64,000 nucleotides of DNA, from the NCBI GenBank assembly GCA_037442745.1, contig JBBIPP010000006.1:734-64733 (forward strand). The letters are read 5' to 3'. The first letter of the stretch is position 1, and each line of letters opens with the position of its first letter. The position numbers and the translations under genes were made by a program. Source of the DNA: an archaeon. Lineage in GTDB: Archaea; SpSt-1190; DYHY01. The notes below the pieces were generated by a model. The model did no database searches, had not been told where the DNA came from, and saw only the letters and a list, made by a program, of their open reading frames with translations. Of this stretch, positions 1 to 64,000 are shown piece after piece.

Positions 1-124
1 TTGTCGATACCCCTTTTGTTAGGGTAGGGAACCCTCCGAGGACTCCGACAACTGCCAGGGCAATTATTACAACAACTGCCAAAATTACCAGGTATTCCGT
101 GGACGATTGTCCGCTCTTTGCCAT
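1..124 (-). CDS. Type IV pilin (class III signal peptide), 5' part only; runs off window start
   Basis: Not in ORF track. Manual translation from ATG at 124 gives MAKSGQSSTEYLVILAVVVIIALAVVGVLGGFPTLTKGVST, a near copy of the N-terminus of 411..899. Confidence 0.9.
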   Translation of the reverse strand, partial: MAKSGQSSTEYLVILAVVVIIALAVVGVLGGFPTLTKGVST

Positions 125-139
125 AGGGAAGTTTAGCCC

Positions 140-162
140 TTTTCTGGTATATATTCTTTTAA
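140..162 (-). promoter_or_regulatory. Putative TATA/BRE promoter of the pilin starting at 124
   Basis: Minus strand AAAAGAATATATACC about 25-30 nt upstream of the ATG. A similar element (AATAGAATAAATAC) precedes the paralog at 899. Confidence 0.55.
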
Positions 163-271
163 CTGAATTGAGTTAATTTGTTGTCAAAAAAATACAACAA
201 AAAGGGAGTTTCATTAAAATAGAAAGTCCCTGCCAAAAATGAGAAAATTGGCTCCTCCTGAAAGAATAAGG

Positions 272-304
272 AAAAAAAAGTCCGGGCAATTTTTCCGCCC
301 GGAC
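272..304 (-). terminator. Hairpin plus T8 tract downstream of pilin 411..899
   Basis: Perfect 8-bp inverted repeat GTCCGGGC (280-287)/GCCCGGAC (297-304), followed on the minus strand by T8 (272-279). Confidence 0.6.
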
Positions 305-410
305 GCTGGGAGCAATTAACTAACCTGGCTGGCAGGCCGAGTCCGGGAATGAGATTTGCCCGGATTCCTAAGGGAGCCGAGGCTTTTGCCAAAGTCAGTA
401 GTCGGCAGAT

Positions 411-899
411 TTACTGGCAGGTGCCCACCAAAGGCTTGGCTCCTGTGAACTGATACTGGTTAGACAGGCTCGAAGTGTCGTAATAATTTATCCGGACAGT
501 TGGGGAGAATGTCGATGAGCCAGCAACCCCTCCGGTGCACGGGTTAGTTGCGTTTGCTGTAATTAAGACTGTTACTGTCTGGCCCGGGGAAAGCGTTGCC
601 GGGAGGTTTGAGTTCGTCCCGTTGTTTGCCGGCGCTCCGTTGAAAGCTACTGAAGTTATTGTTATTCCGAAATTCTGGTTGTTCCGGAGGACAATTGTGG
701 AGTCAGCGGAGGTTGAAAGATAAGGCTTTTCAATACCAATGTCTCCCGACTGCCAGTATGCGAGCGAGTCCTTTGTCGATACCCCTTTTGTTAGGGTAGG
801 GAACCCTCCGAGGACTCCGACAACTGCAAGAGCCACAATCACAACTACTGCAAGTATTATCAAATACTCTGTGGACGCCTGCCCTTTTTGCTTTGCCAT
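411..899 (-). CDS. Type IV pilin, probable major pilin
   Basis: KKG|QASTEY-type class III cleavage site (QKGQASTEY), E at +5, hydrophobic helix, beta-rich globular domain with Cys pair. Confidence 0.9.
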   Translation of the reverse strand: MAKQKGQASTEYLIILAVVVIVALAVVGVLGGFPTLTKGVSTKDSLAYWQSGDIGIEKPYLSTSADSTIVLRNNQNFGITITSVAFNGAPANNGTNSNLPATLSPGQTVTVLITANATNPCTGGVAGSSTFSPTVRINYYDTSSLSNQYQFTGAKPLVGTCQ

Positions 900-983
900 A
901 GGGGGCGTTTAGCCAAAACTTGTATTTATTCTATTTGATTTCGAGTTAAAAAGGGGCCAAATTCTTGTTCCTTGACTGCGCAT

Positions 984-2021
984 TCACGCAACAGTAAGGA
1001 ATGTGCGAAGAACATAATTCTGGACAAAATAGAAAACAGCAATTGACCCTCCGACAACAAATGGAGCGTATTTGAGCCCGCTCATCGGCTTTCCGTCCTG
1101 TATTACACCGACAAAAATTGCCGAGAGAATGCCGTTTGCGAAAATAACGAAATATGACACTTGGACAAGGAAGCTCCTCTCAATATTGATGTTTACCCCG
1201 AGGCCTCCGAGAGCGGCGGAGCCTGCGGCGGCAGTTCCTGTGCTTGCCTGAAGCGCTGAAACCATGTCAATGAACTGGAGTGAAATTGCGAGGAGAACGG
1301 GCGTCCCGACAGTAACAACGAAAAGGACGAACATTACATACATTTTGGTGCTGGAAATCAGCTCGTTTTTCAGCTCCTGGCCCTTCCTGATGTCCTCAGC
1401 AGTTGATTCCAACAGGCGGGCTAGCTTCCCTCCGCTCTTCAGGGATGCCGAGAAAAGGGAGACAACCCGTTCCAAGACTTCGGAGTCTATCCTCTTTGAA
1501 ATTTCCTTCAGGGCATCTGTAATGTTCTCCGTCCCGAGGGATTTGGTTGTCGCGTATTTTATCTCCTCTTCCAAAATCCCAAACTCCGGTCGGGCGGCAG
1601 TCCTTAGGGCAACGACCGGGGTTAGCCCGCTCCGGATGTTTGCCGCAACCATTTGGAGCTGGTCCGGGAGTATTTTCTCGACTCTCTTCTTCCTCTCCTC
1701 GGCCCGGGAATAGACTAGGACGTTTGAAAGAATTATTGATGTTATGAAAAAAGCCGGAAACGAGAGATAAACATAGATTTCCGGGAGGCGGAGGAGATAA
1801 ACGACAAGGAGGAAACCGAGGGAGCCGAAGAGGAGGGCTGAAAAGATGGAAACTCCCCACCAGTGCTGGGGGTTGTCTGTTAGCCCGGCATAGGAGAGCT
1901 CCTTTCTTGTCCTTTCCCTTATTGGCTTTGGTACGAGCCCGCCTAGGAGATAGAAAATTATTGATGCCCCGGAAAGGCTAGTCTTTCCTCCGCCAGCATC
2001 TCCTTTTGTTCTTTCCATCAC
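984..2021 (-). CDS. Type II secretion F / TadC-like pilus platform membrane protein
   Basis: LPDQLQMVAANIRSGLT...EFG...SLKSGGKLARLLE motif, several TM helices, next to ATPase. Confidence 0.88.
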   Translation of the reverse strand: MMERTKGDAGGGKTSLSGASIIFYLLGGLVPKPIRERTRKELSYAGLTDNPQHWWGVSIFSALLFGSLGFLLVVYLLRLPEIYVYLSFPAFFITSIILSNVLVYSRAEERKKRVEKILPDQLQMVAANIRSGLTPVVALRTAARPEFGILEEEIKYATTKSLGTENITDALKEISKRIDSEVLERVVSLFSASLKSGGKLARLLESTAEDIRKGQELKNELISSTKMYVMFVLFVVTVGTPVLLAISLQFIDMVSALQASTGTAAAGSAALGGLGVNINIERSFLVQVSYFVIFANGILSAIFVGVIQDGKPMSGLKYAPFVVGGSIAVFYFVQNYVLRTFLTVA

Positions 2022-2036
2022 TCCTTAATCCCCCGC

Positions 2037-2930
2037 TCAAATCATGTGGACTGTCGGTCTTCTTACCTTAATGAAGCCTATTATCACTACTTCAACGAAC
2101 ACGCATGCCCCAATCGTTGTTATGAAGAGCGCCTCGTTTATCTCGACTCCCGCAAAGGTCGACATTATTATCATAATTGTTGTCCCGAGGCCGGGGACTG
2201 CGACCGCGAAAATCATGTAAATCATTGACCAGAGATTGAGCTCCTGTGTGTATGTCTTTATCTGTTCTCGCTGGTTCTTCTCAAGGACAATAAGAACGCT
2301 TTCAAGCGCCTTTTGCGCCCCGCTTCCGGAGCGTATTGCAGTTATTATTTGCCAGAGGGATTTCTTGAGAAAGTCGGATTCTGTCCTCATTGCCAATTTC
2401 TCAAGCGCCCGGTCCTCAGGCATACCTGCGTTAATGTCCTGGACAACTGCCCTGAACTCGGAGGAGACTGAGCCATAGTCAGCCCTGCTGATGTTAACAA
2501 TCCCGTCGAAAAGGGAGACTCCGGAATCAATCTGGAGGAGGAGGTCCTTTAGGGCGAATACAAGGTCTTTATCGAGCCTCTCCGCCGACTTTTTCAGGAG
2601 AATTCTCGGATAATAGAGGAAAAAGCCAATTAGGGAAACGAATATTATTGTTGTCGGAATTGCGGTTATTTTCACATAGTCGAGGGGGTTGCCGAACATC
2701 CCCCTGTAATGGCCGACTGCGGAAACTAGGCCGAAAATCATTAGGGAAAAAAACAAGGTGTTAATTATTGCCGCGCTGATGTATTCGCCGGGTTCGAAGG
2801 AGTTCTCTTCCAGGTCGTATTTGACGCTCGGGAAAGTTTCGGCCAAGGCATACGAAATCCCGATAACCGGCCTCATTATTCTCGCGCAGGTCTTCTGCTT
2901 CAGTATGAAGAAAACAGGGTCTTCCGCCAT
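2037..2930 (-). CDS. Type II secretion F / TadB-C-like pilus platform membrane protein
   Basis: LVFALKDLLLQIDSGVSLFDGI...YGSVSSEF...ALEKLA motif, TM helices. Confidence 0.88.
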   Translation of the reverse strand: MAEDPVFFILKQKTCARIMRPVIGISYALAETFPSVKYDLEENSFEPGEYISAAIINTLFFSLMIFGLVSAVGHYRGMFGNPLDYVKITAIPTTIIFVSLIGFFLYYPRILLKKSAERLDKDLVFALKDLLLQIDSGVSLFDGIVNISRADYGSVSSEFRAVVQDINAGMPEDRALEKLAMRTESDFLKKSLWQIITAIRSGSGAQKALESVLIVLEKNQREQIKTYTQELNLWSMIYMIFAVAVPGLGTTIMIIMSTFAGVEINEALFITTIGACVFVEVVIIGFIKVRRPTVHMI

Positions 2931-2931
2931 C

Positions 2932-4896
2932 CTACCTGTCGCCTCCGGCAGGGGAAGGCCGGATTGTTCCTAGGGAGGAATTGACCCCGGAAAGTTCGCC
3001 TCCGCCCCTCGCAATTTCAAGCAGCTCCTTTGGGTTCTTGTAGTAGAGGCCCATTACTGCCGCGACATCGGGGACTGAATTTATCCCCTTGGAATCCATC
3101 CATGCGAGTATTTCCTGCCTGTTCTTCAGGTCTTCCTTAAGTTCCGAGATTGAGAGGCCTGTGTGGAGGGAGAGGTCGGATATCAGGCGGGTGCTCTCCT
3201 CCTTTGCCTCGAAAACATCTCCTCGCGCCCTCCAGCGGTATAAGACATTTATTGAAAGGGCCTCTCCCCTTGAGGATGCGGGTATTACTTCGGCAATCTC
3301 ATATGTCCTGCGAAGGCCAGTTCTCCTGTCCCGGTATTGCACGACAATCAGGTGGAGCGCTTCCAGTTCAGCCGGCGGTATTGAAAAAGGCGCTTCAGTA
3401 AGGCGCCTTATCACTTGGTTGGCATTGTCAGCGTGGAGCGTCGCATATACGGCATGGCCGGTATGCATTGCCTCAAACATTACTTCGGCTTCCCTCTGCC
3501 TTCTCACTTCCCCGAGGAAAATCCTGTCAGGCCTCATTCTCAACGATGCGACAAGCAAGTCCAGCATTGAGACCTCCCCTTTTCCCTCGGGGTTCTCTCC
3601 CCTTGTTGTGAGCGGAATCCAGTTCCAGCTGAGATAATTTGGAAGTGTGAGTTCACGCGTGTCCTCAATTGTTATCACCCGGTTTGTCGGGGGAATCATT
3701 CCGCAAAGGGTGTTCAGAGCGCTTGTTTTTCCGGTTGCAGTCCCACCGGCAATCAGAATGTTCATTTCATATTGTATTGCCTGCCAGAGGAAAGCAGCCA
3801 TCTCGAGGGAAAGGGTTTTTCCTGAAATGAAGTTCGCAATTGTCCAAGGGTTCCTAGAAAAGCGCCGAATTGTTATTGTGTTTCCTGAAGTCGAGATTGG
3901 GAAAAGGGTTGCCGATACGCGGTCGCCGGTAGTAAGAGAAGCATCCATTATCGGGTTAAGATTGGTAATGTCCCGCCCGCTTTTCCGCCCTATCTGGGAA
4001 GCATAGTTATAGACTTCCGTCTCCGATTTCAGGACAATTGTTGTTTTCAGCCAGCCGTATTTCCGGTGATAGACTCCGACGGGGGAATTCGCCCCGTTAA
4101 TTCCCACTTCCTCAAGATAGTCATCGGCGAGTATTATTTCCAAGTCCCCTAAGCCGTACATCCTGTGTAGGAGGGTTCCTGCGAGTATTTTCTTGAATTC
4201 TTCTGAAATTTCCGGGAATTCCGTCCTTACCCTCGAATATGCTTCAGAGTAGAATTTCTCCTTCAAGCCCTCAAGCTTCTTCGGGTCAGTTATTTCATCT
4301 ACTTGGACCGGGCTCTCCCGTGCAAGCTCGTCCCGAAGGAACTCGAGGAAAACGTTTGTATATGGCCCTATCTGCGGAGTCTCTACCCAGTAGATTGGCC
4401 TGATTTCGCCCGGAGCCTCGAGGATTGTGACAGTTGCCGGGACGCCTGACGCCACAATTGAATAGCTGTCTATAGGGTTCCCGGACATTTCAGCCTTCTT
4501 CTTTTTTTCCAGATCAGAGAGAAGCAGGACGCGTATTTTCGAGAACACTCCTGTTGGATAAATCACCTCGACAACGTTCTTCTCCTGGAGTATTTTCCCT
4601 ATTCGCTCAAGCTTTCCTGAATCTACTTTCAGCTTTTCTGCGACCCTCTCAAGGTCGTCCGTGAAATCCCTGATGAATGAGAGTCCCCTTGCGAATTCGT
4701 CTATTTTCGTCTCAATTATCGGAATCCTAGAAGGTATTCTTTTCAGGCTCTCAATTACCTCTTTTTCGGCAAGAGCCTTCTTCGCCCGCTCCTCCTCAAG
4801 GAAAGGGGAATGGACTTGGCTCCTGATGTCTGCGAGAAAGTCCAAACTCCTGCCCTCCCCGTCCGGCCGGCCCTTGTCCCTTCTTTCCTGCCCCAT
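2932..4896 (-). CDS. Type IV pilus assembly ATPase (VirB11/CpaF family)
   Basis: Walker A GGTATGKTS, TIEDTREL, LRMRPDRIFLGEVR, TGH...TLHA. Confidence 0.95.
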   Translation of the reverse strand: MGQERRDKGRPDGEGRSLDFLADIRSQVHSPFLEEERAKKALAEKEVIESLKRIPSRIPIIETKIDEFARGLSFIRDFTDDLERVAEKLKVDSGKLERIGKILQEKNVVEVIYPTGVFSKIRVLLLSDLEKKKKAEMSGNPIDSYSIVASGVPATVTILEAPGEIRPIYWVETPQIGPYTNVFLEFLRDELARESPVQVDEITDPKKLEGLKEKFYSEAYSRVRTEFPEISEEFKKILAGTLLHRMYGLGDLEIILADDYLEEVGINGANSPVGVYHRKYGWLKTTIVLKSETEVYNYASQIGRKSGRDITNLNPIMDASLTTGDRVSATLFPISTSGNTITIRRFSRNPWTIANFISGKTLSLEMAAFLWQAIQYEMNILIAGGTATGKTSALNTLCGMIPPTNRVITIEDTRELTLPNYLSWNWIPLTTRGENPEGKGEVSMLDLLVASLRMRPDRIFLGEVRRQREAEVMFEAMHTGHAVYATLHADNANQVIRRLTEAPFSIPPAELEALHLIVVQYRDRRTGLRRTYEIAEVIPASSRGEALSINVLYRWRARGDVFEAKEESTRLISDLSLHTGLSISELKEDLKNRQEILAWMDSKGINSVPDVAAVMGLYYKNPKELLEIARGGGELSGVNSSLGTIRPSPAGGDR

Positions 4897-4923
4897 TTTT
4901 CTCTTGCCTCCTGCCCCCTTAAT

Positions 4924-5799
4924 TTATATTTTTGTAATTGGAAATGACGTGAAATTCGACCTAAAGCCGGATATGTTGAGCCTTCCGGGAAAGGAGAACT
5001 CTGCAGGGAGGTTTGTCGGGATTCTTGCGCTTTCAATTAGAGTCAGTCTGGCCGAGCCCTTTGCCGATACCGAAAAGAACAGGGACGATACGTTTATTGA
5101 GGCGGTCTCTGGGCTGGAACTGTTCAGGCGCAAAACGTTCGTCGCAGAATTTAGAAGACAGCCTGATGAGCAACCACCGGGGAGTATCTCCGAGCCAGTG
5201 GAATTCCTGACATCTAGCTCTAAGAAGAACTCCCCCGCAGGGCAGACGGCAGAGCAGGACTGCCACGTCCATCCGGAGGAATCGAATTCAGCCCCGTCTG
5301 AAAAGCGCGCATGAATCCTTCCGGAAGAAATTTCCGAGGCGAAGGAATAGTTTGATGCGCTCTTTGAGAGGGAAAGAAAGGAATAGTTCGCGGCAGAAGA
5401 AACAGCCATTGGGTTTGACGAGAATTCCGAGAGGTCAAGGGTAGCGTTAATGTTCGTTTTCGGAAGGAATTTGTCTGAGAAAAACGCCGAATATTTCGAT
5501 AGGTCGGAATCGACCGAATACAGGGAAGTTGAAATGTTCAATGTAAGGTTCCCGTCGCTGTCCCTTGAGCCAGAAATCGAGAGGTTCATGAAATCGGCCA
5601 GGTTCTTCCCAATGTTCTCGGAGAGCGCCCCCTCACGAAGTGTTCTTGATGCCGAGGCTCTGGCGGACTGGATGTCCCGCATGCTTGAGGACGCGAGAAT
5701 TACTGACGAGAGGAGGATTGCGAACAGGAGGAAGAATGCTATTGAGAACACAATCCCCGCCCGCCCTTGCCTTCCGGGAGAATAGAGTCGGCAAATCAT
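4924..5799 (-). CDS. Pilin-like accessory protein
   Basis: Basic leader (GRAG) followed by hydrophobic helix. Overlapping stop/start inside the pilus operon. Confidence 0.6.
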   Translation of the reverse strand: MICRLYSPGRQGRAGIVFSIAFFLLFAILLSSVILASSSMRDIQSARASASRTLREGALSENIGKNLADFMNLSISGSRDSDGNLTLNISTSLYSVDSDLSKYSAFFSDKFLPKTNINATLDLSEFSSNPMAVSSAANYSFLSLSKSASNYSFASEISSGRIHARFSDGAEFDSSGWTWQSCSAVCPAGEFFLELDVRNSTGSEILPGGCSSGCLLNSATNVLRLNSSSPETASINVSSLFFSVSAKGSARLTLIESARIPTNLPAEFSFPGRLNISGFRSNFTSFPITKI

Positions 5800-6212
5800 T
5801 TCAGGCAGAACCTCCCTTCAGCCGTCGAGTATATTTTCGATGTGGCGTTCTCGAGCACAATTGCCCTCCGGGAATAGGAAACTTCCCTGCACGAGCACCC
5901 GCCCTTCTTGGCGGAGGCAATTGTCCGGCCGTCCTCCCTCACAAGGCTTATCTCCCAGCAAAGCGCTGGCGGGGAAAGTTCCAATTCGGAATATATTGCC
6001 GATGTGTTTGAAATTGCCCGAAGAAAGGTTCCCCTGTTGTCAAGGGTTGTTAGAATTGCGTCCCCGGCCTCGGATATTGGGTTTCGCGTCTCTGATGACG
6101 CCGAGACAAGCCTTGAGAGGGATGAGAATATTGAGAAAATTATTGCCCCTGCAATCAAAAGGGCTATCAGTGCGTCAATTGTGAAGAAAATCGCGCGCCT
6201 AGCCCTCTTCAT
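5796..6212 (-). CDS. Minor pilin-like protein
   Basis: MKRARRA|IFFTIDALIALL class III-like signal. Start moved to ATG 6212. Confidence 0.75.
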   Translation of the reverse strand: MKRARRAIFFTIDALIALLIAGAIIFSIFSSLSRLVSASSETRNPISEAGDAILTTLDNRGTFLRAISNTSAIYSELELSPPALCWEISLVREDGRTIASAKKGGCSCREVSYSRRAIVLENATSKIYSTAEGRFCLK

Positions 6213-6216
6213 TCCT

Positions 6217-6756
6217 TCAGCCCCCCTCCAAAACATTCATCCACAAGTTGAGGCTAATTAACGCCGACTCTCCGTCCAGCACTGCGAATGAATTGGAAAT
6301 TGACGAGGGTTTGTTCGAATCGGTTTTTCGTAGGCCCGCGATGGGCGCGGTTGTCCCGTTCGCATATTTGACGGACAACTCGAATTCGTATCCGGGCTTG
6401 GAAATTCCAAGCAGACTCTTTATTGTTGAATAGTTGCTTGAGTTCAGCTCCTCTAGGCGCGCCAGTTTCCCTGAATCGACTAGAAAGCGTGAGGATGCCA
6501 TTCCTATTGAGAAAATACGGGAAACGTTTTCCTCCAGCGTCCAGTTGGATGGGCTCCCTCCGGTTGTGAGAAGCGTCTGGAGGGCGCGCCGTGAATCGGC
6601 TGAAAGGGAGTTCTCAATTGACGCCTCTTCAATTCGCGAGGTTACTTTGGAATTTATCAGGAGGAAAGCCCCTATAAGGGCTGAGAAAGCGAGCATTGCG
6701 AAAACTAGGTCAATTGAGAAGAGCTGGGCCATTCTACTGCGATACAATGACAACAC
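6217..6756 (-). CDS. Minor pilin-like protein
   Basis: RSRMA|QLFSIDLVFAML class III-like signal, followed by conserved-looking GSPSNW motif. Confidence 0.75.
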   Translation of the reverse strand: MLSLYRSRMAQLFSIDLVFAMLAFSALIGAFLLINSKVTSRIEEASIENSLSADSRRALQTLLTTGGSPSNWTLEENVSRIFSIGMASSRFLVDSGKLARLEELNSSNYSTIKSLLGISKPGYEFELSVKYANGTTAPIAGLRKTDSNKPSSISNSFAVLDGESALISLNLWMNVLEGG

Positions 6757-7153
6757 CTCCCCCGATGTTCGTGAAATTCAGAAAAGAGTTGCGAAAAAAC
6801 CCTGTCGCATTCCCTGTCAAGTTGATGTTCGAGAAAATCAGCGGGCTCTCGGAGAAGCCTCCAGACCAGTTGACTTCAACCCTGTTCCCTGCGAACCTTA
6901 TTGTATAGTTCTCTCCAGAAGGCATCACCTCCTTCAGCCACACTGCTGAGCGCGCGCCAGCTCCCGCGGAATAGACGGCGTTCGCCGATGAAGCAATTTC
7001 CTCGGATATTTTCTCCGCTTCAACCCGCCCGGCAGTCCTGTTAAAGTCGCCAGCTTTCCCGATGTAGATTCCCATTAGAACTGTGAAGAGGAGGAGAATC
7101 ATGCCCCATGAGAGAAGGAATTCGATGCTTGATTGGGCGCTCCTATTTCCCAT
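6734..7153 (-). CDS. Minor pilin (class III signal peptide)
   Basis: NRSA|QSSIEFLL followed by hydrophobic helix. Confidence 0.8.
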   Translation of the reverse strand: MGNRSAQSSIEFLLSWGMILLLFTVLMGIYIGKAGDFNRTAGRVEAEKISEEIASSANAVYSAGAGARSAVWLKEVMPSGENYTIRFAGNRVEVNWSGGFSESPLIFSNINLTGNATGFFRNSFLNFTNIGGGVVIVSQ

Positions 7154-7155
7154 TG

Positions 7156-10100
7156 CTAAACCACCAAAAAGCCCTCGCGCTTGGAAACAGTTGTTCCGCC
7201 TGAGGAGTTTGCGAGTATTTCGATGTAATTTCCTTCAGGGGAAAAGCCGGAGAGGGGATATGTTATGTTATATCTCCCGCTTCCGCGGTCGGTGACGTTT
7301 CCTACTAGTATCTTGGTTGAATTAATGAAAACGCTCATGTTCTCCTCATTGGCAAGGGAAGGCACCCCCTCCCCGTAAAGGTTGTATATTGTGAAATTCG
7401 CTGTGAGGTTCTCGGAAGAATAGTATGTGGATGAGTTGAGGAAGAGGTCTATTCTCCAGATGTTCGGGTTTCCTGTGGAGGATACGAAAGTTCTTTTCCC
7501 AATAACCCCGCTTGACGTTGCCTTGAGCCACCATTTTCCTCTCGCAGGGGAATACGGGAGGAGGAAGTTTCCGCAATAGCTACCAGAGGGAAGGCTAGTG
7601 TCCGGGATGTTTTGCGTTGTCTGTATTTGGAGAGTCGGGGAAAGGAGACGCATTGTCAGGTCGGCCGATATCGGGTCGTCTGTCGAGTTGAACAGCAGAG
7701 TCCTGTAGTAGACAGTCCCGCAGGATGAGACGGATGGTTTTTCGGAAGTTGCTGACGGGTCGTATATTGTTAGTGAAAGCGCAGGGGTGACGTTCCAGTT
7801 GCCGGATGTGTCGTTATACCACACCTGCCAATAGAGGTCTCCCGAGAAGGATGCATTCATCCAAGTGAAATTCGACCATGTCCAGATGCCGGAAGAGCCT
7901 AGATGGATTGGGTCATAGGAAAGCGTATAGTTGAACCAGCTTCCGCTCTCGTTCGTTGAAAGTACCGCATAGTCGAGGGCCAAGTCATATCCTTGGGAGG
8001 ACAGAAGGAGGGCATCCCCGAGATATCCCCTCGAGGAGTTGATCCCTTGGTTCGCAACCGATGGAATTGAAGAATCGACCAATATTATTGAGAAAGGAGC
8101 GGTGACGTTCCAGTTGCCTTCAGTGTCGTTCGCCCAGACCCTGAATACAACCTCAGTTCCCGCAGGGAGGACTGAATTCGACCAGGAAAAGTTCGCCCAG
8201 GCGGGATTTCCGAAAAAAAACATTGAGGAATAGTTGGCTGCTGTCCCGCTCTCGTTAGTCTCGAGCTTCGCTGACGAGAGCTGGTAGTTGTCGCTCCAAT
8301 AAGAGTATATTGCTATTGTCTCTCCCATGTCAGGGTTAGGCTTGTTTGTTCCCTGTTCCAATGGGGAGGGTTCAAGATTATCGACAAGCCGGAAGGTCGA
8401 GTAAGGAGTAGCGTTCCAGTTGTCCCCGGAATCGTTCGCCCAGACCCTCCAGCGGATTGTCATTCCAATAGGACTTGAGGCGTTCAGCCAGGTAAAGTTC
8501 GACCATGTGTTGACTCCTGACAGGTAATATGGCGAGCCGTAGTCTCCTGCAGTCTGGTTCCTGTATGTCCCGCTCTCGTTAGTCTCGAGTATTCCGTATC
8601 CGAGGCCAATGTTGTCCTGCCACCTTGCTCCTAAAAACACCTCTTGCCCGAATGTCGCCTCCCCGCCGGTTGAGTTGTCAACGACTTCGTAATACTTGGG
8701 CGGAACAAGGTCAACTCCCGAGAAGACCGTGAACGCCTTGTATGGCGTGGCGTTCCAGTTGCCCTTTGAGTCGTTCGCCCAGATTCTCCAAGAAACCTGG
8801 ATGTCTTTCTGAACTGACGCGTTCCTCCAGGTGAAATTCGACCAGTCCGCCGTCCCGTTTATTTTCATTGGGGAGGAATAGTTCATTGTTTTGTTCTGGT
8901 ATGTTCCGGTCTCGTTCGTCTCAAGGATTGCATAAGACAGGTTGAAGTTCTCGGACCAGTATGCCATTAGGAGTATTGTTTCTCCTACAATTGGCGCCGA
9001 ATTGTTGTCCCCATAGTCGGAATATTTGGGAGAGGTTGTGTCCCTGACATTGAATGTCTGCACGCCGGTTGCAGCCCAGTTCCCAGACGTGTCGTTCGCC
9101 CAGACCCTCCAGCGGATTGTGTTATCAGGATATGTTGAGGAATTGAGCCATGTGTAGTTCGCCCACTCCGGGTTTAAGACTAATTCGGACGAGGAATAAT
9201 TGAGAATCGAGCCTGTCTCGTTCGTCTCAAGGAAATTGGCGGAGAGGCCAGCGTCATCAGTCCAATAGGACGAGAGAAGGATTGCCTCTCCGTATTCGAG
9301 GGTCGAAACATTCGAGGAGACTGCTGTCGGGATTGGCGGGCTAGCGTCAGCGACAAATACTGGGTCTGCGCTGAAGTTCGCTCCCTCAACGAAACCGTCC
9401 AAGGGATCAACTCTGCAATACCAGGATTCCCCGACAGAGAGGTTTCCGGAGAGGACTGTCGAGGCAAGGGAGTTCGTGTTGTTCTGCAGTTGGGAGACTT
9501 GGAAGAGAGCGGTCTGGTTTATCCCGCTCTTAAACCAGCTGACCCTTGCAGTTATTGGGGAATAGAAATCATCAGTGAGGGTCGCATAGCAGAGGAGGTC
9601 TGATGCAGTGGATGGCGTGGGGGGCTCGACATTTACGGAGACGGCGGAAGGGGGGTAATTTACGAAGAAGGGCTTGCCGTTAGTTCCGGAGGTCTCAGTA
9701 ATGTTAGAGCATTCGCCGGTTGTCGAATCGCATGCGAACGCGAACCATGTGTGGTTTCCGGGAAAGAGGCCGGTTGTGTCGAACTCGCAGTCCGAAATCC
9801 CCCCGCTTGGGGCGTCCTCTCCCGAGCAGTACGCCTTCTGGTGGCTCTCGCAGGCGCCGTACCGGACGTCCGGATTCCCGCAGACAACAAGATTCCAGCT
9901 GTTACCTTTCTTCGTTTTGGCGGTCCCGGTGAATGTGACGTTCGTTCCTGCAGTTGTTGGGGAGGAGTGGTCGCTTCCCGAGTCTGAGGGGCCAGTTATG
10001 AAATAGGGGGAATCGTCAACAGCATTCCTGAATTTCTGGACATATGCCGCGACCCCTGCAGAAAACCACGAGGATGCGTTGCAGGCGGAGGTTCCGGAGC

Positions 10101-12216
10101 ACTCCGATATTGTGAATGTGTGGTTGCCTGTCCAGGCCCAGGGCGCAAGAATCTGGTCGCGGTCATATCCGTAATAGTCCAGCGCGTCCGTTTCATATGC
10201 AACGGCCTGGCCAGTTCCCGTTCCGGTTCCAATGTTCAGCCCATGTGTCTGGAGAGTAAGGGTGTTCGCGCTCCCGCCGTTCGCAACGCCCATCTTGTAA
10301 ACCATTATGTCGTTTCCGGCAGCGGTCGAGTGGTCGACTCCTATTACAAGCCTCCCTTGGGTCGGCTGGTCAACATCAATTCCGGTTCCGTATGTTGCTG
10401 ACAAGGTCCGAAGCCCTGTATTGATCATGCATCCCGCCCCGCAGTTGAGGCAAATCATCCCGGAGCATCTGACAACGCAGAGCTCGTTTGCTGCGCAGCT
10501 TCCGGCGGAAGCAGTTGTTGCGACAGCCATCCCCTTTACAATTTCAGTTGCCCCGTCTCCGTCAATATCCCCGACATAGAGCGCCCCAATAGGTTGCCTT
10601 GAATCGTGGTTTGTTGAATATGTTGGCTTGCACACCCCCCCAGTGCAGTTCCAGACCTGGAATTCGTTGTAGTTCGCTGTTGTCGAGGCGGAAGTCCCGG
10701 TTGCAACGAGTTCGTTCGCCCCGTCGTCGTTAATGTCCGCGATTTTCAGGTTGAGGATTCCGGTGTAATAGTTGACTGACATGTCAGTCTCAAAGCATTT
10801 CTTCGTGTCGTTTCCGTATTTCGCGGAAATCCCTGTTATCCCTTGGGCAAGGGCAATTGTCGGGCCGGTTGGGGGGTAGTAGACTGCTAGGTCAGTCCAA
10901 GTCCCGTAACGGGGCATTGTTGTCGGGTCACGGGCCCATGTTCCGGTTCCGCCCCCGGTCCATACATAAGAGTCAAGGGTTGGGGATCCAAGAATAGCTT
11001 TAGCATAGCTTCCGTTGAAGAACCTGACCCTTGAAATTGCGGTTGAGGCGGGAATTGTGTCAACTGCCCAGGAAGACCCGTCCCATCTGAGAAGCTGGCC
11101 AGTCGAGGTTCCGGCGAACGCGAACGACGCGTTCCAGATGTCAATTGAGTTAATTGTTGCAGTTGTCGGGCTTGTTGCTGTCGACCAAGTTGCCCCGTTC
11201 CAGAAGGCAAGGTTTCCTCCGGATCCTCCCGCCCAGCCATATGTGGAATTGATCATTGAGACAGTGTAGAATGTGGCGTTAGGAGTTGTCTGGGTTGACC
11301 ATTGCGTCCCGTTCCATATCCAGATGTTGGTCGTCGCTGCGACAGTGTTCACTGCTGCGAAAGCAAGTGTCGAATTCAGGACGAAAATCCTGTTGACCTG
11401 CGTTGCCCCGGGCCGAAGGACCTTTGTCCAGACGTTCGGAGTCCCGTTCCAGTATGCCATGAAGCCGAACACTCCCCCCGCCATGCAAAAGTTCTCTCCC
11501 GATTTCGCGCAATCGACGTCAAGTGTGTTGTTTGTTGTTGAAAGAAGTTCCCTTTGCCAGACCCCTCCGTCCCACCGGTAGCCGATTCCTCCGTCCCCGA
11601 CAACAAAAGCCAAGTCCTGGTTGACGAATGAGGCTCCCCTGAAGTTGTAGGATGTGCCGTTGTTCGAGAGGTTCAGGCCGAACCACCCTGTCTCGTTAGT
11701 CCCGCACCTGAAAATGCGCAGTTCCGGCCGGTCGATTGCAGTCGATGCTATCGGTTGCCCTATGATCCACTCATAGCTCCCGTCCTCGGAGTTGTCAACG
11801 TTCCCGAAATCCATCTTGTCTCCCGACACAGCCCCTCCATAGGGGAGGTCGAAGGTCTTTTCCGGGACAAGGAAGCATCCGAGGGCGTCGCAGTTGTATG
11901 TCCTTACCTCATACTGCCCGACAGCTGCCGAAACGGCTGCCATTATGCTCGTGTCGTTCAAGCCGTCGGAATCAAGGTCAGCAACCTGGATCCCGTAGAC
12001 TGGGAGGGATATTTCTATTCCGAGAGTTGTGTTCTCGGTGCAGGCCGAGTTCTGGGCGCAGGAATCGAGGAAAATCACCTCTGGGCCGGATCGGGTGTTT
12101 GAGCCGAGAAGTATTTTTGTCGTCGAATTCGTTACGGGAATTAGGAAAAGAACGGCGAGGAAAACGAGGAGGAAAACCGCCCTACCTTTTTCCGAAAACG
12201 CTTTTCTGGATTTCAT
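7156..12216 (-). CDS. Giant secreted adhesin-like protein (FG-GAP/VCBS-like propeller, Trp-rich propeller, tandem Ig-like repeats)
   Basis: Signal peptide after ATG 12216; DxDxDG motifs (DLDSDGLND, DINDDGANE, DIDGDGATE); WxGxxW repeats; five LxTNE(S/T)G...NDxxGNWN repeats; many NxS/T sequons; no C-terminal TM. Confidence 0.8.
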   Translation of the reverse strand: MKSRKAFSEKGRAVFLLVFLAVLFLIPVTNSTTKILLGSNTRSGPEVIFLDSCAQNSACTENTTLGIEISLPVYGIQVADLDSDGLNDTSIMAAVSAAVGQYEVRTYNCDALGCFLVPEKTFDLPYGGAVSGDKMDFGNVDNSEDGSYEWIIGQPIASTAIDRPELRIFRCGTNETGWFGLNLSNNGTSYNFRGASFVNQDLAFVVGDGGIGYRWDGGVWQRELLSTTNNTLDVDCAKSGENFCMAGGVFGFMAYWNGTPNVWTKVLRPGATQVNRIFVLNSTLAFAAVNTVAATTNIWIWNGTQWSTQTTPNATFYTVSMINSTYGWAGGSGGNLAFWNGATWSTATSPTTATINSIDIWNASFAFAGTSTGQLLRWDGSSWAVDTIPASTAISRVRFFNGSYAKAILGSPTLDSYVWTGGGTGTWARDPTTMPRYGTWTDLAVYYPPTGPTIALAQGITGISAKYGNDTKKCFETDMSVNYYTGILNLKIADINDDGANELVATGTSASTTANYNEFQVWNCTGGVCKPTYSTNHDSRQPIGALYVGDIDGDGATEIVKGMAVATTASAGSCAANELCVVRCSGMICLNCGAGCMINTGLRTLSATYGTGIDVDQPTQGRLVIGVDHSTAAGNDIMVYKMGVANGGSANTLTLQTHGLNIGTGTGTGQAVAYETDALDYYGYDRDQILAPWAWTGNHTFTISECSGTSACNASSWFSAGVAAYVQKFRNAVDDSPYFITGPSDSGSDHSSPTTAGTNVTFTGTAKTKKGNSWNLVVCGNPDVRYGACESHQKAYCSGEDAPSGGISDCEFDTTGLFPGNHTWFAFACDSTTGECSNITETSGTNGKPFFVNYPPSAVSVNVEPPTPSTASDLLCYATLTDDFYSPITARVSWFKSGINQTALFQVSQLQNNTNSLASTVLSGNLSVGESWYCRVDPLDGFVEGANFSADPVFVADASPPIPTAVSSNVSTLEYGEAILLSSYWTDDAGLSANFLETNETGSILNYSSSELVLNPEWANYTWLNSSTYPDNTIRWRVWANDTSGNWAATGVQTFNVRDTTSPKYSDYGDNNSAPIVGETILLMAYWSENFNLSYAILETNETGTYQNKTMNYSSPMKINGTADWSNFTWRNASVQKDIQVSWRIWANDSKGNWNATPYKAFTVFSGVDLVPPKYYEVVDNSTGGEATFGQEVFLGARWQDNIGLGYGILETNESGTYRNQTAGDYGSPYYLSGVNTWSNFTWLNASSPIGMTIRWRVWANDSGDNWNATPYSTFRLVDNLEPSPLEQGTNKPNPDMGETIAIYSYWSDNYQLSSAKLETNESGTAANYSSMFFFGNPAWANFSWSNSVLPAGTEVVFRVWANDTEGNWNVTAPFSIILVDSSIPSVANQGINSSRGYLGDALLLSSQGYDLALDYAVLSTNESGSWFNYTLSYDPIHLGSSGIWTWSNFTWMNASFSGDLYWQVWYNDTSGNWNVTPALSLTIYDPSATSEKPSVSSCGTVYYRTLLFNSTDDPISADLTMRLLSPTLQIQTTQNIPDTSLPSGSYCGNFLLPYSPARGKWWLKATSSGVIGKRTFVSSTGNPNIWRIDLFLNSSTYYSSENLTANFTIYNLYGEGVPSLANEENMSVFINSTKILVGNVTDRGSGRYNITYPLSGFSPEGNYIEILANSSGGTTVSKREGFLVV
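7770..9370 (-). repeat. Five tandem ~100-110 aa Ig-like domain repeats inside the adhesin
   Basis: Recurrent protein motif. Exact DNA copies at 8432-8460 = 9092-9120 (29 nt) and 8242-8265 = 8566-8589 (24 nt). Confidence 0.85.
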
Positions 12217-12907
12217 AGAGATCCTCCTTTCTCTCCAGCTCCCATCTTTCCTCGGCTGATTTTTTTCTCCCGGGTTTTGTCGCAAGAAAAACAATGCCAA
12301 TAAGAAGAATGAGCCCGAGTCCAAGCAGGGAAAATAGGGCGCCTTGCCTCAGCCTCCTTTCAGGCGAATAGTTAGCAAGGCCTGAAACCGAATATATTTC
12401 CCCGTCAGTTGCGTTCAGGAGAATTGCGCCCGGCCCGTCCTCTTGGAATTCTATTCCTGAAATTGAAAGGGTTTTTCGCCCGCTTCCCGATGTTATCAGG
12501 GAGACAATCGGCCCCTCGAAGGCAGCCTCTGCGGAGTTTCCGGAAACAAATATTGGGTTCTCATAGGAAACTTCGCCCGTCTCGCTTGAGAACTGGGCAA
12601 TTGTAACAGTCAGGTTTTCTCCTGAGAAGTCAATTCCGAGGGAATTATTAACCCCTGAGAGGAATGTTGCGGTCTCTGACTTTAGGGAGAATCGGGAGTT
12701 CCCAGAAAAAACAATTTTTTCCGAGGAAAAAAGGATTCCCGAGAAATTTTTGAAAGCAATTTCTCCCCCATTAGGGAAATAATCAACGTTCTCCAAATCG
12801 GGCTCGGTTCTGATGAACCAGTCTGATGAGATTGCTGGCAGAAGAAGAAGAAGAAGAAGAAGAAGAGCGACCAGAATTGCCGGGAAAATTCTCCTAGCAG
12901 GCGCCAA
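12182..12907 (-). CDS. Membrane-anchored protein of pilus operon
   Basis: Poly-Leu signal peptide, C-terminal TM helix and charged tail, overlaps both neighbours. Confidence 0.65.
   Translation of the reverse strand: MAPARRIFPAILVALLLLLLLLLPAISSDWFIRTEPDLENVDYFPNGGEIAFKNFSGILFSSEKIVFSGNSRFSLKSETATFLSGVNNSLGIDFSGENLTVTIAQFSSETGEVSYENPIFVSGNSAEAAFEGPIVSLITSGSGRKTLSISGIEFQEDGPGAILLNATDGEIYSVSGLANYSPERRLRQGALFSLLGLGLILLIGIVFLATKPGRKKSAEERWELERKEDLYEIQKSVFGKR
12841..12864. repeat. (GAA)8 microsatellite encoding poly-Leu in a signal peptide
   Basis: Eight perfect GAA units read directly. Confidence 0.9.
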
Positions 12908-13979
12908 CTGAGAAGAATGCCCCCCTCATTGAATTCGAGCTTATTGGGTCAGTTAAATTGACTGAATATTCCCCTGCTGTAAGGCCTGCCGGGCTCCAGA
13001 CAACTGAAACCCCTCCTGTGGAATTTACAACAGCCGTTCCTGAAGCAATTTGCCCAGTTGAATTGTGAATTCCGTAATTTAGCGTTGCTCCAATTGGCCA
13101 CCCTTCCCCGTATATTGTTGTGTTCTCGGGCCCCTCGAAAATCAGTTTTTCAGTCGAGCAGGAAGCTTCCTTGAAAGTTTCTACAACAATATAAGAGACG
13201 TTCGCAGTCCCGCTTCCAGAACCGGACGCTCCCGGAATATGGACAGTCAAAGGTATTGAATATTTCTCCCCTCCTGCGGACAGGTCAAGGATTCCGGAAA
13301 AAGTGCCTATTGCGTTGAAGGAGGAGTTTATTTCAAACGTCAGGTTTTTCCCATCCCCTGATGCAAGAGGGAACTCGAGAAAAGTAAAGTTCTCAAAAGT
13401 CACATCAGCTTCGTTCCAAGAGAGAGTTCCGGAAACTGAAAGTGGGTTCTGCCCGAAATTGACAATTGAAATATTCCTATTGACTGAGGAATCCGCCTGC
13501 ATCTCAACATATAGCGCTGTCGGAGAAATCTTGAGGATTGATGTCCCGACGCCGACAGTTCCCTCATATGATGTAACTGTCAGGTAATAGGAACCTGGCG
13601 CAATTGGCCAGCTCCCGAAAACCGTCCCCTCCGTCCTTGCCGAGACGTCCGTATATCCCCCGGGGACCCGGAGGGACAAAAGAAGGGTTTTTCCGGAAAT
13701 TGAGGAGCGGGTGAAATTCGTCCCATCTGGAATTGTCACATAAACTTTCCTTGTTGAATTGACTCCTTCCGAATATACTGTGTCTGCCGCCTTTGCCAAA
13801 ATCTCAACAGTCTCCTTTGCTTCCGCAAGGGCAAGAGAAGTCCTTGTTTCGGCAAGCTTGTCTTGGGATAGGGCAAAGAATGAGAGAAGGGCCGAAAGCC
13901 CGATTGCAACAATTACAATGAGTTCGACTGACGATTGTCCCTTTCGTTTCGGAAGAGAATTCAAGCCGGATTGCCCCAT
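12894..13979 (-). CDS. Large pilin-like protein (class III signal peptide plus Ig-like domains)
   Basis: KRKG|QSSVELIVIVAI; first gene of the pilus operon. Confidence 0.8.
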   Translation of the reverse strand: MGQSGLNSLPKRKGQSSVELIVIVAIGLSALLSFFALSQDKLAETRTSLALAEAKETVEILAKAADTVYSEGVNSTRKVYVTIPDGTNFTRSSISGKTLLLSLRVPGGYTDVSARTEGTVFGSWPIAPGSYYLTVTSYEGTVGVGTSILKISPTALYVEMQADSSVNRNISIVNFGQNPLSVSGTLSWNEADVTFENFTFLEFPLASGDGKNLTFEINSSFNAIGTFSGILDLSAGGEKYSIPLTVHIPGASGSGSGTANVSYIVVETFKEASCSTEKLIFEGPENTTIYGEGWPIGATLNYGIHNSTGQIASGTAVVNSTGGVSVVWSPAGLTAGEYSVNLTDPISSNSMRGAFFSVGAC

Positions 13980-14150
13980 TATTGGCTATTTTGAGAGCTG
14001 GGCTCTTTAATATTGATTTTGGTTTCTTTTTTTGGGTTTGTTGAGAAGAATATTACGAGCGATTTTCTTGAAAAATGATACGACAATAGGCTATTTTCAC
14101 ATTACTTTCTGCCGAAAGGAATTAATAGGAACATTTTCGTCTTTCAAATT

Positions 14151-15305
14151 GTGGCAATGCAGAGGAATAAACAGTCTCCCAGTTTCAGGGAGCTCCCAAT
14201 CGAAAAGAAGAGGGCGCTGATTTCAAGGGTTGCCGGCCTGTCAAAGAAGGAGAAGCTCGCCATTTCCGGAAAATTCCCTTTTTCAGAAATCGAGTACCTC
14301 TCCGAGAACGTTTTCGCATTCTTTCCACTGCCCCTCTCAGTTGCCGAGAATTTCAGGGTGAATGGGAAAAACTATCTCGTTCCAATGGCAATTGAGGAGC
14401 CGAGCGTTGTTGCCGGGGCTAGTTTCGGGGCTAAGCTTTCCCTCCCGGAAGGTTTCTCTGCTTCGGGCGGAGAGGGGATTGTTGTTGGCCAGATGCAAGT
14501 TCTCGATTGCCATGAAGGGAGTCTCCTTGAGAAAAAGGAGGAAATTCTTTCCCTTGCAAATTCGATTGACCAAAGGTTTGCGAGAAGGGGCGGAGGAGCA
14601 AAATTCCTCAGGACAAGACGGGCCGGAAAATGTTTCGTTCTTGAAATAGGTTTCGGCTCCGGGAACGCAATGGGAGCGAACGCAATAAACACGATTTGCG
14701 AGGCAATTGCCCCGAGAGTTGAGGAAATTTCGGGGGGACGGATAATTGGGAAAATAATAACGAATTTCGCTCCCGAACGCCTTGTGAAAGCTTCGGCCGA
14801 GTGGGACAAGGGGATTCTCTACGAGAGCTTCCCAGATAGTGTTTATTCTCCAGACGAAATTGTCTGGAGGATTCTCGCGCTCTCAGATTTCGCAGAGGCG
14901 GACAGCGCCCGAGCGGTAACGAACAACAAGGGGATAATGAACGGGGTCTCAGCTCTCGCGGTCGCTACCGGAAACGACTGGCGGGCTCAGGAGGCTGGTG
15001 CCCACTCTTTCGCGTCAATTGGCGGAAAATATTCCCCTCTTGCAAAATATTCTCGGACTAGAAGCGGGATTTTTGGGGAAATTGAAATCCCGATTCAGAT
15101 GGGAATTGTCGGGGTTCCCTTGAGAAACCCCTTGGCAAGGGTTTCCTTGAAAATCTTGAAAGTGAAGAGCGCAAGGGAGCTCTCATTGATAGCAGCATCC
15201 CTCGGACTGGCCCAGAATTTCGCGGCACTGCGGGTTCTTGCAACTGAAGGGATACAGAGAGGTCATATGGAGCTTGCGAAAAGGTGGGCGAAAAATTGTG
15301 AATAA
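14151..15305 (+). CDS. mvaA: HMG-CoA reductase, class II
   Basis: ENV, PMAIEEPSVVA, NAMGAN, NNKGIMNG, TGNDWRA, GLAQNFAALR, EGIQRGHM motifs. Confidence 0.92.
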   Translation: MAMQRNKQSPSFRELPIEKKRALISRVAGLSKKEKLAISGKFPFSEIEYLSENVFAFFPLPLSVAENFRVNGKNYLVPMAIEEPSVVAGASFGAKLSLPEGFSASGGEGIVVGQMQVLDCHEGSLLEKKEEILSLANSIDQRFARRGGGAKFLRTRRAGKCFVLEIGFGSGNAMGANAINTICEAIAPRVEEISGGRIIGKIITNFAPERLVKASAEWDKGILYESFPDSVYSPDEIVWRILALSDFAEADSARAVTNNKGIMNGVSALAVATGNDWRAQEAGAHSFASIGGKYSPLAKYSRTRSGIFGEIEIPIQMGIVGVPLRNPLARVSLKILKVKSARELSLIAASLGLAQNFAALRVLATEGIQRGHMELAKRWAKNCE

Positions 15306-16299
15306 GGACTCGACAGGAATTGTCTCCTTTGGTACATATGTCCCAAGATTCAGGATACGGGCAGGGGAGATTTCCAAGGTCTGGACAGGGCGCGAAATAA
15401 AAGAATTCATGGGAGTAAGGGCGAAATCAGTCTCGGCTCTCGGGGAGGACTCGACAACAATTGGATTTGAGGCATCCAGGATTGCAGTCAGAAACCCTTC
15501 GGAAATAGACGCAGTTTTCTTCGGAAGCGAATCCAAGGCATATTCAGTCAAGAACACTGCTGGAATTATTTCGAACTTCCTCGGAATCCCCGAGCGTAAG
15601 TTCTCAGGGGATATTGAGTTCGCCTGCAAAGCGGGGACAACTGCAATGCAGGTTTCCCTCGCTCTTGTCCGTTCTGGTATGGCAAGGAACGCTCTTGCAA
15701 TAGGCTCGGATTGCGCACAAAGTAAGCCGGGTGACTCCCTAGAATACACTGCAGGGTGCGGGGCTGTCGCTTTTGTCCTTGGGAAGAAGGACCTTGTTGC
15801 GGAAATCGAGCACACAGTCTCTTTTTCGACCGACACATCCGACTTTTGGAGAGCGTCGGGAGAGAGGTTCCCGGAGCATTCTGGCAGGTTCACTGGAGAG
15901 CCCGGATATTTCAGGCATATTCTTCAGGCAGCAAAGCTCCTCTTCCTGGAAACTAATACTACTCAAATTGACTATTCCCATCTCTGCCTCCACCAGCCGA
16001 ACGCTGTTTTCCCGAAAAAAGCTGCAAAGCTCCTAGGAATTCCCGAGGAAAAGCTCTCGGCAGGGCTTTTTTCCCGGGAAATCGGAAACATCTACTCGGC
16101 GGGAACAATGCTCTCGCTCGCAATGACTCTCTCCGTTGCGAAAAAGGGAGAAAGAATCCTCGCAGTCTCCTATGGGTCGGGCGCCGGAAGCGATGCGTTC
16201 TCCCTCAAGGTCCTGAAGAACGGACCGGGCGCGCTTGATTTCGGCAAGGGGGTTGAATTGAGCTACGGAGAATATCTCAGGAACAGGGGGCTAATCTAG
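15298..16299 (+). CDS. HMG-CoA synthase, archaeal type
   Basis: GSES, EFACKAGT (catalytic Cys), RFTGEPGYF, HQPN, IGNIYS, SYGSGAGSD. GTG start 15298 overlaps the mvaA stop. Confidence 0.93.
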   Translation: MNKDSTGIVSFGTYVPRFRIRAGEISKVWTGREIKEFMGVRAKSVSALGEDSTTIGFEASRIAVRNPSEIDAVFFGSESKAYSVKNTAGIISNFLGIPERKFSGDIEFACKAGTTAMQVSLALVRSGMARNALAIGSDCAQSKPGDSLEYTAGCGAVAFVLGKKDLVAEIEHTVSFSTDTSDFWRASGERFPEHSGRFTGEPGYFRHILQAAKLLFLETNTTQIDYSHLCLHQPNAVFPKKAAKLLGIPEEKLSAGLFSREIGNIYSAGTMLSLAMTLSVAKKGERILAVSYGSGAGSDAFSLKVLKNGPGALDFGKGVELSYGEYLRNRGLI

Positions 16300-16300
16300 A

Positions 16301-17455
16301 ATGGCGGAAAACCGGGTTTTCGTTCTTGGCGCCGGAAGCTCGAAATTCGGCGAAAGATGGGATTTTTCCGCCGAAAGCCTTCTGAAGGAAGCGCTCGCCA
16401 ATTCCGGATTCTCAGGCGCCCCTGACTCTCTGATTGTCTCCTCAATGGCTTCCGGGGAATTCATTTCCCAGGAACACGTTGGGGCTTTTGCGCGAAATGC
16501 CCTCGGATTTCCGGAAATCCCCTCCCTCCGTGTGGAGGCCGCATGCGCCTCGGGCGGAGTCGCCTCAAGAGTCGGCTATCTCTCAGTCAAGAGTTCGGAG
16601 AGCCGGGTCTGCGCAGTTGCCGGATTTGAGAAAATGACTGACATTGGGGCGGATAGCGCGGAACGCACGCTGTCCCTTGCATCCGATTTTGAAAACGAGG
16701 GCCGTCTTGGAGCGACTTTTCCCTCCCTATATGCCCTGATTGCTAGGGCGCACATTTCCAAATTCGGGACAACTGATGAGGAGTTGGCGTCAGTATCTGT
16801 CAAGAACCACAGGAACGCAATGAAAAACCCATTTGCCCATTTCAGAAAGGAGATAACAATTGAGGAGGTGCTTTCAAGCCCGGTTGTCGCAGACCCGTTA
16901 AAAGTCCTTGACTGCGCGCCAGTCTCAGACGGAGCCTCAATAATATTCCTTGGAAACGAGTCCGCCGCAAAGGAGTTCTCAGAGAGCCCTGTCGAGATTC
17001 TGGCGTTCGAGCAGGGGTCGGACACACTTTCCCTCGGGAAAAGGACGGACCTCACAGGCTTCCGTTCAACTAAAACTGCCGGAAAGAGGGCTTTTGAAAG
17101 GTCGGGAATTCCAAAGGGAAAAATTGATATTGTCGAATGCCACGACTGTTTCACAATTGCCGAGCTTTTGGCTCTTGAGGATTTGGGATTCTTCGGGAAA
17201 GGTCTTTCCGGGAGGGCGACTCTTTCAGGAGACACCTCTGTTTCAGGATTGCTTCCGGTCAATCCTTCAGGAGGCCTTAAAGCAAAGGGGCACCCTGTCG
17301 GAGCTACCGGAGTCTCCCAGATTGCGGAATGCTTCCGACAGCTTTCGGGAACTTCTGGAAACCAGGTGAATGGGGCGAAAACTGCCCTTGTCCACAACGT
17401 CGGGGGAGCTGGAGCGACAGCAACTGTAGCAATAATGAAGGGAGGAGCGCCCTAG
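16301..17455 (+). CDS. Acetoacetyl-CoA thiolase, archaeal type
   Basis: EAACASGG, HDCFT, NPSGGLKAKGHPVGATG, HNVGG. Confidence 0.93.
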   Translation: MAENRVFVLGAGSSKFGERWDFSAESLLKEALANSGFSGAPDSLIVSSMASGEFISQEHVGAFARNALGFPEIPSLRVEAACASGGVASRVGYLSVKSSESRVCAVAGFEKMTDIGADSAERTLSLASDFENEGRLGATFPSLYALIARAHISKFGTTDEELASVSVKNHRNAMKNPFAHFRKEITIEEVLSSPVVADPLKVLDCAPVSDGASIIFLGNESAAKEFSESPVEILAFEQGSDTLSLGKRTDLTGFRSTKTAGKRAFERSGIPKGKIDIVECHDCFTIAELLALEDLGFFGKGLSGRATLSGDTSVSGLLPVNPSGGLKAKGHPVGATGVSQIAECFRQLSGTSGNQVNGAKTALVHNVGGAGATATVAIMKGGAP

Positions 17456-17458
17456 GAA

Positions 17459-17725
17459 ATGTGCGCCAGAAACTCTTCTCCAAAGGCCTTCCGGAGGGCG
17501 AAAACTGAATTCGGGAGAATCCCTCCCTCTGGAAAAATCGCCTCTTTTACCGAGAGCAAGGAGGGGTTTTCCGGGTTAATTGATGTCGGGAGGGCAGGGG
17601 AGCTTATTTTCGGGAAAATACTCTCGTCCGGAAAGCCTTCAATAGGGGACAAGGTGCGCCCCGTTCTCAGAATTGTCTCGAAAAGCCCGCCAATAGAATA
17701 CGGGTTCTCATGGGAGATTGAGTAG
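17459..17725 (+). CDS. DUF35/OB-fold scaffold homolog lacking the Zn ribbon
   Basis: Directly after thiolase; GKIASFT, IGDKVRPVLR and IEYGF resemble the DUF35 OB domain; no CxxC pairs. Confidence 0.65.
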   Translation: MCARNSSPKAFRRAKTEFGRIPPSGKIASFTESKEGFSGLIDVGRAGELIFGKILSSGKPSIGDKVRPVLRIVSKSPPIEYGFSWEIE

Positions 17726-18653
17726 CGTGGCGTTCTCTCCCGGAAACGTTTTCCTCTCGGGAGAGCATTCTGTTGGCTGGGGGTTCCCTGCAATTCTCGG
17801 GGCAACTTCAATCGGGACATTCTCTGTCGCAAAAATGTCTAAAGGGAAAAATTCGATTGTCTCGGACAGCTATAAAGAGGGTTCAAGAGAGCTTCATACT
17901 CCGCTTTTGCTTGTTGAAAAATTGTCAGGGGAAAAGCCCCGGCAGGTCCGCGTTTCCTCAGAGCTCCCTATTGAAGGCGGGCTCTCCTCATCAACAGCAG
18001 CCCTTGTCTCAATTGCAAGAGCTCTTCCGAAAGGCCGGGCGCTTTCAAGAAACAACCTCATAAAATTACTACTGCCCTATCAGGCAGAGATCCATGGAGG
18101 AAAGTGTTCCGGCGCGGAATTCGTTTCAAGCGTTTTCGGGGGGTTCAACAAGGTTGTCTCCCGGGAAGGGCGACTGCAAATAAGCAGAATTTGGGCAAAA
18201 CCTCTCAGGCTTCTTGTTACTGACACTGGAATACGCGCGCCGACAAAAAAATCGTTCGGAATTCACATGTTCTCCCTTGTAGAGAAAAGGAGAGAATTCG
18301 CTCTGGGGAGCTTTCAAAGAATCGGGGAAATCTCGGATTCTGTCGGGAGAGCTCTGCGTTCCGGGAAAGAGAGGGAGGAGAAACTGGCAGTTCTTTTCAG
18401 GGAAAACCAGTCAATTCTCAAAAGACTCGGGGTCTCCCACAGAATTATTGAGAAAATCTCGTCAATTGCGAACAAGGCAGACCCCTTCTCGGGAACAAAG
18501 CTCTCCGGCGGGGGGATGGGCGGAGTTGCCATAACAATAGGGTCGAATCTGAAAGAAATCTCAAAGAAGCTCTCCGAGAGGGGTTTTTCCCCGAAGGAAA
18601 TAATTGTCGGTTGCTCCGGAGAACGGCCAAATTCCGAAAGAAGGATTAAATAA
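17718..18653 (+). CDS. mvk: GHMP kinase, mevalonate kinase-like
   Basis: PGNVFLSGEHSV, LPIEGGLSSSTA, KLSGGGMGG, last gene of the mevalonate operon. Confidence 0.8.
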   Translation: MSSVAFSPGNVFLSGEHSVGWGFPAILGATSIGTFSVAKMSKGKNSIVSDSYKEGSRELHTPLLLVEKLSGEKPRQVRVSSELPIEGGLSSSTAALVSIARALPKGRALSRNNLIKLLLPYQAEIHGGKCSGAEFVSSVFGGFNKVVSREGRLQISRIWAKPLRLLVTDTGIRAPTKKSFGIHMFSLVEKRREFALGSFQRIGEISDSVGRALRSGKEREEKLAVLFRENQSILKRLGVSHRIIEKISSIANKADPFSGTKLSGGGMGGVAITIGSNLKEISKKLSERGFSPKEIIVGCSGERPNSERRIK

Positions 18654-18674
18654 CCGGGCTCCCTTTGTTGGGGA

Positions 18675-19400
18675 ATGCCTGAAGTTGACATTGTGAAAAG
18701 CGGTATTTCCGGCCTTGACGAAATGCTAGGAGGGGGCTTTGAGAGGCGCTCCGCAGTCCTCGTTTCAGGGGAGGCCGGATGCGGAAAATCGACTCTCGCC
18801 CTCCAGTTCCTCTACAAGGGAATTACTGAATATAACGAGCCGGGAATCTACATTTCCTTCGAGGAGGACAAGGCAGATGTCTATCGCCATATGCTCCCGT
18901 TCGGAATGGATTTCGAAAAAATGGAAAGGGAGAAAAAGTTCATTTATTTCAGATATCCTCCACACGAAATTGAGAACTTCATTAGCGAGGGTAAAGTAAT
19001 CCAGGACTCTATTGAGGAGCTCGGGGCAAAGAGGATTGTTATTGACTCGATAACCTCGTTCGCCCTCCTCTTCAATGACGAGTACAAGCGGAAGCTCGGG
19101 ATAATAAGCCTTCTCCAGTCAATGAAGAAATGGGGATGCACTACTCTTCTCACATCGGAAGGGAGTTTCGATTCCCGCGGGAACTTTGAGGCGAAATTCG
19201 GGCTTTCATATCTTGTTGACGGAATCCTCTATCTATACAACATCCGCAAGGGAAATGTCAAGGAAAGGGCTTTTGAGGTTGTGAAAATGAGGGGAGTAAA
19301 GCACAGGACAAACATTTGCCCGGCACTTATGAACGACAGAGAGGGCCTAGAGCTCTACCCGAACGAGCCGGTTTTCAACGAGGAAAGCTGTTGGAAATAG
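18675..19400 (+). CDS. Single-domain KaiC/RAD55-family ATPase
   Basis: SGISGLDEMLGGG, GEAGCGKST, FEE, IVIDSIT, VVKMRG. Confidence 0.9.
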   Translation: MPEVDIVKSGISGLDEMLGGGFERRSAVLVSGEAGCGKSTLALQFLYKGITEYNEPGIYISFEEDKADVYRHMLPFGMDFEKMEREKKFIYFRYPPHEIENFISEGKVIQDSIEELGAKRIVIDSITSFALLFNDEYKRKLGIISLLQSMKKWGCTTLLTSEGSFDSRGNFEAKFGLSYLVDGILYLYNIRKGNVKERAFEVVKMRGVKHRTNICPALMNDREGLELYPNEPVFNEESCWK

Positions 19401-19406
19401 CTTGAA

Positions 19407-20438
19407 TCAGCAGTCGCCAATCGCAAGATTGAGCTTGGAATATATTTCAGTGCCTTTAGGGACAGTTGCTTTCAGGTGATAGCAGAGGTCGCAAACATTG
19501 CTGAAAAAGGGAACTGGAAACCCGGCAATATTCAGTATCTGGGCTGTTCGCGCAAGTCCTTCCTTTGCAAGACAGTATGACACTGCGTCGGAGGAGAATG
19601 CGTCAAGAACCTGCTCAGGAGAAGGATATTGTCCGCTCCGAACATCAAGAGCGCGGTTTTCGGGAAAATCCCCTCCGAAAGAACAGCAAGGGTACACGTG
19701 CGCAAGTCCGGGTTCCGACTTGTCCGGCGAGAAGGTCGGGTTGCGATGGCAGTTCCTCGCTGAAGCTGGATAGAGTCCCTTATTTCCTTTTCCCCTTCCG
19801 AATTGTCCGGCCGGCGAGACTGAGACTCTGTATACGCCCTCTTTGCCGGAAGGGCTTTTTACAAAAAGCGAGGCGTCTCTGTATGAAATTGAATATTCTT
19901 CGGGAGCGGATGCGCATATTTCCGAGAGAACCTTTTCGGCGGAAATCCTCTTCGTATAGAGGGCAGTAAGGGTTGCATCGGGAACGCCTGCGTCCGTTGA
20001 TGCGGAGAAAAAGTTGGCAACATTCCTTGCAGGGATTTTGTGCATATGGCCTTCTCCTGTTGAAACGTTCCAGGATGGGAGGCCGACCTCCTGCGAGAAT
20101 TGCGCAAGCATTTTTCCTGCGGATTCGAGGGTTCCTGCGAACCAGGCGTTGGAATTTATTGTTGGAAGAATCCCCCTTCCAAAAAGTTCGGAAACAGCGG
20201 TTTTCAGTGCAGGAAGGTTTTTTGGAAGAGTTACTTCACCTCCGGACAAGATATTGTTGTCGGAAAAACCGAGTTTGCGCCCTTCCGGAGTTTTCCTGAG
20301 GACATCTGAAACTTCAACCCACCAGGAAACGTCTTCAGGGAAAAGACGGGCGCTCCTGTTGTTTTCGCTACCAGATTCGTTCCCGCAGTAAAAGCAGTCG
20401 GCAACGCAATCATAGCTAATGACTGTTATTGAAGTCAT
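19407..20438 (-). CDS. Radical SAM protein
   Basis: N-terminal CxxxCxxC (CVADCFYC), SGGE motif, C-terminal VYPCC and CDLC. Confidence 0.75.
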   Translation of the reverse strand: MTSITVISYDCVADCFYCGNESGSENNRSARLFPEDVSWWVEVSDVLRKTPEGRKLGFSDNNILSGGEVTLPKNLPALKTAVSELFGRGILPTINSNAWFAGTLESAGKMLAQFSQEVGLPSWNVSTGEGHMHKIPARNVANFFSASTDAGVPDATLTALYTKRISAEKVLSEICASAPEEYSISYRDASLFVKSPSGKEGVYRVSVSPAGQFGRGKGNKGLYPASARNCHRNPTFSPDKSEPGLAHVYPCCSFGGDFPENRALDVRSGQYPSPEQVLDAFSSDAVSYCLAKEGLARTAQILNIAGFPVPFFSNVCDLCYHLKATVPKGTEIYSKLNLAIGDC

Positions 20439-20486
20439 TTAATCCTGCAAAAGGATTTTGTTTAAATAATTATCACTCAAGAGTGT

Positions 20487-20729
20487 TTAAATATTGTCAG
20501 TGAAAACCATTCTTGGCTTGCCAGACAAGAGCCTCTTTTCCAAGGAATCTTTCTCTGAAAACGGGTCTTCCGGAAGGGCAATTCTCTCAGATAATCCGCT
20601 ATTCCCGCTTTGTTTGAATGTCCGTTCCTTCAATTCAATTGACGCAAGAAGAGAGTCTTCATCGAAATCAATCGGGTCTTTTGAAAGCCTATATTTCCTT
20701 CCGGTCGCAATATAGACGGTTTCAGGCAT
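20487..20729 (-). CDS. Hypothetical protein (80 aa)
   Basis: ATG ORF filling the gap between co-oriented TBP and radical SAM genes. Confidence 0.55.
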   Translation of the reverse strand: MPETVYIATGRKYRLSKDPIDFDEDSLLASIELKERTFKQSGNSGLSERIALPEDPFSEKDSLEKRLLSGKPRMVFTDNI

Positions 20730-20754
20730 TTAATTAACTGGTTTTTTCGGATAT

Positions 20755-21696
20755 TTATCTCTTCCCGAACAGCTTGCCGAAAAGGCCTCTGGAGGATTTT
20801 TTCTGGGGTTTGGCTTGCTTTGGCTTGGCTTTTGCCTTGGGCTTGGAGCGAGGTCCGGACTTTGAGCCAGCTCTTTCGGGCTCGCCCTTGGGCTCGCCCT
20901 TGGGCTTGCCCTTTGGCTTGCCCTTGGGCTTGCCCTTGGGCTTGCCCTTGGGCTTGCCCTTTGGCTTTTTCCCTTTCCGTTTGGGCTCGGAATCGTCTGA
21001 ATCATCTACTTTTCCGGCAATTGGCCTATATTCCATTGAAGCTGGGATTGGCTGGTCGAGCTTGATTTCCTGCCTCCCTTCGTTCGCTCCTGATGCCTGG
21101 GCAGCTGCGGCTGACTCTGCCTCCCTTTTGAGGGTTTCCTCGTCTTTTTCCCTCGCAGCCCCGCTCCGGTTGACTGTTGTAACGAGCTTTTCAATTGCTT
21201 TCCTCAAGTCTCGGATATCTTTCAATCCGGCCAGGACGCACTTTCCGCTCGAAAATATCAGAAAAGTAACGTTCGGATCGTGTATTTTGTAGGTGAGCCC
21301 CGGGAAAAGTTCTGGCGAATAATATGCGTCAAGGACTTTTCTAACGAATTTCTCAAGGTCAACGTCAACCCCCATCTCAAGGGAGAAGACCATGTTCTGG
21401 ACCTCAATGTTATACTCCTTAATTGTCGCTCCGATCTTCTTCAGGTCCTTCCTCAGGTCGTGGGCGGCCCGTTCCAGCTGCTCGACGGACCTGCATCCGG
21501 CAAGAACAGCTTTGCCGTTCTTGAAGAGGAGGAAAGTGTGCCCTTGTTGCATATGGTAAATTGCTCCCGGGAACTTCTCCGGAGTGAATTCCGCGCCAAG
21601 GACCTTTGAAATCTTCTCAAGCGGGAACTCGACATGGAATTTGCATGACGCGACAATGTTCTGAGGGGTAATCTTTACGTCTTCTGGGGTTAACAT
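20755..21696 (-). CDS. tbp: TATA-box binding protein, divergent, with ~130-aa C-terminal extension
   Basis: Two TBP repeats: QNIVAS...PEKFPG...LLFKNGK and QNMVFS...PELFPGL...LIFSSGK. Confidence 0.88.
   Translation of the reverse strand: MLTPEDVKITPQNIVASCKFHVEFPLEKISKVLGAEFTPEKFPGAIYHMQQGHTFLLFKNGKAVLAGCRSVEQLERAAHDLRKDLKKIGATIKEYNIEVQNMVFSLEMGVDVDLEKFVRKVLDAYYSPELFPGLTYKIHDPNVTFLIFSSGKCVLAGLKDIRDLRKAIEKLVTTVNRSGAAREKDEETLKREAESAAAAQASGANEGRQEIKLDQPIPASMEYRPIAGKVDDSDDSEPKRKGKKPKGKPKGKPKGKPKGKPKGKPKGEPKGEPERAGSKSGPRSKPKAKAKPKQAKPQKKSSRGLFGKLFGKR
20881..20964. repeat. Seven tandem 12-bp units (CTTGCCCTTGGG-like) encoding the KPKG/EPKG tract of TBP
   Basis: Read directly; units differ by at most 1 nt from CTTGCCCTTGGG. 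Confidence 0.92.
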
Positions 21697-21751
21697 TGGA
21701 GCTTAAAAAGGATGGAAGGTATTTAAATATAGTATATAAATAGGCCTTTTT

Positions 21752-22543
21752 ATGGGAACAAAAGTGAAAAAGCCTGCGCCTATGCGGGGAAAGACCCCGA
21801 AAAAGAGCAACGCGCCAATTGAAATGCTCAAAAAGACTGTGGGGAACTCCGATGTTGTCCTCTTGACTGTTGACTCCCGGTTTCCAACGCCAAGCGTTTT
21901 TGTCGGAAAGCTCTGCAGGGAGGCAAAAGTCCCTCTCTTGGTTGTCCTGACAAAAGACGACCTTGTCGAAAGCCCGCGGGCTGTCGGTTTCCCTAGCGTT
22001 CCTTTCTCAGCCAAGTATCCGGGCAGGTACAAGAAAATGATTCTCAGGGCAATCTATGCCGCTGCGAGGAAGGGGAAGGATTCCTTGGTCAGGGTCTCGG
22101 TTGTCGGCTATCCGAACACCGGAAAATCGAGCCTAATAAACTCAATTTCCCACAGAAAATCTCTTTCAGTCTCGCCAATTGCGGGCCACACAAGAGCGGT
22201 GCAATGGATACGGTTCGGGCGCATTCTCCTCTCTGACACCCCGGGAGTAATCCCGGAGAATGTCGGAAAGGACAAACTCGTAATGATGGGGAGCCTGAAC
22301 ATTGATAAGGAGAAAGATCCTGTCGCAATCTGTGAAAAGGTCATTGGGGAGATTTTCTCTACAGATATCGGAAGGAAAAAATTCTTCCTCCATTTCGACA
22401 TACCTCCCTGCCAAAAGGAAGAGGTAATTGAAGCGGTCGCAAGAAGGCGGGGCAGGCTGATGAAAGGGGGTGAGCCGAACATTGAGGAGACTGCGAAGAT
22501 AATTGTAAGGGATTTCCAGAGAGGAAAAATACGCCTTGGCTAG
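21752..22543 (+). CDS. Circularly permuted GTPase, YlqF/RbgA family
   Basis: DSR, TKDDL (G4) before GYPNTGKSSLIN (G1), DTPG (G3). Confidence 0.9.
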   Translation: MGTKVKKPAPMRGKTPKKSNAPIEMLKKTVGNSDVVLLTVDSRFPTPSVFVGKLCREAKVPLLVVLTKDDLVESPRAVGFPSVPFSAKYPGRYKKMILRAIYAAARKGKDSLVRVSVVGYPNTGKSSLINSISHRKSLSVSPIAGHTRAVQWIRFGRILLSDTPGVIPENVGKDKLVMMGSLNIDKEKDPVAICEKVIGEIFSTDIGRKKFFLHFDIPPCQKEEVIEAVARRRGRLMKGGEPNIEETAKIIVRDFQRGKIRLG

Positions 22544-23676
22544 GCTTTCCCGCCGGAAACTTCGATTCTAGCCATCGGGCAGAGCCTGAGAAGCTTTTCT
22601 CTTATCAGGGGGAGCAAGATTCCTTCTGAGAATATTGTGAAATCCCCTCCCCTTCTAGCCTCGAAAATAGCCTTTTCAATTGCATGGAAGCGGTAGTGGA
22701 CGTCAAGGAAGCCCTTCTTTGAGATCCTCCTTGCAACTGAGCCGTAAATCCCCGAGCGGTTGTGGTTAGCAGGGATTTTTTCCCCGTCCTCAAGAACAGG
22801 AACAAGCGTTATTTTCCCGTGAACGCCCTTGTGGGGAAAGACTTTTTCCGAGAATTCAAGAATGCTCCTTGAAGGCAGGGATGACTTTTTCCCGGTTATC
22901 AGCTCCAGTTCCTTGTCTAACACAAGGGGGGCTGGCCTCAAAAACCCGAGTCTATGGACAAGCTCGTCGTCCGAGAAAAAATCGCCGGTCTTCCCGGAAA
23001 AAACAAGCTTGCCTCTTTCAAGAGACCTCACCTCGTCAGCCCATTCGTAGGCAGTCTCAATGTCGTGCGTTGACATTGCAACTGTCAGGCCCTTGCGGTT
23101 GAGTTCGTCTGAGAGCTCGAGAAGCTCGTGGACTATCTCGTTATCAAGCCCGGCTGTCGGCTCGTCCATTATTATCACCTCGGGCTTCATTGCAAGGGCT
23201 CCGGCGAGGGAAACCCTTTTTCTCTGGCCGAACGAGAGGTCCGTTGTCGGCCGGCCCCTGAGAGACTCTATTCCAACCCAGGAAATTGCCTCATCGACCC
23301 TCCGTTCTACCTCGTCCCGCGAAAGCCCGAGATTCAGGGGCCCGAACGCGACGTCCTCTTCCACTGTTGCCGAGAAAATCTGGTCGTCCGGGTTCTGAAA
23401 AACCAAAACAACTTTTTCCCGGAGATTGGAGAGGGATTTTTTGTCATACTTGATTTCCTTTCCCGCGAAGAAAAGCTTTCCAGAATCCGGCCGATTGACC
23501 CCGGTTAAGCAAAGGAAAAGGGTTGATTTCCCGGCGCCGTTTGGGCCCAGAAAAACAGTCTTCTTGCCTTTTGGTATTGCTAGGCTTATTTCCGAGATTT
23601 TTCCCTCGTCGCCATACAAATTGCCATATGAAAAAGATAGTCCCTTTGTTTCAATTATGTTCTCTGCTTTTTTCAT
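22540..23676 (-). CDS. cbiO: ECF cobalt transporter ATPase
   Basis: GPNGAGKST, FQNPDDQIF, LSFGQ, MDEPTAGLD; has a C-terminal extension. Confidence 0.9.
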   Translation of the reverse strand: MKKAENIIETKGLSFSYGNLYGDEGKISEISLAIPKGKKTVFLGPNGAGKSTLFLCLTGVNRPDSGKLFFAGKEIKYDKKSLSNLREKVVLVFQNPDDQIFSATVEEDVAFGPLNLGLSRDEVERRVDEAISWVGIESLRGRPTTDLSFGQRKRVSLAGALAMKPEVIIMDEPTAGLDNEIVHELLELSDELNRKGLTVAMSTHDIETAYEWADEVRSLERGKLVFSGKTGDFFSDDELVHRLGFLRPAPLVLDKELELITGKKSSLPSRSILEFSEKVFPHKGVHGKITLVPVLEDGEKIPANHNRSGIYGSVARRISKKGFLDVHYRFHAIEKAIFEARRGGDFTIFSEGILLPLIREKLLRLCPMARIEVSGGKA

Positions 23677-23679
23677 TTT

Positions 23680-24438
23680 CTAAAAATTACCTCCGAGGAA
23701 ATGGAGGAGAATGAACGAGGAAATTGAAAGGGCGATCCAGGAAAATCCGGTCCTTTTCGGCTCCCTGAAAATTGGAAAATCTCCCCTGAAATTCCGGGAA
23801 ACAAGCGCTTTCTCCGCCCTCTCGGCAAAAGCTAGGCTCCTTGAGAGAAGGGCTGCCGAAATCCGGGCGCTTGTTTTTATTGACCTGAAAAAGCCTGTAT
23901 AGCCTAGCCGGCACTCTGCGGCAAGTGTCATTCTTCCAAGTTCCTCCAAAATCATTAGGGAATAGCGATAGACAAGTATTGAGACCTCCGAAACGAACGC
24001 TGGAAGGCCAGCTTCCCTGAAAACGAACGCGAAATGGGGAACAGGGGTTGATGTTGCAAAAAAAGTGAGGATTGAGAAGCCGGCGATTGCCCGGAGAAAG
24101 AGGGTTGCGGAAAGAAGAAGGCCCTCTTTTGTAAATGACGCTATTCCGAACTCGGCAACCTTTTCTCCGGGAGTTGTCAGAGATATTACTAAAACTGAAA
24201 TCAGAAGGATTGAGAGAGTCCCTAAATAGGCTCCGAGAATTATTTTTGGGAACCGAAAGCCGGTTGAGAAGAATACCAAAACAAATCCTATTACAAAAAC
24301 CATCAGAGGAACTGCCGGATTCTTCGAGAAAAGGGACCCTAAAAGGAGGGCAAGGGAAAAGAGGAATTTCCCGGACGGAGGAAGCCCCTTGAACCTGCTC
24401 TTCTGGGCAATTGAATCGAGGGAAACTGTTCCTGTCAT
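23680..24438 (-). CDS. cbiQ: ECF cobalt transporter T component
   Basis: Multi-TM, YRY, AECRLGY, RAE...SRNF motifs. Confidence 0.88.
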   Translation of the reverse strand: MTGTVSLDSIAQKSRFKGLPPSGKFLFSLALLLGSLFSKNPAVPLMVFVIGFVLVFFSTGFRFPKIILGAYLGTLSILLISVLVISLTTPGEKVAEFGIASFTKEGLLLSATLFLRAIAGFSILTFFATSTPVPHFAFVFREAGLPAFVSEVSILVYRYSLMILEELGRMTLAAECRLGYTGFFRSIKTSARISAALLSRSLAFAERAEKALVSRNFRGDFPIFREPKRTGFSWIALSISSFILLHFLGGNF

Positions 24439-24470
24439 TTTCCCCTCTTCAGAAGCCCAGTTTAAGAGCT

Positions 24471-24764
24471 TTATTTTTCCCGCTCGTCCTTCCTTTTCGC
24501 TGTTTCCTGCCCGATGAAGTAGCCTATTACCCCAGCCCCCATTGCTGCCTGGAGGGCGAAGAGCATTGACTCAGTCTCTGGCTTTGGCTCCCAGAGAGGG
24601 GAGAACCATGGCTCGTAATCCGGGGCAATTTCGAGTATTGCCTCCTCTCCCTCCATATCAGCTCCCACGAACTCGGAATTCCTGTTCAGAAGGATTGCTC
24701 CAAAGAAAATCAGGAAAATTATCCCAATCCCCGCCAAATATTTCATCCACGTCGGAACAGCCAT
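24471..24764 (-). CDS. cbiN: ECF cobalt transporter CbiN
   Basis: GAD...YEPWFSPLWEP..ETESMLFALQAAMGAGVIGY. Confidence 0.92.
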   Translation of the reverse strand: MAVPTWMKYLAGIGIIFLIFFGAILLNRNSEFVGADMEGEEAILEIAPDYEPWFSPLWEPKPETESMLFALQAAMGAGVIGYFIGQETAKRKDEREK

Positions 24765-24765
24765 T

Positions 24766-25431
24766 TTACTTCAATACCTCCGAAAACTGCTTTTGTCTTG
24801 ATTTCTTCAGGAAATCAAAGAAAATTACGAAAAGTATTCCTTCGGCAATTGCTAGGGGGACCTGTGTCAGGGCGAAAATCCCAATGAATGTCCCGAATGA
24901 CGAGAGGAACCCGGCTGTTGTGAGAGCGCCTCCCCCGGGATATGCGAGGGCTAGCTGAACTGAAGTCACAACATAAGTAACCAAATCTGATAGCAGAGCC
25001 GCGAAAAATACGCTAATTCCGAGGCCCGCTTTCAGTTTCCGCAATGCCTTGAAAGTGAGGAAGGCGACCAACGGGCCAGCTATTCCCATTGAGACAATGT
25101 CCGCTCCGAGAGTGGTTATCCCCCCGTGAGCAAGGAGAAGGGCCTGGAAAATGAGGGAAATTGTCGCTAGGAACGCCGAGATTCCTGGCCCGAACAGTAT
25201 TGCCGCAAGGCCTGTTCCTGTTGGGTGCGACGATGAGCCAGTTACTGAAGGGAGCTTGAGCGCGGAGAGAACGAAAATGAATGCTCCTGCAACGGCAATC
25301 ATTATCTTCTCATTTGGCCTCTCTTTGAAAATTTTGGAAACTTTGTATCCGCCATAAAGGACGAACGGCAGGGCAACTAGGTACCAGAATCCCGCCCAGA
25401 AGGGGGACAAGAAGCCTTCGGAAATGTGCAT
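24766..25431 (-). CDS. cbiM: ECF cobalt transporter S component
   Basis: MHISEGFL N-terminus, PSVTGSSSHPTG, LLAHGGITTLG, TQVPLAIAEG. Confidence 0.95.
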   Translation of the reverse strand: MHISEGFLSPFWAGFWYLVALPFVLYGGYKVSKIFKERPNEKIMIAVAGAFIFVLSALKLPSVTGSSSHPTGTGLAAILFGPGISAFLATISLIFQALLLAHGGITTLGADIVSMGIAGPLVAFLTFKALRKLKAGLGISVFFAALLSDLVTYVVTSVQLALAYPGGGALTTAGFLSSFGTFIGIFALTQVPLAIAEGILFVIFFDFLKKSRQKQFSEVLK

Positions 25432-25800
25432 CTAGGCCCCACATCCCTTGCAAATTCCCCTGACGGAGAGGTTCAGGGAAATCGTTCTCCCGAGGTTTTC
25501 CGGAACGGAGGGCTTTTTCGATGGGAAATCAAATATTTCCTCGCACTTGACGCATTCAAAGTGGGCGTGGTAGTTCCCGGGCTTTTCAAAAAACGAGATT
25601 CCGTAGTGATCAGTTGAGGAAAGTATCCCGTCTTCAGAGAGGTGCTTTAGGTTCCGATAGACTGTCCCTAGGCTTATCTCGGGTATTTTCTTCTTAACAA
25701 TTGAGTATACTTCGTCCGCCTTCAGATGCCTCTTTGCGGAGAGGACAGCCTTTATTATCTCCTTTTTCTTTGAGGTGTTCCTGTGGAAAGAATTTTCCAT
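25432..25800 (-). CDS. Fur-family transcriptional regulator
   Basis: HLKADEVY, SLGTVYRNL, HAHFECVKC, CKGC. ATG 25800 preferred because the promoter lies just upstream. Confidence 0.9.
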   Translation of the reverse strand: MENSFHRNTSKKKEIIKAVLSAKRHLKADEVYSIVKKKIPEISLGTVYRNLKHLSEDGILSSTDHYGISFFEKPGNYHAHFECVKCEEIFDFPSKKPSVPENLGRTISLNLSVRGICKGCGA

Positions 25801-25808
25801 GGTGCTAT

Positions 25809-25840
25809 TGATAATTATTACCATTTATAAGCCTTTCTCT
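25809..25840 (-). promoter_or_regulatory. Fur-type 7-1-7 operator (25809-25823) abutting TATA box (25823-25830) and BRE
   Basis: TGATAAT-T-ATTACCA is one mismatch from TGATAATnATTATCA. Minus strand reads AGAGAAAGGC-TTATAAAT immediately upstream. Confidence 0.75.
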
Positions 25841-25875
25841 GTTTGAACATCTCCCTAGAAAACCTTATATATTAA

Positions 25876-26175
25876 ATGTGCAACATTTTCGCACAGGAAG
25901 TGATGAAAATGCAGATACAAGAACAACTGCAGGAAAAGGTTCCCCAGCTAATTGACATTGACAAAATAATCAGGCTTGATTTCCCGGGGGAAATAATAGA
26001 GCAGATAAAATATGAAAACGGACTTGTCGCAATTTCAACTTCGAGGGGCGAGGATTGGAGGATATTTCGGGCTTTTGGAGTCAGGGATGCGTCGATTTCT
26101 GGACCGATTGCATACCAGGATTCTTCGGGAGCAAAAATAATCTTTCGGATTGAAAAAACCGGGGGGCAGGGCTAG
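25876..26175 (+). CDS. Hypothetical protein, divergent from the Fur operon (start probably 25903 or 25909)
   Basis: ORF preceded by TTATATATTA at ~25865. Confidence 0.6.
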   Translation: MCNIFAQEVMKMQIQEQLQEKVPQLIDIDKIIRLDFPGEIIEQIKYENGLVAISTSRGEDWRIFRAFGVRDASISGPIAYQDSSGAKIIFRIEKTGGQG

Positions 26176-29100
26176 CGGATTTCCCCGAAAAGGGAATCCC
26201 CTTTCAGTTCCTTGGATTTCCGGCGGTTCCTGGATTTCCCGGCAAATATTATTCCTGCGGCAAGTGCTATTGAAAAGAGGGCAACCCCTATTTTCAGGGC
26301 GCGATTTCCTGAGGCTGTTCTGACGCTTGCGTCATTCTCCGAGAGGATTGCGGAATAGTGTCCTAGGAAATAGCCGTCAAGCAGGCGGTTCTCAACAACC
26401 GCCTTTTTGGCCTTTTCGAGATAGAGTATTCCGGCAGTGCTCTTTTCCCCGAGCCTGTCAGCGTTCGATACTGCTTCGTGCGCCTGCCTTGCAAGCTCGC
26501 TTGACGGGGCGATTTCTCCCGACGCAGCGACAACCGAGTTTATTATTGCTCCGTATTCGGACGGAATGGGCGTCTCGGGGAGTTTCAGCCTCCTTCCGGA
26601 AAAAAGGGTGCGCGTGCGGTTCCCGACCTTCCTTTCGACAGCGGAGACAATTTTCCCGGTTATTTCCGGTCCTAGCACGCTTTCCGAGAACTCTGAGTGG
26701 GCCCAGAGCGCCGCAGATTCGATTGCCAAGTCAGCCCTCGTTGACGCTCTTTCTATTTCTTCCTCTGCTTCGGAGAGAGTTGTTTCATTGCAGTCCCGCT
26801 CAGCTTCTGAAACTAGGAGTGCTGCCTTTGACAGGTCGGGCGCATCCTCAAAGTTCCCGAACGGGAATTTTTTCCGGAGAATCCGGAGTCCTTCAGTCCT
26901 CGATTTTAGTGCCGAAATTGCGCGCCTGTCTGAGATTGCGGAGGAGGATATTTCCAGGCAGACCTCTTTTTCCCGTGCTTCCCTCTCGGAGAGTATAAGG
27001 GCGTCCGAAAGAAGGAGAGCTTCCCTAAACGAGTTCCTGCAGGCAAGCTTTGAGACCTTCTCCCTGTTCGGCGCAAGGGAGAGGAGGAGATAGTTATCAA
27101 TTGTCTTTGGGAGCGAATTTACGGCCTCTGCCTGCTTCTCCTTCGGAAGGGAATTGAAGCGTCCCTCAAGTCCGCAACAGAAAGGACAGTCGGGTGGCAG
27201 GTATTCGGAAGCTCCGGAGAATGAGACTTCGACACTTTTCGCCTCCCCTGGAGACAAGTCAACCTCGTAGAAAGAGATGCCCTCGGCCGAAGGGTATGTT
27301 TCCACCCCTCCTACGAATATTTTGGATGAGTTCTTCGGAAGGGCGAAGAAAATTTTTGCGTTCTTAAGAGGGATTCCTAGGAGGTTCCTTGCGGAAAGTG
27401 TCGCCTTCCCGGGAGCTCCGAACAGGAGGGAAACCTCGATTGGGTTTGAGTATTTTACCCTAGCTTCAATTGTCTTCCCCGAGTCAGAGCAGTTTGCAAG
27501 GACAAAAACACTTCCTTTATCAGAAAAGAATCCGGCGCCTTCGACGGAAACCCTGTCCTCTGGGAGGACGAGGCCAGTATTAATTGCAATTTCCCGGGAT
27601 GTCGGGATCTCGTTGCAGTCCAGGGAATATTTCCTGACGGCGGAATATTCTTCGGAAGTGGTTGCTTCGGAGGAATAAGTCTCTCTGCTTTCCGCAACAA
27701 TCCCGAGGCTACGCTCGAAGAGGAAATTTGCAGTGTCGCGAGAGGTTTCGCATTCGAATGAGAAGTCTATTGTCCGGGGGCCGGCCTGGCTTGATGAAAT
27801 TGCGCAACCTCCGACAGCCCAAAGTTCCCGAAGATGGGCAGGGGAATATTTTCCTGTTCGGGCAGAGAAGGCGGAAAAAAACGTCTCTCTTGAAACTTGC
27901 TTGCCGAAAAATCCTTCCGGTGGCCTGACATCGCCATATATTCTTGAATAAATTTCCCTGTTGGAAACTAGCGGACGGACGAGTTCCTCTGAGAAGGAGA
28001 ACTTCCAAGTTGAGGGGGAAAGTGAAATTGCCCGAGAATATTCCCGCTCGGCAAGGGAGAGGAACCCCCAAGCATTTTTGGCCGAAATCCATCCGTTCGA
28101 GGCGAGGAATTCGTATTTCCTTATTGACTCGAGAATTCCCTCGTCCTCCCCCGCAATAAGTCGGGCCTGCCAGCGCAGGCCGTTGACTCTTGCCTCGTAT
28201 TCCTCGGAGAGAGCAAGCAGGAGCGCTTCGTTCGTCGGGGAACTGGCGCATTTCTCGGGAGAGAGCCCTTCCCCCTCGCGCTCAATGCCATTGATTGAGA
28301 ACTCCGGAAATTTCGTTCCCCTGGGCGCGCACGCAACCTCAAAAAGCCCCATGAATTGGCCCCTTTCGTTCTCTACAAGAGCCTGTTTTGACAGAATCCG
28401 AAGGCCTGCCGGGAGATATAGGAATTCCCTGAGCTTGTCCTCAGGAACAAGTTCATCGAGGTTTCGCTCAATCATGGACGAATGTCTGATTGCGCTCTCA
28501 AGAGCCTGCTTGGCTGAGAGGAGTTCGGCGCGCAATTCATCCAATGAAATAATCCGCTCTCCCAAGCTCTTTCCTGAAAGGGAGCTTATGCCATCTGAAA
28601 ACCTATGTAGCGCCCTCTCGGAAAGGGCGATTCTCTCCGAAATGTTTCCGGATTCGTAAAATGAAGCCTCCGACTCCCCAAAACCTCTCGAAATTCCGAA
28701 TTGGAGAATTGCGGGTATTTCTCCAAGGCGCTCAGATCTAGCTTCAGAGAGGAGTTTTTCGACCTGCCTCGAGAGGAGAAAGGAATCCTCGAGTTTCTCG
28801 GCATATATTTTCTCTGCCTTGAGATAGAGCTCGGAATATTCTGAATATCTCCAGAGGGCGGAGGAAATCCGCTCGCCCCGGTTTTTGTCCCAGAAATAGC
28901 CGAAATCTGGGAGATATGCGCGCAAGGAGGTTATGTTGTTAGAAACTGTGGCCTCGCAGTCAGTTGCAAGGACGCAGGAAACTGGGTTCCCGGCGCAGGC
29001 AATGTTAAGAAGAGCCCAGCCCGGGGAGGAGCATTCGAAAAGGGACCAGTTGGCGAGAGCTGAGCAGTTCGTCCTGAATATGTAGCTCGCATGGAGGTTC

Positions 29101-29741
29101 TCGGAAAATCCTCGGAATGCGGAATAGTAAGAGATTATTTGGGAATGGAAAAGCCTTGCATCTGACAAGTCCCTCTCTATTTCCCGTGACTGCCTTGAAA
29201 GGGAGAGCGTGGAGTGTATTGAGAGAAAAGTCTCTCCTTTTCCGGATTCTCCGACAAGGCCGGATATTTTTTTCAGGCCAAGTGAATCAATTTCCGAAAG
29301 TATTGCATCATCCAAATCCCGAGCGGAAGAAAGAGCCTGGGAATATTTGAGGACTGCCGCCTCTGCGTTGTTTATTGAGGAAAACCCAGTCCAGATGTCT
29401 CGGGAATTCGAATAGTCTAGGGCGTTTTTCCAGTCCGCTCTAAGGTCTGCCAGGTGGAAGGATAGCCTCCTGCATTCCGAATAACTCTCAAAGGGAACTC
29501 CTGTTCCGCACTCTCCCCTTATTTCGTATGCTGGAAATGTATGAAGAGAGGTTATTCCCGCTCCTGAAATGTCGGAGCCAAGCCTTGCCGGAAGGGTCCT
29601 TTTGGCAAAACACCAAACATATTCGTTTTCGTTCGGAAAGGGCGAGAACCCGGGGCCTGCCATTAGGGTCTGGGCCAAAAAAACGGCGAGAATGAGAAGC
29701 CATGGCAAATTTCCAGGTTTCACCCCCATTTTCAGTGACAA
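26172..29741 (-). CDS. Large (1189 aa) membrane-anchored surface protein, unknown function
   Basis: N-terminal signal peptide, C-terminal TM plus basic tail, helical regions flanking a beta-rich centre. Confidence 0.75.
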   Translation of the reverse strand: MSLKMGVKPGNLPWLLILAVFLAQTLMAGPGFSPFPNENEYVWCFAKRTLPARLGSDISGAGITSLHTFPAYEIRGECGTGVPFESYSECRRLSFHLADLRADWKNALDYSNSRDIWTGFSSINNAEAAVLKYSQALSSARDLDDAILSEIDSLGLKKISGLVGESGKGETFLSIHSTLSLSRQSREIERDLSDARLFHSQIISYYSAFRGFSENLHASYIFRTNCSALANWSLFECSSPGWALLNIACAGNPVSCVLATDCEATVSNNITSLRAYLPDFGYFWDKNRGERISSALWRYSEYSELYLKAEKIYAEKLEDSFLLSRQVEKLLSEARSERLGEIPAILQFGISRGFGESEASFYESGNISERIALSERALHRFSDGISSLSGKSLGERIISLDELRAELLSAKQALESAIRHSSMIERNLDELVPEDKLREFLYLPAGLRILSKQALVENERGQFMGLFEVACAPRGTKFPEFSINGIEREGEGLSPEKCASSPTNEALLLALSEEYEARVNGLRWQARLIAGEDEGILESIRKYEFLASNGWISAKNAWGFLSLAEREYSRAISLSPSTWKFSFSEELVRPLVSNREIYSRIYGDVRPPEGFFGKQVSRETFFSAFSARTGKYSPAHLRELWAVGGCAISSSQAGPRTIDFSFECETSRDTANFLFERSLGIVAESRETYSSEATTSEEYSAVRKYSLDCNEIPTSREIAINTGLVLPEDRVSVEGAGFFSDKGSVFVLANCSDSGKTIEARVKYSNPIEVSLLFGAPGKATLSARNLLGIPLKNAKIFFALPKNSSKIFVGGVETYPSAEGISFYEVDLSPGEAKSVEVSFSGASEYLPPDCPFCCGLEGRFNSLPKEKQAEAVNSLPKTIDNYLLLSLAPNREKVSKLACRNSFREALLLSDALILSEREAREKEVCLEISSSAISDRRAISALKSRTEGLRILRKKFPFGNFEDAPDLSKAALLVSEAERDCNETTLSEAEEEIERASTRADLAIESAALWAHSEFSESVLGPEITGKIVSAVERKVGNRTRTLFSGRRLKLPETPIPSEYGAIINSVVAASGEIAPSSELARQAHEAVSNADRLGEKSTAGILYLEKAKKAVVENRLLDGYFLGHYSAILSENDASVRTASGNRALKIGVALFSIALAAGIIFAGKSRNRRKSKELKGDSLFGEIR

Positions 29742-29762
29742 TCCCAGCGTTTGTTTTTAATG

Positions 29763-30284
29763 CTATTTCCGGGATTCGGCCGTCCTTTCCAAGGAGCATA
29801 AAGGCTCTCCCAAAAGGGCGACAAAACAGCTCCTCTCCTCTCCTCCGCCAATGAATGCAGTTGTCCTGTTTCCTCCGACGGGAATTGAAAAGCCGTTCCC
29901 GCCTGTTGAAAATGAGAAATGCCTAATTCCGAGGCTCGCTGGTTCAGTTGCCCTTGCGGAGACTGAGAGTTCTGGTGTTCCCGAAAAACTCTCCCCTAGC
30001 TCGTTTTCCCAGAAGACTCTCCAGGAAGCCACGTTCGCTTTCGAGAGGAGATAAAGCTCGTCTGATTTGCAGTCGGCGCAGGATTCCGCAGTCTCGGCCA
30101 GAGTCTGCCAGAAAGTTTCCTCAACGTTTCGCGAGAGATAGAGTGATCTTTTGTTCTCAATTGCAATTACCGCGGATGATATCATGTCCCGCCCGTAGGA
30201 ATCCAGCCTGTATGCGACGAGAATAAGGGCCGTGGCAAGGACGAACGCCGATGCTGTTGAAAGGATAGCCCTCCTGCCAGACAT
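29763..30284 (-). CDS. Pilin-like protein
   Basis: MSGRRA|ILSTASAFVLATALILV from ATG 30284. Confidence 0.6.
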   Translation of the reverse strand: MSGRRAILSTASAFVLATALILVAYRLDSYGRDMISSAVIAIENKRSLYLSRNVEETFWQTLAETAESCADCKSDELYLLSKANVASWRVFWENELGESFSGTPELSVSARATEPASLGIRHFSFSTGGNGFSIPVGGNRTTAFIGGGEERSCFVALLGEPLCSLERTAESRK

Positions 30285-30288
30285 TTGT

Positions 30289-30708
30289 TCAGCCGTCCTC
30301 TTTTTCTGCGCAGAGTGTCGCCTTTCGGAATTGAACAGTCCCGAGAAGGGTTCTTTGGACGAAGAACCGCTCAGAACATAGCTCCCTTTCTCTGCAGGAT
30401 GGCCTATACATCGGGGTCCCATCGAGGAAGAGGCAGAGATTTTGCCCGGTCTCCACTTCAATTCTTGAGAGAGTCTCGGAATAAAAGGAAGCTCCTTCGG
30501 GCTCGGCCAGTGAAGAAAGCTTCCCGTCTGCCTCGAGGGATGAGAGAACATCTTCCAAGAGGTCGGCTTTCGATATTGTCAGGAGATTCTCCCTGAAAGA
30601 ATCCTGGCTTTCCATGGATACTGCGACTGCGGCAAACCCGAACAGGATTAGGGCGAGGAATGCATCGAAAGAAAAGAGGAAAGATTTTCTCCGCCAGTTT
30701 CCTGCCAT
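30289..30708 (-). CDS. Minor pilin-like protein
   Basis: RRKS|FLFSFDAFLALIL from ATG 30708; same FxxDA pattern as 5796..6212. Confidence 0.7.
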   Translation of the reverse strand: MAGNWRRKSFLFSFDAFLALILFGFAAVAVSMESQDSFRENLLTISKADLLEDVLSSLEADGKLSSLAEPEGASFYSETLSRIEVETGQNLCLFLDGTPMYRPSCRERELCSERFFVQRTLLGTVQFRKATLCAEKEDG

Positions 30709-30872
30709 TTTTCCTTGGAAAAATCTCGGCGCTTCTTTAAATTTTTCCGACAAAATTGGGCAATGGCAGTCCTGTGGTTTCGCGCGCTGAGGCTGAGCCA
30801 ATTTCGGCTTCAACCCAATTCATTGGCAAAGTCCAGCGCAATGCCAAAACTCAACGAGAAATAAAATGCGCG

Positions 30873-30960
30873 TGGCGCTGAGGATGGGATTCGAACCCAT
30901 GCATCCCGTAAGGGAAACCAGCTTTCCAGACTGGCGCGTTAACCGCTTCGCTACCTCAGC
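30873..30960 (-). tRNA. tRNA-Ser (GGA), CCA encoded, no intron
   Basis: GCTGAGG/CCTCAGC acceptor stem, CCAGT-CTGGAAA-GCTGG anticodon arm, long variable arm, GGTTCGAATCC T-arm, G-CCA end. Confidence 0.97.
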
Positions 30961-31151
30961 AGGCTTTCCGGTGAAACTGGCGTTGCTTTATAAAAAAGAG
31001 GTATTTTCTTTTTCCCGGTCCGTCCTTGGAACGGACAAAAGGAGGGGTCGGGAAGAACCTCAAACTGGGGGGCGACAGCCCCGCGGTTCGGACCTCAGCA
31101 AAACCCCCGGTTGTCGAAAGTTTATAAGTCAAACTGTTTTTCCCGCTTTCA

Positions 31152-32906
31152 ATGGATATTGGGGAAACAATACTCAAGCATGCGTTGAACAACGCCCGGT
31201 CTTTCGGCGGAAAAGCGAATTCCGGGGCGGTGATTGGCAAGATTCTGGCGGAAATCCCGGAAGCTAGGGAGAAAATGGGTGAAATCGGAAAGCTTGTCTC
31301 AAAAACAATCTCGGAGGTCAACTCAATGTCAATTGATGAGCAGGCGAAGATTCTATCTGAGAAATTTTCAGGCTTTATTGAGGAAAGGGAGATGGCAATG
31401 AACGAAAGGAGAAAAAAAGACGCGTCAGGCGAGAGGGAGCTTCCCCCCCTTCCGGGAGACACATCATCAGTCAGGATGAGGATGGCTCCCTACCCTTCAG
31501 GCCCCCTTCACATAGGTAACGCGAGAATGGCAGTCCTCAATGACGAGTATGTGAAGAAATACAGGGGTAAGCTTGTCCTCTTCTTCGACGACACTGTCGG
31601 AACTGAAGGAGGTGGCATTGTCGAGACCGCTACTGGAATGAGAAAAGTCCCGGAAAAGAGCATTCTTGTCGAGGCATATGACCTGATAACAAAAGGCCTG
31701 AAATGGCTCGGAGTGGAATGGCACGAGGAATATTACAAATCAGACAGGGTGGAAATCTTCTACAAGTATGCGAAAGAACTCCTTGACGCTGGGAACGCAT
31801 ATGTCTGCACTTGCGAGGGCGCGGTTTTCCGAACTGAATACAAGGCGAAGGGGATTGACTGCCCTTGTAGGAATCTCCCAATTTCAGAGAACATTGCCCG
31901 CTGGGGGAAAATGCTTGATGGGTCTTTCAAGTCTGGGGAAGCTGTTGTGCGCCTGAAGAGCGGAATGGACAACAAGAATCCTGCTCTCAGGGACCATGTT
32001 ATTATGCGCATTACTGAAAGGGCGCACCCAAGAGTCGGGACTAAATACAGGGTCTGGCCACTCCTAGAGTTCTCCTGGGGAATTGACGACCATTTGATAG
32101 AATCAACCCACATTCTCAGGGGAGCTGACTTGGTGAAGGAAGACTGGGTGGAGGAGATTGTCTGGGATTTTTTCAGGTGGCCACGTGCGCATTTCCTCCA
32201 TTACGGGAAATTCAGGCTTGAAGAAGGCGAAGGGACAATAAGCAAGTCGAAATCGAAGGAGAGAATAGTGTCAGGGGATTTCGTCGGCTGGGACGATCCG
32301 AGGACTTGGAGCCTCCAAAGCCTTGAGAGAAGGGGGATAAGGCCTGAGGCTGTCCGAAAATTCCTCCTCTCATTCGGCATGAGCATTGTCGATGTTGCGG
32401 TGGAGGCAGAAGTCCTCTACAGCATTAACAGGGAAATTATTGACAAGGATGCAGAGAGATATTTCTTCGTTTCCGAACTCGCAAGGTTCGAGCTCGAAGA
32501 GGATTCTTCTGGCTCGGCTCCTCTCCATCCGGACAGGCCGGAATTCGGGGAGAGGGCTTATTCTGTTCTCTCCGGAGAAACGGTTGCTGTCGAATCGGCC
32601 GATTCCCGCCTGTTCGAGGAAGGAAAAGCTGTGCGCCTGAAAGGTCTCGGAATTTTTGAAAAAGCGGGGACAGGCGAGCTTGTGAAAACGGAGAGAGCGC
32701 CCGATGCGACAATACACTTTGTCCAACTGAAAAACTCTATTCCGACAAAGGTTCTCATGCCTGACGGCATTTGGCTCGAAGGACTTCTTGAGGAAGCTGG
32801 GAAAGCTATCAAGCCTGGGGAAATTGTCCAGCTTGAGCGCTTTGGATTTTGCAGGCTCGACAAGTGGGTTGACGGAAGGGCAGAGTTCTGGTTCGCGCAC
32901 AAGTGA
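31152..32906 (+). CDS. gltX: Glutamyl-tRNA synthetase
   Basis: APYPSGPLHIGN, FDDT, YVCTC, THILRG, ISKS, WDDPR, QLERFGF. Confidence 0.96.
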   Translation: MDIGETILKHALNNARSFGGKANSGAVIGKILAEIPEAREKMGEIGKLVSKTISEVNSMSIDEQAKILSEKFSGFIEEREMAMNERRKKDASGERELPPLPGDTSSVRMRMAPYPSGPLHIGNARMAVLNDEYVKKYRGKLVLFFDDTVGTEGGGIVETATGMRKVPEKSILVEAYDLITKGLKWLGVEWHEEYYKSDRVEIFYKYAKELLDAGNAYVCTCEGAVFRTEYKAKGIDCPCRNLPISENIARWGKMLDGSFKSGEAVVRLKSGMDNKNPALRDHVIMRITERAHPRVGTKYRVWPLLEFSWGIDDHLIESTHILRGADLVKEDWVEEIVWDFFRWPRAHFLHYGKFRLEEGEGTISKSKSKERIVSGDFVGWDDPRTWSLQSLERRGIRPEAVRKFLLSFGMSIVDVAVEAEVLYSINREIIDKDAERYFFVSELARFELEEDSSGSAPLHPDRPEFGERAYSVLSGETVAVESADSRLFEEGKAVRLKGLGIFEKAGTGELVKTERAPDATIHFVQLKNSIPTKVLMPDGIWLEGLLEEAGKAIKPGEIVQLERFGFCRLDKWVDGRAEFWFAHK

Positions 32907-32910
32907 ATTT

Positions 32911-33734
32911 TTAGATATCTATCTCAAAGGTCTCTAAGGGAGTGAAAAATTTCCGTTCATTTAGCACAACCCCTTCGTTAAAGAAAGTAAAATTCGGAAA
33001 AACTGAAAAGAAAACTTTCCTGCCTTTCTTCAGAAAATAGCAAGGGTGTATCCGGGCATTTGAGAACTTCCGAAACCTGTTTGCAGGATAGGCAAGTTTG
33101 TGCCAGCTCAAATCCAAACCTCCGGAAAGAAGGTTCTTTGCCTCGATTATTAAAATGTGATTTTCGGTGAAAATGGAGTAGTCTAACTCTTCTTGTCCAT
33201 TATAATTGAATATTTTCTCGGCTTCTCCAGAATGCCTTCTAAAATAGACATCGAATTTAGAGGTCTTGTTGCCTCTCGGGCCGATGTAGTAGGTGGGTTC
33301 ACCAGATATTCGAGAAACTATCTTAGAAAAGACGCCATTGAAGTGGAGTTGTTCTATTGAGGCATTTTCAATCAAATTTTCTTTGAAAGAGTTCGTAAAA
33401 TTTTCGAATCCGCTCGGCAATTCCAAAGGTAGTTTGGTTGTTTTTTAAAATCCAAATCCAAATAAGGTCGAGGAAACTCTTTTTCTCTAAATACGACGAA
33501 TTTTCCTCTTCCCGTCCGTATGACATAATATCCTTTATCTTTTAGCTCACTACTCTGCTTGGAAAAAAAATCTATTGACAAAGAAGAGGCAGTTATTGTC
33601 CCACTTTTGTCTATTTTATCAAATATTTTTTCTCGTTTTAGGTATTCAACAAATCCACGTTCTTTCGAGAAACCGTTAGTTTCTATCTCATTTAAGAACT
33701 GTGTGTCCTCTAGAAGTTTAGCCCAAATATCCAT
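32911..33734 (-). pseudogene. Frameshifted PD-(D/E)xK nuclease (DUF6997-like putative restriction endonuclease)
   Basis: ORFs 33372..33734 and 32911..33426 are offset by -1. One extra A in the A6 run (33441-33446) fuses them. ELD...IIEAK motif; visibly AT-rich. Confidence 0.65.
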
Positions 33735-33774
33735 CTATATAGAGGAAAATGCCCTGAAATAAAATAGTTTATCC

Positions 33775-34578
33775 TCAGAACTTGTACATTGCCTTGGTCT
33801 TCCTCAGAATGTCCCCGTATGTGAACGCTATTGAAAGGGGGGTAATTGTGACGTGCTTTCTCTTGAAGAGGTTGTAATAGTCCCCGTCCTTTCCGGTCGG
33901 GAAATTCTCCTTTATCGCGGTCCAGTAATACTCCTTTCCGAACGGGTCCTTTCTCTTTGAATATACGTTAATGAACCTCATCAGGTCTGGCTTGCAGTAG
34001 ACTGCTTTGGTCTTGGAAGTGTAGTTGTCCGGGAAATTTATTGAGAGGACGTGCACCCCTTCCGGAAGGCCTTTCTCCCTCGCCTGCTTAATCACCTTGA
34101 AGCAGAAATCTTCAATGTCCCAGACTGCGGACGCTTTTTCCATTCTCCTCGAGTCAAACCACGCTTCCCTCGGAGCGTCCTGTGAGAATGCGATTGCCGG
34201 AATTCCGTAGAGCGCGGCCTCAAAGCAAGCTCCGATTGTCCCGGAGGAGAGTATTGATTGGACTGTCGAATTGTCCCCTACATTTATCCCGGAAACTACC
34301 AAGTCCAGCTTCCTCTTCTTCCCTGAGAAAAGGACGGAATTTCCGTAAATGAAGCAGTCGGCAGGGGTTCCTGACAGGGCATATGAATCGCATCCGTCAA
34401 TCGGGGAGGCCTTGAAAACGCGGAGGGGCTTGTGGACTGTGAACGCTTTTCCCGTCCCGCTCCTCGGGGTCTCGGGGACCAAGGCAATTGTGTTCTTGTC
34501 CTGCCTTTTTGCCGCCCGAAAAAGTATCTCGAGGTTCTTCGAGTTCCGGCCGTCGTCGTTTGTTACAAGTATTGACAT
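33775..34578 (-). CDS. surE: 5'/3'-nucleotidase SurE
   Basis: ILVTNDDG, SGTG, GTPADC, VVSGINVG, SGTIGA. Confidence 0.93.
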   Translation of the reverse strand: MSILVTNDDGRNSKNLEILFRAAKRQDKNTIALVPETPRSGTGKAFTVHKPLRVFKASPIDGCDSYALSGTPADCFIYGNSVLFSGKKRKLDLVVSGINVGDNSTVQSILSSGTIGACFEAALYGIPAIAFSQDAPREAWFDSRRMEKASAVWDIEDFCFKVIKQAREKGLPEGVHVLSINFPDNYTSKTKAVYCKPDLMRFINVYSKRKDPFGKEYYWTAIKENFPTGKDGDYYNLFKRKHVTITPLSIAFTYGDILRKTKAMYKF

Positions 34579-34696
34579 GTTTGGCCTGTCAGGGCAGAGA
34601 TAATAAAGTTTTCTTCTTCCGTTTTCGCCCGGTTTTCCCCTCAAGAAAACCTTTTAAACCCCTGAAAGTTCTCCCCCCTAAAGGAAGTAATGACTG

Positions 34697-35077
34697 ATGG
34701 CGTCCGGAAAACAATTGTTTGCAAAGTATGAAGTGCCAAAGGAACTATCCGAGAAGGCTCTCGAGGTTCTCGAAAAGGTGCGGATTGGCGGAAAGATAAA
34801 ACGCGGAACGAACGAGGTCACGAAAATGGTCGAGAGGGGCCAAGCCCTCCTGGTCGTTGTGGCAATGGATGTAGAGCCGGCAGAAGTAGTCGCCCACATC
34901 CCTCCGATATGCGAGGAAAAGGCTGTCCCGTTCGTTTTCGTTCCGGGAAAGGCTGATCTCGGAGCTGCGTCTGGAATCGAGGTCCCGACATCCGCAGTCG
35001 CGGTGGTGAAACCAGGAGACGCAAAAGCCCTAATTGACGATCTTGCAAATAAGATTTCCGAGTTCGTCAAGAAGTAG
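34697..35077 (+). CDS. rpl7ae: Ribosomal protein L7Ae
   Basis: KIKRGTNEVTK, DVEPAEVVAHIP, LGAASG. Confidence 0.97.
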   Translation: MASGKQLFAKYEVPKELSEKALEVLEKVRIGGKIKRGTNEVTKMVERGQALLVVVAMDVEPAEVVAHIPPICEEKAVPFVFVPGKADLGAASGIEVPTSAVAVVKPGDAKALIDDLANKISEFVKK

Positions 35078-35103
35078 TTGGTTAGGAGTTCTGATTAGTC
35101 AAA

Positions 35104-35376
35104 ATGTCCGAACAAAGCGCGCCTGCAAAGGTCCTCGAGGTTCTCGGGCGGACCGGAGTCAGGGGCGAGATAATACAGGTTAGGTGCGAAGTCCTCGACG
35201 GCAAAGACGCTGGAAAAATCCTTGTCAGAAACGTCAAGGGAGCGGTAAAGGTCGGAGACACCCTCCACCTCCTTGAAACAGTAATGCAGGCCAGGCGGTC
35301 TGAGAAAGGCGGAAAGAAGAAAGGGCCTCTCGGAGCCGGCGGAAGGGGCGGAGAAGAAAGGGGAGGAAGAAGGTAG
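35104..35376 (+). CDS. rps28e: Ribosomal protein S28e with Gly/Arg-rich tail
   Basis: [19 protein letters not shown]. Confidence 0.95.
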
Positions 35377-35378
35377 GA

Positions 35379-35600
35379 ATGGTTCTTTTGACGAAATGCT
35401 CCTTTTGCGGAGAGGTTGTCAGGAAAGGGACTGGGAAGCTCTATGTAAAGAGCGATGGCTCAGTCTACCTCTTCTGCTCCGGAAAATGCGAATCTAACAT
35501 GATAAAGCTCGGGCGAGACCCGGCGAAAATCCTCTGGACTGAAGGGCACAGGGAAAAGAAGCGGGAAAAGAAGGCGCACAAGGACAAAAAGCAGGGCTAG
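35379..35600 (+). CDS. rpl24e: Ribosomal protein L24e
   Basis: CSFCG..GTGKLYV..FCSGKC, WT. Confidence 0.95.
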
Positions 35601-35615
35601 GTTTTCCACAGATCC

Positions 35616-36476
35616 TTATTTCTTTTTTCTCGTTTTGAACAATCCCTCTATTTCCTCTCGGATGGCTCTTGCCGCAAGGGCGTTCCTGTTTATCAGAACA
35701 GTCACCTGCATTTTCCCGTTCGCAATCTCGCTGAAATTGCGTATCAGGTTAGGGGAGAAGATTGTCTTGGTTTTCGCATAAGTCTCGGAGAGGAGAGAGC
35801 GCATCTCCGGGGGATTGAATATCTGTATTAGGGAGTCGCCTATTGCTATTATTTCGGGGCTCTCTGAGACCTCGGCCCCGAGAATCGTCTGTATCCCAAT
35901 TGAATTGTAGAACTTTGATACAATAGAGTCGAGGGAAGTCTCCCCCTTGCACGCAATTTTGACCTCTATTTTTCCGGAAAGCCCCCTAACAATTGCGAAA
36001 TCCTTCGGCATTAGGACGAAAGGGTTCCACATGTGTTGCACTTTTGCGACAATCCGGATCTTTTCAGAGTTCAGGGGGGTGAACTTTCCCTCCGAGAAAT
36101 TCTCAAGAAGGAACCTTATTGCCTCGTATCCAGACTGGAAATTGTGCTGAGTAGTGTCGCTATCTAAGGGAATTTTCTGGGAGCCCTCGCTATATGCGTC
36201 AGTCACGTCCCTTGAAAACCTCCCTATTCTGTTCAGCCAGTCGAGGTTTATTGAATAGTCAAGCCCGCTCTTCTCGAGAATCCCCTCATCAACCATCTGG
36301 ATTACTGCCTTGTGCGCAGCCTGATATGTTATGTCTGAGCCCTTCTCCTTCGTCAGGCGGTTGTATATTTTCCTGCACGAGAGGGGCCACTCCTTTGAGA
36401 GAATTCCCACTATCTGGCTTTTGGTCGACTTTCCTCCGGGAAGGGAGGCAACCCCGACTTCTGACGCAGTTTGCAT
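35616..36476 (-). CDS. Winged-HTH putative transcriptional regulator
   Basis: ILSKEWPLSCRKIY...ITYQAAHKAV...GILEK wHTH-like N-terminus. Confidence 0.65.
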   Translation of the reverse strand: MQTASEVGVASLPGGKSTKSQIVGILSKEWPLSCRKIYNRLTKEKGSDITYQAAHKAVIQMVDEGILEKSGLDYSINLDWLNRIGRFSRDVTDAYSEGSQKIPLDSDTTQHNFQSGYEAIRFLLENFSEGKFTPLNSEKIRIVAKVQHMWNPFVLMPKDFAIVRGLSGKIEVKIACKGETSLDSIVSKFYNSIGIQTILGAEVSESPEIIAIGDSLIQIFNPPEMRSLLSETYAKTKTIFSPNLIRNFSEIANGKMQVTVLINRNALAARAIREEIEGLFKTRKKK

Positions 36477-36512
36477 TGTTCCGCTCCGGGATAGCTGTCC
36501 TTTAATATGTTT

Positions 36513-37844
36513 TCAGTGGGGGCGAGGAGAAGGCGAGGGAGAGCTCCATTCGCCCGACTGCCTATTCGCGCGGTCAGCCCCGTTTTTCATATAATTCTTT
36601 GAGAGGAAATTGGCAATCCCTATCAGGAACTGCCCACGGCCAATTATTGTGTCCTCAATGTGATTGCAATAGACTCTTGAGAGCTCTTCAAGAACTCCCG
36701 GCTCCTTGTATTTCGGGGGCATTCCGGAAGTTATTGCCGGATTTCCCCGGGCCCTAAGCAAATGGTCTTCCCTGAATGCGGATTTCATTTTGGAAAGCCC
36801 TTCTGGGAGAGAATTGAAATCCTCTTTTGAGATGCCGGAAATATCGGTCGCGTATATTCCCACCATTCCGTCTATGTGCGCGTCAGGGGTTGCGACAACT
36901 GCCGGGAGATATCCTCCCTTTCTGGCTCGCTTTTCGTATTCGGCAAGCTCATTGTGCCTTATTATTCCAACGCCCCGCGCAGTCTCGGGAATTGCCCCGT
37001 ATTTTTCCCCGGTCTCCCAAACAAACGTGAGGAAAAGCGCCTCCTCTCCGTTGCCAGCAGTCTCCCTTGCGTCCGCGCCCCAGCCGAATTTCTTTCCGGC
37101 GCCAGTGTATATTGTCCCCGGATGGGGGACAACTGTGACAATGCTCTCCTTTCCCGCAAAATAGTCGAGCAGGGGGTCGAGTTTCGACTTTCTCATGCGG
37201 TCAACATAATCGAAATGCACTGCAAGGACAGCTTCCCTCTCCCCCGGAGTTCCCTTCGCGCCCTCGAACTCCGAGACAAGTGAATCGAATTCCTTGTCCC
37301 TGAAAAATCCAGAATAGTCTGAATAGTCGGAGCCTATTATCACCACATGTATCCCGTTTTGGACTTCGGCTTCAACTCCAGGTATTACTATTGGCTTTCC
37401 GGGAGAGCCTTCATACCCGAGCTTCTTTGCCTCTTCCACAGCATACCACCCGAGGCCTGTTCCGAAAGGCCTTCCGTCAAGGTCTTCTGAAAATGAGAGG
37501 GATTTTCTGGATGCGTGGTCTGAAACAACTATTGCGTCAAGGCCCTCCTTCTCTGCGGCCGAGAGCATTTCCGGAAGAGTTGAGAGCCCGTCGCTCCCGT
37601 GGACATATTCGCCAGTCTGCTTTGTGTGGGTGTGGAGGGCGATTCGAAATCCCCTTCGCTCGTCCGGAAGGGTTTCCCCTAGAACATATTCCTTGAATGC
37701 CTCCCTGTCACTCAGCTCGCTATTGTGGAATTCGGAATATTCCATAAACTCAGGGAGGGAGAAGAACCTGCCGGTCCGCACAATATCCACTGCGGTCGCA
37801 AGGCTTGATAAAAGACCTTTTCTTCTCTTGGAATTTTTTACCAT
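36513..37844 (-). CDS. PHP-domain metallohydrolase
   Basis: HTHT, SDG, VSDH, PGVEAE, PHP, DAH metal motifs. Confidence 0.78.
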   Translation of the reverse strand: MVKNSKRRKGLLSSLATAVDIVRTGRFFSLPEFMEYSEFHNSELSDREAFKEYVLGETLPDERRGFRIALHTHTKQTGEYVHGSDGLSTLPEMLSAAEKEGLDAIVVSDHASRKSLSFSEDLDGRPFGTGLGWYAVEEAKKLGYEGSPGKPIVIPGVEAEVQNGIHVVIIGSDYSDYSGFFRDKEFDSLVSEFEGAKGTPGEREAVLAVHFDYVDRMRKSKLDPLLDYFAGKESIVTVVPHPGTIYTGAGKKFGWGADARETAGNGEEALFLTFVWETGEKYGAIPETARGVGIIRHNELAEYEKRARKGGYLPAVVATPDAHIDGMVGIYATDISGISKEDFNSLPEGLSKMKSAFREDHLLRARGNPAITSGMPPKYKEPGVLEELSRVYCNHIEDTIIGRGQFLIGIANFLSKNYMKNGADRANRQSGEWSSPSPSPRPH

Positions 37845-37952
37845 ATTCCCGAGATGGTTTTTTGGCGGTAAATATCTTCTTGGTTTAGGGAAAAATCAAC
37901 CCCCTGGTTGATATTGGTTGTATTGTTTGGCAACACACGGAGAAACTGGCCT

Positions 37953-38381
37953 CTATTTGTCCAGAGAGGCTATTATTGCTCTTGAGCTGAACTGCCCGAA
38001 CCTGCGCCTGAGCCTTGCGATTTTGACAGGCTTTTTCATTGAAATTTTTGATAGTGTTTTTCGGATTTCCGCGATTTTCGGCTGGTCGGGCCCGAGGAAA
38101 ATAATGTCAGGCTCTATTTTGGCAATCCCTTCGATAATCCCCTTTTTTCCGCCGAGTACCGCCCGCTTAACAATCCGAAGGGATCTGACCTGGGCGAGCC
38201 GAAGGCGTTCCGGAACAACCCCCTCACCGCCCCGGGCACGTTTGGCGTTCCCGTCCCTTGACACAACAACGTTTACATCGCCCAATTCTGCAGCTTTTTT
38301 CAGAAAATGGATATGGCCAGGATGGATGTATTGAAAAGTTCCTCCCACAAGGACGATCTTCCTCCTCTTTCTCACGGGCAT
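37953..38381 (-). CDS. ribL: Cytidylyltransferase family, FAD synthase-like
   Basis: GGTFQYIHPGHIHFL, PDIIFLGPDQ, FSS. Confidence 0.75.
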   Translation of the reverse strand: MPVRKRRKIVLVGGTFQYIHPGHIHFLKKAAELGDVNVVVSRDGNAKRARGGEGVVPERLRLAQVRSLRIVKRAVLGGKKGIIEGIAKIEPDIIFLGPDQPKIAEIRKTLSKISMKKPVKIARLRRRFGQFSSRAIIASLDK

Positions 38382-38430
38382 TGCAGGGAATTCCCCGGTT
38401 TGGCTATTATTAAAAAGAGCGTTTCCGGAT

Positions 38431-40236
38431 ATGTGTAAAATGGCTGAAGGAGGATGGCTTGATTCGCGCCGGAAGATTCGCTCGCCAATAGTCACTTTTC
38501 TCGGCCACGTTGACCACGGAAAAACCTCTCTCCTCGATGCAATAAGGAATTCCTCAGTCCTGACAAGGGAGGTGGGGGGGATAACTCAGATGATTGGGGC
38601 CTCTGAAATTCCAGCCAGCTATATTAACGAGAAATGCGGGGAAATTCTCGCGCTCCTAAAGACCGAGATAACAATTCCGGGAATCCTGGTCCTTGACACT
38701 CCCGGCCACAAGGCTTTCCTCAACCTCAGGAAAAGGGGCGGGGAACTGGCGGATATTGCGGTCCTTGTGGTTGATGTCAAGGAAGGCTTCCAGCCCCAGA
38801 CAGTCGAATCCTTGAAAATATTAAAGCACAACAAGACGCCTTTAATTGTAGCCGCGACAAAAACAGATCTCCTGTTCGGTTGGCAGTCGGAGCCGGGCTC
38901 ATTCATCGGGAACGTGAGAAAGCGCTCAAAGGACGCCATCTTAAAGCTTGACGAAAAGATCTATAATATTGTCGGGGAAATTGGAAAGGAGGGCCTAGAT
39001 TCCGAAAGATATGACAGGGTCTCTGATTTCACGAAAACAATTGCAATAGTTCCTGTTAGCGCAAAGACCGGGGAAGGGATACCCGACCTCCTTGCTCTCG
39101 TTGCCGGCCTCTCCCAGAAATTCCTCTCAAAAAGCCTTGAAATAAACCCTTCCCTTCCGGCAAAGGGAACCGTTCTTGAGGTAAAGCAGGACAAGGGAAT
39201 GTGTACGGGCCTTGACGCAGTTATTTACGACGGCAACCTGAATGTCGGGGACACTGTATTGGTCGGCGGAATGGAAGGGGTTGTGGAAATAAAGGTCAGG
39301 GCGCTCCTGAAGCCAAAGCCCCTAGATGAGATAAGGGACCCGAAAGAGAGTTTTGAGAATGTGAAAAAAATCGTTGCCGCCTCCGCAGTGAAAATCGTTG
39401 CCTCGGGTTGCGACAATGTTATGGCAGGAAGCCTAATTTTGGGCGGGGAAGGGGCAAAGGACGAAATACAAAAGCAATTGGAGCAGATCAACATCAAGAC
39501 TGAAAAGCTCGGAGTTGTAATAAAGGCTGATTCAATAGGCTCCCTTGAGGCAATGGGCGCACTTCTCTCAGAAAGCAAAATTAAGGTCAAGAGCTACGGG
39601 ATTGGGAACATTTCCCGTAAGGACGTTGTCGAGGCTGAGGAGCTCGGGAAAACTGACGAATTCTCTGGAGTAATTCTCGGATTCCTCGTTACTGCCAATC
39701 CGGAAGCAGAGGAGCTCGCAAAGGAGAGAAAAGTCCCGATAATATTGAGCGATGTTGTCTACAAGATTGCCGAAGGCTACCGGGAGTTCGTCAGGGAGAA
39801 GACTGAGGAGAAAAAGAAAAAGGAGCTTGGAGGAATTCCAAGGGGGGCCCGGTTCTCCGTTCTTCCCGGATACATTTTCCGCCAGTCAAAGCCTGCGGTC
39901 GTGGGGGTCGAGATACAGGCAGGCATATTGAAGAAGGGTTTCAAATTGACAAAGGAGGACGGCTCGAACCTTGGAATCCTCTCGGACATCCAGGTTGACG
40001 GGAAATCCGTCGAATCTGCGGAAAAGGGGAAGAGGTGCGCAGTCTCAATTGAGGGCGCGGTAATAGGAAGAAGCCTCTTTGAGCAAGACGTCTGCTTTGC
40101 GACAATCCCTGAGGAAGTCTTCAAAAAGCTCCTTGAGAACAAAAAGATGCTTTCAGCGGACGAATTGGAAGCCCTTGAAGGGTTTGCCTCAATTATGCGG
40201 AAATCAACCCCTTCCTGGGGAATGAAATGGGGTTGA
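38431..40236 (+). CDS. infB: Translation initiation factor aIF5B (IF-2)
   Basis: IRSPIVTFLGHVDHGKTSLLD, GITQ, DTPGH, KADSIGSLEA. Confidence 0.97.
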   Translation: MCKMAEGGWLDSRRKIRSPIVTFLGHVDHGKTSLLDAIRNSSVLTREVGGITQMIGASEIPASYINEKCGEILALLKTEITIPGILVLDTPGHKAFLNLRKRGGELADIAVLVVDVKEGFQPQTVESLKILKHNKTPLIVAATKTDLLFGWQSEPGSFIGNVRKRSKDAILKLDEKIYNIVGEIGKEGLDSERYDRVSDFTKTIAIVPVSAKTGEGIPDLLALVAGLSQKFLSKSLEINPSLPAKGTVLEVKQDKGMCTGLDAVIYDGNLNVGDTVLVGGMEGVVEIKVRALLKPKPLDEIRDPKESFENVKKIVAASAVKIVASGCDNVMAGSLILGGEGAKDEIQKQLEQINIKTEKLGVVIKADSIGSLEAMGALLSESKIKVKSYGIGNISRKDVVEAEELGKTDEFSGVILGFLVTANPEAEELAKERKVPIILSDVVYKIAEGYREFVREKTEEKKKKELGGIPRGARFSVLPGYIFRQSKPAVVGVEIQAGILKKGFKLTKEDGSNLGILSDIQVDGKSVESAEKGKRCAVSIEGAVIGRSLFEQDVCFATIPEEVFKKLLENKKMLSADELEALEGFASIMRKSTPSWGMKWG

Positions 40237-40358
40237 GCGGAAAGTCCTTAGCGGAGAGCTTTGTTTCTGAGGGCTGAGCGAATCGGAACGGCCGAACTAA
40301 CTTAATAACCATTTGATAGTGGCAAACATTTATAAATAGTTCTTGACTTGTTTCCCAA

Positions 40359-41135
40359 ATGTCCCAAAACAACTCAATCAGTACTGGGCTTGAGAGGGAA
40401 TTCGAAATCCTGGAAAATATTGAAAAAGTACTTGTTGCCAGAGGCATCTATTGTTATCGCGCATCCCGGGCACTTTCCGAGAGTTTCCGCATTATTCCGA
40501 CGGAAACCTCCCCTATTTTTGTTGGAAAGGAAACTGCAGTCAAGCAGGCTGGAAAACCCTTCTATAATGAACGCGAGCTAAATAGCAAAACCGAGCTCAT
40601 TTACCTCCTTCTCTCTGACGAGCCCAAATCCGCATATTTTGACCTTACTGCAAAGAAAGGGGCTTTTCTCTCGGACGAAGAAGAGCTCCTTCTCTCATTC
40701 GCAGACAGCGAAACTTTCAGGAAGTATGTTAACACGCCAGACCTGAGAGTTGCCGCATTCAATTCGGCTCTTGTAAGCAAGGGGCTTTTGGAAAGAATGC
40801 CCGAGGTCGTGAAGAAGAGAGCGTATGAAAAGCTTGCCCAGTTGCCGGAGGGCTTTTCTTTTGAGAAGTCCAACCGAGGATACCGAGTTGTTCTTCCGAA
40901 AACCGATTCTGAAAAAAAAGGGGGGGAATCGCGGGGCAAATTCTGGAAATATTTCAAGGAGAATTACCTTTCGGAAATTGCTTCAGACCTTGAAATAATG
41001 TCGCTCGCAAACGTCGGGGAGGCAAAGGCAAGGAAATATCTGGAAGAAAAGGCAAAGGAAGTTTCATGGAGCTTCCAGCAAGCCCATCCAATCTACCTGA
41101 AGAGGGGAGAAGGCTGCCACATAACGCGCAAGTAA
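40359..41135 (+). CDS. Hypothetical protein
   Basis: 258-aa ORF with TTTATAAATA about 25 nt upstream. Confidence 0.7.
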   Translation: MSQNNSISTGLEREFEILENIEKVLVARGIYCYRASRALSESFRIIPTETSPIFVGKETAVKQAGKPFYNERELNSKTELIYLLLSDEPKSAYFDLTAKKGAFLSDEEELLLSFADSETFRKYVNTPDLRVAAFNSALVSKGLLERMPEVVKKRAYEKLAQLPEGFSFEKSNRGYRVVLPKTDSEKKGGESRGKFWKYFKENYLSEIASDLEIMSLANVGEAKARKYLEEKAKEVSWSFQQAHPIYLKRGEGCHITRK

Positions 41136-41211
41136 GCTTTGCCAGCGTCGCAAAAAAGAGCAGCAATTAAAAACCCAAGTATATATTTTGTACCAATGAA
41201 TTCTGGAAATT

Positions 41212-41700
41212 GCTGAAATATCGGGAAAATTGGCAAACGCGTGCTTGAAACAAATGAAGGCGGAATTCGATTCTGCGTACATCCATCTTGGGATGTCCGG
41301 ATTTTTTGAGGAGAGGAGCCTCTCATAAATGGCTAAATTGATGCTCGCGCAGTTCAAGGAGGAGACCGAGCATAGCCTCAAGTTCTTCGGACATTCCTAT
41401 GAGCGTGGATGGAAAATTGAGCTTTTGGAGGTGTCGGCGACTAAAAGGGCTTCCTAGAAAAGGCCTATCTAGGTCTTCGAGTCTGCATATGCCAATGAAA
41501 AGGCGGTGACTTGGATTATATACTATTATTACTCTCGCAAGAAAGGAAGGCGATTGAGCTTTTGAAAGCCTCCTAACTTGGTTCGTAAAGGAGCAGATTG
41601 AGGAGGAGGCGCAGGTGGCGGAAATTGCCGCATGCCTGAAGCTCGGATGGAGGACGCCCTTCTGATTGTCAATAAAGAGCTCGGGAAAAGGCCGCTGAGT
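41212..41700 (+). pseudogene. ftn: Ferritin pseudogene
   Basis: Manual translation: KQMKAEFDSAYIHLGMS..QFKEETEHSLKFF..ERG..FESAYANEKAVT..WFVKEQIEEEAQV..ELGKR, with stops at 41326, 41455, 41470, 41555 and frameshifts. Confidence 0.85.
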
Positions 41701-41755
41701 GAAGGGAAAAAACTCCGTCGGAAAGGATTAAAAACCCCTCTTTCAGTCCGGTTTC

Positions 41756-42157
41756 ATGGTTGACATAAGGCTCGTAGTTGGCGATCCATCCACCAAGAAA
41801 ACAAAGCAAAAAGTCCTGACTCCGGCGGAAGCGCAAAAGCTATCCGGACTTAAAGTCGGCTCCGCCCTAAAAGGCGACTGGGTCGGCCTACCTGGATATG
41901 AGCTGATAATTACGGGCGGTTCCGACAGGGACGGCTTTCCAATGAGGAAAGGGGTTCAGGGGGTTGGAAAACACAAGCCAATTCTCTCCGGAGGCGTCGG
42001 CTTCCACCCGAAAAAGGATGGAGAGAGGCGGAAAATCACTGTTCACTCTGAAAACATTGACGCAATAATTGCGCAAGTCAATGTGAAGGTTGTCAAATCT
42101 GGGGAAAAATCCCTAGAAGAGCTAATACAATCCGGGTCAAAAGATGAAGGCAAGTAA
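41756..42157 (+). CDS. rps6e: Ribosomal protein S6e
   Basis: ITGGSDRDGFPM, GERRK. Confidence 0.96.
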   Translation: MVDIRLVVGDPSTKKTKQKVLTPAEAQKLSGLKVGSALKGDWVGLPGYELIITGGSDRDGFPMRKGVQGVGKHKPILSGGVGFHPKKDGERRKITVHSENIDAIIAQVNVKVVKSGEKSLEELIQSGSKDEGK

Positions 42158-43466
42158 GCCCAATACAGCATCCGGAACTTCCGCCAAAAAATCTGCGGCG
42201 GGGAGCAGGCCAAATAAAGACAAGCCTGAGCTTTCTGAAGAGAGCCAAATTCCTGTAATAAACATCGGGACTAGCGGGCAGATTGACCACGGAAAAACAA
42301 CTGTAACAAAAGCAATTACAGGCAAATGGGCTGACATCCATTCTGAAGAACTGAAGAGGGGGATGACAATTAGGCTCGGATATGCCGACGTCTCCTTCAG
42401 GAAATGCCAGAAATGCGACAAGCCCGACTGCTATACTGTCGAAGCCGACTGCCCGAAATGTGGGGAGAAGACATCCCTTTTGAGAGTCGCATCCTTCGTC
42501 GATGCTCCCGGCCACGAGGCCCTTATGAGCACAATGCTTGCGGGCGCGGCAATAATGGACGGCGCGCTATTGATAATCTCCGCAAAGGATCCTTGCCCCC
42601 AGCCCCAGACAAAGGAGCACGTCTCTGCCCTGAAAATAATGGGGGTGAAAAACATTCTGGTAATCCAGAACAAAATAGACCTCGTTGACGAAAAACGGGC
42701 CGGGGAAAGCGTGAAGGAAATAACGAAATTCCTCTCAGAATACGGCTTTGAGAAAGCCCCTATTGTCCCAATATCAGCCCTTCACGGGGCGAACATTGAC
42801 ATTGTCCTTGAGGCAATTGACCGCTTCCTCCCGACGCCCGTACACGACTCTGAAAAGAAGCCGAAATTCCTTGTTGCAAGGAGCTTTGACATTAACAAGC
42901 CCGGGACTGACTACAAAAAACTGAAAGGAGGGGTTCTCGGTGGCGCGCTCGTCTGCGGAAGCCTCTCTGTCGGGGACGAGATAGAAATCCTTCCTGGCTT
43001 CCGCTTTGAAGATGGTGGAAATACGAAATGGATTCCCCTGAAAACGAAAATAACGAGCCTCTCTGTCGGAAAGGCAATGGTTGATTCTGCGAAACCGGGA
43101 GGAAGCCTCGGGATTGGGACAACTCTCGACCCTTCGCTAACGAAATCAGACTCCCTTGCAGGAATGGTTGTCGGGCTTGTCGGGAATCTCCCGCCAATAA
43201 AGAATTCGCTGAAAATGGACGTATCCCTACTCTCTCACGTTGTCGGAACAGAGTCCGAAATAGCAGTCGAGCCCCTGAAAATAAACGAGCCACTTCTCCT
43301 GAACATAAATTCGGGGATGACTAGCGGGATTGTCTCCGAGGTCAAAGGAAAAAGGGCGTCAGTTGCGCTAAAAGTCCCTGTCTGCGCGGATGTCGGTGAC
43401 AGGGTCGCGATATCAAGAAGGGTCGGCCAGAGATGGAGACTGATTGGCCACGGGATTCTTATCTGA
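42144..43466 (+). CDS. eif2g: Translation initiation factor aIF2 gamma
   Basis: NIGTSGQIDHGKT, EELKRGMTIRLGY, DAPGHE, PQPQTKEH, WRLIG. Confidence 0.97.
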   Translation: MKASKPNTASGTSAKKSAAGSRPNKDKPELSEESQIPVINIGTSGQIDHGKTTVTKAITGKWADIHSEELKRGMTIRLGYADVSFRKCQKCDKPDCYTVEADCPKCGEKTSLLRVASFVDAPGHEALMSTMLAGAAIMDGALLIISAKDPCPQPQTKEHVSALKIMGVKNILVIQNKIDLVDEKRAGESVKEITKFLSEYGFEKAPIVPISALHGANIDIVLEAIDRFLPTPVHDSEKKPKFLVARSFDINKPGTDYKKLKGGVLGGALVCGSLSVGDEIEILPGFRFEDGGNTKWIPLKTKITSLSVGKAMVDSAKPGGSLGIGTTLDPSLTKSDSLAGMVVGLVGNLPPIKNSLKMDVSLLSHVVGTESEIAVEPLKINEPLLLNINSGMTSGIVSEVKGKRASVALKVPVCADVGDRVAISRRVGQRWRLIGHGILI

Positions 43467-43508
43467 GCCGGAAAATTTTTAAGATAATCTTTGCAAAGGG
43501 AATACGAA

Positions 43509-43980
43509 ATGACGAGCAGGCTTATTCTGGCTTTTGACGCAGCATAGGACAAAGAAACAAGTATTTCTCCGGCTATCGCAAAGCTGGGAAAATTTGAAAC
43601 GGATTGCTATAAATCTCGCGACTGAGTCTTGGTCTATTCACAAGAGCAAAAGTTTTGCCAAGTGGAAAAGGGGGGTGTCGGAGTTTTCAGCTACCCTGTC
43701 TGGAAAGGGAAGAAAGTGGGCGTGCGCCAGTTGGCAGTCTAGGTTCTGCGGAAATGTCTCCAATTTGCTCAACAGTTCTGGTAGCTGAGGGCGTCCCTCC
43801 GTTCGGCGGCGGAATACGGAATTGACAGCCTCCCTGAAATTTCCCTATTAAACTGTTCTTCCCGGAAGGGACGCGCCACCGGTAAAAGTGGCAATTCCTT
43901 AGAAAACGAAAGATTCGGGAGCGTTGCCACAATTGGGCTTCTACTTGCTCTTGAGGATCTTTCCGAGGGCAGGGGGAATT
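43509..43980 (+). pseudogene. Decayed coding remnant; start resembles OMP decarboxylase (PyrF) N-terminus
   Basis: TATA-like element ~43477, then MTSRLILAFDAA*DKE...; many stops afterwards. Confidence 0.3.
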
Positions 43981-44080
43981 AACGTCAGATATTATACAAG
44001 TTCCGACTGAGTCTATTTTTGCTCCCTATTAGTGACCTGCCACTCATACCTTTTTAAATGGAAACCGGAAAATCCGGCCA

Positions 44081-44680
44081 ATGGATAAACCCCCATTAAG
44101 AGTCCTTGTATTTGCAAGGGAATTCAACCGGGGGGAGGCAGTCTCTGATTTCTGCTATTTTCTTTCGGGAAAAATGCTGGAGATGGGAATTGCAACGGAT
44201 CTCGTTTGCTATTCCCCGGAATATTCCGAAGCCTTGTTTCCGGAGAATGGGCTTTCAGTCTTCAAGGTTCCTTTTGCCCTGAACGCCGACACTTTCTTCA
44301 ACTGGGCCCTTTTGATGAACGCGGAGCTGAAAAGAAAGGGCAGAGAACTCGCCGAGAAGCGGGAATATTTAATGGTAATCGGGAACGACTGGACCGGCTA
44401 TCCAGCAGCATCCTCGATTGCGGCCCTCTTCAACATTCCCCTTGTAACAGTCTTCAGCTCAACTGAACATAACCGGGGTTTCTCCTATGAGAACTCAAGG
44501 CCAATCTCCGACATTGAATGGGATGCCTCTTACTCGTCAAGAAGGGTTGTCGCTCTGAATAACGACTGCAGGAATTCGCTTGTCTATGACCTGAAAGTTC
44601 CTCAGGAGAAAATACTGACTGTCAATGGCCTCTTTGAATATGTCCGGTTGTTAGAGGAGGTGTTAGTCGAAAAGAAATGA
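44081..44680 (+). CDS. Glycosyltransferase GT4 N-terminal-domain-only protein
   Basis: GNDW, FSSTEHNRG, IEW parallel the HDW, HSTEHGR, LEW motifs of the downstream GT4. Confidence 0.75.
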   Translation: MDKPPLRVLVFAREFNRGEAVSDFCYFLSGKMLEMGIATDLVCYSPEYSEALFPENGLSVFKVPFALNADTFFNWALLMNAELKRKGRELAEKREYLMVIGNDWTGYPAASSIAALFNIPLVTVFSSTEHNRGFSYENSRPISDIEWDASYSSRRVVALNNDCRNSLVYDLKVPQEKILTVNGLFEYVRLLEEVLVEKK

Positions 44681-45837
44681 AAATCCTCATGCTCTCATGG
44701 GAGTTTCCTCCATACAAAGTCGGGGGAATTGCGAGCCATGTCAGCGACCTCTCGAATTCTCTTGCGAAAATGGGCCACTCCGTTCACATACTAACATATG
44801 GGGAGAAATACGCGACAGAGCAAACCGCGAACAACGGAATAATTGTCCGCAGAATTCCCGGGACCTGGGCGCCAAACACCCTCGCATGGAGCAATTTCCT
44901 CTGCCACAAAATTGAGAAAGAGGCAATAAGGCTACATAAAGAGGTCCATTTTGACGTCCTCCATGCGCACGACTGGATGATGGTTCCGGCGGGAGTTGGC
45001 CTGAAAAAGACCCTCAAGCTCCCTTTCGTTTTCACCATTCACTCGACTGAGCATGGCCGGAGCGGAAAGCCTTCGAACCCATACACCCGGCTGATAAACG
45101 ACCTCGAATGGTATGGAACATATGAAGCTGATGAGATAATAACTGTTGGAAAGGATTTCTGCGACGAGGTAAAGGGCCTCTTCAACCCGCCTGAAAAAAA
45201 GATCCACTATGTCCCTAACGGGGTAGATTTGAAGAGGTTCGAGGACGTCAAATTCTTCCTAGACCGCTCAAGTTTCGCGTCTGACTGGGAGAAAATAATA
45301 CTTTTCGTCGGAAGGCTCTCCCACCAAAAGGGGCTAGAATATCTTGTCTGGGCTGCTCCGAAAATATTAAAGGCAAACCCGGGAGCAAAGTTTGTTGTCT
45401 CCGGAGCAGGGGACGTCAACAAATATTCCTCGCTGGCCAATCAGCTTGGAGTTGGGCACAAGTTCTATTTCACCGGATACACTCCCGACCACCTGATACC
45501 CTCCCTTTATTCCCTAGCGGACGCGTTCGCAGTCCCGAGCGTCTACGAGCCTTTTGGAATTGTCGCGCTTGAGGCCTCGGCTGCAAGAAAGCCTGTTGTC
45601 GGCTCCTATGTCGGGGGGCTAAAGGACACTATTGTCCACGAATATACCGGCCTTCACACTTTCCCCGGGCACGTTGACTCTATTGCGAGCCAGGTTGACC
45701 GCATCCTCTCGGATTCCTCCTGGGCGGAATGGATGGGGCGAAACGGGCATTCCTGGGTTGAGACGAATTTCACCTGGGAGCGGATTTCCCGGTGGACTAC
45801 TGGGATTTACGGGAAAGCCCTAGGTCTTTGGGAATGA
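44677..45837 (+). CDS. Glycosyltransferase family 4 (glycogen synthase-like)
   Basis: MLSWEFPP..GG, HAHDW, VGRL..QKG, PSVYEPFGIVALE. Confidence 0.92.
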   Translation: MKILMLSWEFPPYKVGGIASHVSDLSNSLAKMGHSVHILTYGEKYATEQTANNGIIVRRIPGTWAPNTLAWSNFLCHKIEKEAIRLHKEVHFDVLHAHDWMMVPAGVGLKKTLKLPFVFTIHSTEHGRSGKPSNPYTRLINDLEWYGTYEADEIITVGKDFCDEVKGLFNPPEKKIHYVPNGVDLKRFEDVKFFLDRSSFASDWEKIILFVGRLSHQKGLEYLVWAAPKILKANPGAKFVVSGAGDVNKYSSLANQLGVGHKFYFTGYTPDHLIPSLYSLADAFAVPSVYEPFGIVALEASAARKPVVGSYVGGLKDTIVHEYTGLHTFPGHVDSIASQVDRILSDSSWAEWMGRNGHSWVETNFTWERISRWTTGIYGKALGLWE

Positions 45838-45892
45838 TTTTTCCAAAAAATCAACCAATTTAAAGGCGGATTTTGGCAATGAAAAATAGTAG

Positions 45893-46789
45893 ATGAAACT
45901 CCCGAAAAAATTCCCCCTAATTCTCCTCGCAAGCCCCCTGATATTCTCTCTTGAACTAGTCTTCCTCAAATGGGCTTTCACAAAGGGAGGCCTTGACCCG
46001 ATAAGCTTCACTGCCAACCGCTCTGTTTTCGGGGCAATTTTCCTCGCTTTCTTCGGGCTCGTTCCCCTGGCAAGGGAATTGAAAACTGACTGGAAGGCGC
46101 TTGTCAAATGGGTCCTCGTCCTTACAGCAATCCGGGCGACCGGAGACTTTCTCTATTTCATCTGCCAGAACCTCTCGACTCCGGGAGCGTTTTCCCTTCT
46201 TCTCCAGCTGTCCGCTTTCTCTACAGGTTTTTTTGCCTTCTTAATGTTGAAGGAGCGCTTGCCTCCGAGGGAAATTGCCGGGGGCCTGATAATGGTGTTC
46301 GGCGCCCTTTTCGTAATACTCTCGAAAGGGAACGGAGCGGTCTCGGTCGGCTTTGGCGAGGCTCTGACTCTTGCGTTTGTTGTCCTGATTGGAATAGGGA
46401 ACGCGTTCTCGAAGAAGGCAATTGATTCCGGGATTGACCGGAACGCAATTCTTTTCGGGGCAACTCTTTTCTCAATACCGGTGTTCTATCTTCTCTCGCC
46501 CATTCTTTTCGGGAAAAATCCCCTTGCGACTTTTGCAACAGACCTGCCCTATGCTCTCGGAGGGGCCCTCTTTTTCGCCGCAAACACCCTTGTGATTTTC
46601 TATTGTTTCGAGCATTTCGGGCCCTCTAGAACCCAGATAGCCTCGATTTCCAACGTAATATTCTCGGCAATTTTCGCGTTTCTTCTCCTGGGAATTTCTC
46701 CGTCCCTTACTGATTTCGCCGGGGGAGCGATAATAATTGCGGGAGTGGCGGTTTTTCTCGGCGCAGGGAAGAAAAACGTTAAATCCTGA
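45893..46789 (+). CDS. DMT/EamA family transporter
   Basis: About 10 TM helices, two-repeat structure, LKER motif. Confidence 0.85.
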   Translation: MKLPKKFPLILLASPLIFSLELVFLKWAFTKGGLDPISFTANRSVFGAIFLAFFGLVPLARELKTDWKALVKWVLVLTAIRATGDFLYFICQNLSTPGAFSLLLQLSAFSTGFFAFLMLKERLPPREIAGGLIMVFGALFVILSKGNGAVSVGFGEALTLAFVVLIGIGNAFSKKAIDSGIDRNAILFGATLFSIPVFYLLSPILFGKNPLATFATDLPYALGGALFFAANTLVIFYCFEHFGPSRTQIASISNVIFSAIFAFLLLGISPSLTDFAGGAIIIAGVAVFLGAGKKNVKS

Positions 46790-46808
46790 CAATAGGTATT
46801 TTTGTCTA

Positions 46809-47366
46809 ATGTCTGACCGAAAAGCGTCCGCAGTTGGAAAGGAGGTTTTAGCATCAGTATATGAGCTTCCCTACCACCTTCTGGGTGCTCCGGGAGAAGG
46901 AATCCTTGCCCTGAAAAAAATTTACCGGGATTCCCCGGAGAGCGACCCGTCAAAGCAGGTTCTTTCAGCAACGGGAAATGTCCTCTCCGCGGTAACTGAA
47001 CTGCCCATTTTAGGTCCGGTTGTCCAAGGTATTGGCTATCTTGGAGACAAGGGCTTTGAAAAGGCGGAGCGGCTCAGAAAAGAGGCTGCCGATATAAGAG
47101 GGGGGCCTTCCGCGGAGGACCGGTTTTATTCTTGGGTCGGAAAAAGTCCCGTCGTTCAGGCTGCCGGCACAAAAATGAAAAGCCTTCTTGAAAAAACTCC
47201 CGACATTTTTAAGGGATATGAAAAGGGGGAGAATGACGCAATGTATGCCCATGAGATCGGCTACGGTTGGGAAAATGGGCCAAATTCCGAGAGCGTCTTT
47301 GACAATGTCTTTGGCAATGGGGCGGCATCCAGAATAAGAGCGGGCGCAAAGGATTATAGGAACTAG
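46809..47366 (+). CDS. Hypothetical protein
   Basis: ORF from ATG 46809 between EamA and HIT genes. Confidence 0.6.
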   Translation: MSDRKASAVGKEVLASVYELPYHLLGAPGEGILALKKIYRDSPESDPSKQVLSATGNVLSAVTELPILGPVVQGIGYLGDKGFEKAERLRKEAADIRGGPSAEDRFYSWVGKSPVVQAAGTKMKSLLEKTPDIFKGYEKGENDAMYAHEIGYGWENGPNSESVFDNVFGNGAASRIRAGAKDYRN

Positions 47367-47770
47367 AAACTCTTCCTTATTCTTTCGGCAATTGCCTCGT
47401 ACTGTTCTTTTGAAAAATGCAGATGAACTGAAAAGTCAAGTAGCTTTCCGTGATGGTCTCCCTCGTTTCTGGGAATTATCCAAAGCGCCGCATGGGGAAC
47501 CTGCATTCCAAGAGTAAGAAAGGAGACTGTCTTTGCGTTCAGTCCCTTCATGCAGGCAAGGGCGACTTTTTTTCCTGTTTCGAAAAATTCGCCGGCCTCG
47601 GGAAGCTCATGGACCCATCTGTAGTGTTTTTTTGGTATCAGAATTGTGTGGCCTATTGCCTTGGGGTCAATTGAAAGGAATGCCAGATAATTTTCATCCT
47701 CGTAAATCTTGAACTCGGGAAGCTCATGATTGACTATTTTGCAAAAAGCGCAGTCTGATTCTCCGGCCAT
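47363..47770 (-). CDS. HIT family protein
   Basis: CAFCKI, GHTILIPKKH; the HxHxH triad is degenerate (VPHAALWI). Confidence 0.85.
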   Translation of the reverse strand: MAGESDCAFCKIVNHELPEFKIYEDENYLAFLSIDPKAIGHTILIPKKHYRWVHELPEAGEFFETGKKVALACMKGLNAKTVSFLTLGMQVPHAALWIIPRNEGDHHGKLLDFSVHLHFSKEQYEAIAERIRKSF

Positions 47771-47856
47771 TCTTTACCCTAATGCCCGCCCGGATTTAAG
47801 CTTAATTGTGCTTCAGGCGAAGAAAAATTTTTAACCGGCGTTCCCGGGCGTCTCTT

Positions 47857-48510
47857 ATGCCCAAGAGACGTTGCATGTCATGCGGAGAAATAATCGACTC
47901 TTCCTGGAAGTTTTGTCCCTCTTGCGGAGAGGAGCAAAATAACATCCCAGACTTTCTCTCTGAATTCTTCAGCGAATTCGACAGGAACTTGAGAAATATT
48001 GCCGGAATGAATTTTGAGAGGCTTGACACAACCCCGATGTTTTCAGAAAATGCGGGAGGTTTTTCCCTCAAAGTCACCAGAAGGAACAATGAAGAGCCGA
48101 AAGTTGAGGTGAGGACTTTTGGGAACGTCCGGCCTGAAGATATTGAGAGGAACATAAGGGGTCTTCCCCCGACTGCGCCCTTGAGGGGCGGTTTTGTGAG
48201 AATAGGTGTTGCCCCAAAAACGATCCAGACTCCAAGAAAGCCGGGCAAAATTTCGGAACCGCGCTCGAAAATAACAACTGAAGGAAACAGGGTGATTGTC
48301 GAGCTTGCCCTCCCAAACGTTCCTTCGCTAAAGGATGTCGAGGTTACTGAGCTTGAGAGCTCAATTGAGGTGAGGGGCTACGGGAAGGATGAAAGCTATT
48401 TCAAGATAATCGCAATCCCTGAAGGGGCAAGGGTAATTGGAAAGAGCTTCTCCGGAGGAACCCTCCGCCTTGAGCTAGGAAAGAATGAAGGAACAGAAGG
48501 CACGAAATGA
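47857..48510 (+). CDS. Zinc-ribbon plus Hsp20-like domain protein
   Basis: CMSCG..WKFCPSCG at N-terminus; ELALPNV...SIEVR...GTLRLEL alpha-crystallin-like C-terminus. Confidence 0.75.
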   Translation: MPKRRCMSCGEIIDSSWKFCPSCGEEQNNIPDFLSEFFSEFDRNLRNIAGMNFERLDTTPMFSENAGGFSLKVTRRNNEEPKVEVRTFGNVRPEDIERNIRGLPPTAPLRGGFVRIGVAPKTIQTPRKPGKISEPRSKITTEGNRVIVELALPNVPSLKDVEVTELESSIEVRGYGKDESYFKIIAIPEGARVIGKSFSGGTLRLELGKNEGTEGTK

Positions 48511-48935
48511 GTTTACCCAAAATTAACCAGACTGTCCTCATTCTCGACACCTCCCTAATTCTCGAGCTCTTCAAGACGAAAAGGTTCGACCTAGTGGAGC
48601 TTCGGGCGCTCTCGGGCGCAAGGGAGGTCGTTCTTCCAAAGTCGGTCGGAGGCGAGCTCGAAAAACTTGGGAAAAAGGACATCCTCAACTATCTTGTTTC
48701 GAGTGGGTGCGCAATTGTCGAATCCGGAAGCAAGACAAAGCACGGCGACCGGGAAATTGAGGAGCTCTGCCTGAAATTCTCTCCGGATAGGGAGATTGTT
48801 ATAGGAACTCAGGACTTTGCCCTCGCATCAAAGCTAAAGTCTTTTAAAGGAAAATTCGGGCATATTTTCGAGAGAGGAGGAAAAAAGCTCGGGTTCTCCA
48901 ATATTGGGGAGCGTCTGCCGGGCAGGAAATCCTGA
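48507..48935 (+). CDS. PIN-domain protein (Fcf1/Utp24-like)
   Basis: ILDTS, VxxEL, GD, IGTQD; conserved position ahead of rpoE1. Confidence 0.75.
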   Translation: MSLPKINQTVLILDTSLILELFKTKRFDLVELRALSGAREVVLPKSVGGELEKLGKKDILNYLVSSGCAIVESGSKTKHGDREIEELCLKFSPDREIVIGTQDFALASKLKSFKGKFGHIFERGGKKLGFSNIGERLPGRKS

Positions 48936-48939
48936 CAAA

Positions 48940-49539
48940 ATGGGGAAAAGTCTTTGGAAAGAGCTTTCAACGGGCAAGAATCCGCCCGAGGACATCAATG
49001 TTGTTATAGAAATATTGAAAGGGGGCAGGCAGAGGTTCAACCTCGAAGGTGAGCACCCTTTCCTTGAGGGGGTTTTCTCAGCCCTCGCATATCCTTCCGA
49101 CTGCGGGTTCGTTCCGAGGACGTGCTGGGACAGCGGAAGGCCTATTGAAGTTTTGGTCCTTGTTGATGAGCGCACGTTCCCCGGATGCATTGTTCCGGCA
49201 AGGCCGATTGCTGTCCTGAAAATTCTCGGAGCCGATGAGAAAAGGAGCGACAAGGTCCTCGCAGTTCCTTTGGGCGACCCGAAATACGACAACGTAAGGT
49301 CGGCAAAGGACCTCCCTCCGCATGTTGAGGAGGAAATACTCCATTTCTATACAACATTCAAGCAGTCCCTCGGGATTTCGGCCAATTTCGAAATACTTGG
49401 TTGGGGGGACGAGAATGAGGCGAAAAAGATTGTCCTCCACGGAATGAAGGTTTTCAGGAGGAAGGAATTGACTGAAAAAGGCGGAATGGACATGCTTAAA
49501 ACCGGTGAAAATCAGGAATTAGATGAAAACGAACTATAG
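48940..49539 (+). CDS. ppa: Family I inorganic pyrophosphatase homolog with degenerate active site
   Basis: VVIEI, YP..GFVPRT, FPGCIVPARPI, DKVLAVP..DP fold motifs; DGDPxD replaced by SGRPIE. Confidence 0.85.
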   Translation: MGKSLWKELSTGKNPPEDINVVIEILKGGRQRFNLEGEHPFLEGVFSALAYPSDCGFVPRTCWDSGRPIEVLVLVDERTFPGCIVPARPIAVLKILGADEKRSDKVLAVPLGDPKYDNVRSAKDLPPHVEEEILHFYTTFKQSLGISANFEILGWGDENEAKKIVLHGMKVFRRKELTEKGGMDMLKTGENQELDENEL

Positions 49540-49551
49540 GAGACTGATGAA

Positions 49552-50103
49552 ATGCACGAAATTGTCACAATGCGGGAAAGCGTAAGGGTTCCTCCAAAGT
49601 TCCTAGAGGAAAGCTCGACTGAATCGGTGAAGAAGGCTCTTCGCGAGTCGGTTGAGGGAACAATTGACAAGGACAAGGGAATAATACTTTGCGTAACTGA
49701 TGTCCTTGACATCTCGGACGGAAACATTATTGCCGGGGACGGAGCAGTCTACTATGACACAGCTTTCAATGCGCTAGTCTACAAGCCGGAGCTCCACGAA
49801 GTGCTTGACGGGGAAGTGATTGAGGTTGTCGAATTCGGGTGTTTCGTTAGAATAGGGCCATTGGACGGCCTAGTACATGTCTCCCAGGCTTCTGACGAGT
49901 TCATGAGCTTCTCAGCCGAGGGGATTCTTGCCGGAAAGACAGGAGCAAGGACGCTTAAGGTGGGAGACAAGGTCAGGGCAAGGCTCGTTACAATAAGCCT
50001 GAAGGGCGCGTCCTCTAAAATCGGGCTCACAATGAAGCAGCCGGGCCTCGGAAAATTCGAATGGCTTGAAGAGGAGAAAAAGGCGGCCGGAGGAAAGAAG
50101 TAG
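49552..50103 (+). CDS. rpoE1: RNA polymerase subunit Rpo7 (E')
   Basis: VRVPP, GDGAVY, FGCFVRIGPLDGLVHVSQ, IGLTMKQPGLGK. Confidence 0.96.
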   Translation: MHEIVTMRESVRVPPKFLEESSTESVKKALRESVEGTIDKDKGIILCVTDVLDISDGNIIAGDGAVYYDTAFNALVYKPELHEVLDGEVIEVVEFGCFVRIGPLDGLVHVSQASDEFMSFSAEGILAGKTGARTLKVGDKVRARLVTISLKGASSKIGLTMKQPGLGKFEWLEEEKKAAGGKK

Positions 50104-50105
50104 AA

Positions 50106-50303
50106 ATGGCATCGAAACAGACAAAGGTCTGCAGGAACTGCAGGGCAATTGTTGAAAAGGGAGATTCCTGCCCCCTCTGCAAGGGAACCGATTTCACGAC
50201 AACCTGGGCGGGTTTCTCGATAATATATGACCCGGAGAATTCCGCAATTGCAAAAGAGATGGGTGTTGAGATCAAGGGAGAATTCGCCCTTCGCGTCAGA
50301 TAG
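50106..50303 (+). CDS. spt4: Transcription elongation factor Spt4 (RpoE'')
   Basis: CRNC..CPLC, W.G, DPENSAIA, GEFALRVR. Confidence 0.95.
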   Translation: MASKQTKVCRNCRAIVEKGDSCPLCKGTDFTTTWAGFSIIYDPENSAIAKEMGVEIKGEFALRVR

Positions 50304-50364
50304 TCTTGTTTCAGTAAGAGTTAAAAACGGCTAAAAAACTAATAATCCGAGTGAAAACTGAAAA

Positions 50365-50688
50365 ATGCCTGATATAAAAATACTAGGGAAAACCGAAGAG
50401 CCCCTTTTGAAAAGGAAGATGGTCGAGTTTGAAGTCAGCCACGGAGCGTCCCCAACCCCGAAAAGGAAGGAAACAAAGTCAAAGTTGGCAGTCCTCCTAG
50501 GAACTGAGGAGCCGTTGGTGGTAATTGACAATTTTGGGACAACCTACGGCCTAAACATTGCAAAGGGAACTGCTTTCGTCTACGAGTCAGAGGACGCCCT
50601 TGTTTCCGCGGAAGGAAGAATCAAGGCATCAAAGGAAAAAAACGGCAAGCACAAGAAGAATGCTCTTGGTTCAGCGCCTTCCCAGTAA
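50365..50688 (+). CDS. rps24e: Ribosomal protein S24e
   Basis: PLLKRK, H..PTPKR, T.YG, VYES. Confidence 0.9.
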   Translation: MPDIKILGKTEEPLLKRKMVEFEVSHGASPTPKRKETKSKLAVLLGTEEPLVVIDNFGTTYGLNIAKGTAFVYESEDALVSAEGRIKASKEKNGKHKKNALGSAPSQ

Positions 50689-50693
50689 GAAAG

Positions 50694-51326
50694 ATGGCGG
50701 ATTTTTCCCGCCAGTTGCCAAAAAACCAAAAGGATCTAGCAATTCTCCTCTCGAAATTCAGGGGGTTTTCCTCCCCGAAGAATTCCCTTGAGCAGTGGGA
50801 GACTCCGGGGGAAATTGCCTCGGTTATTGCATTCCTTGCCGAAAGGGACATTTCAGGAAAATCTGTCTGCGACCTCGGTGCAGGAACGGGAATCCTTTCC
50901 GGCGCCTGCTTTCTAATTGGAGCGAAAAGGGTTGTCGCAGTTGAGGTTGATTCAGATGCAATCGGAACAATGCGGGAGAACTTTGATAGGTTCGGAATAT
51001 CGGCCGAGATTGCCGAGTGCGACATTTCCGAATTTTCCCCTGAAAGCCAGTTTGACGTCGCAATAATGAACCCCCCCTTCGGAGCACAGAGGGAAGCCAG
51101 GGGGCTGGACAGAATTTTCCTTGAAAAGGCGATTTCAATTGCCCCGGTTGTCTATTCCCTCCACATTGCTTCAACGCGAAACTTTATAAGGGGATTTTCC
51201 GAGTCAAAACTAGCGAAAGACTCTGTAATAGGGACGTTCCAGTTTCCCCTGAGGGCGTCAAGAGCCTTTCACACAAGGGAAATTGAGAGAAAAGAGGTAG
51301 ACTTTCACAGAATATGGCGGAAATAA
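50694..51326 (+). CDS. METTL5-family N6-adenine RNA methyltransferase
   Basis: LEQWETP, DLGAGTG, MNPPFG, VYSLH, FH. Confidence 0.9.
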   Translation: MADFSRQLPKNQKDLAILLSKFRGFSSPKNSLEQWETPGEIASVIAFLAERDISGKSVCDLGAGTGILSGACFLIGAKRVVAVEVDSDAIGTMRENFDRFGISAEIAECDISEFSPESQFDVAIMNPPFGAQREARGLDRIFLEKAISIAPVVYSLHIASTRNFIRGFSESKLAKDSVIGTFQFPLRASRAFHTREIERKEVDFHRIWRK

Positions 51327-51595
51327 GGATTTCAGAAAAATCCTCGGGAAAAGAGGCGACAATCGAGATTGAGGACAGCGGAAATTTCCTTGTCCAAGGC
51401 ATTAGGACAGAGCTCCTGAAAAACTCGTCAGTCGATTTCGCGGGAGCAAAGCTAGAGCACCCCTTGAAGAAGACCGGGATCCTCTCGGTCAAGGTCTCAA
51501 AAGGCACTGCGGTCTCGGCAGTCAAAGACGCCTGCGAAAGAATTGACAAGTCCGCAAAGGAATTCTCGAAAAAATTCGCGGACGAATACAAGTGA
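51314..51595 (+). CDS. rpoL: RNA polymerase subunit Rpo11 (L)
   Basis: VDFAG..EHPL motif, size and conserved position. Confidence 0.85.
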   Translation: MAEIRISEKSSGKEATIEIEDSGNFLVQGIRTELLKNSSVDFAGAKLEHPLKKTGILSVKVSKGTAVSAVKDACERIDKSAKEFSKKFADEYK

Positions 51596-51673
51596 TTTCC
51601 CTGAAAAAGGGTTTTGCTACCTTGGAAATCCGGGCGCAAATTAATTAAAAGGGAAACTCCGCTTATTTTTCCG

Positions 51674-53248
51674 ATGCGAACAAAGGAGCTCCTCGATTTC
51701 TATTCAAGGGAGGATGTCTCTTCAGCAATTGTCTCCTTCGGAAAGAACAGGGAGGTTGTCGGGCGAAGGCTTCGGGGGGACTATAACAAGAGGCCGGACA
51801 TTCTGGCATACCCGGGAGACGTCCACTCCCTCGCCAAGGGAGGAGTTACTTCCTTTCATGCGTCAGTTGAGCTGTGGAGAAACCCCCTTTCGCTAGTTCC
51901 CGGAATGCATAGAAAGGAGATTGACGATAACAGGGCCGGCTGGGATTTCTTGATAGATTTGGATTCAAAAGTCGATCATTCCGACCCTTTCAGGGGCCTA
52001 GAATACAGCAAAATAGCAGCAAACGTCCTAATACAAGCTCTCGACACTTACGGGCTGGAAGAAATACCAATAAAATTTTCTGGAAAGGCAGGCTTTCACA
52101 TTTTCATTCCATTCGGGCTTTTCCCCCGAAAATGGAGGGGCGCGCCAATCGAATCGGCTTTCCCGGAGCTTCCACGCCTGATGGGAAAATACCTGACGCA
52201 ACTTTGCAAGGAAAAGGTAAGCGAGGATATTGAGGAAACTTTCGGAAAGCAGTCTGCAATTGACGACGCGCGGACAGTCCATGAGCGGGAGGTGGCGGAG
52301 ATTGAGAGGCTGTTTAGGGCCGAGATACAAAAGCAGGCGGACGAGCAGTGGAAAGGGGGCAGGCCGAAGCATGAGCTTGTTGCAAAATTGCTGCTGGAGG
52401 ACCCGGCCGGCCACAAGCTCCGGATAAAAAAAGAGTATAACGAAAAGCATCCGAGCATTGACAATTTCGGAATAGTCAAGATTGACTCCGTCTTGATTTC
52501 TCCAAGGCACCTTGTAAGGGCGCCATATTCCTTCAACGAGAAAAGCTGGCTTGTTTCAATACCAGTTGAACCAAAAAAGCTCCTGAAATTCGACCCCGAG
52601 ACCGCGCGCCCGGAGAATATTGAAAGGGTTGTGAAATTCGAGGGGGGTATGGGGAGCCTCGAGAGCTTGATAGACCTCCTTCCGACAGCTTTCTCAAGGG
52701 AAGATACCCGGAAGGAATATGTTGAGCAGTGGAAAACGTCAAAAGTCAAATCCAAGGGAAAATATCTTCCGGATTCCGTTGAGGAAAAGCCTAAAATCAA
52801 GCTCTCGGAATCGGTTTTTCCCCCTTGCATCGGGGCAATATTTTCGGAAATTGATGTCGAAGACGGTAGGAAGAGGCGCCTCTTCATTCTGCAGGGCTTT
52901 CTCCAGTCGGCCGGCTGGAGCGCTGAGGAAATATCGGAGAAATGCAATTCGTGGAACAGCTCCCTGAAAAATCCCCTGCCCCCTGTCTATATTGCAGGCC
53001 AGCTCTCCTATATTGGGAGAAGCAAGCGGGACAATGGCCTGATTGCCCCGAACTGCGAGACTGATGGCTTCTACCGGGAAATGGGAATTTGCAGGCCGGA
53101 TTCCTTCTGCTTCGGCGTGAAAAACCCGATAACTTCCGCTTTCAGGAGGCTGCCGAAGAAGAGAATTTCCGCCCCGGAGCCGAAAAAGGCGCGGAAGGCG
53201 CGCGGGCCAGCCCGAAAAGGCAAGAAGGGGGAAAAACCCGCCTTATAA
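51674..53248 (+). CDS. Fused DNA primase (PriS catalytic domain plus PriL Fe-S C-terminal domain)
   Basis: WDFLIDLD, KFSGKAGFH, RHLVRAPYS; C-terminal FPPCI, PNC, C.PD.FC..KNP. Confidence 0.9.
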   Translation: MRTKELLDFYSREDVSSAIVSFGKNREVVGRRLRGDYNKRPDILAYPGDVHSLAKGGVTSFHASVELWRNPLSLVPGMHRKEIDDNRAGWDFLIDLDSKVDHSDPFRGLEYSKIAANVLIQALDTYGLEEIPIKFSGKAGFHIFIPFGLFPRKWRGAPIESAFPELPRLMGKYLTQLCKEKVSEDIEETFGKQSAIDDARTVHEREVAEIERLFRAEIQKQADEQWKGGRPKHELVAKLLLEDPAGHKLRIKKEYNEKHPSIDNFGIVKIDSVLISPRHLVRAPYSFNEKSWLVSIPVEPKKLLKFDPETARPENIERVVKFEGGMGSLESLIDLLPTAFSREDTRKEYVEQWKTSKVKSKGKYLPDSVEEKPKIKLSESVFPPCIGAIFSEIDVEDGRKRRLFILQGFLQSAGWSAEEISEKCNSWNSSLKNPLPPVYIAGQLSYIGRSKRDNGLIAPNCETDGFYREMGICRPDSFCFGVKNPITSAFRRLPKKRISAPEPKKARKARGPARKGKKGEKPAL

Positions 53249-53298
53249 CTTGGGCAGGGGAATTTTTTAAAGGGCGCTTTTGTTCAAAATCCTGAAAA

Positions 53299-53904
53299 AT
53301 GCCTGAAGTGGAAGAGCCAAGGGACGGGGAGGAAACAATAAATTTCGTCTCGCTCAGGGAAATACAGAGGAAGGAACGGGATTTCACCCCCCTCTCAAGC
53401 CTCCCGCAGGGCTTTTACCTGAAAGTTGCAATGTACTTCTCGCTCTCCAACAGGACAATTGACGGGCTTCTTGAGAAGAAGAGAGAGAACGAGTTTGCGG
53501 CAAAAGTCCTCAGGCAGAAGGAAACTGAGGTTGAGAATGCACGGGGCGTTGTAAGGGACATTTTCTCAAGGCGTCTTCGGAAAATCCTTGTCCTTGCCCA
53601 CGAGGCAGTGTTCACCCGGGCGATTGCCGACACAAAGGCAATGACGGCTGAAGAGCTAGAGATTTTCGAGTCCCTCTCAAAGAGGCTCTCGGACTTTGAC
53701 GAGAAGGTATATGCCCGGATTCTTGAGAGTTCAGTGTCAAAAGTCAGGGAAGGTTTCTCAAGGGTTGAGTTCCTAGACGAGTGCCCGGCGTTCGTCGGAG
53801 CTGACATGAAGAATTACGGACCGTATTCAATTGGAGAGCGCGCCGAAGTTCCGTGGAAGAACGCGGAAATCCTAGTATCGTCGGGGAAAGCCAAGAAAGG
53901 CTGA
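53299..53904 (+). CDS. GINS complex subunit (Gins51/15 type)
   Basis: ER..LSSLP..FY, RRLRKI, FVGADMKNYGPY..GE. Confidence 0.88.
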   Translation: MPEVEEPRDGEETINFVSLREIQRKERDFTPLSSLPQGFYLKVAMYFSLSNRTIDGLLEKKRENEFAAKVLRQKETEVENARGVVRDIFSRRLRKILVLAHEAVFTRAIADTKAMTAEELEIFESLSKRLSDFDEKVYARILESSVSKVREGFSRVEFLDECPAFVGADMKNYGPYSIGERAEVPWKNAEILVSSGKAKKG

Positions 53905-53965
53905 GCCCTTCGTGGAGTTTTTGCGCGCTAAAGTATAAATCCTCGGGCGAAAGAATTTCCTGAAA

Positions 53966-54946
53966 ATGGCAAGAGCCCTTGTTTTTTTCCTGGTTCTCTC
54001 GCTTATCCTCCTTTCCGCGGGCGCGTCAGTTGTTGTCTCTGAATCGAACTCCTCCAAATCCCGGGAGGTATTCAGGACAACGGGCGTGCCTACAACATCA
54101 GTCACTTTCAGGTATTGCCGGGAGATAGGTTCGGGAGAAATTAGACGCCTCTTCTCATTGAGCAAGGCGGGCGAGCTCACAAAAGGGCTTTCGCTCGAGT
54201 TCCCCCTCTCCTGCGAGAACGCGAATTCTACTGCCCGGGAGAAATGGGCATATGTGAAATATTCCGTCCCAAAGAGCGCGTCATCCCTCGGGGTTTCCTA
54301 CAAAGGAAGGATTGTTTTCAATTATGACGGCTCCTCCGCCGGATTGTCCCAAGAGCCCTTTGTCTCCAATCTCTCGGGAACAATCTCCTCTTTTGAGGCT
54401 ATCCCGCTTGTCGGAAAATTCGTCTCGGGCGCCCCCCTTCCGGTCGAAGGCTACCTGGATTATCCATTCATTACCCTTAAATCAGGGGACAACTTCCTCT
54501 CAATTGAAACAAGGGAGGGGATTGTCTACGGCTTTGCCTTGAGAACTGAAAAGTTGGTTAAAGACGTCCTTGACTATTATCCGTTTCTCCCAGAAAATTC
54601 GACCGACTATCTGGTTTTCGCGGCCGATAAGGGTGGCCTAGAGTGCGCAATAGGAAGCTACTACCAAGACTCCCTAGTTATTTTCGGAAAGACGGATATT
54701 GAGGGAGAGTGCATTACGAACGCCGGGAATTACCTGATTTTCGAGAGGGGAAAACTTGTTGAAGGTTGGGCTTATTCTCTAATCAAAGCCAGGGATTACA
54801 AAGATAATTATCCCCAGAATTTCGCTTTCAGGTGGGGCGTTCCTTCCGAAAAGTTCGAGGAGAATCTTGTAATTATTCGGAGAAAGCCAGGGTTTTTCGA
54901 GGGAGTTTTCTCGTTTTTCAGGGGGCTTTTTTCCGGCGGGAAATAG
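53966..54946 (+). CDS. Secreted hypothetical protein with amphipathic C-terminus
   Basis: Signal peptide; ends GFFEGVFSFFRGLFSGGK. Confidence 0.7.
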   Translation: MARALVFFLVLSLILLSAGASVVVSESNSSKSREVFRTTGVPTTSVTFRYCREIGSGEIRRLFSLSKAGELTKGLSLEFPLSCENANSTAREKWAYVKYSVPKSASSLGVSYKGRIVFNYDGSSAGLSQEPFVSNLSGTISSFEAIPLVGKFVSGAPLPVEGYLDYPFITLKSGDNFLSIETREGIVYGFALRTEKLVKDVLDYYPFLPENSTDYLVFAADKGGLECAIGSYYQDSLVIFGKTDIEGECITNAGNYLIFERGKLVEGWAYSLIKARDYKDNYPQNFAFRWGVPSEKFEENLVIIRRKPGFFEGVFSFFRGLFSGGK

Positions 54947-55001
54947 GGGGCAAGTGCCTCGGAAAACCTTTAAAAACCGCCCTTTCACCCTTCAAACCGA
55001 A

Positions 55002-55292
55002 ATGAAACTCCCAAAGGAAACAATGGCATATTGTCCAACATGCAAGAAGCACACTCTCAATAAAATCGCTCTTGTGAAGAAGCACAAGGCTAGCGAGCTT
55101 GCGGAAGGCCAGAGGCGGTATAGGAGGAAGACTGTCGGATACACCGGATTTCCAAGGCCGAAACCCTCTGGGGAAAAGGCTGCAAGAAGGAAGGACTTGA
55201 GGCTGGAGTGTGTTGTTTGCAAGAAGGAGAGGCCGAGAAGGCGGACATTCAGGGCGAAAAAGTTCGAACTTGTGAAGAAGGAAGGCAAGTGA
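55002..55292 (+). CDS. rpl44e: Ribosomal protein L44e
   Basis: [26 protein letters not shown]. Confidence 0.95.
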
Positions 55293-55300
55293 TTATTGAA

Positions 55301-55507
55301 ATGGCAAGGAGAAAAAGGGGAACGGCAATACCAATGCCTGAATCGAAGTTCATGAAGGTAAAGTGCGACAAGTGCAAGAATGAGCAGATAATTTTCAACA
55401 AGCCGGCGAACGTTGTAAAATGCCTTGTCTGCGACTCGGTCCTAGTCGAGCCGAGGGGCGGAACTGTGAGCGAAAAGCACGTCAAGGTAATAGAGACGTT
55501 TGACTAG
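55301..55507 (+). CDS. rps27e: Ribosomal protein S27e
   Basis: [26 protein letters not shown]. Confidence 0.95.
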
Positions 55508-55511
55508 TCAG

Positions 55512-56366
55512 ATGGATGCTTTTTCAGAAAGCCCTTCAGAGGGCGGGCAGGTGGGGGGAAAGAAGGAGCCTCCCAGAATTGAGAAAAAGCAGGGCTTTCC
55601 ATATGAGGGCGACCTCGTACTCTGCACAATAACAAATGTTTATCCGACAAGCGCCTTTGCCTCCCTCGACGAATATGAAAATTTGGAGGGAATGATTCCG
55701 ATTGGCGAAATATCCTCGTCCTGGGTGAAAAACATCCGGTCGATTGTCAAAGAAGGGAAAAGCACAGTATGCCTCGTGATGGCAGTCAATCCCGACAGGC
55801 GCCACATTAACTTGTCCCTGAAGCGCGTTAGCGAGTCCGACAAGAAGCAAAAGTTCGAGCAGGTGAAGCGGGCGAAGAAGACCCAGAAAATGATAGAGCA
55901 GGTGCGGGAAATCCTCTCCGGAAAACTGCCTGAAGACTTGGGCGAGCTCTTGGAAAAGGAGTTCGCGGAGGTCTATTTCGCGTTCGAAGCGGCGGCAAAG
56001 GACGGGAAAGGCTCCCTAATTGAGAGGGGGATTCCTGAAAAAATCGCGTCAGCATTCGAGACTGCGGGAAGGGAGAACATTGTATTCCAGGATATTGAGC
56101 TCAAGGCGTCTGTCGAGCTCTCAAGCTTTGAAGGGAACGGAGTCGAGCAGGTGAAAAAAATCCTCTCAATTGCGGAGAGAGCTGGAGCGAAAGTCTCCTA
56201 TATCAGCGCCCCGAAATACCACATCTCCCTTGTCGGAAAGGACTTCAAGTCGATTGAGAGAAAGCTCCGAGAGATTGCTGAGGAAATGTCCAAAGCAGGG
56301 AAGAAGGCTCGCTTTGATTTTGCGCTAATCAAGGACGGAAACAGGGAAGAAGAGGTCAAGGTCTGA
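55512..56366 (+). CDS. eif2a: Translation initiation factor aIF2 alpha
   Basis: S1 domain LDEY..EG..EIS..WVKNIR, INLSLKRV, SAPKY. Confidence 0.95.
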   Translation: MDAFSESPSEGGQVGGKKEPPRIEKKQGFPYEGDLVLCTITNVYPTSAFASLDEYENLEGMIPIGEISSSWVKNIRSIVKEGKSTVCLVMAVNPDRRHINLSLKRVSESDKKQKFEQVKRAKKTQKMIEQVREILSGKLPEDLGELLEKEFAEVYFAFEAAAKDGKGSLIERGIPEKIASAFETAGRENIVFQDIELKASVELSSFEGNGVEQVKKILSIAERAGAKVSYISAPKYHISLVGKDFKSIERKLREIAEEMSKAGKKARFDFALIKDGNREEEVKV

Positions 56367-56374
56367 GGAAAAAA

Positions 56375-56548
56375 ATGCTCAAATGCCAATCATGCGGAAG
56401 ATACACTCTGAAAAGCTCCTGTCCGGAATGCGGTTCGGACGCAAGTTCACCCAATCCGGCCAAGTTCTCTCCGGCTGATTCGTACGGGAAATACAGGCGC
56501 ATAATGAAGCGGAGCGCTGAGGAAGGCAAGGGCGACAAAAAAAGGTGA
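56375..56548 (+). CDS. nop10: H/ACA RNP protein Nop10
   Basis: Not in ORF track. MLKCQSCGRYTLKSSCPECG..PAKFSPADSYGKYRR. Confidence 0.93.
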   Translation: MLKCQSCGRYTLKSSCPECGSDASSPNPAKFSPADSYGKYRRIMKRSAEEGKGDKKR

Positions 56549-56554
56549 AACGGA

Positions 56555-57328
56555 ATGATAATATGGAACGTTGTTGAAAAGCCGAAACTGAAAAAGCCGA
56601 TTCTGGTTGAAGGACTCCCGGGAATCGGGAATGTCGGAAAAGTGGCAAGCGAGTATTTCATTGAGAAATTGAAGGCGAAGAAATTCGCGGAACTCTATTC
56701 GGACCACTATCCCTACCATGTCTTCGTTAACGAGGACGACACCCTAGACTTGCCAAGAAACGAGTTCTACTATTACAAGGGAAAAAAGAAGGGCGAACCC
56801 GACCTGATAATAATAACCGGGGACATCCAGTCAATGACTCCCCACGGCCACTATGAGATTGTAAAGGCAATGCTTGACTTTGTAAAGTCCTATGGAGTTG
56901 ACCAGATATACACTCTTGGCGGTTTCGGAGTACCTGTCCTCCCGAAGGTCCCGAAGGTGATTGGCGCGGTGACTACTCCGGAACTCAAGAAGAAATATGA
57001 AAAGCAAGGAGTAAAGTTCGAAAAGGGCGCAAGAGTCGGAATAATAATTGGCGCATCGGGGCTCCTCCTCGGCCTTGGAAAAGTTGAGGGAATTGACGGA
57101 ATCTGCCTGATGGGCGAGACTCTCTCAAGACCAATGTTCACTGATGCGAAATCAGCAAAACACGTCCTGATAGAGCTCTGCCGGCTCCTGAAGCTGAAGC
57201 TCGACATGAAGGATTTGGACGAGAGGTCTGTCGAGATGGACAGGGCTATTGCGAAAGCAAAAGAGGTCGAGAAATCAATGATGGAGAAATCTGTCGGGAC
57301 CTCTGACGAAATGAGGTATATTGGGTAG
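56555..57328 (+). CDS. Proteasome assembly chaperone (PAC2 family)
   Basis: VEGLPGIGNVGK, GDIQ, TLGG, IGASGLLLG, CLMGET, C-terminal YIG. Confidence 0.93.
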   Translation: MIIWNVVEKPKLKKPILVEGLPGIGNVGKVASEYFIEKLKAKKFAELYSDHYPYHVFVNEDDTLDLPRNEFYYYKGKKKGEPDLIIITGDIQSMTPHGHYEIVKAMLDFVKSYGVDQIYTLGGFGVPVLPKVPKVIGAVTTPELKKKYEKQGVKFEKGARVGIIIGASGLLLGLGKVEGIDGICLMGETLSRPMFTDAKSAKHVLIELCRLLKLKLDMKDLDERSVEMDRAIAKAKEVEKSMMEKSVGTSDEMRYIG

Positions 57329-57823
57329 ATTCTGAGAAAAAACTACTCGGGCCGGAAAACCGCTCAATATTTTGATAGCTCGTCTCTCACTCTTTTGGCA
57401 TCCCTTCTTTCCCCGTTGTATTTCTAGGCTAACCTGTCCCTGAAATCTCCGAAATTCTGTGTTGAGAAAGATTCCGCCTAGAAATATACTGAATTGGAAG
57501 AGGCATATGCTTCTTTTCCCGGAAAGCCTCTGAAAGCGAGCTCTATTTCCTGATATCTGGAAAGCGCTTCGAAAAGCATTCTGGCTTCGAACGCAACCCT
57601 ACCGGGTTGTGCCATCCCTTCTCCGGAAAAACAAGAGTTGCCATCGCCCTTCCTTTTCCAATTTCCTCAGCTTAATACTGAAAATGTGTTCCAATTGAAT
57701 AATTCGATTGCATTGGGGAGAATAGTAACGGAGTTCTCTTTAATTTTAGCTAATTCCTAACTTTAACCCATATTTGGGCCAAAATTCCTAAAATTAGTTA
57801 ATTCGGAGCCAAAGACTGCCGGA

Positions 57824-59086
57824 ATGTTCCGGGAAATTGACTGCGACCTCCACATACACTCCCGGTTCTCAAAAGCCTGCTCACAGGAAATTTCAGTAAA
57901 AACGCTTTCTGAAACTGCGAAAAAAAAGGGGCTCTCACTTGTCGGAACCGGTGATGCCCTCCACCCGGAGTGGCTATCCGAAGTCAAGCAAATGGAATAC
58001 AACGACGAAATCGGTATTTTCACTGCGGAAAACGGGGTCAAATTCATCCTCTCATGCGAAATAGAGGACAAAGACAGCGTGCATCACCTCGCAATTTTCC
58101 CGAACCTCTCCGCGCTCATTGACGTGAAGGAGAAGCTTGAGAACTTCTCGAACAACTTCTCCCTTGACGGAAGGCCGAAAACCGCCCTCTCGGGGGAAGC
58201 TCTTGCGAACACATGCATTGATTCGGGGTGCCTCTTTGGGCCAGCGCACGTTTTCACCCCCTGGACGAGCGTTTTCAAGGAATTCGACACCCTTTCCGCC
58301 TGCTACAAATCAGCATCGAAAGCCATCTCGTTCGTGGAGCTCGGCCTCTCCGCCGACACCTATCTTGCTGACAGGGTGCCTGAACTACGGACGCGCGTTT
58401 TCCTCTCTGGTTCCGACGCCCATTCGGCGAATCCCGGAAGGCTCGGGCGGGAGTTCATGAGGTTTTCCGTCAAATCAATCTCCTTTCAGGAAATTGAGCT
58501 TGCGCTGAAAGGGGATGGCGGAAGGAGAATAGTCTTCAATGCTGGAGTTGACCCGAGAGAGGGCAGGTATTTCTGCACAGCCTGCTCGAAATGCTACCAG
58601 AAATATTCCTTTGATGAGGCGCGGGGCCTGAACTTCTCCTGCATTTCTTGCGGGGGGCGGATGAAGATTGGGGTAAAGGACAGGATTGAAAAGCTCTCGA
58701 AGGGCGAGCAGTCAGAATCCCCGGATGGGAGGCCCCCTTATCAGTACACAATCCCGATGGTTGAGCTAATTTCGCGCTCAATGAGAAAATCCCCTGAAGA
58801 CGCATTGGCAATCTATGATTCGGTTGTCTCCGACTATGGGAGCGAGATACGGATTCTCCTCTCACTTGATCCTGAGGAAATTTCGGGGAAATATCCGGAG
58901 CTGGCTTTCGCAATAGGGAAATTCCGCGCGGGGGAGGCGGTAATTGTCCCGGGGGGCGGGGGGAAATACGGCCAGGTGCTTGTCCCAAAGGATGCGGAGG
59001 AATTGAAAAGGATTGTTGTTGAGCGCGCAGACGAGCTGAACTGCGTCTCCGGGATTTCCCAGAAATCCCTCTCCAAATTCTTCTAG
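57824..59086 (+). CDS. Endonuclease Q family (PHP plus Zn finger, TIGR00375-like)
   Basis: DLHIHSRFS, GTGDALHP, PAHVFTPW, ELGLSAD, SDAHS, LGRE, two CxxC, PGGGGKYG. Confidence 0.9.
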   Translation: MFREIDCDLHIHSRFSKACSQEISVKTLSETAKKKGLSLVGTGDALHPEWLSEVKQMEYNDEIGIFTAENGVKFILSCEIEDKDSVHHLAIFPNLSALIDVKEKLENFSNNFSLDGRPKTALSGEALANTCIDSGCLFGPAHVFTPWTSVFKEFDTLSACYKSASKAISFVELGLSADTYLADRVPELRTRVFLSGSDAHSANPGRLGREFMRFSVKSISFQEIELALKGDGGRRIVFNAGVDPREGRYFCTACSKCYQKYSFDEARGLNFSCISCGGRMKIGVKDRIEKLSKGEQSESPDGRPPYQYTIPMVELISRSMRKSPEDALAIYDSVVSDYGSEIRILLSLDPEEISGKYPELAFAIGKFRAGEAVIVPGGGGKYGQVLVPKDAEELKRIVVERADELNCVSGISQKSLSKFF

Positions 59087-60066
59087 GAGCTCCCTTCTGA
59101 TTTCGCGGAAACAGACACCTTTTTCCGTGCAATCTTGAATACTGTGAATCCTTCGGCATCGAACCTTGCTGAATAGGTCTCCTCAGGAACGGAAATATCC
59201 GGAGGGAGGACGTTTATTGAGAGGACTGAATTGTTCTTTCCGGAAACTGCCCATCCGGACTTTGTTGCGCAGATGTATCTTCCGTCCCCGCAAGGGATTC
59301 CGGCAGAGTCAAAAGAGCCCTTGCCTGAAAATGAAAATGTCTCCGGAATCCTGAGCTGCGCCCCGGCAACAGTTCCCCTGTCTTCCGTCATCTCAATCCC
59401 TTCTGTTCCTGATGTCTTGACTGAGAAAGAGAGGAGGACCGGGAATTCCTTTCCGGAGACTGCCGGCTGCTTTTGGAACTCTGCCTTGAGGGAGACCGGG
59501 CCGATTGTAACTGTCTTTTCCTCCGCTTTCGCCCCCGGGTTCACCCGCGCATATTCCTCTGGAGAGAGCACCCTAATTGACTCGAAAGCCCCTGATATTG
59601 GAAAGGAATACTTCACTTTAACCGAGATTTCCTGAGAGAAGCTAGCTTTTCCGGGGTCGCCCCACATATCCCTTGGCTTTGCGGTTAGTTCGCACATTGC
59701 CTCAAACGATTCCCCGGGAGAAAGCTCCCCGATATAGACATCTGAGCATCCGAGAATGTTTGAGCCGAAATTGTAGAAAACGGCGTTCACGTTCTCGAGT
59801 GAAGTTTTTCCGACGTTTTTTATTTCCGCGGATATCTGCGCGCGCTCGCCCTCTGAGAGGCCGAGTGCCTCGGAAAAGGAGGGGGAAATTTCAAGGACAG
59901 CCCCGGACGAGCTCCCGGTCAGCCCCTGACCGCCGGATCCTCCGGATCCTCCGGATCCTCCGGTTCCTCCGGAGACGCATCCGGAAAGAGCGAAAGCCGA
60001 GAGCAAGGCAACCAATAAAACGAAAATCCCTTCCGAATTATTTTTCCCTTTCATTTTTAAAATCAT
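59083..60066 (-). CDS. Putative lipoprotein with Ig-like domains
   Basis: Lipobox ALSGC followed by a Gly-Ser linker. Confidence 0.75.
   Translation of the reverse strand: MILKMKGKNNSEGIFVLLVALLSAFALSGCVSGGTGGSGGSGGSGGQGLTGSSSGAVLEISPSFSEALGLSEGERAQISAEIKNVGKTSLENVNAVFYNFGSNILGCSDVYIGELSPGESFEAMCELTAKPRDMWGDPGKASFSQEISVKVKYSFPISGAFESIRVLSPEEYARVNPGAKAEEKTVTIGPVSLKAEFQKQPAVSGKEFPVLLSFSVKTSGTEGIEMTEDRGTVAGAQLRIPETFSFSGKGSFDSAGIPCGDGRYICATKSGWAVSGKNNSVLSINVLPPDISVPEETYSARFDAEGFTVFKIARKKVSVSAKSEGSS
59933..59968. repeat. 9-bp tandem repeat (CCGGATCCT x3 plus one variant) encoding the GGS linker
   Basis: Read directly. Confidence 0.85.
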
Positions 60067-61280
60067 TTCCTCACAAGCATTATTTCAAGCTCTCCCGCCC
60101 TGAAGACCCCTCCTTCAGAGGACGAGAAAACTATCAGGTTCTTTCCCATAACGGAGTTCTCGCTCCCGAAAGATGCTGAGACTTTGGATTGTGAAGAAAT
60201 TCTGCTTGAAGTTATTGTCTTTTCCCTGTCGCCGACAATTGAGACTGTGAGAATCCCGGGCGACAGCACCTCACTTACCGAAAATTCTATCCTCCCATAC
60301 ATCCTTCCAGAGCGCAGTAGCTCGTATTCTTCTTTCGTTAGAGTGAATGTCATTGCCGGGCTTCCTTGGGCCCCGCTCTTGGAAGTGAACGCAATTACCT
60401 CAGCCCCTGTTAGCTCTATCTTGGCTCTGGCGTTTTCGGAAATGAAGGTTACCTCGTTCCTTTCAGAGAGCCCGGTTCCGGCAGATGAAAAGTCTACGAA
60501 CACCGGGAGGGAGTTCTCAGAAATCGGCCCCTTCCAAATTGTCATGTTGTTGACTTTTATTGAAATGCTCGCCCCTTGGGTTGCGGAAACTACTGTGAAA
60601 ACAACCCTCCCGAGAACGAAAGAAGAGAGCTCGTCTTTTGAGAGTGTGAATTCGCGCTTTTGGGAGAGCGCCCTCTCATGGCCCACGGAAGAAGCGCTTA
60701 TTGAGACTTCCCTTAGCGTGTAGTATGCTGGAGACCATATTCTCCAACCTGACGAAGTTGTCGAGAAAATTAGAGAGTTTCCGGCCGGCTTGAGAGCGCT
60801 TTTTGACAGGGAAACTTCGATCAAGTCACCTTTCTTCGGGTTTCCCGAATAGACAATTTCTCCGTTCAGGCGGACGAGGAGAAGTCCGAACGAGTTTGTC
60901 GAGTCTATTGAGAAGGAGAGTTTTGCATCTCCGCCGGACGGGCTCTCGAACGAGGAGGAATGCTCTTGGGTAGTGACAATTCCCCTTATAAGGTGTATTG
61001 GGCCCTCCTCCCGCAAAAGTTCGGCAGTATCAATGTTTTGGGAGAGAAAAATTTTCCCAAGATATGAATGCTTAAATCCGTCCCCGCCAGACCCCCCAAT
61101 CAGACCGATTTCCTGTTCAATTGCTATTTTTCTTGGGAGGAACCCGATGAACAGGTCGCTTGTGCTGACTTCTTCAGATGTGAAAAGGGCGAGAATTGAA
61201 AAAAGCACTATTCCTGCGAGAACAACGAGGAAAACGCCTGCGAGGCCCCTTCTCTCCGAAAAGTTGCGCGTTTTCCCCAT
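60063..61280 (-). CDS. Surface protein with class III-like signal peptide
   Basis: ERRG|LAGVFLVVL followed by repeated beta-sandwich-like segments. Confidence 0.65.
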   Translation of the reverse strand: MGKTRNFSERRGLAGVFLVVLAGIVLFSILALFTSEEVSTSDLFIGFLPRKIAIEQEIGLIGGSGGDGFKHSYLGKIFLSQNIDTAELLREEGPIHLIRGIVTTQEHSSSFESPSGGDAKLSFSIDSTNSFGLLLVRLNGEIVYSGNPKKGDLIEVSLSKSALKPAGNSLIFSTTSSGWRIWSPAYYTLREVSISASSVGHERALSQKREFTLSKDELSSFVLGRVVFTVVSATQGASISIKVNNMTIWKGPISENSLPVFVDFSSAGTGLSERNEVTFISENARAKIELTGAEVIAFTSKSGAQGSPAMTFTLTKEEYELLRSGRMYGRIEFSVSEVLSPGILTVSIVGDREKTITSSRISSQSKVSASFGSENSVMGKNLIVFSSSEGGVFRAGELEIMLVRK

Positions 61281-61339
61281 ATTGGGACTGGTGTTCCGCC
61301 ATTTTTTATAAAGATTGGCTGTTTTCCGAAAAAAAACAG

Positions 61340-62410
61340 ATGAAAGTTGTTTTCAGGGATGACAAGGCTGGCGTTGCAAAGCTCCTTGTTGAGAATGCGG
61401 ACGACATATGGCATCTTTCAAACATTGTGACAGAGGACGGAAGCACAATAGCAACAATGCGGACAGTGAGAAAAGTAAAGACAAATTTCGGGGGGGAGAG
61501 GAGCGAGTCTGACAAGGTCGCAGTAACCCTTTCGATTTCGGTTGAAAGGGCGGAATACCACCCCTTCTCCGGCGCCCTTCGGATTTCAGGAAAAGTTGAA
61601 TCGGAAAACGACCTCGTTCCCAAGGGATCTTATCACACGTTCTCGGTCGAGCCGGGAGAAACTGTAAAGCTCGAAAAGAAGGGAGGGTTCTCCCCTATTG
61701 ATTGGGAGAGGGTAAGGAAAGCTCGGGAAGCACAGCCGAAAATATTGATACTACTGCTTGACAGGGACGAGGCGAATTTCGCAATTGCCTCCGGGGAAGG
61801 AATAAATTGGCTCTCTTCCTTCGAGTCAAGCCTTCCGCCGAAAACTGAAAAGGGCGAATATGAGGCATCAATGAAGGAGTATTTCTCAAGGGTTTTCTCC
61901 GCTCTCGAAAGCTTCTCAAAAAGAGCGGATTCCGTAATTGTCGCGGGGCCCGGGAACGCAAAGGAGAACTTTTCGGACTATGTTGGAAACAGGGTGAAAT
62001 TCTCGCTTGCGTCCGCTAGCTCGGCCACCCGGGCCTCCCTGAAGGATTTGCTAGAGGGCGAAGGAAAGAGGATTCTTGAGGAAACAAGAATTGGGAGGGA
62101 TATTGGAATTGTCGACTCTGTTTTCGCGCGCCTTGCAAAGAACCCGGGAAGAGTCTCTTACGGCCTAGCCCAAGTGAGGGAAGCTTCAGTCAAGGGCGCT
62201 GTTGAATCATTGATTATTTCGGAAGGCCTGATAAAAAAGTCCCGGCTAGAGGGGAGTTTTCCGGTGCTTGAAGGGGCAATCAAGTCTGTTGAGGATTCGG
62301 GAGGCTCGGTCTTTGTGGTTTCGGAGACGCACGAGGCTGGGCAGAAAATAGCTGGCCTCGGGGGGGTTGTGGCAATCCTGAGATATGAGCTCTTTCCCGG
62401 AAGCGCCTGA
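61340..62410 (+). CDS. pelA: mRNA surveillance protein pelota
   Basis: DDIWHLS, LRISG, GSYHT, VAGPG, HEAGQKI..LGGVVAILRY. Confidence 0.93.
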   Translation: MKVVFRDDKAGVAKLLVENADDIWHLSNIVTEDGSTIATMRTVRKVKTNFGGERSESDKVAVTLSISVERAEYHPFSGALRISGKVESENDLVPKGSYHTFSVEPGETVKLEKKGGFSPIDWERVRKAREAQPKILILLLDRDEANFAIASGEGINWLSSFESSLPPKTEKGEYEASMKEYFSRVFSALESFSKRADSVIVAGPGNAKENFSDYVGNRVKFSLASASSATRASLKDLLEGEGKRILEETRIGRDIGIVDSVFARLAKNPGRVSYGLAQVREASVKGAVESLIISEGLIKKSRLEGSFPVLEGAIKSVEDSGGSVFVVSETHEAGQKIAGLGGVVAILRYELFPGSA

Positions 62411-62975
62411 CTAGTTCCGGGCAGTTCTGTCTTTCACCAGCCTTTTTCCGAGATGTTTCGTGCAGTTTATTGGAATTGGCCTGAAAGTTTTCCAGTCGAA
62501 CAAGATTAATGGGGCTGACGCGTTTCCGACTTTTTCCTCAATTCAGAAAAGCCAATTCAGCAAGTTGAGGATTGCGCCTCCTTGGGTAACAATAACAACG
62601 TTCTCTTTCGGATGCGCCTTTTCACATCCGAATTGGTCTCCCTTACGCCCCTCGGCCGGAAGCTCCAGTTTTCACAAACGGATTTTTCGGCAGCAAAACG
62701 TGGCTCGTGCAACGGCTTTCCCCGGAATTAGCCGAGATTCCTATCAATCAGTTTGTCCAAGAAGTGTATTTTCCTGAATTTGTGGTGCCCGGCAATTTCA
62801 GAAGAGTCTCTATTCAAGCCCGAGGTAGCTAGAATTGAAGGAAGATATTTTCTCGTCCTTCGGGCGCTCAGCGGTTTTTTAGCCTGAATGCAACCAAGTT
62901 TGGCGAGGGAAAATTGAGTCCGGCCCCGGACAATTCTCGCAACATTCTCCTTCGTTTCGGTGTCGGACAGTTATC
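62411..62975 (-). pseudogene. Histidine phosphatase (phosphoglycerate mutase family) pseudogene
   Basis: Manual translation across shifts: ITVRH/ETKENVARIVRG..LGCIQAK..KDEKI..SS..DRNLG* and HPKENVVIVTQGGAI..GNAS..NCTKHL. Confidence 0.75.
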
Positions 62976-63071
62976 CTCCCAATGAGGCGGTCTTTGGGAG
63001 TGGGGCAACTACCTTAATTTCTGTCATTTACCCAAAACATAAATAGAAAATCGGCATTCATCCGAATCCGG

Positions 63072-64000
63072 ATGATAAAACTCAGGGGAAGGAGAATTGA
63101 AATTGAGACTGGCGGAAGGAAAATCGCGCTCTTGAACAAGGAGGATGCTGGAGAGGTCGGGCTCCATCCAAACGACAGGGCAATACTTCGGCACAACAAT
63201 ATTGAAAAAATCTTCCTTGTCGATGTTACTCGGAATGTTGTGAATAGGGGGGAAATAGGGCTCTTCGAGGGGAACACCGATGATGACGAAAGAATGGACG
63301 GAAAAATTGTCCAAGTCGAGCCGGCAAAGTCCCCAAGAACAACTGGCTTCATAAAGCGCAGGCTATCAGGGGAATATCTCGCGCCTGCGGAAATAAAAGA
63401 GATAATTTCAGATGTTGTCGAAAACAAGCTTTCCGACATTGAAGCGGTCTTCTTCATGGGCTCGTACTATAGCCACGATTTCAACGAAGAAGAGCTCTCT
63501 GCCCTTGCAGAGGGCATGGCGGAGGCCGGAAAAACCCTCTCTTTCCCTGGAAAGCTTGTTGCAAGCAAGCACTGCACTGGAGGGGTTCCGGGAAACAGGA
63601 CAACAATGCTCGTAATACCTATTTGCGTTGCGGCAGGCCTCACAATGGCGAAGACTTCCGCTAGGGCAATATCTTCACCTGCAGGAACCTCTGATGTAAT
63701 GGAAGTTCTCTGCTCGGTTGACCACACTTTCGAGAGCGTTACGAAAATTGTGAACACTGTCGGCGGATGCATAATATGGAACGGGGCTGTCAACCTCTCG
63801 CCTGCTGACGACCGGCTGAACCAATTAAGATATCCATTGAGGCTCGACCCTGAGCCCTTCCTCCTTGCAAGCATTCTCTCGAAGAAAAAGGCGGAAGGGG
63901 CGAAAAAGGTCCTGATTGACATCCCGATTGCTCGGGGAGGGAAGTTCGAGACAGAAGAGAAAGGCAGGCATCTTGCCCAAAAATTCAGGCGTCTCGGGAA
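63072..64000 (+). CDS. AMP phosphorylase (thymidine phosphorylase family), truncated by window end
   Basis: Not in ORF track. MIKLRGRRIEIETGG..., KHCTGGVPGNRTT, KTSARAISSPAGTSDVMEVL, ASILSKK, IDIP. Confidence 0.92.
   Translation, partial: MIKLRGRRIEIETGGRKIALLNKEDAGEVGLHPNDRAILRHNNIEKIFLVDVTRNVVNRGEIGLFEGNTDDDERMDGKIVQVEPAKSPRTTGFIKRRLSGEYLAPAEIKEIISDVVENKLSDIEAVFFMGSYYSHDFNEEELSALAEGMAEAGKTLSFPGKLVASKHCTGGVPGNRTTMLVIPICVAAGLTMAKTSARAISSPAGTSDVMEVLCSVDHTFESVTKIVNTVGGCIIWNGAVNLSPADDRLNQLRYPLRLDPEPFLLASILSKKKAEGAKKVLIDIPIARGGKFETEEKGRHLAQKFRRLG

Follow-up and report, generated by a model that had tools for sequence, protein, structure and literature searches.

A TATA-binding protein from a small archaeal genome carries a Lys/Pro-rich tail that ends in a candidate lipid-binding motif

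The window analysed herein, a stretch of 64,000 nucleotides from contig JBBIPP010000006.1 (positions 734 to 64,733), belongs to an uncultivated archaeon with a genome of 1.14 Mb whose nearest named relatives carry the label Altiarchaeota, and it encodes a TATA-binding protein (TBP) that extends 133 residues beyond its core through a linker, an acidic patch, a Lys/Pro repeat tract and a terminal motif. The explanation that we favour tentatively, with a confidence that stops just short of even, is a working TBP whose tail binds DNA electrostatically and is anchored peripherally at the membrane. The usual picture of an archaeal TBP is of a compact protein of some 180 residues, its tail short and acidic if present at all, and regulation is commonly credited to TFB, TFE or gene-specific factors. 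This case is set apart by a linker under strong selection, a fast-evolving polycationic tract and an end motif that it shares with membrane-binding proteins of the same cell.

The gene, which encodes a type A TBP with a C-terminal extension, occupies positions 20755..21696 of the minus strand, where the ORF list, in agreement with the sequence as read, gives a protein of 313 aa with an ATG start and a TAA stop codon (20755-20757). A first-pass annotation of this DNA had proposed a complete two-repeat TBP core followed by an extra tail, and this was borne out. The Pfam TBP family (PF00352) matches in two stretches (E 4.9e-44; 148.5 bits vs a cut-off of 22.9), the two repeats score 87.1 and 67.2 bits in the genome-level search, and TBP is the sole Pfam family matched in the 313-aa protein at E <= 1. 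The best match among solved structures is Pyrococcus TBP 1pcz (E 7.7e-34, aligned residues 5-187), 35 distinct PDB sequences match at E <= 1e-10, and AlphaFold2 models the core (residues 1-180, 21157..21696, minus strand) as a repeated strand/helix pattern with a pLDDT of 92-95 in most blocks. The sequences compared for selection, G000 and L027, are 91.7% identical at the nucleotide level in their first 700 nt, and the core dN/dS against L027 is 0.017. Residues F42, F58, F131, F148, N13 and N101 are invariant in 21/21 aligned A-type sequences and align with identical residues of 1pcz; we take them to be the DNA-kinking phenylalanine pairs and the minor-groove asparagines of TBP-TATA crystal structures.

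With the Pyrococcus woesei TBP (1pcz / 1ais) the protein has in common the two-repeat saddle core, the QN motifs and the four FPG/LxF phenylalanines. It differs by carrying Ala for Thr/Ser in both GKxVxxG motifs, by a second stirrup that reads YSPE instead of YEPE, and by its 133 added residues with a net charge of +25, whereas the tail of the Pyrococcus protein is short and acidic (1pcz alignment). The deviating core sequences are AEFTPEKFPG and AYYSPELFPG, together with GKAVLAG and GKCVLAG, in which the hydroxyl residue of the pattern GKxVx[TS]G is replaced: Ala66 and Ala156 stand opposite the Thr and Ser of 1pcz, A66 being invariant in the clade and position 156 being Ala or Val. The core deviations reported earlier (FTPE/YSPE, and Ala in both GKxVxxG motifs) are therefore real, but the YEPE/Thr consensus against which they had been set is less strict than was implied, since 1pcz itself has YNPE in its first repeat and Ser rather than Thr in its second. 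None of the ten NCBIfam TBP models (PRK00394 set) reaches its curated cut-off (best 144.1 bits vs 278), and this result, combined with Ala at both hydroxyl positions, means that normal TATA recognition is not assured. We infer a functional TATA-binding protein, its binding to TATA elements being presumed from sequence. A divergent intergenic region of 55 bp (21697..21751), A+T-rich and with TATA-like runs by sequence reading, separates the gene from a GTPase gene on the plus strand (21752-22543), and the divergent GTPase-TBP pair is conserved in four other genomes (G001, G003, G002 and L027). No RNA run contained the stretch.

A second TBP is encoded on contig C11 of the host genome. In our tree, types A and B form separate clades (support 100/99) that are sisters at 92/94, a relation consistent with duplication in the common ancestor of these lineages, and within this group the pair of divergent TBPs is served by a single TFB. 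The notion that the tailed protein is one of two paralogues was thus confirmed by the C11 gene and the separate clades. The search for a canonical counterpart ended differently, for the second TBP has both a lower Pfam score (116 bits vs 148.5 for the tailed TBP) and a longer stem (2.11 vs 1.58), so that the tailed protein has diverged less than its paralogue and is, as such, not obviously the alternative initiation factor that had been suggested.

Within the tail, Tandem Repeats Finder delimits a 12-bp tandem array of 7.5 units (20878..20967, minus strand; period 12 bp, 94% matches, score 152) that encodes KPKG six times, EPKG and part of EPER. Logan contigs from two runs of one study, maybe that of the source sample, match both flanks of the array with 0 differences and break inside it at 20932-20944, so that the number of units is this assembly's alone. 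That no contig of these runs spans the 90-bp array, and that another 12-bp array of the same assembly contains a 100-N scaffold gap, would be in keeping with an overlooked stop codon, a frameshift or mis-assembly of the repeat, any of which could fuse an ordinary TBP with non-coding sequence lying downstream of it. An artefact of this kind is nevertheless very improbable, and in our view close to refuted, given the perfectly reproduced flanks, the preservation of the reading frame by any whole number of 12-bp units, the same architecture in three other assemblies, and the purifying selection on linker and end. The frames of the relatives are open over 321 (L027), 343 (L025) and 286 (L026) codons in three independent assemblies, and the concern that the tail might be absent from close relatives, or spurious, can be put aside on these grounds. 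Long tails occur in only 5/36 type A proteins, and in one genus-level lineage the A-type gene appears to have gained the extension with its four modules.

The array has homologues in L027, L026 and L025, with 7.5, 14.7, 7.3 and 4+2.2 copies across the four orthologues, and the repeat tract turns over quickly by expansion, contraction and decay, which upholds the proposal that tail length varies through its repeats. The N-terminal region of eukaryotic TBP is a polyglutamine repeat, likewise a length-variable and slippage-prone stretch of low complexity on a conserved TBP core, although it lies at the opposite terminus, differs in composition and is without a membrane motif. Since each orthologue has the array in its own copy number and state of decay, since tails in close relatives can be as short as a few residues or as long as about 160, and since the FtsY A domain and a protein on C15 of the host genome also have 12-bp coding repeats, the tail beyond the linker could be mostly a neutral, low-complexity slippage product tolerated on a free TBP end, with the end motif there by chance. 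We consider this improbable, because the frame has stayed open over 286-343 codons in four lineages, the composition has remained Lys-rich without drift, the end motif resembles the start of an FtsY helix (see below), and the last 16 codons have accumulated 6.5 synonymous vs 3.5 non-synonymous changes relative to L027 (dN/dS 0.087, from one sequence pair). These comparisons support a tail that is translated and under purifying selection.

All the elements that had been listed for the tail are present, namely the Ala/Glu linker, the acidic VDDSDDSEP, the series KPKG x6, EPKG and EPER, and the terminus KKSSRGLFGKLFGKR. The linker (residues 181-229; 21010..21156, minus strand) consists of an Ala/Glu helix followed by GRQEIKLDQPIPASMEYRPIAGK; it is conserved in G000, P0001, P0002, P0003 and L026, and the tail start MLTPEDVKITPQNIVAS is common to the relatives. 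Residues 181-246 differ from L027 by 19 synonymous changes and 1 non-synonymous change (dN/dS 0.010), and AlphaFold2 assigns the linker a pLDDT of 76-91 and models residues 186-202 as a helix and 226-229 as a strand. The tail-only protein search (residues 183-313) returned 5 proteins at E <= 0.01, of which just two, P0001 and P0002, are orthologous TBPs; P0047, P0048 and P0198 (E 1.7e-4 to 4.2e-3) were weak and taken as low-complexity matches. P0003 is missing from the results of this search despite its common linker, and no other protein family with the linker was found in it. An ESM Atlas look-up with the same residues gave no usable match, and co-folding of the core (1-182) with residues 183-243 scored 0.14 and 0.09 (mark 0.32), a result that is neutral on docking. 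The linker is as constrained as the core and probably serves as a contact or regulatory segment specific to the lineage. The acidic patch that follows, identified from sequence and composition (residues 230-238; 20983..21009, minus strand), has a net charge of -5, and the relatives carry D/E/S-rich equivalents of it.

The basic Lys/Pro/Gly tract (residues 239-302; 20791..20982, minus strand) comprises 64 residues, including 25 K, 12 P and 10 G, with a net charge of +25, and is predicted to be disordered (AlphaFold2 pLDDT below 50). Lys/Pro/Ala-rich DNA-binding tails are found in the histone H1 C-terminal domain, in bacterial HupB and in AlgP-type proteins. The tract is like these in its disorder, repeat coding, Lys-rich composition and high positive charge, and unlike them in its KPKG unit and its fusion to a TBP. 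By this likeness it may act as a non-specific electrostatic DNA clamp in the manner of a histone H1 tail, and the head groups of anionic lipids may be a further ligand. A genome-wide habit of Lys-rich tails was considered and rejected, as only 3 ORFs of at least 120 aa have 14 or more K/R, with K making up 10 or more of these, in the last 40 residues, and the 3 histone-fold proteins are without such tails.

The protein ends in RGLFGKLFGKR (residues 303-313; 20758..20790, minus strand), a candidate lipid-binding amphipathic helix according to motif search, conservation and hydrophobicity. The strict motif [LF][LF]G[KR][LFI]FG occurs twice in the 744,113 residues of 5458 all-frame ORFs of the host genome, once at the TBP C-terminus and once at the A/N junction of FtsY (GGFFGKLFGGLKK), directly before the SRP54_N domain. 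The TBP end matches the start of this FtsY helix at 7/8 positions, and G001 and G003 have kept the motif in their FtsY. A third, loose match on C8 falls in a Cys/Arg-rich ORF, apparently a spurious frame, and was set aside. A PCNA-binding (PIP-box) C-terminus was also considered and rejected; a PIP-box requires a Gln at a set spacing and paired aromatic residues, and sequence reading found neither in the TBP end. The 18 nt that code for the motif are 17/18 identical to those of FtsY, but an origin from FtsY at the DNA level by duplication is not claimed, because the L027 orthologue encodes the peptide with different codons. L027 keeps the motif as GGLLGKLFGKR despite the 6.5 synonymous changes in its last 16 codons, and in a relative within the genus (G001/P0002) the end is formed by another basic-hydrophobic peptide, GGFLSWLRG (energy -3.14).

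In E. coli, the FtsY A/N junction is an amphiphilic lipid-binding helix, alphaN1 (PMC5533587). A similar motif, KPKGKLLFGIFGKKR, is carried by a MinD-like ATPase of the host (Pfam CbiA/ParA), at the site where the orthologues of G004 and G010 end in an amphipathic C-terminal peptide. FtsY alphaN1 and the MinD C-terminal sequence are, like the TBP end, short basic-hydrophobic peptides with hydrophobic residues at i, i+1, i+4 and i+5, and the TBP motif would be of the same type as the FtsY junction helix and the post-ATPase motif of the MinD-like protein. Its hydrophobic spacing fits FtsY better than MinD, being one residue off the host MinD-like motif. It shares with MinD its position at the extreme C-terminus, and it departs from both in that it hangs on a general transcription factor via a disordered spacer of 120 residues.

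The physical properties of the end point in both directions. Its best 8-mer has an interfacial energy of -2.36 kcal/mol, compared with -2.93 for FtsY and -2.68 for the MinD-like protein, and 3/792 ORFs of at least 200 aa have a C-terminal window that is equally hydrophobic with at least four K/R and no D/E. On a helical wheel of RGLFGKLFGKR, the residues L, F, L and F fall within a 140-degree arc, giving a short terminal peptide with a hydrophobic face and flanking basic residues. The hydrophobic moment of 0.52 is unexceptional: 17% of 1191 ORF C-termini have one at least as high, as do 22% of 10,000 shuffled versions of the 15 C-terminal residues. Gly makes up 3/11 residues of the motif, and AlphaFold2 predicts no helix at 303-313 (pLDDT about 40); lipid-induced helices are often missed in solution models. 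What survives of the MinD-like membrane-targeting end put forward in the first-pass annotation is hence its resemblance to the FtsY and MinD-like motifs, and not an unusual amphipathicity or a predicted helix.

The terminal motif is confined to one genus. Neither the sister genus (G003/L026 and P0003) nor the long-tailed P0005 and P0007 have the hydrophobic end, and extended tails in general do not need it to function. The suggested search of relatives for the same tail gave a mixed result: tail and linker are kept in several of them, but the hydrophobic end is missing from those outside the genus. Basic tails without a hydrophobic end are also found on other archaeal TBPs (P0054 and G037), which renders the tract explicable without a membrane role; our survey of TBP matches covered the best 150 of 4292. 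The tail may therefore act only on nucleic acid or chromatin, raising non-specific affinity for DNA (or RNA) or clustering TBP on the nucleoid, while its end works off the membrane; the Leu/Phe motif could then contact TFB, RNA polymerase or another TBP, or fold onto the core. We regard this as possible, if on the doubtful side. It draws on the basic tails without a hydrophobic end in related and unrelated archaeal TBPs (P0003, L026, P0005, P0007, P0054 and G037), on the ordinary amphipathicity and missing helix prediction of the end, and on the constrained linker, whose pLDDT hints at a structured contact. It is weakened by the genome's only other strict-motif site being the FtsY junction helix, the E. 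coli counterpart of which binds lipid, and by the MinD-like protein having the same type of peptide at its membrane-targeting position.

On the favoured reading, that of a DNA-binding tail with a membrane anchor, TBP may sit at the membrane, as its end motif matches the lipid-binding helix of the host FtsY. The terminal motif would fold on the membrane surface and would keep some of the TBP, or some of its complexes with promoters, at the cytoplasmic membrane; that the tail binds DNA and the end binds lipid is in both cases surmised from sequence likeness. A more specific version, in which promoter-bound TBP is a peripheral membrane protein that pins the nucleoid via the Lys/Pro spacer and the FtsY-type helix, strikes us as rather unlikely, and alternatively the membrane may store inactive TBP. 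Bacterial precedents exist: Noc (PMC4331003) and RocS (PMC13042908) are reported to be DNA-binding proteins with a lipid-binding amphipathic helix, and TubY (PMC7762940) has a lysine-cluster tail that binds DNA non-specifically and that forms an amphipathic helix on lipids. All three have the same architecture of a sequence-specific DNA-binding domain and a terminal amphipathic helix, but they are bacterial ParB-like, HTH or MerR-like proteins of division or segregation, and none is a basal factor or archaeal. The Pfam search of the tailed TBP showed only TBP and no homology to ParB-like, RocS or MerR-like proteins, and the likeness is architectural.

If the end binds lipid, the protein would be the first basal transcription factor anchored directly at the membrane to be found in our literature search, and would give archaea an equivalent to the DNA-membrane bridges Noc, RocS and TubY of bacteria. 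Were it not to have a membrane role, the basic tails that recur on TBPs of several small-genome archaea, together with the A/B TBP pair and its single TFB, would still bear on the stabilisation of TBP on DNA in reduced genomes. If promoter pinning is true, the nucleoid of a very small archaeal cell would be held at promoters across the chromosome, with the slippage-prone array setting the reach of the tether, and start sites would be coupled to the membrane, which may help the co-transcriptional insertion of membrane proteins or the positioning of the chromosome in a lineage where no analogue of Noc or RocS is known.

The gene at 20755..21696 of the window (reverse strand) is an open reading frame (ORF) of 313 residues with an ATG start, whose product is matched in two stretches by PF00352 (TBP; E 4.9e-44, 148.5 bits) and, at E ≤ 1, by no other Pfam family. 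All ten NCBIfam TBP models match it, none of them at its curated cut-off (best 144.1 bits vs 278), and 1pcz, the solved Pyrococcus TBP, aligns at E 7.7e-34. The first-pass annotation had described a core departing from the TBP consensus, and both hydroxyl positions of the GKxVxxG motifs are indeed Ala, but the consensus applied was too strict, since canonical 1pcz itself has YNPE in the first repeat and Ser instead of Thr in the second GKxVxxG motif. Residues F42, F58, F131, F148, N13 and N101 align with the positions that kink and contact TATA DNA in solved TBP complexes, and none of them varies among the 21 aligned sequences of the same TBP type (type A). At the second stirrup the sequence is YSPE, a change that may alter contacts at the central base pairs and the interface with TFB.

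The core is followed by a tail of 133 residues in four modules: a linker spanning residues 181-229, in which an Ala/Glu stretch leads into GRQEIKLDQPIPASMEYRPIAGK; an acidic patch of net charge -5 at residues 230-238 (VDDSDDSEP); a 64-residue basic tract at 239-302 that holds 25 Lys, 12 Pro and 10 Gly and carries a net charge of +25; and an end at 303-313 (RGLFGKLFGKR). A tandem array at 20878-20967 (12-bp period, 7.5 copies, 94% matches) codes for six KPKG units, one EPKG and part of an EPER, in that order, so that ORF translation and Tandem Repeats Finder bear out all the tail elements described earlier. The source assembly comprises 1.14 Mb in 20 contigs (estimated 94.5% complete), and among public data its nearest relatives with a name carry the labels ‘archaeon’, ‘Candidatus Micrarchaeum sp.’ and ‘Candidatus Altiarchaeota’. 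Logan contigs from two runs of one study, perhaps the source sample, match both flanks with 0 differences and break inside the array at 20932-20944; they do not span it, and the unit count is that of the assembly. A tail produced by a missed stop or assembly error is countered by orthologues in three independent assemblies, whose frames stay open across their own Lys-rich tracts: L027 (protein P0001, 321 aa), L025 (P0002, also in the relative G001, 343 aa) and L026 (also in the relative G003, 286 aa). A fourth protein of the long-tailed kind, P0003, has 276 aa. We regard an artefact as nearly excluded.

Compared with L027, our gene is 91.7% identical in its first 700 nt, and the two proteins share 98% of their residues. 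Nei-Gojobori counts on this one sequence pair gave 39 synonymous and 3 non-synonymous changes in the core (residues 1-180; dN/dS 0.017), 19 and 1 in the linker segment (residues 181-246; 0.010), and 6.5 and 3.5 in the last 16 codons (0.087, from few codons of a single pair). The linker is constrained as much as the TBP fold, and L027 retains the end as GGLLGKLFGKR despite several silent changes. AlphaFold2, run on a 21-row alignment, returned a mean pLDDT of 78 for the whole protein, mostly 92-95 in the core, 76-91 over residues 181-230 (helix 186-202, short strand 226-229) and below 50 over residues 244-313; the linker may dock against the core.

Changes in the number of 12-bp units leave the reading frame intact, and the homologous array has 7.5 copies here, 14.7 in L027 (decayed, and also readable as 36-bp units), 7.3 in L026 and 4 plus 2.2 in L025, with the basic tract between linker and end unalignable between our sequence and L027. 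The array therefore expands, contracts and decays rapidly between lineages, and the earlier suggestion that tail length can change through the repeat holds at this level. Such turnover is consistent with the tail being a product of neutral slippage, an explanation that we consider improbable and that is at odds with the conserved frame, composition and end. Coding repeats of 12 bp recur across the genome; a 382-aa Lys/Glu-rich protein (contig C15:9100-10248, forward strand) has one reading (AEGQ)n, which in an overlapping frame reads KPKGKPKGKPKG within a 95-aa, probably spurious, ORF.

Among 40 genomes of relatives, query coverage extended beyond residue 207 in only two, G001 (to 294) and G003 (to 295). 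Five of the 36 type A database proteins (51-98% identity) exceed 250 aa (P0001, P0002, P0003, P0005 and P0007); the other 31 have 191-222 aa and mostly carry a few basic residues at the C-terminus, such as KDKPKDKPKGK. The first-pass annotation had proposed seeking the same tail and terminal helix in DPANN TBPs. The conserved linker was found in our protein, P0001, P0002, P0003 and the L026 orthologue only, P0005 and P0007 having long Lys/Ala/Thr/Pro tails without it, but the hydrophobic end is restricted to one genus and to three linker-bearing proteins (GLFGKLFGKR here, GLLGKLFGKR in P0001, GGFLSWLRGPKSTK in P0002/G001), with plain K/R runs closing P0003, L026, P0005 and P0007. Basic C-terminal tails also exist on unrelated archaeal TBPs, namely P0054 (canonical, 244 aa, Lys/Ala tail) and a 215-aa protein with a Lys/Pro tail (G037:C1:461851-462474, L064) that is the only TBP encoded by a 1.2-Mb genome, both without a hydrophobic end; other sampled TBPs stop 0-5 residues past the domain, some of them acidic. 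Unusual architectures among the TBP search matches (P0158, P0100, P0085) comprise a protein of 702 aa in which four TBP-like repeats are accompanied by a long C-terminal region, a TBP of 354 aa with an additional domain fused to its C-terminus, and a 317-aa TBP with an insert of ~150 residues between its two repeats.

In an all-frame translation of the genome (5458 ORFs of at least 60 aa, 744,113 residues), the strict pattern [LF][LF]G[KR][LFI]FG occurs twice, at the TBP C-terminus and as GGFFGKLFGGLKKATEKV on contig C11, in a protein identified from its domains as FtsY because SRP54-type N and GTPase domains are present and an M domain is lacking. The FtsY motif stops just ahead of the N domain, in the position of alphaN1 of E. 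coli FtsY, described as an amphiphilic helix that binds lipid at the A/N junction (PMC5533587), and is retained in G001 and G003; the N-terminal helices and membrane association of archaeal FtsY have also been studied (10.1101/2022.04.13.488184). The FtsY gene (C11:44765-46749) encodes a long acidic A domain with a 12-bp coding array, (GEP[LF])n, containing a 100-N scaffold gap (C11:45642-45741); the A domain has 200-400 residues in the G001 and G003 orthologues and is short in the relatives G002, G004 and G010. A MinD/ParA-type ATPase (Pfam CbiA, ParA; contig C4:62303-63352, forward strand, 349 aa) carries KPKGKLLFGIFGKKR right after its ATPase domain, where its orthologues in G004 and G010 terminate with an amphipathic peptide. 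Another 85 residues follow it here, closing in a Trp/Phe cluster (GWWFWFFGRKK), and family-level orthologues likewise have extra tails past the motif.

On the Wimley-White interfacial scale, the most favourable 8-residue window of the TBP end scores -2.36 kcal/mol, compared with -2.93 in FtsY and -2.68 in MinD. An equally hydrophobic C-terminal window is found in 11% of 792 ORFs of at least 200 aa, and in only 3 of the 792 when at least four K/R and no D/E are also demanded. The gene, the selection acting on it and the within-genome motif match stand on firm ground. For the earlier idea of a terminal amphipathic helix, the hydrophobic moment does not set the end apart: 17% of 1191 ORF C-termini and 22% of shuffles attain its value of 0.52. 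This ordinary moment counts against a membrane reading, as do the AlphaFold2 model, with no helix predicted at the end (pLDDT ~40), the Gly content of RGLFGKLFGKR (3 of 11 residues) and the limitation of the motif to one genus. The main rival explanation, which we find quite possible, keeps the DNA role and makes the end a protein contact instead of a membrane anchor.

A second canonical TBP had been proposed as a thing to look for; a second TBP is present on contig C11 (L003:1405-2052, forward strand, 215 aa; type B) but is not canonical, scoring 116 bits against Pfam, lower than the tailed protein, and sitting on a long stem. Of the pair, it is the tailed protein that has diverged less. Type B has an N-terminal extension of ~30 residues and GKAILPG in its second repeat, and is conserved across small-genome families of the class; the larger-genome relatives G006 and G008 of the same class have only TBPs of the usual kind. 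In a maximum-likelihood tree of 41 TBP cores (12 rows of type A and 13 of type B, not including the B-like sequences of G014 and of G002, where the match is partial and lies at a contig end), types A and B are each monophyletic (100/99 support). They appear as sisters (92/94), provisionally so because their stems are long (A 1.58, B 2.11) and the tree tool warns of long-branch effects. The basal and chromatin set further includes one TFB gene, three histone-fold genes and one Alba, and Lys-rich tails are absent from the three histone-fold proteins.

Downstream of the TBP gene, beginning 25 nt past its stop, an 80-aa ORF without a Pfam match (20487-20729, reverse strand) is conserved only within the genus (81% identity in L027, 54% in G001, where the match overlaps the longer TBP 3′ end). 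A 343-aa Cys-rich ORF (19407-20438, reverse strand), 90% identical in L027, resembles radical-SAM proteins only weakly (E 0.001, short of the cut-off). A 263-aa MMR_HSR1-type GTPase gene (21752-22543, forward strand) is divergent from the TBP gene, a pairing kept in G001, G003, G002 and L027.

Our tentative reading, for which we see a near-even chance, combines a working TBP core, a linker contact, a DNA-clamp tract and a membrane-placing end. The core would act as a TBP, the linker would be a lineage-specific contact or regulatory segment, and the polycationic tract would be a non-specific electrostatic DNA clamp that could favour anionic lipid too, while the end would be a lipid-induced amphipathic helix, holding some of the cell's TBP, or its complexes with promoters, at the membrane. 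Parallel architecture, with no homology, is found in bacteria, where Noc (PMC4331003) and RocS (PMC13042908) are described as linking DNA to the membrane and the lysine-cluster tail of TubY as binding DNA and forming an amphipathic helix on lipid (PMC7762940). In full texts outside subscription journals, no TBP was found described as bearing a basic repeat tail or a membrane-targeting end, and the one paper naming both Altiarchaeota and TATA-binding protein says on the subject no more than that DPANN genomes conserve TBP (PMC8407392). Most of the interest of this TBP would lie in the candidate membrane function of its tail.
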